From NCBI GenBank assembly GCA_964304625.1, contig OZ199840.1:10363220-10427219 (forward strand): 64,000 nt of DNA, written 5' to 3'. The translations under genes were made by a program, and so were the position numbers. This document shows, one piece after another, positions 1 through 64,000 of this stretch. The DNA comes from Kudoa neothunni (Eukaryota; Animalia; Cnidaria). Each line of letters opens with the position of its first letter. The first letter of the stretch is position 1. The notes beneath the pieces are model-generated. The model made no database searches. It had not been told where the DNA came from and saw nothing but the letters and a program-made list of their open reading frames with translations.

Positions 1-285
1 TCATAAAAATGGACAATTAATGTTGTCCGTATATTGGACATCCGGCACGCAAGGGTTAAAATAACCCTCGAATACCTGGAGGTGGCCAATCAGCGATTAT
101 TATATCAATAACTTTTCCGAAATATTTTGTTTGCTTTTTTCCCCTTGTTGTATTTTGTATTATAATGATGCTTTTAGAAATATTTAAATAATGGAGTTTC
201 AAGATTAATATTTTGGCTTAAGATTTAATATAGAAAAAATGTTACACATGCCTATCATTTAAATTATAAATAATAAGGTTTTGAT

Positions 286-988
286 CAGTGTTTCCTAACT
301 TTTTTTCTATCACGCCCCACTTTTGCTTTTAACATGTTCCACGCCCCATACTTTTCAAAAATATTGATTATTCAATTGAAATAATTTATAATTTGGATTC
401 CAATTTCATATCTCGGTCAAATTTGAAAATAACTAATATATACTTCTTTTCTCATTAAAATTAAAATGTATAAGATCAGATTTAAATTAATTTATCGATG
501 AATATTAAAAATTAACATTTTTAGTTCTTCATTCTATCAAAAACAGCGTTAAGTGGAACTCATCGTAATCTTGCTCGCATTATGCGAGACTTCCATGTAT
601 ACGTGCCCGATAAACCCAAAATAATCAATCTAGATATGAAATTAATCAATATTATCAATGGGACAAGATTGGGATTAATACCATTCCGATTCTATTTGGG
701 TAAGGACTAAGTTAAATGTTATTATATATATATGAAATTGATCGTTGATTTTGAAATTGTTTTCTGATATTAGTAGTAACTCAAAAATAAATGAGATCAT
801 GAATCAAGGTATTGATTTCGATGTGCCCCACATATCCAATTATCCCATCACTATCCACGCTATATAAATGCTTGGGACTTTACACATCCCACTAGAGGCA
901 TTCACTAAACGTTTAAAAATTTCTATGCCCCACCAAAATTCTTCCAAGTCCCACCGGTGGGGCGTCGCCCTTGGGTTGAGAAACACTA
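286..988. mobile_element. Non-autonomous hAT (Buster/Charlie-type) element
   Basis: Imperfect TIRs CAGTGTTTCCTAAC / GTTGAGAAACACTA, subterminal GCCCCAC motifs, and near-matching 8-bp flanks GTTTTGAT / GTTTAGAC. Confidence 0.7.
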
Positions 989-1250
989 GTTTAGACGATT
1001 AATATATATTTTAAAAAGCTTTTCTGCAATCAGATAAACATTATATATATATATGTTTTGGGGGAAATGAATTTTTTAAAATTCATTTTTTTTATAACAA
1101 CTTGATGCTGTTAAATAATTAAATCTGGAATGGGAATCGCGGATAACCTACATAATAAATCAAAAAGTTAAAAACCTACATATACCTCTCTGTTGCTGGT
1201 AGAATAATGAAAATTCGTCGATATTATGTATACAATCTGAGCTATAAATT

Positions 1251-1966
1251 TCACATATGTCTAAGTTGTAGAGTCCATCCTTCAACAATTGCAGAATCTA
1301 CATCTGCGGCCTCGCCATAGAAATTAATTTTTCTTAGACTAAATCGTTTTTTATAGCCCTTAAACCACCAAATAGTCACAATTTCTGGCTTCATATTTTC
1401 AACCGAAAGTTCAGTTCTTTTATTTATGATATTAGATGCGGTGATTTCGATTTTGTTGTCCCTCATTAAACAGATCCAATCATAAACGCGTTGATCATAA
1501 TCAATGTTTGATCCATTATGAATGTTTTTTCTTTTATGTGATTCCAATCCTCTTTCAACAATAGAAATTACTTTCTCTTTCTTTGGAAGAATCCCATTTA
1601 AGGTGGCAATATTCGAAATTTGGAAATGTTTAATTATCGCTATCTAAGCGTGTTTGAAGAGTAAACTTTCGAAATATTTTATTATTTTGTATTTATCTTC
1701 CAAAGTTCTAACAATTTTATAATTAATTTTTGCCAACTCTATTATTTAATTGATAAAAAACAAAAAATAACCAAAAGACGGTCGAAAAAAATGTGCAAAA
1801 TCGATCAGTCACGTGACAGGCATATCCTCATTTTAACTACTTGAAATTATTTATTTTTAATAAAAATGCTATAAATCTCTACATTTATATTATTTAAATC
1901 TAAATATATACTAAAAATTTCAATATAATAATTTTTTCAAAGGTGTGCCAAATCGGTTGCCTATTG
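1251..1966 (-). mobile_element. Degenerate pogo/Tigger transposase (CENP-B-type HTH region) with one terminus
   Basis: TLEDKYKII..., DQRVYDWICLMR..ITASNII, WFKGYKKRF and YGEAADVD are typical of TIGD/Tigger N-termini; stops present; TIR-like CAATAGGCAACCGA next to TA at about 1966. Confidence 0.8.
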
Positions 1967-2261
1967 TATAATAATTTTGTTAAATTATAGATCAACAAAA
2001 AATAGTAAATTAAATACAGTAAGTTAAAGTTTTATTTATATCATCTTAAAAATTCGAAATATAAAAACCCTTAGACTGTATACATTAAACAGGTTTCTGT
2101 CAACAGGGATGAGGTTTCATAAAAAATCATAGATTTTGAGAATAAAACAAAGCCTTAGCTATTAAATTAGTATATTAAGAAGAAAGTGTGAAAAATGAAA
2201 CAAAATAAAATTGTTTATCTCTAACTTTTCACGCTATTCAAAGTATATACACGCATAACTA

Positions 2262-2513
2262 CAGTGACTTACATGTCGTACGTATTATCGCAATAAAACC
2301 CAAAATAATGAAAATGTAGGGAATTTAATTTATACTCTATAACAAAAGTAACATATTGCCTCAATTTGACATCAGAAAAATTGAAAAATCAATAGTTTGT
2401 ATGCATTTTATGTGCCTTTCGTAGTGAATTTTCTTCAAACCAACGAAAATTATTGCTCGTGCGTAATGGTTTCGATTTCCCTTTTTAAAAAACTCACGAC
2501 ACGTAAGCCAATG
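2262..2513. mobile_element. Tc1/mariner-superfamily MITE
   Basis: TA|CAGTGACTTACATGTCGT ... ACGACACGTAAGCCAATG|TA; internal sequence homologous to the element at 7020-7877. Confidence 0.7.
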
Positions 2514-2592
2514 TATTCTACTTCATCGTATTTGCGCTAATAAACGCCACAAAAATGCATCATTGATTTATTCTTATTAAATTTATTATATA

Positions 2593-3732
2593 CTAGCGCG
2601 AACTGCGCAGCGTTGCTCGTTGCTTGGGGAAGATTTCGCCTAGAAACGTTTTTTATGAGTATTCAAAAAATATACTGAAATTTCGAATTAACCCATAGAA
2701 GAAAAATAACTAACAAGTTTTAAGCAATATACTTTAACGAATTGGTTTATTAAATTTAAATTATGATCATTTCCCTGAAGGAGTGTTCCAATCCCGGCGT
2801 TCGTTTAAAAATATCGTGGCTCGAAACCAACGCTAAAAAATTTAAGGTCAGCGTCATATTTGTTTCGTTCCCGAATTATTTAAATCCCACTAAAGTGTTA
2901 TCTATAACGTTATTTTTTGACCTGACTCGGTAGCTGTGTGCACCATTAACTTCTTAAAAGATAAAAAAATAAAAAAAGTAAAAGAGATAGAAGAAAATAG
3001 ACGGAAATTAATTTTTATTCCTCAAATTATTATTCCTTGGCCCGATAAGAGAAAAATGCACTTTTTCCCATAAATAGCCACCAATGGCGCCAACTTCAAC
3101 ATAAGTAATTTAAATAATTGGCTGAAATAAAATTACAACCATCTACATTGAATTTAATTAGTGAACGTTCAACATAGTGGACAATTTCAATGAAATCTAC
3201 GTACATGGTGCTTGCATTCTAAAGCTTCAGTCTATCTGATAATAGAATTCCTATCCAAATCGTTATTAATGATGCAAATATAGAATCTTTCTCGTATTTT
3301 AAACTATTAATAGAACTTTTAAAATATACGTATCAAGTCATATACGTTAAAACTCCAGAAATAAGGAATGTATATGCGCAAAATCCAAAATATACACGCC
3401 ATCATCATATAAAAAATCAGACGATATCGATTAATTTAAATTTTATAAAACATATAATGGGGAAAATTAACTTCAACCAACCATCAGCAGGACATAAGCA
3501 GGTGTTAGTCTGGTGGTTCAACTCAAGTAATCCGATAAATAAACTTTGAATCGACAAAATCACCATTTTCTAAATACTTTACGGAACGTTTGGTAGTGTA
3601 AAAACGATTTAAAGATTTTTTGAAACATTTTAAATTTTAAAATATTTCATAAATGTCTCTATAAGGAAAAAATTTTGACGCACATGCTTATTTACACACA
3701 CTCGGACACTTCAGCTTTATATATATAGCAGA
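2593..3732 (-). mobile_element. Non-autonomous Helitron
   Basis: On the minus strand: A|TCTGCTATATATATAAAGC..GTGTGTGT 5' end and a GC-rich subterminal stem followed by CTAG|T at the 3' end; inserted in AT with no TSD. Confidence 0.75.
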
Positions 3733-4695
3733 TATGTTTTTTGCATTTTCCTTGCATTCTATTATATAATAATCCATCTATTGTTAATTTTCTATTTAAT
3801 TAAACACAATAATTAACAAATATAGAAATTTGTATAGCAAAAATATTTCGATTATTATAAGTGCTTTTTACATTTAGAATTTAAATAATTTCAAAAGAAA
3901 TTACTGGTAAAGATTCCATAGTTGTTACTTTTGTTTTATTGCTAAAAATAATTCATGTCGTGGCGATTAAAAATTAATGGTATATATTTTAATAAAGTTG
4001 GGGATATTAGATAAATAATTCGAGTTTTTCCTTTCGTTCCCTAATTTTTCTTTTTCATCAAGAATTTTCTAAATTTATATAAAACTTGAATTTTATTTCT
4101 TTTTAAATAAATAGTTTAACAAAAATTTTAAATCTTTTTAATCTGTTTAATGAAGTTAGCAATGGGAACAAAACGGGGGAAATATTTATATGTATGATTG
4201 GATTTTGCATTAAAACAAGATGGGGTTCTCGATATATCCATTGAACGTATTGGTGGCACTTAAGAGAGAAAGGTTAAGAATCACCAATTTAGAGTTAAAA
4301 TTATTTTATCTTTAATATTCACAATGAAAAATGTGGGATATTTTTCAACCCAAAGTCCACCGGAAGGTGGAAAATGTATATTTCCGTCAGTACCATATTT
4401 AAAAAATTTCATTATAATTTGTAAATAACACTATCTTGAAGTAATAGAGATATTTTTAGAAATTTTGAAAATATAAATATTGAATATTACACAATAAACA
4501 ATGTCTCATTGGGATAGTCTTATATCCCAAATCCATTAGAAAGTTAATTGACTTAGTCCCCAAATAACATATCCAATGATCCCTCTTAAGTTTGGAATTT
4601 ATCCGCAGTGATATAATTCATAATATGAGACTTTGATATATTTGTAACAAATAAGTAATTTCAGTATAATGTAATGTAAGACTAAAAGCGATATT

Positions 4696-7600
4696 TCAGA
4701 TTTGTCTTTCAGCAGGTTTTTTATTCCTTAAGTAGACTCCTACAAGAATGCAAAGCACCACGATAATTACGAGTGATATGCCGATTCCAATTCCAGCTTT
4801 TTTACCATTTGACATTCTTGGTGGTGTAACAGTGGGGTCAACATTGGTAGTTGAGGTTGGTACCATCCAAGTCGTAGTTTCTTCACTGGTGGTTTTTTTG
4901 GTAGTCGTATCAATGGTAGTTGTACTTGTGGTATCTGTACTTGTCGTAGTATCGGTGATTGTGCTAGTTGTAGTATCGGAGATTGTGCTAGTTGTAGTAT
5001 CGGAGATTGTGCTACTTGTAGTATCGGAGATTGTGCTACTTGTAGTATCGGAGATTGTGCTAGTTGTAGTATCGGAGATTGTGCTACTTGTAGTATCGGA
5101 GATTGTGCTACTTGTAGTATCGGAGATTGTGCTACTTGTAGTATCGGAGATTGTGCTACTTGTAGTATCGGAGATTGTGCTACTTGTAGTATCGGTAGTT
5201 ATGCTAGTCACAGTATTGGTGGTTGTACTAGTCGTGGCATCGGTGGTTATACTAGTCGTGGCATCGGTGGTTGTACCAGTTGTGGTATCGATGGTTGTAG
5301 TTTCAGCAACGGATTCCTCAGTGGCTGCGGCAATAACCGCTGTTTTATTTATTCTGTGCCAAAAACCGCTTAATCTTCTAGTTTTATCCTTAGTGGTTGT
5401 GGGTTGAATAGTGGATTCTTCAGTTATCGTTGTTGTAGTGGTTGTTTCACTATTGATGATCAGTTGGCAATTTGATAATAATATTAATAGTTGAAAAATA
5501 TACGATGTTGACAACGTGGAAGTTTGATCATTTTTAAGAATTAAGCCGATTCTTGGGTCGGCAAAAATCATTTTTTTCTGCATCAAATCAGGTGTATCCC
5601 TATAGATTTGTTTTAATTCCATTTTACTTACAAATACAAACTTGTACACCAGAAGATTCTTCCCAGTGAATCCCAAAATATTCTCCAGTACATATCTCAA
5701 ATAAACGATTTGGATACATTCAACGTTTACTGGTAACATCTAGAAATCCATCAATCGGTTAATTAATTAGAAAATCTAATAAATTGACCTCCGTTGGAAT
5801 GTCGACGCCCACACACAGTTTGTCCTGTATAGTTACCAGTGCCTTTTGTACATCGGGTTCAATATCTTCTTGCTTTACCAAGTGAGTGTAAAGCTTTATT
5901 TTAATCCGAAAAATATTTTTATGAATCTCGACAAAACCAATTAATATACCTTTATATCACTGTTGGAGGGGAGTGACATGGGGAGGTTGAAACCGGCGAA
6001 ATTCTCCTTTATTAATAGGTCCAAGTTGGTATCGTGTCGAGTGATTGTTTTTTCGATGAACGTTTTACATTCATTCTCTTCGAAAGCCCCAGTAAATTTA
6101 ACGGGAATAGCCAAATTGAAATCTTTTACGCAATTGCTGTACATTTTGGTTGCGTCAAATTCTACAAATTTATTTTTGGGTAAACATGGATGAGGGATCT
6201 CATTCTTCAAAGGATAGTCCTATATGTGGTTTGATTAGGTGTATGATGATAGCTATTCAAAACTTGTAAAAGGTCCTTATAGATCAAATAGTTGACTTCA
6301 ATAGGACTGGCACATGAAAAATTGTTTGCAAAAATCGAATAGTCTTGTTCTCTATAACTGATACGGTGTATGAGTGATGCCGGGTAAACGGTGGGGTCTG
6401 ATGCGATAAAGCCTAAAAACAGTATCTCTTCTCTATATATTAATGATATATGGGTTTGCATTATCTTAACATAATCAGAATAGAATCTAAATAGTTTTAC
6501 TTTATGACGAATATCGATGTTAGTGAGACCAAAAGTAAAGATATCTGCTGTTCTTGTGTCATATAACTCCATTGAATCCACGCCTCGGATTCTCATAAAA
6601 TTTTCTCCTACTAGGGTATCAAAACTAATCGATTGTTCGAGTTTTAACGGATCAAGACTAAATAAGAGCGGAATTACAGAAAAGATTAACAAATATCGAT
6701 GAGTGATAATATGACTACATTTTTTGTAGGTTTTTTGTGTGGAAAACTTTTAGGAATATTTCTTTGTTAGGAACATTGGAAAGTGCCGATGTTTGCTTGA
6801 TTTTGTTAATGCATTCCTCAATACTAGAGTCTATATTTTCGAATATATATTTGGCGTAATCAGATTAACAAAATATAAATCCATTTTAATATAATAAATT
6901 AATTTCAATGATCAATAATGGGTTGATTTATATTATAAATTAATTAAAAATTTATATTTATCATGTAAATAGGAGTACTCAAAAATTTAGAAGCTAAATA
7001 TGAGTTGCAAGCGGATATACAGTAACGTATGGGTCGTGTGTAATATCGCAATAAAACATAAATTAAACAGTATCTTGAAAATTTAATTCACGTGATATAA
7101 ACTAAATAACATTGGCAACATCTTACCTAAATTTAAATTTAGAAAAATTACATTAACAATGGTTTATATGCATTCTATGCGTCGTACGCTGTGAATTTGC
7201 TTCATAAAAAAATGAGATTATGATTCGTGCCTGATGATTTTTATTTCATAATGACGAAGAATATGACTGGTGCTTCAACAGGTGGTAAAACATTTTCCAT
7301 TCTATCCCAAAAGTTAAATTAATGAAATATCATCAAAAAGTAGCCAGTAAATCCATCGCTAAATTTGAAATAATGATCTTTGATGTAGAAGCAAAGTCTA
7401 CCTTAAATACTATTATAAACATACAGAATAGTTGTGTTAACATTATAACGATTGTTCTGTTCAAAATTAAGAAAAACTCTCGAAGGGAGAAAATGTGGAT
7501 ATTGTTCTACAAATGAGAGTGAATTGATGAGAGAAAAAAATTGAGGATCCTCAATAAGTTTCTATCATTGAAGTTGTTGAATTCCTCATGATGCCTCGCA

Positions 7601-8157
7601 GTAAATACCTGTATCTACTAAACGATTTATGACGTTTCAAAAAGATTTAACATTTGCACCATACATTTTTTGGTGTATTTTCGAATGTAAATCATATCGC
7701 ATGGAAAATTAACGCAACTATTAAACTAAATAAGTATGCTAATTGGTCAAAATATAACCTAATGTTTTAAATTTTTGTGTATTTCGTTTACGCTAAGTTT
7801 ATGTATCGTGAGTAATTATGACTGGTGTGTAATGATTTTGATTGTCCTTTTTATTACGCACCACCCATAAGTCACTGTAATATTGTAACTATTAATAACG
7901 ATATATACATTGACAGACTTCTTCAAAATAGGTCGCGAATTCGTCAGTGTTTTCTGATGACTCAAGGCTGACTTGCCTCAATGAATAATAGATAGTTCTG
8001 ATCCATCCATCACCATTATCCATTAATATTATTCCATGCTAAATTAAATCTAATGTAAACCTACTCTTTGAGCAATTACTATCGCTTGACTATCGCACAA
8101 AATTCCAACCAAACGGAGTGCTGCAACTAGGAAGAATAATTCGATAATGAACCCCAT
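4696..8157 (-). CDS. Divergent GDA1/CD39 (NTPDase/apyrase)-like ectodomain + Thr/Ser mucin stalk + single C-terminal TM; multi-exon
   Basis: Spliced by hand: ATG 8157, signal peptide MGFIIELFFLVAALRLVGILC, then HGIILMDNGDGWIRTIYY (ACR1-like), microexon 6979-6993, SIEECINKIK..., YREQDYSIFANNFSC (cf. CD39 YGKDYNVYTHSFLC), HPCLPK..C..FTG...EC, ECIQIVYLRYVLENILGF (cf. YCFSGTYILSLLLQGYHF), ADPRIGLIL (ACR5 position), Thr repeats, TM AGIGIGISLVIIVVLCILVGVYL, tail RNKKPAERQI*. Joins ORFs 6207-6692, 5941-6210 and 4696-5739. Confidence 0.75.
4946..5185 (-). repeat. Coding minisatellite, 10 x 24 bp, encoding (S/T)STISDTT mucin repeats
   Basis: Unit GTAGTATCGGAGATTGTGCTA(C/G)TT repeated in tandem; degenerate copies continue to about 5290. 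Confidence 0.95.
7020..7877. mobile_element. Tc1/mariner-type non-autonomous element inside an intron of the NTPDase-like gene
   Basis: TA|CAGTAACGTATGGGTCGTGTGTAATA ... TATTACGCACCACCCATAAGTCACTG|TA; removing it restores a ~55-nt intron. Confidence 0.8.
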
Positions 8158-8686
8158 CTACCTATATATGAGGTTTTAAGTTGGTAGATTTTACAAAATT
8201 TCGTTTGTTACCTTTTTTATAATGCTAACGGTTGAGATTTTGTGGCGAGATTATCACAATGGGAATTAACCTTTTATATTAATGATTAAAGTATTCTCAC
8301 ACTTGTGAAAAAAAAATTTGATTTGAATTAGGGTGCAAGTATTAAATTTTAATTGTTTTTGAGCCAATTTTAGTGTCTAATTAACTTATTTTTTTAAAGC
8401 TACGGACTGGTTTTCGGTCGATATATTTTTTTTATATCTAATATTAAAATTTGAAGAAATTTCCTCAGAGTAAATAAAAAATAAATGAAATGTGACAATA
8501 TTTATTCCCACTACTAATTATATCAATTAGGTAAGACTTCATATTAATTATCATTATTAGATGCTACCAAGAATAAAAAACAACTTCAACAAATTATCAG
8601 TCACAATATTTGTCATTCATTTTGTGAATGTTTTCAGTTTACTAATAATATGTGCACATGATGGAATCCAAAGCTAACCTTTTCGA

Positions 8687-9061
8687 TTAATTTATATCTC
8701 GTCTTAAGTCATTATTTATAGAACAGCAGAATCCAGCAACAACAACAACTCCCTTGTAATTAACACAATTTGTTATCATTGCACATTGCACAATCAGAAT
8801 AATATTCCACAAAGTAAACATTGGCTGTTCAGATTTTGATGTGGACGTATTATTTTTCGCCGGTGAAAAAGCTAGAAAAGAATATAAGCTGTGTCCAAAT
8901 AGAGCATGAGTTATGGCAATTTCTGCTAATAAGGTAATAATTATAACGATTTCTATCCTATAGTGTAAAACTAAGATTTTCAATATACATTTGGAGAGAG
9001 GTGGACATATGAGATGAAAATTATTTTTCAATAATATGTAAGATTTTAATCGATTTATCAT
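8687..9061 (-). CDS. Possible small membrane or secreted protein of unknown function
   Basis: 124-codon ORF in very AT-rich DNA with two hydrophobic stretches and intron-like GT..AG segments; no recognisable homology. Confidence 0.25.
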   Translation of the reverse strand: MINRLKSYILLKNNFHLICPPLSKCILKILVLHYRIEIVIIITLLAEIAITHALFGHSLYSFLAFSPAKNNTSTSKSEQPMFTLWNIILIVQCAMITNCVNYKGVVVVAGFCCSINNDLRRDIN

Positions 9062-9234
9062 ATTATTCTAAGATCTTTTATTTACGATATCAATAACGGA
9101 ACCTTCTTATTTATTACACTTGGTAAATCGAAAAACACTATTTTGTGACGTTACCTACGCCAGATACTATACAGAGAAACTATATATTCTACTAGAATAA
9201 CTATTTTTAGAGAAAATTTTAAATCATTGAAGTC

Positions 9235-12200
9235 AGTGGTTCTTAACCTTTCTTGCCTATAGACCTCTAATATGTTGGATGGATTAAACACGGACCCCAT
9301 GTTGTTTTAATGTGTAATCTAAACATAAATATAAATATTATAAATTAAATTATTTATCTATTATCCCAAATGTAATTAAAATACATTTAATATTTTTATA
9401 GTATGTTAAAAAAATGTGATTATTAAGAAAAGATTAATTTTGGATAATAGACGAAATATCAACAACTTTAAATTCGTCACATCAATTTTGATTATATTAA
9501 AAATCAACAAATTATAGTAAATGACGATTAATGTTTTAAAGTAAAAAAGTTAACAAAATCTTATGGATTCATATATAAAATTGGTCACCGATTTTTCATT
9601 CTTTTTTTAAAATGACTCATTAAAATTGTAAAGTTTTCCAAATGTTTACATTAACAAATATATTCAACTAAGGGGTGATTATAGATGAACTAACTGATTG
9701 AAAATGAAGCAAAACGGATACTGATTACCACGTTATTTTATCGATTTTTCGTAATTTTGGGGGAAAATCTGTTGGTTAATATATTATTTCTAAAAAATTA
9801 GAAATATAGCAACAAGAAAAGTTAAAGATATAACAACATTAGAATACAAATATAAAATTAGTAAATATTTTGAACATTTTCCATTAAAAATCTCCAAGGT
9901 AACTATTCTGAAACATTTTAGCAAACCCAAAACAAAAGCTTTAAATGGCATTTTTACGAAAAAAAAAGAACAATTTTGCACTAATTAATAAAGTTTGGAC
10001 CTTTTTCGAATATTATTTAAATTAAAAATTGATATATATATATACATATATTTGATATAATGGGTCAAAATACGAAACAATCCAAAATAACTGATTTTTT
10101 CAGGAATAGACATTAAGGGTCACCTATTTCGTGGTTGTAAATATTTTATTCATTTGTATTCTGTCGATAAAAATGTCGCTAATTATTTGTTCTACGTTCC
10201 TAAAAAGAGAAATTAATTATTATATACATGCGCGTAAGCGTGTGAAATTGGTTTCAATCGATTTTACATACTTTTTCATGGTCCGGATGGGATTGTAAAA
10301 ATCGGTTGCTTTTTGTATATATATTTATATATATAAATTGCTCAATGCAAAATACCTTTATAATAATCGAAATATTTTTACTATTTATAATCAGTGTTTT
10401 TGTTAATTTCAGTAATAATTTAAAAAAATTATAAAAAAGAAAGATTAATATGTAATAGAATATATTTAATGCAAAAAATATATATTGTTTATACAACAAT
10501 AAACATCACTAGAGTATTTATTAAAATATTTTTAATCGTTTTTTATCAGCAAATCAACGGAATTTGAACGGAATGTTGTGGGTGGGTTGAAGGTTTTTCA
10601 TATTGTTTGGCAGTTTAGCTTTACTTTGTTGGAACGCAACATACATAAGCTGGAAATTCACGTAATTTTCTTAATAAAATCCACCTTTCAATTATTAGGA
10701 CATGATTAAAAAAACTCAAATTCTTTCCAATATCAATAACTGTGAAATGACGGTCTTGTAGAGATAAATTTACATTGTTATGGTGATCAAAAATATCGGA
10801 TAAATAATTAAATTCATAAATATAGATTTTATTTGGAAAATTTTTGAATAGAATGTTATATCCATTTTTTTTAATGTATAAACATCTTTGAGAAACATTA
10901 AACTTTTTCACCCTCTAATAGACTGAAAATCGACTGCACTTTCACTCCGATGGACTCTGGGGTAGTTTTCGACCCCAGATTTTTATTTCATCGTTTGTCA
11001 CAAAAAAATTCCGTAAGAAGAAATATTGAAAATTTTGGTGGATTCATACAAAGAATAAAAAGTTATGGCGCAAATAAATTTGTTAATAATCCCGACGAAC
11101 CTACGAATATCACTGTCGTCAACAACCGCCGTATTAGTTTTTAATCCAGATTTCGGTTGACTGCGTGTTGTTCTAATTAAAGCTTTTAAAACTTAAATAT
11201 TAATCTACATAATTCCTTAACCTATTTTCTGTGTCATAAATAAACCGCATTTAATGCAAACATGAAACAAATATTTATTAGGTGGTTCTAACACCAAAGT
11301 TTATTGCAAACTGCGTACACAACGTTGGTTTTTTAAACTCATTTTCATGGAATAAAGATTAAATGCAGTTTAAAATTTTTTGGTGCCATGATTCTCTCCA
11401 TTAGTAAGTCATATAATAATTTCGCCATCATTTCAATAATTACCTCCGAAAAATATCATCACCAAAAAACGTTTTTATATATAATCACGTGATCTATTAA
11501 CCGTTTATAAGTGTTGTATCGTAAAATATAGACCACAGAAAATCCTAAATTCCAGTGTCTACGCTAAAAAGTGTTTCATCTTTAATTTTAGAAAAATAAA
11601 TTGTGGGGTAGTTTTTACCCAAAAGTCCATCGGCGAGTGGGAAATGTGTATTTACGCCAATACAAAAGATAAAAATTGTTATTTTATTCCAATATGTAAA
11701 TAAACTTATTTTGAAGGAATAGAAGTAATCTTAGAAAGTTTTAAATTATAAGTAACCGATTATACAATAAACAAAATCTCGTTGGAATAAATTTCTACCC
11801 CAAATCCATTAGAGGGTTAAAAATATCCTTTGAAAGTCAGCGAGCATCAATATGATATAAAGTCATCTCTCACTCTGTCCAGGTTTCTTCGCAAAGGACT
11901 TTGAATGAGCGTTAATTTTTAGCTTTCGGTTTTTCCTCATGCACTAACTCTACAGCTACATCAAGTATATCCTTTAAAACATTAGGGGGTTTTGATGATT
12001 GATAATATATGCCGCTGTATAAAACAATAAACAACTATTATTTGACACACATTTTTTCCAATAATCACGAATAACCAAACATCTTAATTCTTACCAGAAA
12101 ATAAAGGGGCACCATCCGTACTTATATTTACTAATTTCTTCGTAAAACCAAAATTTTGCATATCGAATAAGGTTTCTAAAAATTATAAAATGACAGAAAT

Positions 12201-12430
12201 TATTGTTTCTTTTAACATGGGTTTACAAATTAAAAATTCCCTTTTGATTTATTTTTTATACACATAGCGCAAAACAACGATTAATGTGTTGCGTTGCGAT
12301 ACATCTCTAGATTCGTCAATTTGGAGATGGTGTCTCGTGTAATTTGAGTGTCATGTATTGAAAAATATTTCGGGATTTCCTTGATTCTTTTACTAATTAT
12401 GTCATTCGATACCGTTACTTTTTCAATTAA
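9235..12430 (-). mobile_element. Decayed hAT Buster-type transposon interrupted by a piggyBac-type element
   Basis: Terminus CAGTGGTTCTTAACC at 9235 (a similar end lies inverted near 4200-4290); minus-strand relic HLQIDESRDVSQRNTLIVVLRY (Buster LQLDESTD motif) near 12260-12330. Confidence 0.6.
10911..11816. mobile_element. Non-autonomous piggyBac-type element
   Basis: TTCA|CCCTCTAATAGA ... TCCATTAGAGGG|TTAA with GGGGTAGTTTTCGACCCC subterminal palindromes; a homologous right-end fragment lies at about 4330-4548. Confidence 0.75.
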
Positions 12431-13998
12431 ATTTCTTTTTACTTATTACTTAATATCTTAAACGTTTTCAATGCAATTAAATTGGAGAGCAATCTTAGAA
12501 GTTTTATTTCTAAATATTATTCGTCTTCAAAAACTTTATTTAACGAAAGAACTTTAATTGATAAACATCACTCCAAAACAGTTATGGAGGGCGCGAGATC
12601 GATTGAAACGGCTCTTTCGAATGTTCAATATAACTTAACCATCGGTGAATCACCTCACGCTAAGAACCGACTGATTTCTGACACATTAGCTAGCTATTAC
12701 GATTGTTATTCGAACAGAAGAAAACTAATTATGTTAGATTCGTCGAGAATTTTACAATGTAACTCAGGTACGGTTGTTAACCAATTATCAAATGTGCTGA
12801 ACGTTGTGATTTAACATGGGATAACTGTTATACCATCAGTTCGGATTCAACCTCATATATAAAAGAACTTGTCAAAGAACCGAAAACGATGTACCTACAT
12901 ATTATTCGAATCTCGTGCTTTTCACATTTTATACATCTTGCCTTTCGCAAAGCTTCTGATACTTATTTTATGAATATTAAAATGTTATGCTTGAAGTTTT
13001 CGTCTATTCTGGCAAAAAACAAAAATTCTTAAATCATATTTCCGGTTCTTATCAAGAATAACAATATAGAAAATTTATAAGAGCTCGTATTTTTTAAATC
13101 CGTTTGTATAGATTTTACAATTGTTTAAACCAGATAAATAAGTACTATCAAGAAATGGTGAGTTTTTTAAATGAAAGCAAAGACGAGAAACTTGGGGATA
13201 AGTTTTTTTTAACACCTAGAAATAAATTCAAATAGTTAGAGTATCTTATTTTTGTCTGTAAAAATGCTGGTGAAATAACTTACGCCCATGATGGATTTTT
13301 CAAAACATATAGAAACCGAAGTAAACTTTTGTCTCTCAAGAGTATTTTAATGAATGAATGACGATTTCGGAATTAAAAAGATTAATCTGTTGAGAAATCA
13401 CAAGGATACTTTTGGTTTTCTTCCATTTTAAGCTAGAGAAGAGTTGATCGCTAAGGCTTAATATTTCTTCGATTGAATAATCCAGGAAATCCGTCAATGC
13501 ACAATAAACAACATGAAAGCTTATTGTTTATTATTAACATTTATGGGGACAATCGAACACATCCACCCAATCATTTGATTGTCGGATTGTCGAATCGTCG
13601 ATTGAAGACGCAAGTATTGATGATCTCTGCTACCTGTTGCATGCTAAAGACAAGACAGAACTAAAAATGGATAATTTTTAAGCTGTGAATAAACTAACTA
13701 CTGATAATAAACAATGGGAAAAATCAGGTATCTACTCATTGTCGTCCGAACATACAAAAGATTTGTTACTGTCGCCTGTATCATAAATTATTGTTGAAAG
13801 GCGTTTGTCGAAAATGAGTTATACGTTCCGAAAAAAGATGATGGGATTGTCTGATGGGCGATTTACCATATTATCGATTTAAAATTTTAACGGTCCATCC
13901 ATTCATTAACCTATGTTTAGTCACAATAATTGAATCCATCGTTTAAAATTTGTTTCACTATTTCTGTTGTAATATAATCCTAAAAATCACGACTTATA
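12430..13998 (+). mobile_element. Degenerate hAT-like transposase relic (same family as 14068-16187)
   Basis: LTIGESPHAKNRLISDTL, CFSHFIHL and IVERRLSKM remnants; many stops and frameshifts. Confidence 0.65.
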
Positions 13999-14067
13999 AG
14001 ATATTTTTATGATCGATAAAAGCCGTTGACTTAAAAAAATAGAAAATTGCAAAGTCATACATATAAT

Positions 14068-16187
14068 TAAAGCATGTAACTTTCGATTAAAATCGATTTT
14101 CGTCGAATTTATAAAAAAAAATCAACGTTTTTTTTCTTCGGATCTTATCAGTTTTCGCGACATTTAAACATATGGCGAGAAAAAGATGACAATTGTTTAG
14201 TTTTTTGGACGAATGATCGTTTCTTAGAATAATTGACAATGTTTTGGTGTGCAAATACTGTAAAAATTAACCCACCAGCACAACAGAATAGAGTACAGGA
14301 GCATTCAGTTTCAAAAAAACATAATTCATCGTTTAATTTATGAAAACATACGTCTCCGTTACCTAATTATTTTTATAGAGATCGAAATAATGATGAAATG
14401 GAAATCGATTTAGTTTCGATGATAATTTTTGGTGGACTTTCTTTTAAATCCATTGCGATGCATACTCCCCTGCGTAACTATATTACAAAAATACTGTCTT
14501 ATCACGCGATATTTACCTGATGTTAGACTATTATTTGACAAAAATGTTGAAGCATTGACGCTTATATTGAACAATGTGCGGTTTTCATTAGTGATTGACG
14601 AGACTCCGGATTTCAAGAATCGGCCAATGATTCATACTTTAGTGTGCTTCTATGATCATTGATCACTCGTTGGATAAAAAAGGGTTTTTATGATGGATCA
14701 CACGATTTTACATTAATGTAGCTCAGTGATTATTTCCAACCATATTTCTCAAGTGATGACAAAATGTAAACTCGATAGGAACAATTATTTGGCTATAATA
14801 TCCGACGTAACGTCATACATGATAAAATATTACAAAAATATTTCATCATTACATTCAATTATCATAAGAGTTCGTTTTTTCTCCCATTTGATTGATCTTT
14901 CAATTCCAATAATTGTCAGACATACTTCCACATGAGAAAATTTTTTTCATGAAACTTTAGGCATTTCATTCAAAAACAGACGTGCTAGGTAGGTTTTTAT
15001 GTATCATCCAGAAAAACATGATATTGAGTATTTAAAAGAAATACTCGGTGTAAATGATTGCGGATAGTATAGTCTCTATAATTGTGTTAAGGAAATATTG
15101 AATTATATCCATGCTGTTATTGTCAATGATTTCTCAGTTGATAAATAGATTGATCTAAACGTTTCTTCACTCAAAGAATTATTTATTTATTAAGTCATTG
15201 TCCAAACATTAAATCCTATTAACGACTTTTCAAAGTTTGTTGAATGGGAGAATGAACTAACTTCTTCAAGTGTATTCGAATGGATATCAACAACGTTCCG
15301 AGTTGATTAAACTTCAATAATATTGTCTCAAGACCAAACCCTTCCCGAATGGAATTTTAAGGAGAGAGAAGCCATCACAATTAAGTTGAATTTGTTTATT
15401 GATAAATTAATATTGAAACTCAATGAGATAATATGTAAACAAACGTACGATTGTTCCCTATCTTCAACGTTCATGGAGACTATCAAGAACCTAGATACTA
15501 CCAAAAATATGAATTTCAAATCAATAGATATACCTGATATTGCGGAATTCTTAAGTAAAGAACAAAGAAAATTAATAAAGTTCAACTTCAATTATTATCT
15601 TCCTTAAATGAAATAGATGTGATTGGTGATTCACACTTTTGGATCAACAAGAGAAGATTAGTTCCAGTATTATCAAAAATAGCGCTGGATATTTTAACAA
15701 TTTCTACTTCTTCAATCGCTGTTGAAATAAACGTTTCAGAAATGAGACATTCATTCACACAATATCGATTTTCACTCTCAAAAGAAAAATGCTCAATGAT
15801 CATGCAGCTATATTACAAGGGAAACATTGAATATTAATAATTGATATAATTATTCATAATTTATTTCTTTTTCTGTGTTTTAAATGGAATTTTATTCACT
15901 TAATTATATTATTTTCTCTCAGAGTTATTAATTTTCGTTATAATAAAATAATATTTTTGATATTTATCCAATTAAAGATTGATTTTTTAAATAAGTCTAC
16001 ATTCAAATATATGATTTATATTATTTACGTGGTTTTAAATGGTTTAATTTTGATAACCAATTAATTTGTACATTAGATGTGTGTACTTTTCGATAAACCT
16101 CTGAATGCACGCATCAATCCTTTTTATGGGAAAACGTCGGTTCCAATAGATTTTTGTAAAAATTAGCGTCGAAAATCACACGCTCTA
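14068..16187 (+). mobile_element. Full-length but decayed hAT-superfamily transposon
   Basis: TIRs TAAAGCATGTAACTTT / AAAATCACACGCTCTA flanked by a perfect 8-bp TSD CATATAAT; transposase remnants FSLVIDETPD, AIISD.TSYM, FSHLIDL and ILTISTSSIAVE..S (hAT dimerisation region). Confidence 0.88.
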
Positions 16188-18287
16188 CATATAATATGTA
16201 ATATGGAGACAACTTGGTGAAAATAAATACCAACTCATTAAAACTCAAACAAATTCTGAGATGTTGTTTTACCAGATTTATTTAAACACTAAGTATCATT
16301 TCAAAAAGACCTAAAATTTCTGTAGATATCAAAGAGGGAAATATATTGACATAGTTTGTACATTATTATCTTTAATAATTTGATATACTTGAACTCATCT
16401 GAAAGCATAATCATGTTTATTCCGAAAACGATATTTGAATGATGTTCTGGGGCTAATGTCAAGAATTCATCAGAAATTAATTTATATTCGACTCACAAAG
16501 TATATTCGTTTGCAACTAACAGTGTAAGATTATGTGAGTTGCCAATCTTAAATACAAATCATGTCTACAAGAATATCCGCATTGTATAATCATTTATAGA
16601 AGAATTATGCAGAATTAAAAAAAAAGGATGCGGGTCACACTGATCCTTCGTAAGACGAGTAGGGTCAAAACGTCCTCAGATGATTTTATATCCATTATAA
16701 CTTTTTTTGTGTTCAAGCTAACGTCTAATAATTTTATTATTCCTTTATATTATACATGTATATAATATAATTCAAATTTCTCTATTTTGAATAATTTTAC
16801 CAATATAATTTTAAAATTTTATATTAATTTTGATCTATTTAAAAATAAGTTAAAAATAATTTTACTGAATTGTAACTCGAAAATACGCATTCTAAAATAC
16901 TAAATGGCGTTCTTTGAACCAATTTAATTATTCTAATGCATAATTTTGTAGATTCCAATAAAAACAGTTAAATACAGTTCGTCATATTTTAAAAATTTAA
17001 GTTAATTTAAAAAATTTAAAACAAAAATTATTGTCATTATTTATAATTAATTATATAACATATCTACTTTATTGAAAAAAAATATATAAAAAACTCAATC
17101 GGGTGTACATATTCGTATTTTTAGTATATCAAGTCATTGTTTTTAAATCTGTCTCAACAAAAATTTTCAATGTATTTTAAAGATAACGGGAAATTTTTAC
17201 TTTTTTATGATACATGTGAATAGGGTTTTTTGTAATTTTCATTTTTCCTGTAATTTGTTAATAATGACTGATAAAAATTATTTTGGTCCCTTTTACTTTA
17301 TGAATAATTATAATTAACAGTTTTTATGCAATACATAATATTTAGTCCAAAAACAAAAAAAATCGGCGTTAAAAGCGGAAAATAATAGTTATTAAAAAAA
17401 AAAAATTTTTGTCTAAAAAATATTTGAACAGAGTGATTTTTTGGTTTAAATATTAAAAGGTTTTGCATCTTGTATTATTTTATAAAAAAATTAAATTCAA
17501 ATAGTCAGTATCTATTTTTAAAATTAAATGGAATGGAATTTAATGTGGTTTTAAAAATAAATTTACCATTTTCACGTTATATTTAAGTATAAAAATTACA
17601 AATACAATATTTAACTTGTTACAAATTCCCTATACAATTAGATGAATAAAAGTTAGCCAAATCATAAAATTAATAGATATATATATATATATGTATATAT
17701 AATATATGGATAATTATCATAAAATAATTATATATTTTTTTATTATTTAAAAATTTACATATTTATATTTTATATTATTGTTGTGAAATTCTATAATATT
17801 TGTATTTTTATTAAATCTGGAATCGTAAATAAATGATAGATAATAGATAATGCAATGATAAATCAATTGACTTTTAGTCACATTATTAAGGAACTTTTCA
17901 AAATAATTTCTATCTAAATTTTGAATGAAATGTTGTAAGAAATATATTATATAAACAAAGGAAAATCAATATTCCAATTAAATAGGGTTTTAAAAAATGC
18001 GTGAAATCGGTTACTTACCTTACTGTAATATTTGTATAATAACTATAACTATAAATCAACTCTTATACCTCTCAGCATCTTCAAATCAATACGTAAATTT
18101 ATAGCAAAATACTCAGCTATACATCATTCACTCTTAATTTTATATACTTATTATTGAACACCGCTATACTCCATACTAGTGAATTGATGAAATTACACAT
18201 TTTTAAAATCGAAAAAAATAAACTCTTATTAAAAAAGACAAAAATATTCCGATAATAAGTTGAATGAAATAAAAACATTTATTTCCA

Positions 18288-19289
18288 TCAGGAGAGAAAG
18301 TCCGGTAATGGTTCAATGTATTTATAGTTGAGTATCATAGCAACGCCTTCGGGAAGATTGTATTGGAAATAGGTCAATAGAACATTTGCGTTGTTTTCCG
18401 TCAAACGATAAAACTAAGCAACCCAACAATAATCAGATACAAGAACGCTTAACACTATATCCAAACATACAGTAATTGACCGCCTGTATGTACGTTGTTC
18501 GTATTGAACACGAGCTTTCTTGTGAATGAAGGGGCTTTTTAATACAGTTCTTCGATGGGTGAAATAAGGAATAACACATCTAAATTTTCCAACCGAATCC
18601 AGCTAGATGCACACAATATTCAACGTTACATTTGTGAGGTTTGAAGGTCCAAATTTTCAATGACCATTTGCAAAAATTTCAAATAACTTTTCAGCACTTC
18701 TTCATCGTGGCCTCTAATTTCCATCTCGATAGATTCGAATAGCTTTTGTTTCTTCATAACAATTAATTATATTTGATTTTTAAAACCACAGTACTTTATT
18801 AGAATCAAATTTTGATTCCTTGATGTTTGTTAAATCATCAACATTCGTTGAAGATACATTTTCAGAATTATTCTTGGTCTCGTCTGTTGAGAATTGATTT
18901 ATTAGATGTAATTCATCCCCCTTAGTTGTGAGAGAATTAATTGTTGGTTCATTTTGTAAAATTTTCATTATATCAACTGAATTCGATTGCCAATTATTGT
19001 TTCTTCCCTTTGGATTTATGATTTGGTCTCTAAAGTTGTATATTCAAACCCCACAAAATTTAAATGTTACACTAGTGTTGGAAATTCTTCAACAATTTTT
19101 CCATTCGAAAAATGACATTTCCATGTGAATCCATAGGTGATATCTTCTGAATTTAAGAAAAAATTTATCTTTTTATTTATTAATTCTATAATTACTGGAT
19201 ATTTTATAATTATAATTTTTTGCATATTTATGCACCAATTCACTAATGTTTCTTCTTTGATTTATCAGTGGCATTTTAAAAATATTCAT
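18288..19289 (-). CDS. MRPS10: Mitochondrial ribosomal protein S10 (uS10m), 6 exons
   Basis: Spliced product contains IRGHDEEVLKSY, TVLKSPFIHKKARVQYEQRTY and LTYFQYNLPEGVAM, matching metazoan MRPS10 (KGHDKAVLDSY / KKHRVQYEMRT / IQRNLPEGVAM). Short GT-AG introns, e.g. 18752-18794; stop at 18288-18290. 5' exons are less certain. Confidence 0.88.
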
Positions 19290-19924
19290 TTTGAATTCTC
19301 AGTTAAATTAGTCGAATCGAAACGTATTTGATTTTGGAATGCAAACTGGCGTTTTAACAACGTTGCTATAGTAACCAATGAGTGTGCGTGCGCATCTACG
19401 CATATTTAAATTTAATTTAAAAGCCCAACAATAATAATATATTTATAATATAATTAAACGATATTGAGATAAATTATGAAATGTATTAAAATATAATACT
19501 AAATATAGCTGTCGATTAACATGTAATGTTCGAATAATTAAATGTAAGTCAATTTTAATCTGAGTAGACTTATGTTTATATTTAAACTTTTTCTATATAT
19601 GATTTAAATAAATGTATATATATTAGTTTTCTTAAATTTTATATTAATTTAACAATATTCATTATACGAAAATTTATATTGGTATATTTGTGAATGTAGA
19701 TTATTTAGATAAAAAAATTGATTTTTTTTATTTATGTCAATTTTGTTAAACAGTTGTGATTGCATCATCTAAAAAAACATATATATACACACACAAAAGA
19801 TCTGATATTTGATTAACAATGTTATTCTTAATTTGGTGAATTGAATTAAACAGTTGTTAAATAAACGCCATAAAAATATTCAATAGTATCACCAAGTAGC
19901 CAATAGCTACTCTCTATCCATGTA
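19290..19924. promoter_or_regulatory. Probable bidirectional promoter between head-to-head MRPS10 and SLC36 genes
   Basis: Start codons diverge 635 bp apart. A GC-rich GTGCGTGCGCAT element (NRF1-like) lies at about 19385 in otherwise very AT-rich DNA. Confidence 0.4.
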
Positions 19925-21798
19925 ATGAAAGCGACGTATGAAAGTCCAGAGATAAAGTCAAATTCGCCTGAAAATGACTCGCCCACTCCAAGGTATATTG
20001 GAAACAATGTGTTCTGAGTGAATCTAATAACATTATTTCCAATCTAGCTCAAAGGACTATGAATATGTTGATGGGTCGGCTAATTTAAAGTATCCCCTGT
20101 TATTTTTCAATTTAAAATCATATCTAATCAAGCAAATCACAAGTAATATTTCACCTATTCAAGGGATGTATTGGGACTGGTATACTTGGAATACCCTTCG
20201 CTATTAAAAGTGCTGGAATTTTGGTGAGATATCGTTATATATATATATATATATGGACGAATGAATGAATGAAATTATTTATTTATTTGTTTATATTTAA
20301 GTTTGGTCCATTTTGTCTTGGTTTAATATCTCTGATGACAGTTTATTGTATGCATTTGATTATTCTCTGCAAAAGACATATTCAAAAAAAGTATTTGTTA
20401 TTTGACATCTCAAACATTACTCAGCTATATTTTATACGAAATATAGGAATGAATTGGACTCGATCGATTTCGCTATGACCGTGGTTTATAGCTGTGAAGA
20501 ATATTTTCCTTCTCACAGAAATACTATTGAGTATTTACATAATATTCGTTTTGTTTACTATTATCGTCTGTCTGTCTGTCTGTGAATGATTTGGATCGTT
20601 CTAAATGGTCAAATTAGGGCGATTACCGATCTCCTCCTTATAATTACCCAAACTGGCTTTCTGTGTGTTTACGTAGCATTTATCACCGCATCCATAATGA
20701 TGGTATTTTTGTTTTGGCGCGTTCGCACACTCACCAGCATTATTCTTTAGTATCACCCATCGTGCAACGAAATTTATATCATTATAATTTTGTATTTTTT
20801 ATTGTGCACCATTTGTGTCACAAGTAACCTACGAATCATTGGTTTGTTTTCGGCGACCTCAAGTGTTTTCCTAGTATTTTTTTATTATCTACTGTCACAA
20901 TTGAACAAATAATGTAATCTATTCAGCTCATAATTTGAAAATGTAGATAACTGCCCTTGGAATGGTTTATTATGAGTTGATATTGAATTATCATGGGGTT
21001 TCGCAGTTGCCGCTCATAACGCACCCTGAATCTTGGCCTGTCTTCTTTGGTATTACTATTTTTGCCTTTGAAGGAATAGCTGTGGTACTTTTATATGTGG
21101 TAGGTTCGAATCTAATCCACCAACAAACATAGGTACCCCCTATTGAAGATGAAATGAAAGATAAAACCTATTTTTTCCTCTGCTTGGACTCCACTATGGC
21201 ATTTGTGTTCGTTCTGTATACATTATGCGGTTTCCTTGGCTATGCGGTTTATGGAGAAAAAATAATGGGGAGTGTGACACTCAACCTCGACAAAGGATCG
21301 TAAAACTTATTTAAACTCATTTTTGTAGTGTCCTTGCTTAAAAAATATCCATTCACAGATTTTACACCAAGATCATCTCCTATATGTATATTGTGGCAAT
21401 ATTTCTGAGCTATCCCATTCAATTTTACGTCCCTATGAAAATCGCCTCCAAACATCTCACCAACGATGATAATCCGTTTCGACAAATCACACTCAATTCG
21501 ATTCGTTATGGACTCATTTTTATGACTTGTATGATTGCTAAAGACGCTTGAGTTTCTGATTCCTTTTTTATTAGGCTTGGCGGCCGTACTTATTCCAAAA
21601 ATCGAAATTTTGATATCATTATTCGGCTCGTTTGCCGCGTCTGTTGTTTCTCTTATCCTACCGCCCGTTGTCTATATGATGTGTTTCTGTAAAAGAGGCA
21701 TCTCCACAATCAGTTGTTTTATCAATGTAATTATTATTTTATTCGGTATTCTCGGTTGTGTTCTTGGCACCTACACCTCCCTCAAAACCATCCTCTAA
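19925..21798 (+). CDS. SLC36A: Proton-coupled amino acid transporter (SLC36/PAT family), ~11 exons
   Basis: Spliced motifs HLFKGCIGTGILGIPFAIKSAG, ITQTGFLCVYVAF, PVFFGITIFAFEGIAVVPPIEDEM, GFLGYAVYGEKIMGSVTLNL, SYPIQFYVP and ISLFGSFAASVVSLILPP; all introns GT-AG and in frame. Confidence 0.92.
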
Positions 21799-22133
21799 TT
21801 TAACATCCTCTTATACAAATTGTAGTCATATTTTGATTCATTTTGTGATATAAATTTTATTTGATTGTTTTCTTGATGCGCTGAATAATAATTATATCAA
21901 GCCATTTATGATTCAAATGGTTCGAACTCAGATATAGAAATTTTATCAATCTCTTAATCAATTGATTTAACACAAGCGAGAAATTCCCATATTGGTCCCT
22001 CCATCAAGATTATTTTGATTTGAATAATCTTAGTAAACTTCGAATGATCCAGTATTTCACGATTAAATTGCAAGTTTGCCGCTAAATCTCTATTTTCTTC
22101 TCTTACTGTAGATGAAATTTAAAAATATTAAAA

Positions 22134-23512
22134 ATGATATTAAGGAAATTATTATTTCCTCGCATGAAGTAATTTATCTGATAATTTTGAAAAGTTAAAT
22201 AAATTTTCGTAAATGGGTCAAACAAACAGAGAAATAGTTAAAGCTGATAAGACATATGAATGTACTATTAGCAGAATAATTAAAAAGTATTATTCAACTG
22301 GGAGTTGTGCTCGAATCAAGAAAGGTGGTAATCGACGATCAAAGTTGATAGACGACCATATCGGTCATCTAAAAAAATTAATCATCGATGACTGTACGAT
22401 ATCACTTAGAGCTATTTGTGAAAAATTTATTTACACGTTGCATCTAAACAGCATACAAATAAAACAATAGGCGTTTTTGATTAATCTCTGAGTTATATTT
22501 TTGTGGTATCTCAAGTTAGGAATAGCGCTGAAAATATCTGAAAAAGATGGGTAAAGGCCAACATTTAAAACGGTTCCATAATTAATATCGAGTTTTGCGC
22601 ATTATGCAAAAAATCAATGAAACCATTTATTGGCTCCATTTTAAACATAAATTCATTTATATAATGAAAGTAAGGTTTTTCTATGTTTCATTCTTGAACT
22701 CTTCATTGATTTAATTAAATTACTACAACTGATAATTATAAATTTCTCGTCAACAGCCCTCTTTATCCTTGGCATTGTCAAATTGACTGTGCAATGTCGA
22801 ATCAAGACGGGGTTTTCGAACCTTGGAATTGCTACGCAATACAAAATTACTTCGCCATACTAAGCAATTTCATATTAATTTTTTTATTCATAAATATTTT
22901 TACATATATTTTACGAGATAATAATGTAATTATTACTTAACAGTATCCAAATTTATAATCAATTAAAAAATCATCGAGATATTGAGTTACTACGCGATAC
23001 CGAGTAACGTAATATCGAGGCACGACTGTAGGACTGTAGATACGTAGTGGAACTATTGAGGCTTAAAGAAGAATATGAAGAAATACTATTCTTGGATGAG
23101 TCCGAAAAAATTATGTAAATTTAATATAGAGCACGGACGTGTGAACACATTAGTTTTTAAAAGTTTTATTTTGGATCTTAAAGATTTTCGTCAAAAACAA
23201 TATGTCAAAGGCCCTCATAATGATGGATTATGTTTCTTTCCATAAATCGACAATTATCCAATATTTTACATCGGTGGCGGATCAAACCATTTTATTCTTG
23301 CCTCCATACTCACTATTCTTAAATCCTACTGAGAATTTATTCAATCACTGAGAGTCTATCGTCCGTCTGTCAAATCCAAAAATAAAAATGGATTGGAACA
23401 ATGTATGATTGATGTAAATGAGAGAATTGCTGTGGATAATTTAAAAAATTATTACAAGAATTCCAAAAAATACAATTCAAAGTGTCTTAGATCTAAAATA
23501 ATTCAAAACTAA
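22134..23512 (+). mobile_element. Tc1/IS630-like transposase pseudogene with internal insertion
   Basis: HTH region TISRIIKKYYSTGS..KKGGNRRSKL; DDE region IMMDYVSFHK and FLPPYSLFLNPTENLF; interrupted at about 22500-23030 by sequence ending in a pogo-like TIR (CGAGGCACGACTG|TA). Confidence 0.8.
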
Positions 23513-23596
23513 TTTAAATAATATTATTATAATTAAAAGATTCATTTTTTATATGCTTGCAATTTGTTCGTAAAATACTCTACATTAATTATTTAA

Positions 23597-26488
23597 TCTT
23601 CTAAGTAACACATAATTAGGCATCTTCCGAGTAACAACGGGTGAGAAAAGACCCCAAAAATTTTTTGCATATTTCACATTCTTAGATTATTTACTAACTA
23701 AAAGTGAAATAAAATTTTAAAATTTGTAGGTTTTCCATATTATTTTCACGTTTTAAATTTATCTGCGCATGTGCGTATATACATATTGTCTATATAAGGG
23801 CGATTGTCGAAATTTAAAACTACTGTTTTTATAATTCTCCTAAAATCCTCATAAAATGTAAAAAAAACCCATTAAACTATATTTTTTTTGTTCAAAAAAA
23901 TAAATTTTTCTATTTTTATAATGCAAAATTTAGCAAACTAAATTTAAAACAGTGAACTACACAGGCGTTCATTTCATTAAGTAATTTCCATTTTTTGTCA
24001 TTATTTAAGAGGAAATAAGTTGAGTTTGAAAACTATTTTATATATAGAAAATAACTGAACAACTGTAATAAACTAAAATATTCTTGTGAACAAACTAATT
24101 AAAATCCATGTTATGAATAACTATAAAGAACAATCTTTGCAACATGAACATTTACAGAGATCACATGTGATGATTTTTTTATCATTGTCTTGGCGACACC
24201 AAATACATCTATATTCAATATTTTCCAGCAGAATGTCGAGTATTTATGGAATCTGTATGCTCTATTATCTGTGAAATTTTGTTCTTCCTTTTATTTAATG
24301 GTTCAGATAATTCAAAAGCGACTTTTTTCAAAAAGTCTCTTCTTTTAATATTTGGTCCGTTAAATATCTCCTTGTAAACTACAAACGCATTTACAAGTGA
24401 GATATCAATCACACTGTAAAACACAACTAACGGCCATCTTCTGGTGAATCGTCTCACTGAAGCCGATGCCAATATTATACTGTAGAATAACATCTGGCTT
24501 ATGAGGAAACATTCTAGAAAGTTTTGTGTTATGGTCGGATGTATACAATAGGAGGATTTTCTTATTTTCTTTGGAGTGAACGATACCAACATTGTCTTTC
24601 GGTTAAAAACAAATTTTGATCCATTCACTGGGGTTCTTCTATTAAGGAGGAGGAATGGTGGTATATCTCGTTTGTTCTTACGAATTGTACCAATTAGATT
24701 TTCAGTTAATTTGAGAGCAATATTCTTACCAATATATGCATCCATATTTAATACATATGAAGTTTGTGGATCTACTAGTAAAAAAAATTTTAACCCGTAT
24801 TTCGCGGGTTTATTCTTCATATATTGTCTGAAGGAGCAGTTACCCCTAAAGGATACCTACGGTTCAGCAAGACACACATCAAACCCTGGATTATAACTTT
24901 TTCTAGCAATATTTACCAAATAATTTTCTCTGCTCTCTTGTATTTGTGTCGTCAAAATGGATAGCCATGTATAAGATATAGCCAATGAACAATGTATTTC
25001 ATCGCATTCAATGTTTTCCCATTTATTCCCCATAATGATTATTCCCATATTGGTTGGCAAATTCAATGATTTATTTCACTATTTCCAAGGGGGAAAATGG
25101 TGAAAACATCCATCGATACTAGAAATTCTTTGAGTGGCGTGTGAAGTCACATCTTGTTTAAAATTTACCATGTTTTCCTCTATCTTTTTTCTTGGTTTCA
25201 CGAAGCTCCACAAATTATTTTTATCAACGAGGGAATCGGCATATTCGCTAATCATGGATTCATCTCCAACGTGTTTATTATCAGACTCCCTCGTATATAT
25301 CAAATCCAATGTATCGAGGTCAGACTCATTGATTCTACCATCGCTACTTGCTAAAAAATATTCCATCGCCACTAAAACAATGTTTCGCGTGTGTGCGCTT
25401 TGATGGGTTTTAAGTATTTGTCATTTTTTCAGCATGAAGCTATTGTTCAATTTAAGTTTCCTTTCATTACTGGAATTATTGAATTGTATAGTATTGAAAT
25501 TTCAAAAAAAAATCATGGCTTTATTTCACCCCAATTGTTACTCGGGGTGTGATTTTTCAAATCCTCGCCACGTTTATTTATAATTTTATAAAAAATGTTT
25601 TGTAATAGATAATTTGAGTTAAACAAACATACCTAAAATCTTATTATTGAAGACTTTCTGTATGTAGAGAAAACTGGAGTGTAATTTCTTCTGGGGTCAT
25701 TTTTCACCCCAAGTGAATTTTTCCATCTATATTATAGTGAATTAATTGAACATAACTCCTCTCCAGTTTTTGTAATCTTTTACCTTTATAAAATCTTTCA
25801 GAAAAATGAATTGAAATTTTTTTTTCCATATACCAAAAAAGTTAACGTAAAAACACCTCCCAAATAAAATTGGAGTAGAAATATATCTGACATTTTTCTT
25901 TCATAAAACTGTTTAAAATATTGATAAATGTCATTTTTAAAAATTTACGGAATTTCTATCCAGTAAATAATGAATAAATAACGAAACATCGTACATGCCA
26001 TGCCAGCCCGCATGCGCAACATCGATGTAGGCATGTCGTTCTCTCCTGAATACAACGATAGCTCCATATTATCTCATTCTTTTTATACCAGTTATTCAAA
26101 ATACGATGACTTCATTAGTTTGCTTAGTTCTGCGTTGTAAAAATCATCAAAAAAACAAATGATATAATTATTCTACAGTTTGAAAAGTTTTGTTTTTTGT
26201 GTTTTTCCGCGCAGTTTTACACGGCGTTACTTAAAATAAGATAAATTAATTGGCAGCTATTATGAAACTTGAATTAAATATTAAAACTAAAAAGCACGAA
26301 AATACACCTATCAATACAATCATCCACCAAAGAAATGTAACAACATAAATTTATGCGCATGCGAATATATAATATAACTTTAATAATTGGTCATTTATTC
26401 AGAATTTACTCAATGAATCTTCCTCATATTTTGTCAGTCGATGCTCACGTTTATCTGAAGGTTGTAAATTTTTAAGTTACTTAGAAGA
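23597..26488 (-). mobile_element. piggyBac transposon with disrupted transposase
   Basis: TTAA|TCTTCTAAGTAAC ... GTTACTTAGAAGA|TTAA; FRGNCSFRQYMKNKPAKYGLKFF, IGTIRKNKRDIP, RRFTRRWPLVVFY and a C-terminal Cys-rich domain; frameshifts and internal deletions. Confidence 0.92.
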
Positions 26489-26519
26489 TTAAATTAGCTC
26501 CTATAAATATGCATATAGA

Positions 26520-27100
26520 TTGAAAACGTTGTATTTTGTAATTGCTGTTATCGATTAAAATCGATTTCGTTGATTTTTATGGTCGAATTTTTTTTAAAGT
26601 TTCGATTTTTATTCTTCCGTGGAATCTTCGGTCACGTTCGTTCTTTAATTTATTAATGGAAGATGTAGAATGCGCAGGGAAGTTGATAGTTTTTTGACAG
26701 AATTAATTAAGTTGGAGAGTTCGATAAAAAATATCGTTTGTTAATGTTGCAAAATAAAAGGTTTATTGCGACAGAATAGAGTTAACTAGCACGTTTAATA
26801 AAAAAACATTTCTACGCATATATCTTTTGAAATTATATAAAAAGACGAATAGAGTCGAAGTATTCAATACTTTAAAAACTTCCGTTAGGTTTGACTTCTA
26901 GTACTTATCTTCGATCGAGGTTGAACGATGCTTTACTTAAATTCGGCGTAAAGAATCGCAAGTAGGACGAAACTGCCATCCGATCATTAATATATGCTAT
27001 CAATCTTATGTTTAAATAGTAAATCAATTATCTGATTAACCAACTTTGAATTTAAACTGTGTTTTCTCGGATTTTTTTCTAAAATAAACGTCGGAAACGA
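26520..27100 (+). mobile_element. Deletion derivative of the 14068-16187 hAT family
   Basis: Shares the TCGATTAAAATCGATTT subterminal motif, N-terminal ACAGAATAGAGT sequence and a C-terminal SSIEVERCF-like remnant. Confidence 0.5.
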
Positions 27101-28089
27101 CAATGCCTAATTTACAACTGTGTGTCACGTGGTTCACACACACATGGTAACTATCGAAAATTACATTTTTTTATTATAAAATATAAAACTTCAAGTACAA
27201 TAGTTGTCTAAAAATATCCCCAAAGTTTAAAAATGAACATTGATTGCCCATCATTACCTCAATATTTGTTTTGGACATATTAATGTTTTACAATTAATAT
27301 ATTGAAATAATGAAATTTTATTCCTCTTTCGTAATCCGTATAATTAGCTCTCGAAAAAAATGACTATTGAAAAAGTAATTTATAAAGATTTTTTTCTGAA
27401 CATTTTTTATTTAAGAAGTTCAAAAAATTTGCTACATTGCGACTTTAAAGAATTTACGGAAAAATTTAAATGATAAAATGATTAAAATGTTTTCTATAAA
27501 TAAAGAAAATCAACCAAAAAAATTATAAACTAAAAAATAATTAGTTAATTTCATTTTCCTTTTATAAAAGTTCATAGTCAATATATGAAGAAAGGTAGAG
27601 AGAGGATAAGTTATAATATGATGTGTAAAACTTATTTAGATGATTGAGCCATATAATTATATAATTTAGAAAATGAAACATTATTAAAAAAGTATGTAAT
27701 GCGTAAACTTAACTCAAGAGTCAATACGTGGGCAATAACTTAAGTTTTCATTGGTTTTTGCTAATTTAACGGAAATTCCACGTGCAACGACTAGTTGTAT
27801 TTAGGGATTAAGTAGCAAATGTAGACTTTATCATAATTAGTTGGATCTTTGTTGAAGGTATTCTTTTATTTAATAATGAACAATCACCTAAAAATAATAT
27901 AACAAAACGACGCGTAAAAGAGTGTTTTTTAAATTTTAAATTCCACTTTAATATTCTACCTAATCTCGAATTCAATTTCTCTGATCTTAGTAAATGTTTA
28001 CTGATCTAAATCTTACCAATTTCAAAAATTACTATTTATTCTTTATTAATTTAATATATTTATTATAAACAAGGCAAAACTATGATTAA

Positions 28090-29177
28090 CTCTCCCGGAA
28101 CCATGTGGAGTTATTTGTGACCACAGTTTTGGTAACTGTTTATTTTTATTAACTTAAACTTTTTATTTTAGATTAATGTGTATTGTTTAGAAATAAAAAA
28201 TTTAAAATAAATTATAGGATTTTACGGGTTAAAAATTTTGTTTAACCCCTCCGGGACCAACTCATTTGAAAACTCGTGTGTGCCCAAACTAATTAAATTA
28301 CATTAAACTCGTATGATTAAAAGTCAAAATAATAATGAACTGATTAATGATATAATAATTATGTAATTTCTTGATTGTCAATAAAAATCTAAATTTTTGT
28401 GATTTGGTAGTTCACGAAGGTTACATTTGAATGAGCACATTATAAACTTTGAAGTGTGCATATATTGTTAATACATGCAAAATTTAATTTTCTATTAAAA
28501 CTAAAGACATTATAGAATCAATAATTAGAAAGTAAATGAGGCATAATATTACACAACACTTGGACGTTTTATCGGTAACACTCCTCTGCCACATGACGGT
28601 GAAGCACTGATCTTAAGATTAAGAAGTTTAACATATCTTTTAAATTAAACAAATTTTTTTGTTTTTAAGTGTACTTTTTTGTTCAAAATTAAATATCCAT
28701 TTATATCAAGGGCTATAAATAGTCGTGACCCAAATCAAATGATCAGAAAAACATTGAACCGTTATCGACATGCTCATGTAAATAATCAGTACCACCTGAT
28801 GATTGGTCATCGCATTTCTCAATGTCATAACACATGCATCCATACTTTCCAAGTCTGATTCAGACATGTTATATTCAGATATTTCCTCAACCGCAAAATA
28901 ATCACCAATGTAATCTTCATCACTATTTTAATTATTTTTTTCGTTATTTTCATTCACATGTAATGTTTAAACGAAATATATTTTTTAATATTTAACTAAA
29001 ATTGCTATTTATAAAATAAATAATTGAGGTTAAGAACATTTATAATTACATGCAATCGAAATATTGTGTTTTATGCGTATTATAAAAATTTTAACATCAA
29101 CAAAAGCCGATTTTTAGATTTGTGATCAAAAAGACGTATCTTAGGGTCTCGACAGACCCTGCTTGGCCCAGTAAAGG
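28090..29177 (-). mobile_element. Non-autonomous piggyBac-type element with duplicated left end
   Basis: TTAA|CTCTCCCGGAACCA and TTAA|CCCCTCCGGGACCA left ends; TGGCCCAGTAAAGG|TTAA right end; acidic N-terminal and Cys-rich C-terminal remnants. Confidence 0.6.
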
Positions 29178-31359
29178 TTAATGTTACGTAACATTGATGT
29201 ATGTTGCATAAAACTGTTTTATATGGTTGCATCAGGTATATTTAATTGATATGATAGGATAAATGGTCATATCAATTTATACTGTCACGACTAAACCGGA
29301 GAATATTGTTATTTGTTATAACTTATAAGATTCCAAAAGTGGAATAAAATTGAAGAAATTGGTCCCTCTATTATTGTCGTATAGGTTATTGCGCGTTGAA
29401 AACCGAACAGGTTGCCTGATGTGCTTTTAAAGTATATATTTTTTCTATGAATTAAATTTAAATTGTAGTAATTGAAAAGATGGCCAAATTTCAACGTTTA
29501 CCCCTCTTTCCATAAACCTATAGAGTTGTAGTTTATGTTAAACGTTTTATTGATTTAATAATAAGTGAAATTAAGCTAGGCTATTTTCTTATAGCAGCTA
29601 TTGAAACAATTCAAACCATGTTGAAATAATTAAACTTTGAATCATATTTATATTTCGTTTAAAAATATTTTCACTCATAATTCAAATAAATTCATCCTTA
29701 ATTATTTAGATCCAACAGTATTCTTTATTTCTCAAGATGTGTTGTAAACATACCTTAGTGTATAATCAATAATAAATGATCGAACTTCACCGGAGGTACC
29801 ATCTGTTAGTGCCATGGCCAAGCAGCCTAACATTATTATTATTATTATTAAAAGTAGCGTAGAAGCTTCTATTTTGTTACATTTAGTTCAAACAAAACCG
29901 AAATACTTATATCTATTACAGCCAACATTTGAAGTTTTGTTTGGATAAGTTTAATTAGTAATGCCTCCCGAAATGATTACGATATTTTTAATAAATTCGC
30001 TTGTTGCCTGATTATTTTAAACATATATTAATATGCTCAAATGATTAACTAATCTTTCGGTCGAAAGTTACAATTAGATTCAAACATTACGCAGATCCTA
30101 CGACACAAAACATATAATTCTCAATATGGTATTTAAATTCTCAATTTTGAGGGAAAAGTATCTCAATGTTCTAAACCCTTAATACCAAAGTGTGAGAATG
30201 ACAAGAACACGAAAGAATAGCATTAGTTCATGCATGTACACACACGAATCACGAACTAGTTTAGAATTTGAAAAATTTGGCCACGAGCACGATCAAACGT
30301 AACTATCGCAAAGGGAAGGACACCGTCTGGCTCGAATGCTAGACAGCCTTGGGGTAAACTCTTGAAATTCTTGATAGAATGCTCCAAAAAATTAATTAAA
30401 CTAAAAATTTTCTTAGGATAATCCTTTGTTATGTATAAAATTCTAGCTTTTAGATTACAACTTTCAGACTTATCTGATTAAATACATGAAAATTCTGGAT
30501 GCCACAGCGAGATCTCTAAATATCATAATATGTATTGAAGTTAATATAGATTTATATCCTGGTTAAGATACATTTTTTCTTCAAAACAATTTATATATAC
30601 AACATCTTAAGAAAATACTGAAAACTTTGTCTATAAATTTGACGTTACGTTATATCGTTAGCTTAGTGTAATCAGATTATTTTGGGGGAAAAGTACTTGA
30701 AAGATTATTCAAATTAAGGTTAAAATTTAATCAGCGTTTTGTGTGACTTTAAAATAAATGCTTTATAAATTCAAAAAAACTTGTCGACCATAATCTTTGT
30801 ACTTGGAGATATATCTCCAGCTGGAGGAAAACTATTAATTATTTTTCCAAAAAATCTTTGTCTAATCTATTAAGCGTAGTACTGACAAAAATAAATTTTT
30901 TTAAATTGGTTTCAAGAGTAATGAAGCGAAAATATTAATCACCTCTCCTTGTAAGCTAATGTCATAATTAGGAACACTTATGTGGATGCATAATGTTTGC
31001 GTAAGTTTATTTGTTTGAATCGATCAGCTTAATAGTGATTAGATTATTACTCAAAACATGATTTTTATTATTATTTATTGAAGTTAAAGTATGATTACGA
31101 TCGTTATATATCAAGTTAAAACATAATAAGGCCAATAAATTTACTACGAAATTATTAAATAAAAATAGATGGATTATTTCAATGTATCATTATAATACCA
31201 ACGAACAGTTACATCTGTTAAAATAATGAGTGAAAAATAGTTATTTTCAGAGAGAAACGGAGTAAATGATCTTAATTGTTATTTGGTACATCAACAAAAA
31301 ATACTTATTTTTAAACGAATAATTGATTAACACGAGCTAATCCTTCCTTGTGAATAAAG

Positions 31360-33644
31360 ATGGACGTCGAAGAGGACGCTATAGAAGTAACCAACTAGAT
31401 AACTAATGACGTTTTTAGTTAATTTCCCAAAAAAGTTCGTAAAAGTAGAGAAAGAAAAATCTAGTGGCATATTTATGACTTCTATGAATATAACCAATAC
31501 TATTATTGGTTCAGGCATTATCAGTATGTCGGTTGCCTGTGGATGATAGTTTCTAATCTTAAAATAGCACTACCCATGAGTTTCCAGTGGGGAGGTGCTA
31601 CACTTGCACTAATGTTGACGTCAGTAGTTGGAGCTCTCACAGGTTAATTTTATTTACAAATTCTTAATCTCTTACTTGAAAGTTATTTACTTTTTGAATT
31701 TTTATCAAATATTTTTCAAAATGTAATTTTATGAAATATTTGAACAATAGCCAATAATATGCGCGTAAATTTGTAACAAACCAAATAATTTATAAATTTA
31801 TATTCATTACAATGGGGAAATTGAAGGAATATTACAAAATACACTATTTTTTTCTATAATAGCTAACATTTTTTTGTATTAACTATAAAAATAATCAGTA
31901 TTTGCTTTGAATAATAAAATAAATTATAATTGATTGAAATTATGCCATTTTTAGACTATTCAATTGTCAGCATGGGAAGAACGATGGACTCAACCAACGC
32001 TTTAACCTATCAAGTTATTGTGAATTAGCTGAACGAAACTGTCAAAAGAAAATATAGGGTATGATGTTGGATACTCTTGGAAAATTTGGGTACATCTCTC
32101 TTATAATTTGCCAAGCCATATACCCTATATTCTGTAATTGATTATGGATGGTAATAAATTATTAAATTCCTTTATAAATAGCAATTTTAAGCTATGGCAT
32201 TCTTATGGTTGGTAATCTAAAGGATATATTCAAATTTCTAGGTGACTAGTTGTTAGTTTAAAATTAAAACTTTTAATATTAAGCGCCCAAATACACAATA
32301 CTCCAAAATAATTATGTTCTGCTATCTGTGCCTGTGTATTTGATTATATTCCCAGTTTCATCTTTCCGAAATATTTCATTTCTTGATAAGGTAGCTGATT
32401 ATTTACAATTTTATTGTATAATTCTTCTTTATTAGTTTTCGCTGCTTTCTGTATTACTTGTTGTGTATTACGTTTGTGTGATAATCTCTCAAGCAGCCTT
32501 CTATCCCCAGAAAATGTATTATTATCAAAAAATTTGTTAAATGATTTTCTTTAGAATAATGTTCGAAGGATTTATGAGTGCTGTGAAACCTGCATTCGTT
32601 CAAACAATATCTTTCCTGTCTTTCAGTATTATTTGCTCATATTTATTTACGATAGTTAATCATGTTTCCATTTTGTTATGTTAAGGTTTTGCCTGTCAAC
32701 AAGCCGTCCCATCTATTTACACGAGTTTAAGCAACAAAAGCGCTAAACGATTTTCCATCACCACGCATCTTGCGTGTATTTTCACCTTGGTCTTTTATTC
32801 GTTTATTGGCTTCACTGGATTCGCCACATTTGCCGGCCAAGTGAATAATTGTACTCCTAATAACTCTTTAAGCGGATCTCCTAATTAATTTATAGCCAAT
32901 ATCATCCAAGCATACTGCCCTGAAAACATAGTTATGACCTCAGCCAGAATAGCATTTATTATCACTCTTATACTCACTAGCCCATGTCAAATTTTTGCTA
33001 GCCGCGAAGTATTAATAGTTCTTGTTATGCGTTATTAAAATCTGAAATATTATAGGCTATTATTACACCAATTTTTGGAAGATTCAAATTCAGGTGGTCC
33101 ATCCATATTGGAGTGACATTCTTGCTCTGCTCATTAATGTTTCTTATCGCTTCTCACGTCAGCGATCTTGGTACCGTGGTTGCTATATCGGTAGGCTTTA
33201 ATTTGTTTTATAGTAGTTAACCACTTTTTAGGGTTCACTTATTGGGGCACCTATAAGTATTATTGATTCATAAATATTTGATTTCACTATTTGCATTTGT
33301 TTTAAATTCATTTTCTCTACTGATAAAAATTATACCATCTTAATCGCTTATTAAATTTTAGATTTTTTATATAAATTTATTAAGGTTTCATTCTTCCAGC
33401 TCTTGGCTACTTATCTAGTTTACGATCTGGATGGATCCCCAATAGTGCTTCTAAAATTGGATGTTACATTGTTATTATTTTTGGCGTTGTTTCCTGTATC
33501 CTGGGCACCTGGATGGCAGTGAAATATTCCGGAGCAAATATGGAAGCCAAGTATTGGTGTGATTCTTGTATTGAAAAATACATTACACCTGATGATCTTC
33601 AAAACCGTATTAATGCTGAATTTTTGAAGATGTGGTCTTCATAG
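31360..33644 (+). CDS. SLC38A11: Sodium-coupled neutral amino acid transporter, SLC38A11-like, ~13 exons
   Basis: Spliced motifs NITNTIIGSGIITLP, TDYSIV, TYQGMMLDTLGKFGY, QAIYPIF, SFSFACQQ, IGFTGFATF and FILPALGYL; continuous frame from ATG 31360 to TAG 33644. Confidence 0.85.
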
Positions 33645-34059
33645 TTGATTTGTACCACTACAATAATGAAATTGATTCTAACTTTATTACCCAGAATAAT
33701 TCGTTTATTTTGTAGCTACTGCTGCTTAGTCGTCTACTTAAATTATTGAATTTGTTCTTTTTAACTGCGCATAAAATTATATATTATCTAGTCTCCATAC
33801 ACAACGGAATCACTTATTGACTAATCCTACTTGATTTTCTTATTAAATGTCTGTTATATTTATGTAGTTTTCATTTAATCCTAATAATAAAATTACCTTA
33901 TTTTATGTAATTTTGAATACACAAACAATTTCAAAAGTTTAATATAATATAGATTGATAACATTTCGTTAATATATTTATCAAAAAATTAAGGTTTAAAT
34001 AATATATCGAGTTTGACAATTTTTAATGTAATAAATCAGGCGAATGAGAGTTTAACGCA

Positions 34060-36000
34060 CGTTTGCTTGGCACAATTAGTTGAGAAGAAAATTTTGAGTA
34101 TGCTTATTGGAAAATAAAATGAACTAAAAGAAAAATTGGGGGAAAATGTCTTGAACAAAATTTCACCGTAATATCTTATCTCTAAGAGGTGCATATCTGC
34201 TATTCCAAAGCAATAAAATACTCACTCTTAATAACATTTTAAAACAAAAATAAAATTTTGTGAAAATGCGGAAATTACTTGTTATTAATCTTCGATCATG
34301 TTAAGGGATTAAAACAATATTACGATCTCCATTAAAATGATCAAAGGATCATAAGTTAGTGTCGCCGGAAAAAATATATTTGAAATTATTACAAAAATTC
34401 TTACTTAGATTGAGGTAATTAATTTTTTTAATAAAAATATTTATTTTCTACTTTTTAACGCGCATGCGCCAATTTAGAAGTAACCTGACTGAACTAATTC
34501 AACATATTTATTGACTCTCTGGAAAATTTCATGAAACGGGCTGCATAATATAGTCGGAATAATATATTAATTAACCGATTCCTAAGCTTATTAAGATACA
34601 TTTTTTAGAAATTTAAACTTCCTTCAGATCTAATTATTATGCCGCGCGTTGAGTCTTATTTTTATCTTTGATAGTCGCTAAAAAAATTTGTTGTTCTTAA
34701 AGAATTCATAAAATTTAAGTCAAAATATAAATGTACTTAAAATGCTAAAATCCTTAACGTTAGAGTATATTGAGGTTATAAATTAATTGAATAATTATGA
34801 AAATATTAATTTCACCTCATAAGATATAACGAAGACTATTTTATTTAATAAATTTCCATGAATATGTTGTATAACAATAGCGTTAAAAAAATTACGGTGT
34901 TTTTAGAATTTTGTGAAATGATGATATATAGTGAGAATTTATGTAGGAATATTCATTATCCACATTGATTGTGAGAAACATGCTATTTAATATATTATAT
35001 TTGAATTTGGTCGGAGAAATGACAAGAATAATGTATTTTATGTAATCATAAATTATGCGTCGTTTAATTGCATATGATGGCGTACAGTTAAGTTTTTTTG
35101 TTACCGATTAACAAATAATAACATAGAACAATTATTTTAAAGCTCAAATAACACCGTTAAATTGAAAAACACCGAATAAAATTGGCGTCTAATCAAAAAC
35201 CGTGGAACATTTTAACGTTAATCAGGATTATCTAATTCCATTTTAGAAAATTAACAAATTCTGATTATACAATGAACATAATTTTGTAACGTCAAGGAAG
35301 AATGTGAGAATAAATTTAAATATCACAAAATTAATGATTAAATCAAAGAATTGATATAATAGCTTGGGTCAACACTTTTGAACTCAGTCAGGATATTGTC
35401 ATTGACGAGTCTGATAAATTTAAAATTTAAGAAAAAATAATTATTTATGGATTATTTAATTTATATGAATATTTGAAATGATTCATTGTGAAACGCAAAA
35501 GATTCTTGGCACGTCTAAAAGTCCGAGTCAGATAATTATAGAAGCTTAAAAAATCCGCCTAAAACTTTACTAAACGTCAAAAAATACAAGAGTTGTTAAT
35601 TAAGACTAATGTCGCCTCTGATACAAGCAGAATATGTACGCAATTTTGAAAAAATTAAAAGACGTTCTTTTTAACCTTTTAAGTACAATTTTTTTTATTT
35701 GAGACTAAAAATAATATATTACGTACAAATAGTTAGTTAAAATTATTTAAAAAAATTTTATTCGTCATCATCATCAAATTACAAGAAAAGATGGAAATTA
35801 AATAAAAATCCAATTGTTGGAGATCACGACCACGTAAAAATTTCCTGCTGTTTTTAATATGCACTGAGAATTTATTTTACATTTGATTTGTAAATAATGG
35901 CCTAATATTACAAATAGGATTACATCAATCAATTTTTATGTGCATGCATGCCAATTATGATGCCAAATTCTAATTTTTCAAATTATTCCATATCTTATAA
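34060..36000 (+). mobile_element. Possible highly decayed Maverick/Polinton pPolB remnant
   Basis: Short motifs only: IVGDHDHV (endonuclease VII-like DHDH) at about 35815 followed by ..H.NYDAKF (HNxxxYD exonuclease-like); no long ORF. Confidence 0.3.
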
Positions 36001-36835
36001 TTTTTACAGGCAAACCTTTTAAATATCCTAATACAACAGATTTAGTTTTAATACATATATTTTTTACCTGAAGTTGATATATAATTATACATAATGATTT
36101 ATCAGATAATACACAATAAAAATCCTTGTAGAACATTTTTATATTAATTTTCCAATTTTTAAATATATATATGAATATTTTATAATTATGAAAAATTATT
36201 TTTTAACATAAACCTTTTTAGGATTTTAGTTTATTAGGCCCAATGATATCATTAAAATAAGGTTAAAAATTATTAGTATTTATTTACTTTTCGTCTCCAT
36301 AATCAGTGCAACGAACGCTCAATATTCTTTTATTTATAATTTGTTTCTATGCATGGAAAATATAAAAAACATTGTGGAGTGTTTTTTGTAAATTCAATAA
36401 ATTTAAATGTAACATTTATATTGAATTAGTTCAAATACAACTCATCATTACCTAATATCAGTATTTTTCAATACTTCCAGTATAAAAGAATAATTAATTC
36501 AAATGATAACTTGTTTTGTTTAGTTATAAAAATAAGTATTTAAATATTCAATATATTGTTGTATATAGATAAAATAGAAATATTCTTATTGGTAATATTT
36601 TTCTCATGTAATAAATAAATAAAATGTAACAAGTAATATTTAAAAAACATAATATTTTATGTTAAGGCATAATAACTAATTTTTCTGACGAGTAATCATA
36701 TTAGATATGAATGGCTATTGATCATTAAAGTTGAATAAGTTTAGTGTAATGAAGATTTTTGTGAAACAATTAATTAATCCGCTTTATTATTAGTTTTTAT
36801 TGTTTACCATATAACGAAGTTCTATTATCAGACAA

Positions 36836-39800
36836 ATGAGACAGAGTTATGCTGGAATATTTTTTCTCTTTATTTTCATAGGTAATATCCCCCAAAAATT
36901 ATTATTCTCAATTTCCGTTAGTTTTCCAGTCACATTATGACTTTGAAAATGATATTGATAATAATATATTGAAATTGAAATATTTGGATGAAGATAACAA
37001 ATATCATATTTCACTCTCTGGCTATAATATCGAAAATAGCCATAGAAGATGTACCCTTCAATATTATGATAACGCCGAAAACAAACTTAAGAAAATCCCT
37101 TCTTGTGACACACATATACCTAGCGCAACTGATAATGGAACAGCTAATATGTGTATTTACCACTGTAAAAAAGTTACATTGAAAATAACTTCGGGAGAAT
37201 TTAAAAAAATGAAATATTTAAAGTGGTGTCAAGGAAAAAATGACGAGGAAGCTAAAAAATGTGCCATTAAAAGAGTCTTTTCTGTCAGAGGTACTTTAAA
37301 AATTTAGAACAGATTTAATATTTCAATAGATATTTACTTAAAAAGTTATATAAACGCAACTAAAGGAATTGATGAGTTTACTGTTACAGTTAAAAGCAAA
37401 AAAAATGACGGATTTGTTTCAAAAATTGAGGGAAAAGAAGAAATTCAAGTTTCTGAAACTGAAGCGTTTTATCATGCGAATAATATAAAAATGAAGGCAA
37501 AATCACATTATTCAAAATACGTTGTCGAATTTAAAAATAATTCACCCGAAATTCAATTAAACCCCTTAAAACCAGTAGAAGATTGGTTTATTTCAAACGG
37601 ATCCAAGAAAAAGGTTGATGATAAGTATTATTATTCTTTAACTCTCCAAAATCCATTACCTTCCAAAATATGTTATTTCGGAATAAAACATATAGATGAC
37701 TCGTTGTTTTCTTCTTCGTGTTCTGAAATGAATAAAGCTGGACCATGCTTTCAACCATGCCATAGAGCAACATTAAAATATTGGAAAGATTTAAATTTTG
37801 CACAGGTAATGGTTAAGTCATATGACAACCCAACATCAAAAGAATTTATTCATGTAGTCACATGTGAGTATAATAAAAAGAATTTTTTTAACGTATAACT
37901 GTACAATTAGTTGGAAACGAAAATCCTATTGCAACGATTACAAATGATCAAGCGACTATTGATTTAACAAATTTAAATAAGAACGAAGATGATAGCAATA
38001 TTCAACATGGTTCGAAAATTGAGGAAATTAAAATAATAAAAAAATTTCTTGGAATTGGTACTGTTTGGAAATCAGCTACGTGTAATCAGGGACTTACTGG
38101 CTTCAACTCAAAAATTATTACCTCATTGGAAAAACTAACAGAATACATTCTCAGAGTTAAAATATCTGGATTAACAACGGTGGATTCTTCTGAAGTCAAT
38201 TATTATCATAGATATTTCTATTTTAAAACAAAAGGTATTTATGAATGATTACTGATAAATTAATATTTTTGAATAGGAGAAGAATTTACAGGATCTAAGG
38301 CTATTACCGTAACTACCATTCTAAATGTGCATACAAAATTATCTGTTAATCTGTCAAAACTTGCTTCTGAAGGGAGCAATAATAATAATAATGCTATATG
38401 CCAATTATACTATTCAACGACTGGAACTTATCCCCTGAAACTACCTGCCACATGCGAAAATTTGGACCAAAATCAATTATGTTCTGGGACATGCATTAGT
38501 ACTTTCACCGTTGTGAACCTTGATCCAAAAACAAGCTATAAATTTACTGTTTGCCCTGAGGGGTACACATGCTTCGAAATAGATAATGAGACAGAAAGTA
38601 ATGTTTATAGTTTTGTTTAATAATAAATATTTTTAAAAGCAACTGGTGAAACACCTACAATTGCATCTAGATATGATAGCTCAACCAAAACATCAAAAGT
38701 TACGGTAACTCTTCAAACTGGAAAATTTGAAGGTGTTTGGGGTTACTTATTAATAGAAAAAATATCGAAAATAGCAGTTATTGATTGCTTGAATTCTGGA
38801 TGCAATCCCGCAGTATCATCTAATGATTTAAGTTTTGAACTGACTAATTTTAATTCTGATCTTACATTCAGCATAGTTATGTTTAAAAAAGATTACACAA
38901 ATCCGAAGATAGCGGATATACAAAGTATTTTTTTAAAATAATAAGTATTCATATTTTTTAGGAGACAATGTGGAAAGCTCTGGCCCAATGATTCTTCGAT
39001 ACGACACGTCCGGCCAAAAATATAAAGTAAAATTTAGAGGTGGCCCAACAGCTGTAGGTAGTACACAGTGTATCGTAAAAAAGTTGAAATCAGACTTAAC
39101 CGGCTTTAAGCGTGATAGTGAAAATAATACAGAAATTAGAAAAAATTGCGATCAGCTAACGGACGAAGAGGATATTAATATTGATGCTTCACATAAGTTT
39201 AATTATGTTTCTGTTACTTATGAGCATACAGTAAATGCGGGGGCACAAAAATTAAAGTCAGGAATTCAGAAATCATTAGATTCTAAATCGATTTTGTTTC
39301 AAGAAATTAAAAGTCCTCTAATAATTTCTAAAAGAAGTATGGTTGAAAAAAGTGCAACAGATGGAATGAATAGACGAGAAGTCGAAGAAAATGATGATGT
39401 AGATAAAGGAGATAAAAAAGTGGTAGCGGAAAAGGATAGTCAACATAATTTGTTATCAAGCCTAGAACCTCAGAAGAAAACGTCTCCAGAACCAACTCCT
39501 CCGATTAAATATTTTAAGGGATTCGTCTATTCAATTTATATAGGTAAAATGTAGTCAATCTATTATTATAATTATTATATAAGATGGTTATGAAGAGATA
39601 ACGTACACCGCATCACATGTTGATGGGAATATCAAGTTAGGATTGAATAAATGTTCATTACGCTGTAGCGTATATAAAGATAATGTCAAAGATGATTCTA
39701 TAACCGAAACACAATCACCTACAGATTCCTGTACCTTTGGAAGCTACTCAATACCATTTACAGAGTTGATCGAGGATTATTCTATACATTGTCCTAATTA

Positions 39801-42800
39801 TTTTGATTTTCATTACTATTACGATAATAGTTTTGTAAAAAACCACGCTCCTATGTTTAACCGTTTTTACTATATGTTGGCTGTTGACGAGGAAAAAATA
39901 CAGTTAGACGTAAAATTAGTTAACAAAGAACCATCTGAAATATGTACATTTGAATGGATAGATACGACCACGTCATCATCTCTCCAATATTTTTCAAGTG
40001 AATGCAGTAACAAAGAAAACTGCTATTATGGTTTGTGCAGTGATATGCGTTTTGATAAAGTTGAAGCTGAAGTGAAAGCAATAAAAATACGTGTCCTCAT
40101 GCTAGGAATGTTTCCTGTTATTGGCTACCAAAATAACGTCTATTTATGTAATTATTTTTATTGAGTACCTAAATTATATTGAATTTAGTAAAACATGGAA
40201 GCGACGTGCCTGTCATAACTTCAAATAATAAGATAAAAATTGATATTAGTAATAATAATAAGAACGAAGATGATCAACTAGTTACTGATTCCAATCTCGC
40301 GGAATGTGGAATAAAAAATTGGAACATTTATGCACCCTTGGTTAGCGAAGATGAGAGGAAAAGTATCTCCATTCCAGGGTGTAATTTTGGAGCATTAGAA
40401 ATATCACCAGTTGAACCTACCTTGCCAAGTGATATTATGGTAACAATAACAAATGTTCCAAACTATAAACTAAAGAAATATTTTTACCATAAAATTAGTA
40501 AGATTTATATTATATTATAATATCTAATTATTCATTCTTTAGCTAAAGGAAATTATTTAAATATAGCTACCGAATCTGTCGGTGCTAATGCAAAAGCATT
40601 CACGCTCACTCCATATTCGACAGATACAACGATCAAATGTAGTATCTATATCAAAGAACGTAATGCAAAAGATTATTATCCTGCTACATGTGCACAAAAC
40701 AAATTATGTGTTGATAAATGCAACACTCTATTTACTATTGATGGCCTTTATTCTGGTACCAACTACGACATCAAGATTATACCTAGTGGAAGTTACGATG
40801 TTGAAATCATCGAAAATAAGCAGACATGTACATGTATCAATTTTTAAATTGACTAAATAAACTTTAGCTGGCATTGCCGTTGTATTTGAGATTTACAATG
40901 ATTTTACTAAAAATACTCTCAAAGTGAAGTCGAAAGAAAGTTTTGAAAGTCCAAGTGAAACCGACTGTTACTACCAATTATATAAGCACGAATCAGATAC
41001 AAGTAATCATTGTGTTTTGATTAACAATCAAAATGGTTTAGCTTCATTAACGACAATATCGCAGTCATGTATTGGATGCACATCGGGAAAAGAACATATG
41101 AAATGCGATAAAATAGAATTTGATTCTACTGTATATAATCATAAAAATAATTACCGGTTATTAATATATGCAAATGGAAAATCAGCCCCATTTAAGCTTG
41201 TTATACCAGGTTATTTGACAATGATTTATGTTTTGTATATTTGTATAGTATTTACAAGGATGGGAACGCTTGAACAAAAATTTATAGCAGCTACAGAACG
41301 CCACATGGAAAAATTTTCTATAACATTATCAGGATTTACAGCTAGTTATAAATGTGCCATTAAAATTTCAAAATTCGTTCTCGCTTCCACGCCTACCTTT
41401 GTCAATCCGATATGTTCATCCAATACTGTAGGAGGCGACTGTATTAAAGATTGTAATTCAAGCGACATTGAGGTTGGGCATATCAACTCAAAAGTTGATC
41501 GCTACGTTTCTATTTGTTATGGATCAGATGATAATAAAGCAAAAACTTGCAGATCACCTTCGATTTACGCTATAAAAATGAGTATTTTAAATATTTATTA
41601 TCATCCAAAATTTTGTTTTTAAATAATTACTTTTTTTAGATTACTTGCAGAAAAATACGTACAAATTAGAACATGAAAATGGAAAGATGAAATTTTCCTA
41701 CAAAACAACCTCCAAAACAGATTGGAGTGTTACTGTAGATGGTAAAGAAGATACTTTTAATGCAGAAGATAGAACTAACTTGAAACAAATAAATTATTCG
41801 GACACACCGCAGGACAAATCGGGAGTTTTTGCGATTGATAGGTTTATGGGTTTTTACAAAATTGATTCCACACTTTTATGGCCGGGATTGATTTATTATA
41901 CAAACAGCACTTTTTTAAATACAACGATCCCAATAAAGTCCCAAATAATTTATTATATTTCACATGTTGATGGAGACAACAAGAAAATTAACATAACATT
42001 CTCCCCCGGTCCTTATAATTACGAAATGTGCCATATAAAAGTTTTTGAAGTTGGTGATGATGACTCAGGTAATGAAGGTAAGGTATTGAATGAACGTGAA
42101 GATGGGCTGAATGGTTGCTATCAACTTTGCCAGGATGGAGTGATTAGTTTGACCGATCAATATAAGAAAATTGGAGTCATCGTTAAACGACAACTTGATA
42201 AGAAAGGATTCAAAGAATATTTTAAGAGTGACTGAGAATTATTTTTACAAGTTAAATTGTTTTAGATGGCGACACTGGTTTTTCTTTGGATGGAATTTCT
42301 AGTACGAGCGTAACACTCAAAGGACTGGAAGTTTATAAATCTATTAATGAACATTCAAATTCTGTCTGTACCATTTATGTTACGACGGAAAATAACGTTT
42401 CGGCTAAAAAGCGGGCTCGATGTACAGGCGGTAATTGCGGCACTAATTGCGATGCGTCATACTCCATTACTGATTTGAATCCCGGGACAAGTTACATAAT
42501 TACAGTTGCCATTACAAATATGGGTTTTAATGAAGAATATCTGAGGAAAATGAAATTTAGAACATGTATTTATAGATCAATTATAAGTTCTATTAAGTAT
42601 CTTAGCGGAAGGAACTCAGTTAGCTGTACCAGGAGCAGAGATTAAAATGGAATCAGGATTGGCTACATTAACACCATTCAGTGCTGACAATTCCTTGCCA
42701 ATTTGTAGAATTTATATAAAGGAAGAAGGCCATACATATCCAAAATATATGGCCACATGTGAGGGAATAGGAATTTGTGAAAATAGATGCGACAGCGAAT

Positions 42801-43793
42801 TCAAGATAAATAATCTTGAGTTAGGAAAGACCTATGAAGTAATCGTTGAACCTGTTGACGGTAAAAAGGAAACAACCCAAAAAATCACAAGGGGTACTTA
42901 TTGATGTTTTTAATTAACTAACTATTTCATAGAAAACGTTGATACAACCGTTACGTATAGTTTTAGCGATGGAAGCGACTTAAGGATTATTGTTAACTTC
43001 AACGAAGTCAAAGAAAACTCTATATGCCCATTTATGCTTCATGGGAAAACAGAAGGGGCAGAAAAGCAACCAATAATTGCTTGGTGCAATGATGATGAAG
43101 ATTGTTCTGCTAATAAGTGCGTTATCGATGTCAATGGGTTATCAAAAGAGAATAATTACATCTTGAACGTAAAAGTGAAAGATATTTCCCTTTATAAAAA
43201 ACATGAAATTCCTTGTAATTTGTTTCTGTATTTTTTTATTGTAAAATAATATTTTCTTAATTGTGGCACCGAAAGATGCAAGAATTATTAAAGCCTTAAG
43301 GTTATTAAGATAAAATATTGAAGTTATTTTATGAATATTTTCTAGTAAATTCCTACATCGAATAAATTATGTCAAAATTTATATTAGAAGAGGAAAATAT
43401 AAAGAGTGAATACTCCGATATTAATATAGACGATATAGTTCAAAAAGTGATAAAAAAGATTGAAAAAGGGTACAAAAATTTATTTTATTATTATTAATAA
43501 TATTTAATTAGTAATTACTACTTCAATGAAAATATTAGTGTAAAAAACTAATTAGATAGCAAAGAACAACATGAGCATACCATAGCAGAAAGCCGGAATT
43601 CGTAACTTGGTTATTATCTACTAATCTTAACTCTTTATAGATCATTAAATAGCTACATGTAAATATTGCGTACGACGACATAATAATATTTTTTAGTTTA
43701 TATGCCATGATACCAATTGTGGCAGCACTGTTGGTTTTGTTAGGTATTGGCGTTCAAAAGAAAATTTCCAAAGATACAACTTATGATTTATAA
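36836..43793 (+). CDS. Large (~2,000 aa) type-I membrane protein of Cys-containing FN3-like beta-sandwich modules, ~21 exons
   Basis: Signal-peptide exon MRQSYAGIFFLFIFI. Successive ORFs 36969-43249 join through 34-61 nt phase-1 introns. FN3 tyrosine-corner motifs (NLDPKTSY, GLYSGTNY, DLNPGTSY, NLELGKTY, GLSKENNY) follow C-x(12-17)-C-x(n)-CxxxC. TM LYAMIPIVAALLVLLGIGV, tail QKKISKDTTYDL*. Confidence 0.85.
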
Positions 43794-44905
43794 CACATAT
43801 TAGGGATTATTTCATTGTTTTTAGATTAATTTTTTATAATTTATTATTCGATTGATATATTTAATATAAAAAATAATAAAAATTAATCTAAAAAGAAACA
43901 ATTTAAGAATAAAAATTATTTAAATTACTAGTTGATTTTAATAATAAAATTTAATTATAATTGTTCTATGTGTTTTTATTATTTTTATAAATAAGTACTA
44001 ATATATTTATATAAATTTGAATAGAGTCTTTTAGGCTATAAATAAATGTATGAACTCAGTAATATTTAAACAAAATTTGAGATAAAATTGCAGAATATTT
44101 ATAATGACGTGCATGTGTGACAATTTTTAAGAGTTTGTGTTAAATTTTTGTATAGAAACATACAATCTATCATTAATATTACTACTTTTAATCAATTTAA
44201 ATTCAACATAATATTTTTAAGTTTTTTAACTTTTGTAAATTCATAAGCGTAAAAATTCTTATCTTGATGTTATCATTATTTAAAATTATATAATGAATAT
44301 TTTCATAAACGCTTCGGAATGTGATTTAGTGAATACACATTAAAAAATCTTACAGCATTTTCAACGTTTTCTATCGTTCACGATTTATACCGTAATCTAC
44401 CCGCATGCAGCTAGCATAAAAAAATTTGATTTCAATACAAATGTCTATATTAATCTTGAATGTGCTAAAATAATTGCATTAATGTTCTTACTATGTATGA
44501 TGTAATGATCATTTAATAGATCTGCGAAAATTAATAAAGATAATTATTTAAATTATGAAAGTGTTTTATCAGTAAACTATAAAAGATGATATTTGTATGC
44601 AGATTTATTTACGAAAATTTAAGTGACAATATAAGTTGAGGATTATTAGAATATTTATCCAACTTTTCTCAGATGTATAATTAAAATATGCGATCTAAAT
44701 AATTTTTTACTAGAAATAATAAACTGCGAAAAATTTGGATCAATCTATATTTTCAACTTATTACTTATTTGCGCTAAATTAAATAATAAGTGGGCAGAAA
44801 TAATCCAAATATTTTTAGGAATAAGTATTTGTAAAACTATGATCGGTTTCTTTCTCATATGGCTCGTTTATTTTTTAGGGATGGATCCTACTACTAATAA
44901 TAATG

Positions 44906-44940
<35 letters not shown>

Positions 44941-45894
44941 TATTTAATGTAGCTACTTGCATGGTAAGTAATATTTAGATATCATTAGTTTTGACTAATT
45001 TTAATTATTACTAATCCGTAAGAGCAAAGGATTGGGAAAGAATTAATTTGATTAGCAAAAGAGAAAAAATTAAATCTGTAGACAGCTTGTAAGTTAGAGT
45101 CTATGTGATTGAAAATTGTCATTATGCAAGCGTACATGCCTTTTAGAAGCAGAATGTACCCCTCAAATAGTCTCAGCCATAATTAAACTAGTATAAAACA
45201 TTAAAGTAAATATGAATTTTGTTTCCATGTTAAGAAGGTGAATTTGGATTTTTTACCAGACTTAAGCGTAAATTTAAAAATTAAAATCATCAAAATTCTT
45301 AATAAACGAATTTTAATTCACAATTATAAGTATTTAAACGAATAAATTTAATTCTGGTTAAAAAATCATTACTTTGATGAATTTATAAGATTGAAAAAAT
45401 CTTGTATGCTCAATTTATGAAAAAATATTTTTATTTGATTACACATGCGTCAAAATTTAACCTTTGCATATTAATTTCGGTTCCCTCTTTGCTTTCACAA
45501 AATTTATTAACTAGTTGTATTTTCATCAAGATAATTTATAAAAATGAATAAGAGTTATCATTAATTATTTTTACATTAAAAATCATTCTTCACAGAAAAG
45601 TCGAAATATCGGCGTTTGATTAGATGCTTTGAAGAGGCTAATTCTCATAATGCGGTAATAACATAAGGGGCGGTACACCTAACTGAATCTATTCAGCTCG
45701 CCTTTTAATGCGGCGAAATCAAAGAAGTTATAAATCGAATATGATTCAAGTAAAAAATACTTCTAACACAAACTGTATGTGTTAATAAATAATCAAATAC
45801 GCCTAATCACCTTACAGGATAAACTGTCTTATTTTAAGTTTTTTAAAGGAGCTTACACAGTTAATACCCCATCTACAAATCTAATGAATAACTA

Positions 45895-48800
45895 ATGTTT
45901 AACGGAACAAGTAATACTTATTTTGTATGATAAGTTTGAATTTTGATTAAAGAAAGTTATACAAAATATTATTGTGGAGAAAATGAGACTACATTTTCAT
46001 TAAATATTTCCACTGGACCAATGTCTCCGTGTGTTTACTTCACCTGCTATCCAACGACTGTTTTTATATTATCTATTTTTATGCTGATATGGTTGGCAAT
46101 GAAAATAAAAAGAATGAAAACTAAATATAGAACCTTCGAAAATAATAATTTCAAAATTGAAAAGCTATTATTTAAATATTCAAATCTTTTTTCTCTCACA
46201 GGCAAGGATCATCACTTCTACGCCCCAATTTCAATAGGATCTAATGACAATCTCAAAATCGATAATGATGAAAATAAATATCTATTCAATGATTCAACTA
46301 ATTCGCTACCTGAAAACTTTTGGTCGCTGACTATCATTCCTTTTTCTTATTTTGCGCAAATTTGGTCTTCAATGATCATACTTTTACTTCACGCAGTCGA
46401 GCTCGTGTGGTTATTTATGAATTATCAAACTGAATTCTCACCAGGCTGGCTTATATATAATCATATTGTTATGATTTGTGTATGGATTTCGACAATAGGG
46501 TACTCTCGTTAAAATCTGGCTTTATCGATTAATTTAAAATTAAATAATTATAGCGGTTACTTAGCTGATGTTAAACGCCACCAACTAACACATTCATATA
46601 CAATCGATGTTCTATATCAATCCAATCGATACTGTTTTGGTCTGATAATTGTAGTGTGGCTAGTAGCGTTTGGAGAAGGTTTTCAATTGTTTTTTTGGAA
46701 AGACCAACGCTGGGGTCTAATTCGTGTAGTAGACAGCACCGACCAACTGTCTATCCGTTGTATATTTCTTATATTTCGTTTGATAATGATATTCATCGTT
46801 ATGATTTTGGTGATAATCAGTCCTGGAACAGGAAAAAGAGACAATTTTCGGCAAGTAACTTATAACAGTTGTTGATCGAACTGTCTTTTAATATTATCAT
46901 TATTATCAAGATTTACAAAAACTACAAAAGTCAGGGATTTTTATCACAACTTTGGATCAAATGGCAAATGGTCTGGCCATTTCTATGGCCTAAAACTTCA
47001 AAGCTACGAGCAAGGATAATCATTTGTTTTTTCATACTGATTGGAGGGCGTGTGATTAACGTATTACTACCCAAGCAATACAAACTGCTAGGTGATAAAA
47101 AAATTGATTTTAATTAAATCAATTGATTTGTGTAATAGTCAACTTTTTGAGCAATGTACATTCACAAGACGATGCAGTGAAAAAAAAATTATTTGATGCG
47201 CTAAAAATTTTTTCAATTTATATTCTACTTGTGTCCCTTCAGGGCAGTGGCTCGGGTAATGTGACCTAATTTTTCATCTTACGAATTAATATCACGTAAT
47301 CCTGAATTTTAAATTATTTATATTAGGTAACAGTGGCCTGCTAACTAATTTTCGATCGTATTTGTGGATGAACATTCAAAATTTTACCAACAAGAAAGTA
47401 TCGTTGGCCATTTATCGTCATCTTTTTGATCTGCCTATAAAATGGCATATCAACAGAAAAACCGGTGAAATTGTACGTATACTTGATCGTAGCGCTGTCT
47501 GTATTGATCAACTATTGAAGTGGGGAAATTATTTATTTAATTCAGCTTTACTATAATCTGCATATATAATTATTTTATAGTTACGCGATATTTAACATTT
47601 TACCCCCTATATTTGATATATTGATTGCTATCATCTACTTTGCATCTGTATTTAATATTTGGTTCGCGTCCCTGTTTTTGGCAAATATGCTGTTATATTT
47701 ACGTAAAATAGAATAATTGAAATTAAATAATATTATTTTAGTAACCACCATAAAACTGAACAATTGGAGAAGTCAGTATCGGCGTAAAATGGTAGACAAC
47801 GATAACGATATCAAATCACGTATAACCGACACTTTACTAAATTATGAAACAGTATAACTAGCGGTTTAAAAAGTTTTTCTTACATAATTAAAATTTCAAT
47901 AGGTTAAAGTATTTTGTAATGAAAACTTTGAAATGAAACGATATAACGATTGGATCGATAGGAACCAGGTATTATTGTCATTCAATACAATAAACTACCG
48001 TGAGCATTAATTTCTGTCAAGTAGAGCAATGAAAGAGTGGCTTTCGGTTCGTTATACCTATTAAACACCATCCAGAATTTTATTATCATCTCTGGAATGG
48101 CATCCTGCTCCGTTATTTGTATCTACTTGATATGTAAAAATAAGCTGAATGTATTTTTTGTTTATTGAAACTAATTTTTACAACTATTACAATTAGATCG
48201 GAGACTTTGTCATGTTTATCGCCTATCTCCAACAACTATACATTCCACTCACAACTTTAGGAATGTATTATAGATTTATCCATTCCGCTTTTATCGATGT
48301 GGAAAATATGTTTGACACTCTCTTCATGGAACCTGATGTATGTCTTTCTCAATTTTTATTCTTTTTAAAAAACTACTATTAATGTATTTCCACTAGATTG
48401 TTGAGCATCCAAACTGTCAACCACTTGTGCTTTCAGGAGGAAAGATTGAGTTCAGAAATGTCTCGTTCGGCTACGATCCTGGGTATATCGTTTGTTTTTG
48501 TTTATTTCTAATTGATTTAAAGTAAACTTGTACTCAACAAATTCACATATACATTTCCCTCTGGTACTACCGTTGCAATAGTAACTAAGTTTTAAGTTAG
48601 TTTAACATTTTCTTAAAAAAACCATAGGTGGGACCATCGGGCTCCGGTAAGAGCACTCTGATACGACTCATATTACGATTCTATGATGTGACTACTGGAG
48701 AAATTCTAATTGATGGTCAAAACATAAAGGATGTATATATATATATGTCTATCATCATTAATTTGACCTTGTATATATTTTTGTAAAATAGACAACAATG

Positions 48801-49428
48801 AAGTCATTACGAAATTCTATAAGTATGGTATCACAAGATATGATACTTTTTAATGAAACTATCAAGTAGATAATTAGTTTATTTATCATGATGAAGTAGA
48901 CGAAGGATTTAGATACAATGTTGGTTATGGAGATATAAACGCTACCGATTGCGAGCTGTACAATGCTACGATGGCAGCACATCTGCATGAAAAAATCTTA
49001 AAACTTCAACATGGTAAATTAAATTAAATTAAGAAAATATTCGTTTCCCAACCCTTTTAGGATACAATACAGAAGTTGGCGAAAGGGGCCTCAAAATCAG
49101 TGGCGGAGAAAAGCAAAGAGTAGCAATCGCGAGAACAATACTTAAAAATCCCGCCATTCTTCTTTTAGATGAAGCCACTTCCTCCTTAGATTCTAAAACA
49201 GAAAAATCCATTCAAGAGTCTTTTGATTGCATATGTAAAGATAGAACAACTATTATTGTCGCTCATCGCCTCTCCACTATAACCCATGCAGACAAAATTC
49301 TTGTGCTAGAAAATGGTAAAATTGTTGAACAGGGCAGCCATAGTGAGCTAATTGCTTTTGATGGTCTGTACAAACAAATGTGGGATATTCAACGCGAAGC
49401 ACATCTAGAAACACAATTTCATGATTAA
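45895..49428 (+). CDS. ABCB6: ABC half-transporter ABCB6/HMT-1
   Basis: N-terminal TMD0 (YC...MSPC), [29 protein letters not shown], Walker [10 protein letters not shown], signature [13 protein letters not shown], Walker [13 protein letters not shown]-loop IVAHRLST; many short GT-AG introns splice in frame. Confidence 0.93.
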
Positions 49429-50559
49429 ACAATAGATATCATGAGACAAATGTAATAAATTATAGATTAGAGCTCGAGTAATTGCGCCAATTGTTCTACA
49501 GTTGACTGTATTTTGTTTTTTAAGCGCGCTTACACTTACAAATTAATTCTAGAAGAAAAAATGTTTAACTTGTCTATCAATTTTAATGTGGGAATCGAGA
49601 AAAGCTGAATAATCATTATGTTTGTTTATTAAGAATGAATCGACTGGCGAACAATCCATTATCTAATTTGTGTTAGAGAATTCTTTGAATGTGCCTCATA
49701 AAAAAATTTGAAGGCATCCGAATAAATGACCCGGAACGTTTATACTAAACTAAAGAAAAGCTAACAGAAAATGCTTCATAAATAACTGACATAGCCCAAA
49801 AAGCGGAAGGGTTTCATCAACGCTTCCAACAAAAACAGATAGACGATGGCTGTCTTTTTCGAGCGCTTATCATTCTTATTGGAGTCCGCGAGACTAGACT
49901 GGAAGGAATCCGATAGAGAATTATTAATCCGTTCAAATATTATAGTTTCTGCCCCTCCAATTTACCAACCAATCTCTCGGTTACAACAAGAGGTGGATTT
50001 TCAGACGTTTATATATGGTTGTGTCCACTACAGAGCGATCAGTGAATCATCTGCCATTATGGTCGCGGAGTTAATTGAAAACCCGTTCTAGAAGAGCGGT
50101 GGCATAATCAACAGTTTGGAACTAAAATTATGACGCTAGAAGATGCATACTAGTTATTACACGTCCCCAATGAATTTTTTTTATAATGCGCTTGCAGCGG
50201 TCATACTTTAACGAAGTGTATCTCAGCGGAGTGTAAGGGATCGATGGTATTCCATAATCGTAAGAAGAGACGCCCGAAAATCTTGAAAAAAGTTGGAGGG
50301 GAAAATTTACGTTTCAATTAGGGCCCTACCTACACCTATAAACAACATTCATGGAACTTATTCATGTTCGAAGTCTTCGAACGCTGCTGAATCCGAACGT
50401 CTACTTTGTAAAAACCGAAATACAGCCGTCAAATAAAAAAATGACGATTTATCGCTACACATCCCGTGAAATGAAAAAGTTGAAATTGTCATGAGCATTT
50501 AATAATGTTGTTCATTCCATGTATCTAGATTCTCGATAGGTTTTGAACCATTTCCATAA

Positions 50560-51460
50560 ATTTATCATCGAATTCTCTTAAATATTTCTATCAACTTCCT
50601 ATTACAATAATATTTGAGTTTTTTTATGTAAATAATAGCCATTTAAGATTAGTCGATTTCTTAAATGTTTTTTCTGATACCATTGTGATTCAAGCTTTCC
50701 TAAGTCGATGTCGATTTGAATCAATGATATTCGTGTGTTCCCCATTGGCATTTGTTAATACTTTTGAATGGTCCACCTTGTGGAGGATATAACCATGCTT
50801 CTTGTTAAGATTAATGTAGGTCTTCCACTTATCAGATACAATTATACTATAATTATTATAGTATCAAATCAGAATTGATCTAATTCGTATTTTTTATTTT
50901 CCCCCGCTCTGTATTTTGTAATATAAATGGTAGAAAGGTAGTTTCATTTCCATGCTCGAGAATTTAGAGGAATATTTTGGTTGATCCTATTTCGGTGTCA
51001 CCAAACACCATCAATTGGTCTTCCTTTTTCGAATTTTTGTTTAACTATCTCGACGACTTTATCTTCTGATGATTAAGATTTAAATTGAAAAAGATTAAAA
51101 GTATACTACCAATTATTTTGTTATCAAGCATGAGAATTTCGGTAAATATTTTCCCAGATCCTTTCAGCCATCTCGATACGATATTATTACGTTTAATATT
51201 TGTGTTGATAGCCAATCTTTCATACGAGACTTTGTATACCCACTCAAATATAAAATCTAGAAAGATCTACAGGATGCCAGGTTTAATTAAATATTATACA
51301 TAACTCGCATTTTAAGGTTTTCAAATACCACACCTATTCTTATCGATGATTTCTTCCCGCAACTTCTATTGAGACATTTCCATCGATATTATCATTCTTT
51401 GTGGAAGAGGTTTTTTTTATTTTCATTTGAAAAAATTTCTCCTTTCAATAATAAGATTAT
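50560..51460 (-). mobile_element. Merlin/IS1595-like transposase relic
   Basis: Minus-strand IIVSDKWKTYINL..HGYILHKVDHSK..NANGEHTNII, typical of the ISXO2/Merlin DDE domain. Confidence 0.75.
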
Positions 51461-51735
51461 TACGAAATAAAGATTTTTAAAGTTTGTCCTCATTTGTGCA
51501 AATCTTGTAGAGATTATATGGTATCAGAGGTGAGTCCTTATGTTCAGATTTTTAACGCTCTAACGATACTGAGGTCGAATCGATCCCAAAATAAAATTGA
51601 ATAACGTATAATATTTCTTTCCTTGAGTATAGTGTTTTTGAATTCAAGATAATCTTCACAAATATATTCTTCTATATATGCCAGAGGAAAATAAGATAAT
51701 TTAGGTTTTTTTATGCAGCCAAAATTTGAAGAATA

Positions 51736-52983
51736 CCCTCCAACGATCATTTGGAGTCAAATCGACCCCATCTTTTTATTTCATCATTTTGTACATAAAT
51801 TTAATTAAATTGGTTATGTGAGATATTAAAAAATTTTAACGACAGAATTCCAAGGAAAACAAAAATTAATCATTGAACTAATCTTACGCAACCTAATCGA
51901 ACATTGTTCTTGCACAATTTTATATTATCGATTGCACTGGGTATATAAAATATTTTTTATCTTCAGTAATGATTTAATATCAGGAGAATGTCTATAGATT
52001 CTGAAGATAATTTTTTATTTCATAACGATGTGTCTTCTTGTAGTGAGTATGAGGATGTCTCTCAAGAAACTGATGAAGACGATGTGGGCATATACGATAT
52101 TTCATTGATTAGCAAATATGGATTAATTTAGAGTCTTACGAAAGAACTTACATCAAGAACACGCACATAAAGTATATTTTGAACTTTCCGCCTGGCTCAA
52201 CAATCCATACTACTTTGAGAGTAAAATCAATGCCTCATTGTTGTTATTTATAGATTGTACAATTGCCATTTTTTCGGTGACAATTCAGCTAGATATTGCA
52301 TTCGGTGTTCAAAAATTAAAAACATTAAACCAAGGGAAATTATGTATTACGGAGGTAGTCTTATGTTATGGTTGAACGTTCGAATGCATTATTTTTTTAA
52401 GTGCGAAAAGTCTTAAAACTGCTTTTTATAATTGTTTTAATTTCAATAAAATTTCACTATAATTGTAATAACTGACATTATTTCATTAGTTTGTGTACAT
52501 AAATCTCATTTCACAATGTCGCCACTGTTTCCTTAGCAGGTAAGTAACATTATTTAGCGAAGTTACTTGGAATGTTACATTAATGGATTATTGAAGACCA
52601 ATGGGTTAGTAAACTTAAATTTAATCAAAACCTTCTCGATAGATTTCTTACATATTTTATACGGAAAAACAAAATATTCTTTAATAAGGGAAAATAAAAT
52701 AAAAATGAGGTGTCGATTCGACCCCAAATGATCGTGGAGGTAAGTCGTTTTTATGATCGTTGAAGGTAAGCCATTTTTTATGATCGTTGAAGGTAAGCCA
52801 TTTTTTATGATCGTTGGAGGTAAGTCATTTTTTATGATCGTTGGAGGTAAGTCATTTTTTATGATCGTTGGAGGTAAGTCATTTTTTATGATCGTTGGAG
52901 GTAAGTCATTTTTTATGATCGTTGGAGGTAAGTCATTTTTTATGATCGTTGGAGGTAAGTCATTTTTTATGATCGTTAGAGGG
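51736..52983 (+). mobile_element. Non-autonomous piggyBac-type element with tandemly amplified right TIR
   Basis: Left CCCTCCAACGATCAT, right ATGATCGTTAGAGGG|TTAA, GTC..TCGACCCC subterminal motifs, and an acidic N-terminal transposase remnant. Confidence 0.75.
52728..52983. repeat. 27-bp minisatellite, about 9.5 copies (ATGATCGTTGGAGGTAAGTCATTTTTT)
   Basis: Directly visible; explains the spurious ORF 52753-52998 (MIVGGKSFF)n. Confidence 0.95.
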
Positions 52984-53117
52984 TTAATAAAGGGATAATT
53001 TAACTCAAAAGTCTGTTTATGTGTATTTAGTTAAAAGAGTTTTATAAAACATCTTTATGTTATAGAGTAGTTCAGGATTATATTAAAAATCCCCGCCCTT
53101 TTCTTATTTTACAAATA

Positions 53118-53187
53118 CAGTAGGTGACCGTTAATTCGTAATTTTCCCCCGGTCCCGAGGGGATTGCGAATAAGTGGTCACCGACTG
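53118..53187. mobile_element. 70-bp pogo/Tigger-type MITE
   Basis: TA|CAGTAGGTGACCGTTAATTCGTAAT ... ATTGCGAATAAGTGGTCACCGACTG|TA. Confidence 0.75.
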
Positions 53188-53689
53188 TATATCTGGTGTT
53201 GCATCCAATGTCGGATGTTTGATAATCAAACGAAAATTATTTGGCAATTAAGGGGTTTTTATTGAGAATAAAAACCAAACTTTCCTGGTCACGAATTGAA
53301 CTATCAAAGTGATTTGTACCAAACAGTTCTTACGTTTGTTGGAATGTCATGTCAACAAAATCATAAAAATATAATCCAATAAATGGTTATTGGTTTTGTC
53401 GTTAATAGGAGTAGAAATCAGCGCGTCATATCGAAGTTCAAATCTTGAAGTCGCACGACCTCAAAATATTCAACCCAATATCCGGATACATTGGCCATCT
53501 TCCAAGCTCCTACATGTCTGAGTACCGAACAAAAGGGCTAAAGTACGGTTTAAGAGCAAGATTGACGGTTCTCACCTAACTCGCGGGAGGTGGAGCCGGG
53601 AATGAGTCACTCAAACTCAACTGTTGATCCTCTACTTTTTGACAACGTTTTTGCGCAAAAAATTAACCACAAAAAAAAATTGTCTTCTT

Positions 53690-54480
53690 ACAAAGTATAA
53701 ATCTGATTCTCAAATATCGAATATGCAAAATGTCTAAAATCGAGATTTCGTTTAAAAATCCACTGAATTTTGGTAAAATTTACACCCCATTATTCATCGG
53801 AATGTAGTCGATTTTTAATAGATGGCTACTACTTCAAAATAAGAGTATATCTTTGCAGAGGAACGTTCTTTAATGCTTTGCACATGGCATTTATTTTTGC
53901 TTATGTATTTCGATGTTTATTATATTCACAAGTCACATGACTTCTTAATAAAACAAGTGAAAATTTTTCAACATAAAAAATTGTTAACCGGGGGAATTAA
54001 ACTAGAGAAATATATTTATAATATTTTAATATACATAGAGATTAAAATAGGAGGTGTTAGAGTCATTGTAAAAATTAACGAATCCAATATTTGTGTCAGA
54101 AAACACCACCGAAGAAGAATATTTGTTAATAAAATATTTTGATCGTTAATGGTGTCTACGGAAGTAAATATGTCTTCCATTTATTAAACAAAGTTAAAAT
54201 TCAATAAACCTTAGAAAGAATGTTCACTTATACATCTAAAAATTGATAAACCTAGAATGATAAATGTTAGGTCATAACATTCTTGAGTCATTAGAAGATT
54301 TGACATTCTCGCCAATAAAATTGGAGCAATTAGGGGACGCTATACAAAGAAAATTTGGTATGCAGTAAGTAACCGATATTACATTACGCATTTTCATCGA
54401 TACGATGTATTTAAAGTTTATATTAGGTGAAACGTTTCTACTATTTTTGTGATAATAAAAGAGTAAAAGACTTTAAAATA
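53690..54480 (+). mobile_element. Second Merlin-like transposase relic
   Basis: KIGGVRVIVKINESNICVRKHHRRR resembles Merlin KIGGxGxxVEIDES..KRKYHRGR. Confidence 0.6.
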
Positions 54481-55036
54481 TTTTTGAATCGAACAAGGAA
54501 ATTACCAATCTGTTATATCAAATGATTAACGGATACTACGCATTTTTTCGGCCCAACCACGTAGATTAAATTGTTTTTTATTGGAAACGAGAGAAAAATT
54601 TAAATTCTGACGAACGAATGTTTGAACGCATAGAAAAAGACCTTTAGATATTTATCAAAAAAGACTGTTTCCATGTAAATGAAAATAGAATAAAATTTAA
54701 TTTCTAAAGAATGTTATAGATTCACATGGATAAAGATTTAAAAAAAATATAAAAAAATTTCATATTGCATCAAAAATTAAATAGGAAATAAAATAGGATT
54801 TATAATTAATTAGAACTGACCATTCATTAAATTTTACCCCAATGTAAAAGGATCTAAATATTTTATAAATAAATATGATTAAAACAAAAATTAAGAATTA
54901 TTTTTCAATTAAAAAATCTTAATAATGTATTTTTAGTTATTATATCTAAATAAAAGATGTAATACTCACGTTGAAAAAGAATGAAAATAAAATAACCGCA
55001 CAAGAATTTTTAGTGCGTATTATCGGTTACCTACTG
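54363..55036. mobile_element. pogo/Tigger-type non-autonomous element
   Basis: CAGTAAGTAACCGATATTAC ... GTATTATCGGTTACCTACTG|TA inverted termini, related to those at about 1966 and 53118. Confidence 0.6.
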
Positions 55037-56134
55037 TATCACCAAAAAAGTGTCTAAGTTGATTGGATTTTACTTCGAAGATTGCCTATGTGATAAAAAA
55101 TCAAAAAGAAAGCTTTTTTCTGCATTAAAAAAATATTAACGATATTCATCGATATTCATCAATATTCATAAATATTCATAAATATTAATCAATGTTGTTT
55201 TACATATAATTCAACGTAAGTTGTCCTTTGCCGAATTTAAACGATTACGCACGACCCACATCAAAACCTCACTTTGGCCCTAAGAATAAACATCACCTAA
55301 TCATCTTTTCCGAGTTACATCGAGTTAAGCAATAACGAAATTATTATTTGGCACTATATGCATTCATCGAAGTACACAAATCATAAATTTCACTCAAAAA
55401 TCTACTTCAAGCGGATACAATAAAAAACAGATAATTTCGCGAATATACACGTTCCATGTATAATACTTTGTGAATATTGAGTAAAATTCAAAGAGATTAC
55501 GCTAAAAATACAACCATTTAATAACACTGCAGCATGGATAGACCCGATGTTTATTAAATCCGGTTCAACTCTATGGGTGAAGTCACAAGTCCTATGGGAC
55601 TAATCAATTAGTTTATTTATTAATCCACTGCTTTTTTCTCATTGGTCCTTGTGAAATTAATTCTTATTATTTCATCGATTAATGATACCGTTTTAATAAA
55701 GGATAATAATTAAACAAATTTGTGTCATCTAACGCATTCTGCATGGTGGCTATCCCTTTCTAGGGATCAAGGAGATAAATTAGTTAACTCATAACGTTTT
55801 GAAAAAATAAACGTTCTCAATAATAAAAACAATAATAAAAGTCAATCCAAGGAGACTTAATTGAATTTTTCATAACGAGTTGATTATTGATTTATAGCAC
55901 CAGAAGAAAATAGCAAGGGAGAACAGCCAATATTAAGATCATTAGATTAGGTCATTACCAAGATTTTTAATACTTTCAATACCACTGAATAGATTATTAA
56001 ATCAAGATAACGATAACAGGCTGCCCAAATGAATTAAAATCGATTCTGACAGATTTTGGCAACGCAAATATCCTAAAACAATAATCTGTAAATCAAACCC
56101 TACTATTAATAATAATAATAATATCAATAATAAT

Positions 56135-56226
56135 ATATATCGATAATAATATATATCGATAGTAATAAATATCGATAGTAATAAATATCGATAGTAATAC
56201 ATATCGATAGTAATAGATATCGATAT
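56135..56226. repeat. 15-bp minisatellite (ATATCGATAGTAATA-like), about 6 copies, upstream of LCLAT1
   Basis: Directly visible tandem units each containing ATCGAT. Confidence 0.85.
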
Positions 56227-56428
56227 TAACGTCGAGTTGGAGCTAACACGAAAACAAACTAACCCATTCGAAATCAGGCTCGCTACATTCTAATCCTATT
56301 GAACTAACAGAATTACGCGCTGCGCTGGCAACCCATAGATCAGATCACGCTAAACAGGAAGTGAAAAAGATTTGGTATACTAACTGGCACGTGATCGAAT
56401 AAAAAATAGATTAAACGCTCGCCCTTTA

Positions 56429-57900
56429 ATGACAAATCGACAAGCATCACCCACAACGATCAACATGGGTGAGCCCCCTCAGCTTGGGTTTCATCCAGTC
56501 AATGTACTCGCTCTGATCTATTTATGGGTGTTATCGATTGCAGGTGGGATTTTTTTAATGCTACCCTTATACATTGTACTGATGCCGTTTTCTGCTGCAT
56601 TGTGCAATAGAATAATGGGTCTATTAACGATGGTATGGTTCAACACATGCAACGTAAAATCAACTTCATACATGCCTATTTATTTGTTGATATTAAATAT
56701 TTAGGTTATAATGAGTATATTATAAATCAATAAGAAATGAATTAATTTCGATGGCTTTAGAATATGTGGTACGAGTGAAAGTGTTTATCTACAGCGAGAA
56801 TCGCACAACCGAAGAAAACGAACCCTGTTTGATCATAATGAATCATGTGGGGAACTTGGATTGGTTACATTTCTACAGGGTTATAACAGAATTGTTCAAG
56901 CCACCCAACTATCGAATAGTCTTAAAAAAACCACTGTCAAATATACCAGGAGCAGGTTAGTAGTGTTGTTGTTTGATTACTTTCTAATTAATTAACAATT
57001 GCTAATGAATTGTTTTAATATAATATTTCACATTTAACATTTGATCGTTGACAAAACTGGCATATTTAATAATAATAGGATCTGCCATGGAATTCACAAA
57101 TTTTCTATTTATCACAAGAAAAATGGAACAAGATTGCCGTCACATCGATCAATACATCCACTATCACAAGAAAAACAATCTACCAATACAATTGTTATTA
57201 TTCTGCGAAGGTACCTTTATGAATCCAGTCGTCAAAATAAAAAGTGACAAATATGCCACCAAACACGGACTTCCCAAATATGAACATGTGCTGCATCCGC
57301 GTACCACAGGTTTCAAGCATATTTTAAGTCAAGCCACATCATCCGACTCAAATAACAACAACAACAACAACAACAACGAATCGCACACCAATCTTGACGA
57401 TACCCTCTTCAAGCGTGTATACGACATCACAATCGGATACAAGGGGTTTCCTTCGTCGATTGAGTACGGTTGTGATTTTGTTGGTCCAATTAATTTAATC
57501 GTAAATCAATTTCTCAAGTGTGGAATCGTTGAAGGGTAATTTTGGCAATGAGTTTCATTTTTTGGTTGAAAAATTCGATATAAATCAACTTCCAATACAC
57601 AACGACCAATTGTTAGATCAGTGGCTGACTGGCCGTTGGAGGGTCAAGGAAGACTCATTGCAATATTTCCATCAACATGGGCATTTTTGCGAACAAACCC
57701 ACACTCGAAACTTCGTCAAATTTTCGGATGAGTTTCGAGTTATATATGTTTTTCATATGGCGATTTTAACAATCTCAACAGTGTTCGCTTTTTATATGTC
57801 ACTAACCAACCCGTACGTCGGTGTCTACACAATAGTTGCCATAATCACGTTGGGTGTGTTTCATGTATTTAATGTACAATTTAGTTTGTACAATAGATAG
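56429..57900 (+). CDS. LCLAT1: Lysocardiolipin acyltransferase 1 / AGPAT-family acyltransferase, 5 exons including 10-nt microexon 56705-56714
   Basis: NHVGNLDW (NHxxxxD), FLFITR, LLLFCEGT, HVLHPRTTGF, YDITIGY and WLxxRWxxKE motifs; C-terminal TMs. Confidence 0.88.
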
Positions 57901-57981
57901 GATATAATAGTAGAATTGGGATCGATTTTTCACATTTTATTGGCCATATGTTACATTTGTTGTTATTTTTTGTTCGCAAAC

Positions 57982-59316
57982 TCAGTCCCAATACGGTTCG
58001 TCATCCTCCATGGATGATGTATTACCACCTGCTGTTGCTGCCGCTGCTGCTGCTGATGTAATTGCAGCGGAATCAAAAGGAGAACAGTTGAATGACGAAG
58101 AGGAGGATGAAAACTCTTCTTCATCACCAACATATGAGTTAGCATCCAAACTTATTACTATAGGAGTAGGTTTCTTCCGGAAAATGAAACATGATTTGTT
58201 GGGATCATTGTTGGCATTATTGTTGTGAGGATTGATTTGTGAATGAGTGTGAAATCGAATAAAATCAATAAATAATTGGAAATATGGAAACACATCTTTT
58301 AAAGATGGATAGTTTATGTGGTAGAATTGAGAGCAATTGAGACGATTAGAATCTCCATTACACAACTCACACACATTAGTCTCATTGGGATTGTTGAATA
58401 ACAGTTGTTCGATAAGGTCGATTTTTAATTTTAACTCCGAATTCGATTGTTCATCACTCGTGTAAAAATATTCCCAACTCAGAAGTTCATAGTTGAACAA
58501 TTGAGATTGATCGCAATCCAAAAAATTGATTTGTCGGTGGCCACAGTTGTAGTTATTGTTGTCGTTCGAGGTATCGGCAGAAGAGTTACGAGTAAAAACA
58601 GCAATCTGAGTGCAAAATCCAACGTTAATAAAACGCTTGTTTGTAGCACAACCAACACCACTAACCTTGTAGGTGTAGTCGTATTTGGAAACAACCGAGT
58701 CACAGTAATGTCTAAACTGTGGCCTAGTCCATTCGAATTTGTGGTCGTAATGACGAAATTTCATGTTACGTCCATTTTTGAAAACAACATTGAATTCTAC
58801 GTTTGGGGTGGTCAGCACAACAATCCCAGGTCTAAACAAACATCGATTCAAGCTCATATTCAAACAGAATTAAAAAATGCTTCGATTTAAACTTCGGTTT
58901 TCTTACCTAATTTGTCCGAAAATTGTGTTGGTAAAATTGGGAATCTGCTCAGGATGCAAATGCTCAATCACTTCTATTGCACTCAACAAATCGCAATTCT
59001 CACCAACTCGATAATCAAACATTTCAACACTCCCGTGATAGATTTTAGTTTCCAATTTCTTAGGCCGAGGAAACAATCCATCGCAAACTAATGGTTTGGT
59101 TTTTTGGAGATTGAACTCAAGTGTCGGCTTATCAATATCAATCCCATCCAATTGAACCACATTTGGACACAAAAATTTAACTTTCTCAATAAAACTACAT
59201 TCACTACAACCAACATCTGTAATCACTCTACTTCCGCTACTGTTAATCAGATCAATAACAAAATTGTAGCGTTGTTGGTTGAGTGAGGGATTGAAAATCC
59301 GATCACCTTCATCCAT
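57982..59316 (-). CDS. HENMT1: Small RNA 2'-O-methyltransferase HEN1, 2 exons (intron about 58832-58907)
   Basis: FNPSLNQQRY, DVGCSE (SAM motif), EVIEHL, TTPNVEFN and FRHYDHKFEWTR are diagnostic HEN1 methyltransferase motifs; a GTAAGA..TTAG intron joins ORFs 58903-59316 and 57982-58863. Confidence 0.95.
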
Positions 59317-62300
59317 GGCACGTTTCGTCTGATGATTGAAGTTGTAGAGAATTCGAAAACGAAATCACGCGCCGATTAATCCTCTGTCGAGTATCTCCCA
59401 TATGGTTTTTATGAGCTTGAGAATTTGTTTTGATTGCGAATTAAAGTTTAATTAGTAACGTATTCAACGAGATTATTCGACTTATATGATTATAATTTTT
59501 TTTGAAAATTAATATTAAAAGATATTCCGAGCTATTCTTCGCGTATAATTTCTGAGCAACGGGATATTATTGATAGAGAATCTGGCGAGTTATTTGTGCA
59601 TGCTTAATTTAATCCTCTTACCAATTCAAGTAAGCATGCGGCTACATCGTTGTAAATTTGGTGGAGTTGGATTGGTCATTTTTTGTTTAATATTAGTCTT
59701 GGTGAAGATTATTCAAAACCAGTTTGTACAGCGTACAGCATACAGCATAAATTTATAAATTTCTAGGGACAAGATGAGAGGGGCACGTGACCTTAAAAAT
59801 ATATTTAAGGCCAATTCCCTTATTTATTAATTATCATGAGTGTTCAAATTATGTTGGCGGTGTATAATGACGAGTGTTGATCTATAAACCGCGAATTTAA
59901 CCTTCTAAAGTCGCTACAAAAACAATCTCCTGAGGTCAATTTGACCCCAGATTATTATTTGATAAACTAATTATAAAATTTCTTACCTATTCAATTTTCC
60001 GGTATTTTCGATTTCTATCCACTAGTTTTTCAGTAAAACAACGTGAAATATAACAATTAATCTTTTTTAATCTTTTACGTAATTATTCGTAAGCCACTGT
60101 TTAATAGCTAGTTTATAGTTTAAAATAATAATTTGGGGTCTTTTTTGGGAAAAATATTTTTATTTCGATTAATTGTAAACCATAATTTAATACATAACCA
60201 AAAATAGCAACTATTAAATTTTAATAATTCTCCTCTCCGTCCGACACTGTCGGTTACAGGTGCGAATTCTATCGTGTTACAATGAATATTGAATATTCTG
60301 TTTTTTTTTCAATTAATCATTATTTTCGTGATTTAATGTTAGCAATTATAATTCAATTTCATTATTTAATAAAGATATGAATTTTTTAAGGCATTAATCA
60401 ATATAACTTAGCTTGTGTGAAAGAAGTGGTTTCGTCAATGTTTTTAGAGATGATACTTGTTTTCCTTAATTAATAATCCATTAAAATTTCTATAAACATT
60501 ATTAGATAAAGAAATTTTCCTCGTATGAATTGTAACTGTTATAAATTTAATTGTTTTTCAATAATACAATGCCAAACAAATTTCACGAATGATATCGTAT
60601 TAGCGGAAACATTATGATTATATATTTAGTTATTTTTGAAAAATGTAAAACCGTTCTCTCTAATACCACTCTTATGGAATAAATGTAAAAAACCAAAGTA
60701 GCCTCCATAAAAAAGGATGTTCCTTTTAAGTTATACTTTTCATGATTCATCTCAACTTAATCATCATCATCATCAACAAGAATTAAATTATTTATTATTA
60801 GGGTATAGACAATTTTATTTTATTCGACTCGAACATGTCAACTCTAACGGCTAACCATGGGATTCGCGCTCTACCTTTCTATTATTTTGTTGTAAAACTT
60901 GATATATTTTATGTATTTTCGTCAAAACAAACTAATTTTATTATGTTCGTCGATAGATGATATTTTTTAAAAAATGAAATTCTGACGAATAGGCGCAAAA
61001 TATAACATGCCAACAACAGAATTTATAAACAGATAAATATGAAGATGGGCGCGTGTAGCCCAAGATTATTTAACCGTGACCCAGTAAACATTTTAAGTGT
61101 TTACTAAAATTAAAAGTTATCTTTTAAACTATATTCATATCCAGCATTATATATGATAATTTAAATCGTATGCTTTATAATAATTATTTTGACTCCGTTA
61201 ATCTAAAAATATTATTTATCGTCCAAGTAGTCATTTTGAATATGATTAGACAACATCATTAAAAGATAAACGAGCCATAAAAGAAAGATACTTGTCATAG
61301 TTTTATAAATAGTTGTTAAGTATTTATTCTAAAATACATCTTAAGCATTTCTGTCGATTTCTTATTGAATTTGATATCCCTGAATAATATAGTTACTTAG
61401 GAATCCCTGAGTACGTCACAATTGCCATCGTGCAAAAATAGATTCTATGTAATTTTGATATTATTTAATTTACCCCCTGTTGAGTGTTGAGTATCCCTGG
61501 TGTCGATCAATTTAGTGGGGAAATTTTGAACTTAAAAAAAATATACATATTTACGTGGTATTTTTAGTATATCCTGCATGCACGTAGAATCAATCAAACC
61601 CGATTCTAATGATTATTAAATAATATTATATAAAAATTAATACAAATCATGCTTATTTCAATATCTTAAAATATTTAAAAAACACAAGTAGAGGTGAAGA
61701 AATTGTAAATTAAGGATAGTATTGAACAATAAATAGTACCTAACAACGGAATATCTAAATAAAGACTTCGTTAGTGTATAATTCGTTAACTATCTCCAAA
61801 AGATTTATAGATGGTGAAAATCTGATTTCATAATAAAATCATTTATAAGATAATTTTTAAACTATGCAATTTTTATAACACAAATATATGTATATATATA
61901 ATTGCCTAATAATACTTCTAAAAATATAATAATAAATAAACCAACATATTTAAAAAAAATAGGTTGCAGAGAAAACTAAGCTATTACATCTATAATCCTT
62001 CGCAAAGTTTACACAAAAATCTAATTTTTACTCCTTTTTTTATTTATCGAAAACGATTTGTTATATCAATACTTTTCAATATAATATTTGTACACAGATT
62101 TTTTATAGAACATTTCAAATAAAATAAACATTTTAAATGTTTTATATTACCATATATATATATATATATATGTATATTTTGGATAAAAATTTTTCATTGA
62201 AATGGACATATAACCCCCTTACAGACATATAAAAAATCTATAAAAAATGTATAAACTAAACATCTCACTAGTAAACCCATATATATGCATTAAAGGTTAA

Positions 62301-64000
62301 AATTGCATTTTTGAGAAATGAAAAATAAGATGTTTTTGTGAAATATGCGATCAGATTATTTTTTTTAATTAATCCATTTAAAATTGATTTATTTAAATAG
62401 GAAAAAAAATCTAATTAGTTATAATAAATAACTTTTGATTTACGAAGTAGGAAGAAGAAGAAGAGAGTACACAATGTTTATAGTAGCACAATGGAGATTT
62501 CACAGGTATTCGACAGTGTTCGAGTGGAGAAATGTTAGAATTTAGAAGTTGTTATTTTGGACTTGATCTTCACACTCTTTATTATTTTATTATAAAAAAT
62601 ACTAAACAAAAAATGTTCACAAGATGGTGATATTCAGTTATCACACTCTTCCCTTAAAAAATACCCCTGATTTTCAGCTGATGATCTGATTAATTTTTCA
62701 GTTTGTGATAATTAATTTATTGACTTCTCTATATTCATATGAGTGGGGAAAAATTATCCGGAGTGAAAACTGTAATGCATCAAAATAATTACACATCGTC
62801 CGGTCCGGCGTGGGGTACCTCATCAAACATATTCTTTAATCAATTTTAAATTCTCCACAGTTCATATAATTCAAACTATCACGAACATATATACTAATAG
62901 ACGTTAAAATAGAAAAGTGTTTTAGCTGCTGTAACAAATAAAACGACTATACTTCAAATACAATTAAATGCAGTTACAAAAGTGTACAGCAGACCAATTC
63001 CCCATTTTTCAACCAAACAATGATTTAAACCATATGAACCAATAAATATGGTTGAAACACATATACATACATGCATACATACATACATACATACATCATT
63101 ATTAGCAAACATTGTTGCTCGCCCTTCGTATTTATCGGTATGATTGGATTAAGTCTTCCGCCAGGTTTGAATCCACTTATGCTTGCGTAATATAGCTAAT
63201 TATGGACATTGAGTTGTTTTAAATGAAAGAATCCATAAAAAGTGAACGGAGGTCAAATAGACGACGATAATAATAGCAACAATAATAGGCTGAACTTTAG
63301 TATAGTTCCCCTAATCTCTCAAATGTGGTGTTTCGTCCTCCGTCTTCAGAAGACGTATGTTTCTTTTGTCAAGAAAATTTTAACACTTTTTTCTAATAAT
63401 TAGAAGGTCATTTCTGAGTACTTTTAAGTAAAATTAAACAAAACGGTAATTGTGGAGCGTGGGGCTCCCCATTTTTAGCGGTTTTAGCGGTTTTAGCGTT
63501 TTTACAATTTATTTTATCGGAAGTGATATCAAAAAATCTAATTTCTCTTCTCATCTGGAGCAAGTCAAAATGTTGTGCCCAATCTTATACATGAAGATGA
63601 CGTCGTAATAAACACAATAATCCTTATTATGCATTGGCGAATTAGGGGGTCTATAATTAATGAGATCCCAACGGATTTCTTAATCTTTAAAAGATTTATT
63701 AAATTAATTAAACCCAAGAAATCACCCCAACAAATGAAAAATATATACGAATGGTAGTGCTCGCAAGCCGTCAGATTAATAAAGTATTATCGAGTTCATT
63801 TTTGTAAATACCCAATCAGTTTTACTTAGATGAAAACGAAAACATGTCTTTTCGAGCTAGTAATATAGGAGTCATAATTATTAAATGATGTTAAAGTATA
63901 TATTAAATGCAAATTATCGATATATTATTCAAGAGATAATTAACTCTAGACTTTTACAAATGTATAATTTTTAGTTTTTAAAGATCCTCTTGCTTTGAAT

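Follow-up and report, generated by a model that had tools for sequence, protein, structure and literature searches.

Introduction

Spliceosomal twin introns (stwintrons) of the [D1,2] type, in which one intron interrupts the donor of another, have been described so far only in fungi. They are found in filamentous fungi such as Aspergillus, Hypoxylaceae and Xylariaceae (PMC5587772, PMC12403724). An internal U2-type GT..AG intron sits between nucleotides 1 and 2 of the donor of an external intron, so that a G lies just upstream of the first donor and a U just downstream of the inner acceptor. Correct excision then needs two consecutive reactions, and the intermediates have been shown by RT-PCR. 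Both constituent introns are short, as expected where splice sites are paired across the intron. In fungi these introns served as evidence for such pairing, and as models for intron gain, intron loss and one-nucleotide intron shifts. A related form, the alternatively spliced [D1,2]/[A2,3] stwintron, is known from Helminthosporium solani and Trichoderma reesei (PMC5587772).

Other stepwise or overlapping arrangements are known in animals. In recursive splicing at ratchet points or zero-length exons of Drosophila and vertebrates (PMC5126111, PMC10156609), a 5' splice site is regenerated after a first ligation to an internal acceptor. Recursive sites read AG|GT, leave the upstream exon intact, and are mainly known from very long introns. 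In dual-specificity splice sites and U2/U12 twintrons, such as that of prospero (PMC3564746), one short sequence carries both acceptor and donor function, but these are alternative choices between overlapping introns and not an obligatory two-step removal in which one intron interrupts a splice signal of the other.

Here we analyse a window of 64,000 nucleotides (contig OZ199840.1, positions 10,363,220 to 10,427,219, forward strand, assembly GCA_964304625.1) of Kudoa neothunni, a myxozoan, that is, a parasitic cnidarian. A sequence-only reading had proposed that two intervening sequences near the 3' end of a large surface-protein gene are [D1,2] stwintron-like, that such a structure was not known from a compact animal parasite genome, and that a strict intron-length definition may enforce ordered two-step splicing. 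In the literature searched, the papers that use the term stwintron concern fungi or mention it only in passing, none reports an animal case, and a wider search on twin, nested and recursive introns also found none.

Results

The genome and its introns

The assembly has 40,260,978 bases in four contigs, of 17.15, 12.04 and 11.05 Mb plus one of 18,219 bp (contigs C1 to C4, C4 being the smallest). The published description of the genome, assembled from yellowfin tuna HiFi reads, gives 40.2 Mb, three chromosomes, a mitochondrial contig of 18,219 bp, a median intron of 49 bp and 30.4% GC (PMC12239612). The mitochondrial contig has 44% GC, against about 30% in the nuclear genome. It is fast-evolving, with very divergent cox1 and cob, and reads TGA as a sense codon. 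A standard tRNA scan found no tRNA genes in it, and a mitochondrial-mode scan gave only 14 doubtful candidates. The SL1 spliced leader of nematodes is absent even with up to 3 mismatches. Myxozoan donors have been reported to be reduced to GTa, with a weak T at position 6 in Kudoa, and acceptors to little more than AG (PMC13644364).

Two long intervening sequences split by an internal TAG|TAA

The observation of the sequence-only reading is confirmed base for base. On the + strand, site 1 consists of G43300, followed by a complete 45-nt unit GTTATT..TTCTAG (43301-43345) and then by TAAATT..ATTAG (43346-43387). Site 2 consists of G43469, followed by a 42-nt unit GTACAA..AATTAG (43470-43511) and then by TAATTA..AATTAG (43512-43555). 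The intervening sequences are thus 88 and 87 nt long. Joined to the downstream remainders, G43300 and G43469 form a 43-nt GTAAAT..AG intron and a 45-nt GTAATT..AG intron, respectively. Raw reads were checked for an assembly indel at the TAG|TAA junctions, as the earlier reading had asked. Contigs built from the reads of one sequencing run (X1) cover 43157-43414 and 43426-43644 with no differing letters and no gaps, at depth 7-10. This excludes such an indel, although X1 may be the data the assembly was made from.

An intron model was built for the gene from 36882 onward, using the standard genetic code. The upstream body (36882-43214) comprises 14 exons encoding cysteine-containing modules of roughly 100 residues, separated by 13 conventional phase-1 GT-AG introns of 37-58 nt. 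It is followed by a 61-nt phase-1 intron (43215-43275, GTAATT..AAAG), which contains a single AG and is conserved as a 50-62 nt intron in the paralogs. We could therefore model 14 phase-1 introns between 36882 and 43275, and not the 16 claimed by the earlier reading. An open stretch with a signal-peptide-like hydrophobic run (..IISIYLLFVSIISATNAQ..) lies upstream of the modelled gene, at 36230-36388, and is probably a 5' exon of the same gene. An AT-rich 49-nt stretch at 41210-41258, starting with GT and ending with AG inside a long open exon, was suspected to be a hidden intron. It encodes a very hydrophobic run (..YLTMIYVLYICIVF..), and as its removal breaks the frame, it was left as coding.

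Exon B (43276-43299, 24 nt) ends in ARIIKAL plus the first base of a Lys codon. Its frame is fixed by the long upstream exon and by the only AG available as an acceptor. Exactly one base of the split codon must therefore come from upstream, and no single GT-AG excision can deliver that. Twin site 1 is followed by exon C (43388-43468, 81 nt, xEENIKSEYSDINIDDIVQKVIKKIEK), which runs from phase 1 to phase 1, then by twin site 2 and by exon D (43556-43601, 46 nt, ..SKEQHEHTIAESRN..). Two conventional phase-2 introns of 39 nt (43602-43640) and 38 nt (43659-43696) flank the 18-nt exon E (43641-43658). The last exon (43697-43792) encodes a hydrophobic transmembrane stretch (..MIPIVAALLVLLGIGV..), a short basic tail and the stop codon TAA at 43790-43792, and it is conserved in all the paralogs aligned through it.

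With the junctions 43299^43388 and 43468^43556, which give ..KAL-K-EENIK.. and ..IEK-D-SKEQ.., the frame runs from 36882 to the stop codon without any internal stop. This joined frame was checked for stop codons only, and all homology searches were made exon by exon. Removing only the inner unit gives a stop after 21 codons at site 1 and after 13 codons at site 2, and one-step splicing from the canonical GT to the distal AG gives stops at both sites, as the earlier reading had stated. The two conventional in-frame alternatives that it named, 43301 to the AG at 43406 (106 nt) and 43470 to the AG at 43559 (90 nt), do exist in this gene.

A lineage-specific family with two subfamilies

The only Pfam signal in the gene is a sub-threshold fn3 match on 42268-42564 (E 1.6e-4, 22.3 bits against a cut-off of 25). 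A search of 1.8 billion protein representatives with the last module exon gave only bacterial FN3 noise and no relative of this family, and so no transcript-derived protein either. This is a lineage-specific surface-protein family. The membrane-proximal module has at least 66 matches in the genome, six of them with internal stops, mostly in tandem arrays (C2: 6.21-6.36 Mb and 9.62-9.74 Mb; C1: 0.34-0.51 Mb and 16.15-16.20 Mb; C3: 9.02-9.07 Mb).

The 3' ends of paralogs were collected and aligned, and 64 loci could be parsed completely. Fifty-one belong to subfamily A, which includes the window gene and is 65-85% identical to it in DNA, and thirteen to a much more distant subfamily B. Both share the same plan: last module exon, conventional intron, short exon B, twin 1, exon C, twin 2, exon D, intron, 18-nt exon E, intron and transmembrane exon. 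One further copy (L080, C2:6214796-6215846) could not be parsed, as about 200 bases just after the centre of its twin site 1 read N.

In the fully parsed paralogs the inner unit is GT..AG, the base before the inner GT is G, and the base after the inner AG is T, each at 128 of 128 sites. In a tally of 94 sites, the base after that T is A at 89 and G at 5, and the inner intron ends in TAG at 93. Two of the paralogs added later have T after the conserved T. The joined donors are mostly GTAAAT, GTAAAA or GTAATT, with GTGAAT, GTATGT and similar, and look like ordinary donors of this genome (PMC13644364). Outer halves end in TAG, CAG or AAG, while in L012 (C2:984000-990000) the distal acceptor of twin 2 reads TAA instead of TAG, and an AG 9 nt downstream would keep phase 1. 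By contrast, the interiors of both halves are scrambled between subfamilies and carry indels that are not multiples of three. A recurrence of the same layout at both sites in 64 paralogs is far beyond chance.

Inner units at site 1 are 39-57 nt long. At site 2 they are 38-48 nt in subfamily A, whereas in subfamily B one gene (L049) has 42 nt and twelve (L050-L061, C2: 2.58-2.64 Mb and 10.27-10.31 Mb) have 94-116 nt. The long inner intron of L050 has no usable internal AG. Outer units, counting the G, are 38-51 nt. These sizes compare with 37-61 nt for the conventional introns of the window gene. TAAT- and TAAC-like motifs, as candidate branch points, occur in some halves, but they do not discriminate in DNA this AT-rich.

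A G at position -1 is not a general property of donors here, since it occurs at 4 of 16 conventional donors of the window gene and at none of the three conventional introns that flank the twins in the paralogs. Coding cannot explain the invariant G either. The base before it varies between A, G and C, and read as an exonic base it would give Ser, Gly or Arg codons. A degenerate copy (L078, C3:10141660-10142710, minus strand) provides a natural control: it has a TGA in the last module exon and no recognisable exon C, and carries A in place of the critical G at site 1.

The frame predicted by two-step excision is open through exons B, C and D in 62 of 64 loci. The two exceptions, L035 and L042, have a 1-nt indel inside exon C, which is 82 and 79 nt long instead of 81 and 78, the two lengths found in subfamily A. 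L043 and L044, close copies of L042, are intact. One-step splicing from the canonical GT to the distal AG gives stops in 59 of 64 loci.

Searches outside the family and for transcripts

A narrow motif scan of the genome gave 21 hits against 14 for the control. Nineteen are family members and two are GC-rich and not intron-like. A second pattern, with badly chosen gap ranges, found nothing, and a scan based on open reading frames missed even the two known sites, because the flanking exons are too short. These narrow scans gave no evidence for twin introns outside the family.

Three raw RNA runs carrying the same species label as the DNA runs, probably that of the host fish, gave no reads on this locus. 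This is no test of splicing rather than a negative result, and is explained by the report of the genome's authors that too few RNA reads mapped to Kudoa for transcript-based annotation (PMC12239612).

Discussion

We propose that both intervening sequences are donor-disrupted spliceosomal twin introns of the [D1,2] type, and put this reading at a probability of about 0.8. In this model, the spliceosome would first remove the inner GT..TAG intron (43301-43345; 43470-43511). That would join the preceding G (43300; 43469) to the T that follows the inner acceptor, creating a new donor, GTAAAT or GTAATT. A second ordinary reaction would then remove the outer intron, resulting in the junctions 43299^43388 and 43468^43556, in phase 1 through to the transmembrane exon. 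The outer donor does not exist before the first step, so the order of the reactions is built into the sequence. What our analysis establishes is the architecture, the reading frames and the conservation, whereas the two reactions, their order, the intermediate and the mature junctions are inferred from sequence alone. Family-wide conservation shows selection on exactly the nucleotides that the two-step model needs, and this is the only model that uses all of them.

The interpretation of the sequence-only reading is thus partly supported. The layout agrees at the sequence level with the definition in PMC5587772, as the internal intron has canonical ends and an ordinary size for the genome, the G and T that flank it form a consensus donor once joined, removal of the external intron restores the frame, and no single canonical excision would give the correct mRNA, with one paralog (L074, see below) as an exception. 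The host is indeed an animal parasite. However, the idea that a strict intron-length limit enforces the two steps is not supported, because with inner introns of 94-116 nt in twelve relatives, introns as long as a whole twin can apparently be spliced. Neither is this a peculiarity of one gene. It is an old feature of a family of at least 64 genes, sitting at the same two positions in two diverged subfamilies.

Other ways of processing these sequences seem unlikely. One-step removal of the whole 88 and 87 nt as non-canonical GG..AG introns would give an identical, in-frame mRNA, and the long introns of relatives mean that length alone does not forbid it. However, it leaves unexplained why an acceptor-like, T-rich AG followed by a donor-like T is kept at the centre while the rest of the intron is scrambled, and why each half keeps the size of an ordinary intron. 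A GG donor also has no support among the 16 conventional introns of this gene. It is likewise improbable that the main product keeps the outer halves or stops there, giving secreted or truncated proteins without the membrane anchor, or transcripts destroyed by nonsense-mediated decay, with the downstream exons used rarely or in a regulated way. Removing only the inner intron does give short tails ending in stops in this gene, and in 14 of 64 paralogs the outer half of site 1 is stop-free and a multiple of three in length. Nevertheless, exons C, D and E and the transmembrane exon are conserved in frame across two diverged subfamilies, while the outer halves vary in length by non-multiples of three and in sequence, as non-coding DNA does.

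The least likely reading, in our opinion, is that of conventional single introns ending at 43406 and 43559. Both are in frame in this gene, and the site-1 AG lies in a conserved Ser codon and is present in the paralogs inspected. But this alternative would make the first 19-20 nt of exon C intronic. Across 26 distinct subfamily-A sequences, the first 20 nt have nucleotide diversity of 0.14, 0.15 and 0.39 at codon positions 1, 2 and 3, against 0.23, 0.11 and 0.36 in the rest of exon C and 0.48-0.56 in the neighbouring intron. One paralog aligns with a 3-nt gap there, and the stretch is purine-rich, without the T-rich run that precedes real acceptors. It is therefore coding, and exon C begins at 43388. 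At site 2, the AG four bases after the distal acceptor is absent in 32 of 64 paralogs, although the twin layout is intact in all of them. The invariant central motif would have no role. The exception is one paralog (L074, C2:9717108-9718158) that has lost the first codons of exon C and is in frame only with a single GT..AG excision of about 107 nt to the AG of the conserved Ser codon. It may be a decayed copy or an evolutionary escape from the twin state to a canonical intron.

A difficulty for the two-step model is that the G of the central TAG plus the following T already forms a canonical donor, GTAAAT at site 1, in the unspliced RNA. It could compete and give a dead-end product, since using it first would destroy the inner acceptor unless the downstream exon begins with G. 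That holds for only 7 paralogs at site 1 and 3 at site 2. There the two halves overlap by one G, either could be removed first to give the same mRNA, and the arrangement equals the alternatively spliced [D1,2]/[A2,3] stwintron of fungi. In the window gene and most paralogs the downstream exon starts with A, C or T, so only the [D1,2] route restores the frame. Nothing in the sequence explains why the upstream half should be spliced first, and we infer that upstream-first splicing must be favoured, perhaps because it happens during transcription.

Compared with the [D1,2] stwintrons of fungi, the Kudoa copies are not scattered, sequence-similar elements inserted at new positions but two fixed positions inherited within one paralogous family, and their splicing intermediates are so far only inferred. 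They are not recursive splice sites, because in this gene the centre reads TAG|TA instead of AG|GT, the G of the regenerated donor comes from the upstream sequence and would be consumed in the second step, and the whole unit is under 100 nt.

It is tempting to speculate, although we consider it unlikely on present evidence, that, in what would be the first spliceosomal twin introns of an animal, with at least 128 copies fixed at two positions, an obligatory two-step excision next to the membrane-anchor exons might act as a kinetic gate, which could decide between an anchored protein, a secreted or truncated protein and a degraded transcript. As exon C is a symmetric phase 1-1 cassette, the arrangement could also allow exon C to be skipped. 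Either would give the parasite a post-transcriptional control over which surface variants are displayed.

In summary, our results indicate a probable first animal case of [D1,2] spliceosomal twin introns, supported by conservation but not yet by transcripts. Finding this layout in a cnidarian parasite would show that it is not peculiar to fungi, and the 64 or more diverged copies form a natural mutational series for working out which nucleotides the mechanism needs. Gene finders that allow only GT-AG or GC-AG introns cannot model these genes. They will truncate or frameshift the C-terminus and lose the membrane anchor of what appears to be the largest surface-protein family of Kudoa neothunni, at least 66 loci against 5,316 predicted proteins in the published annotation.
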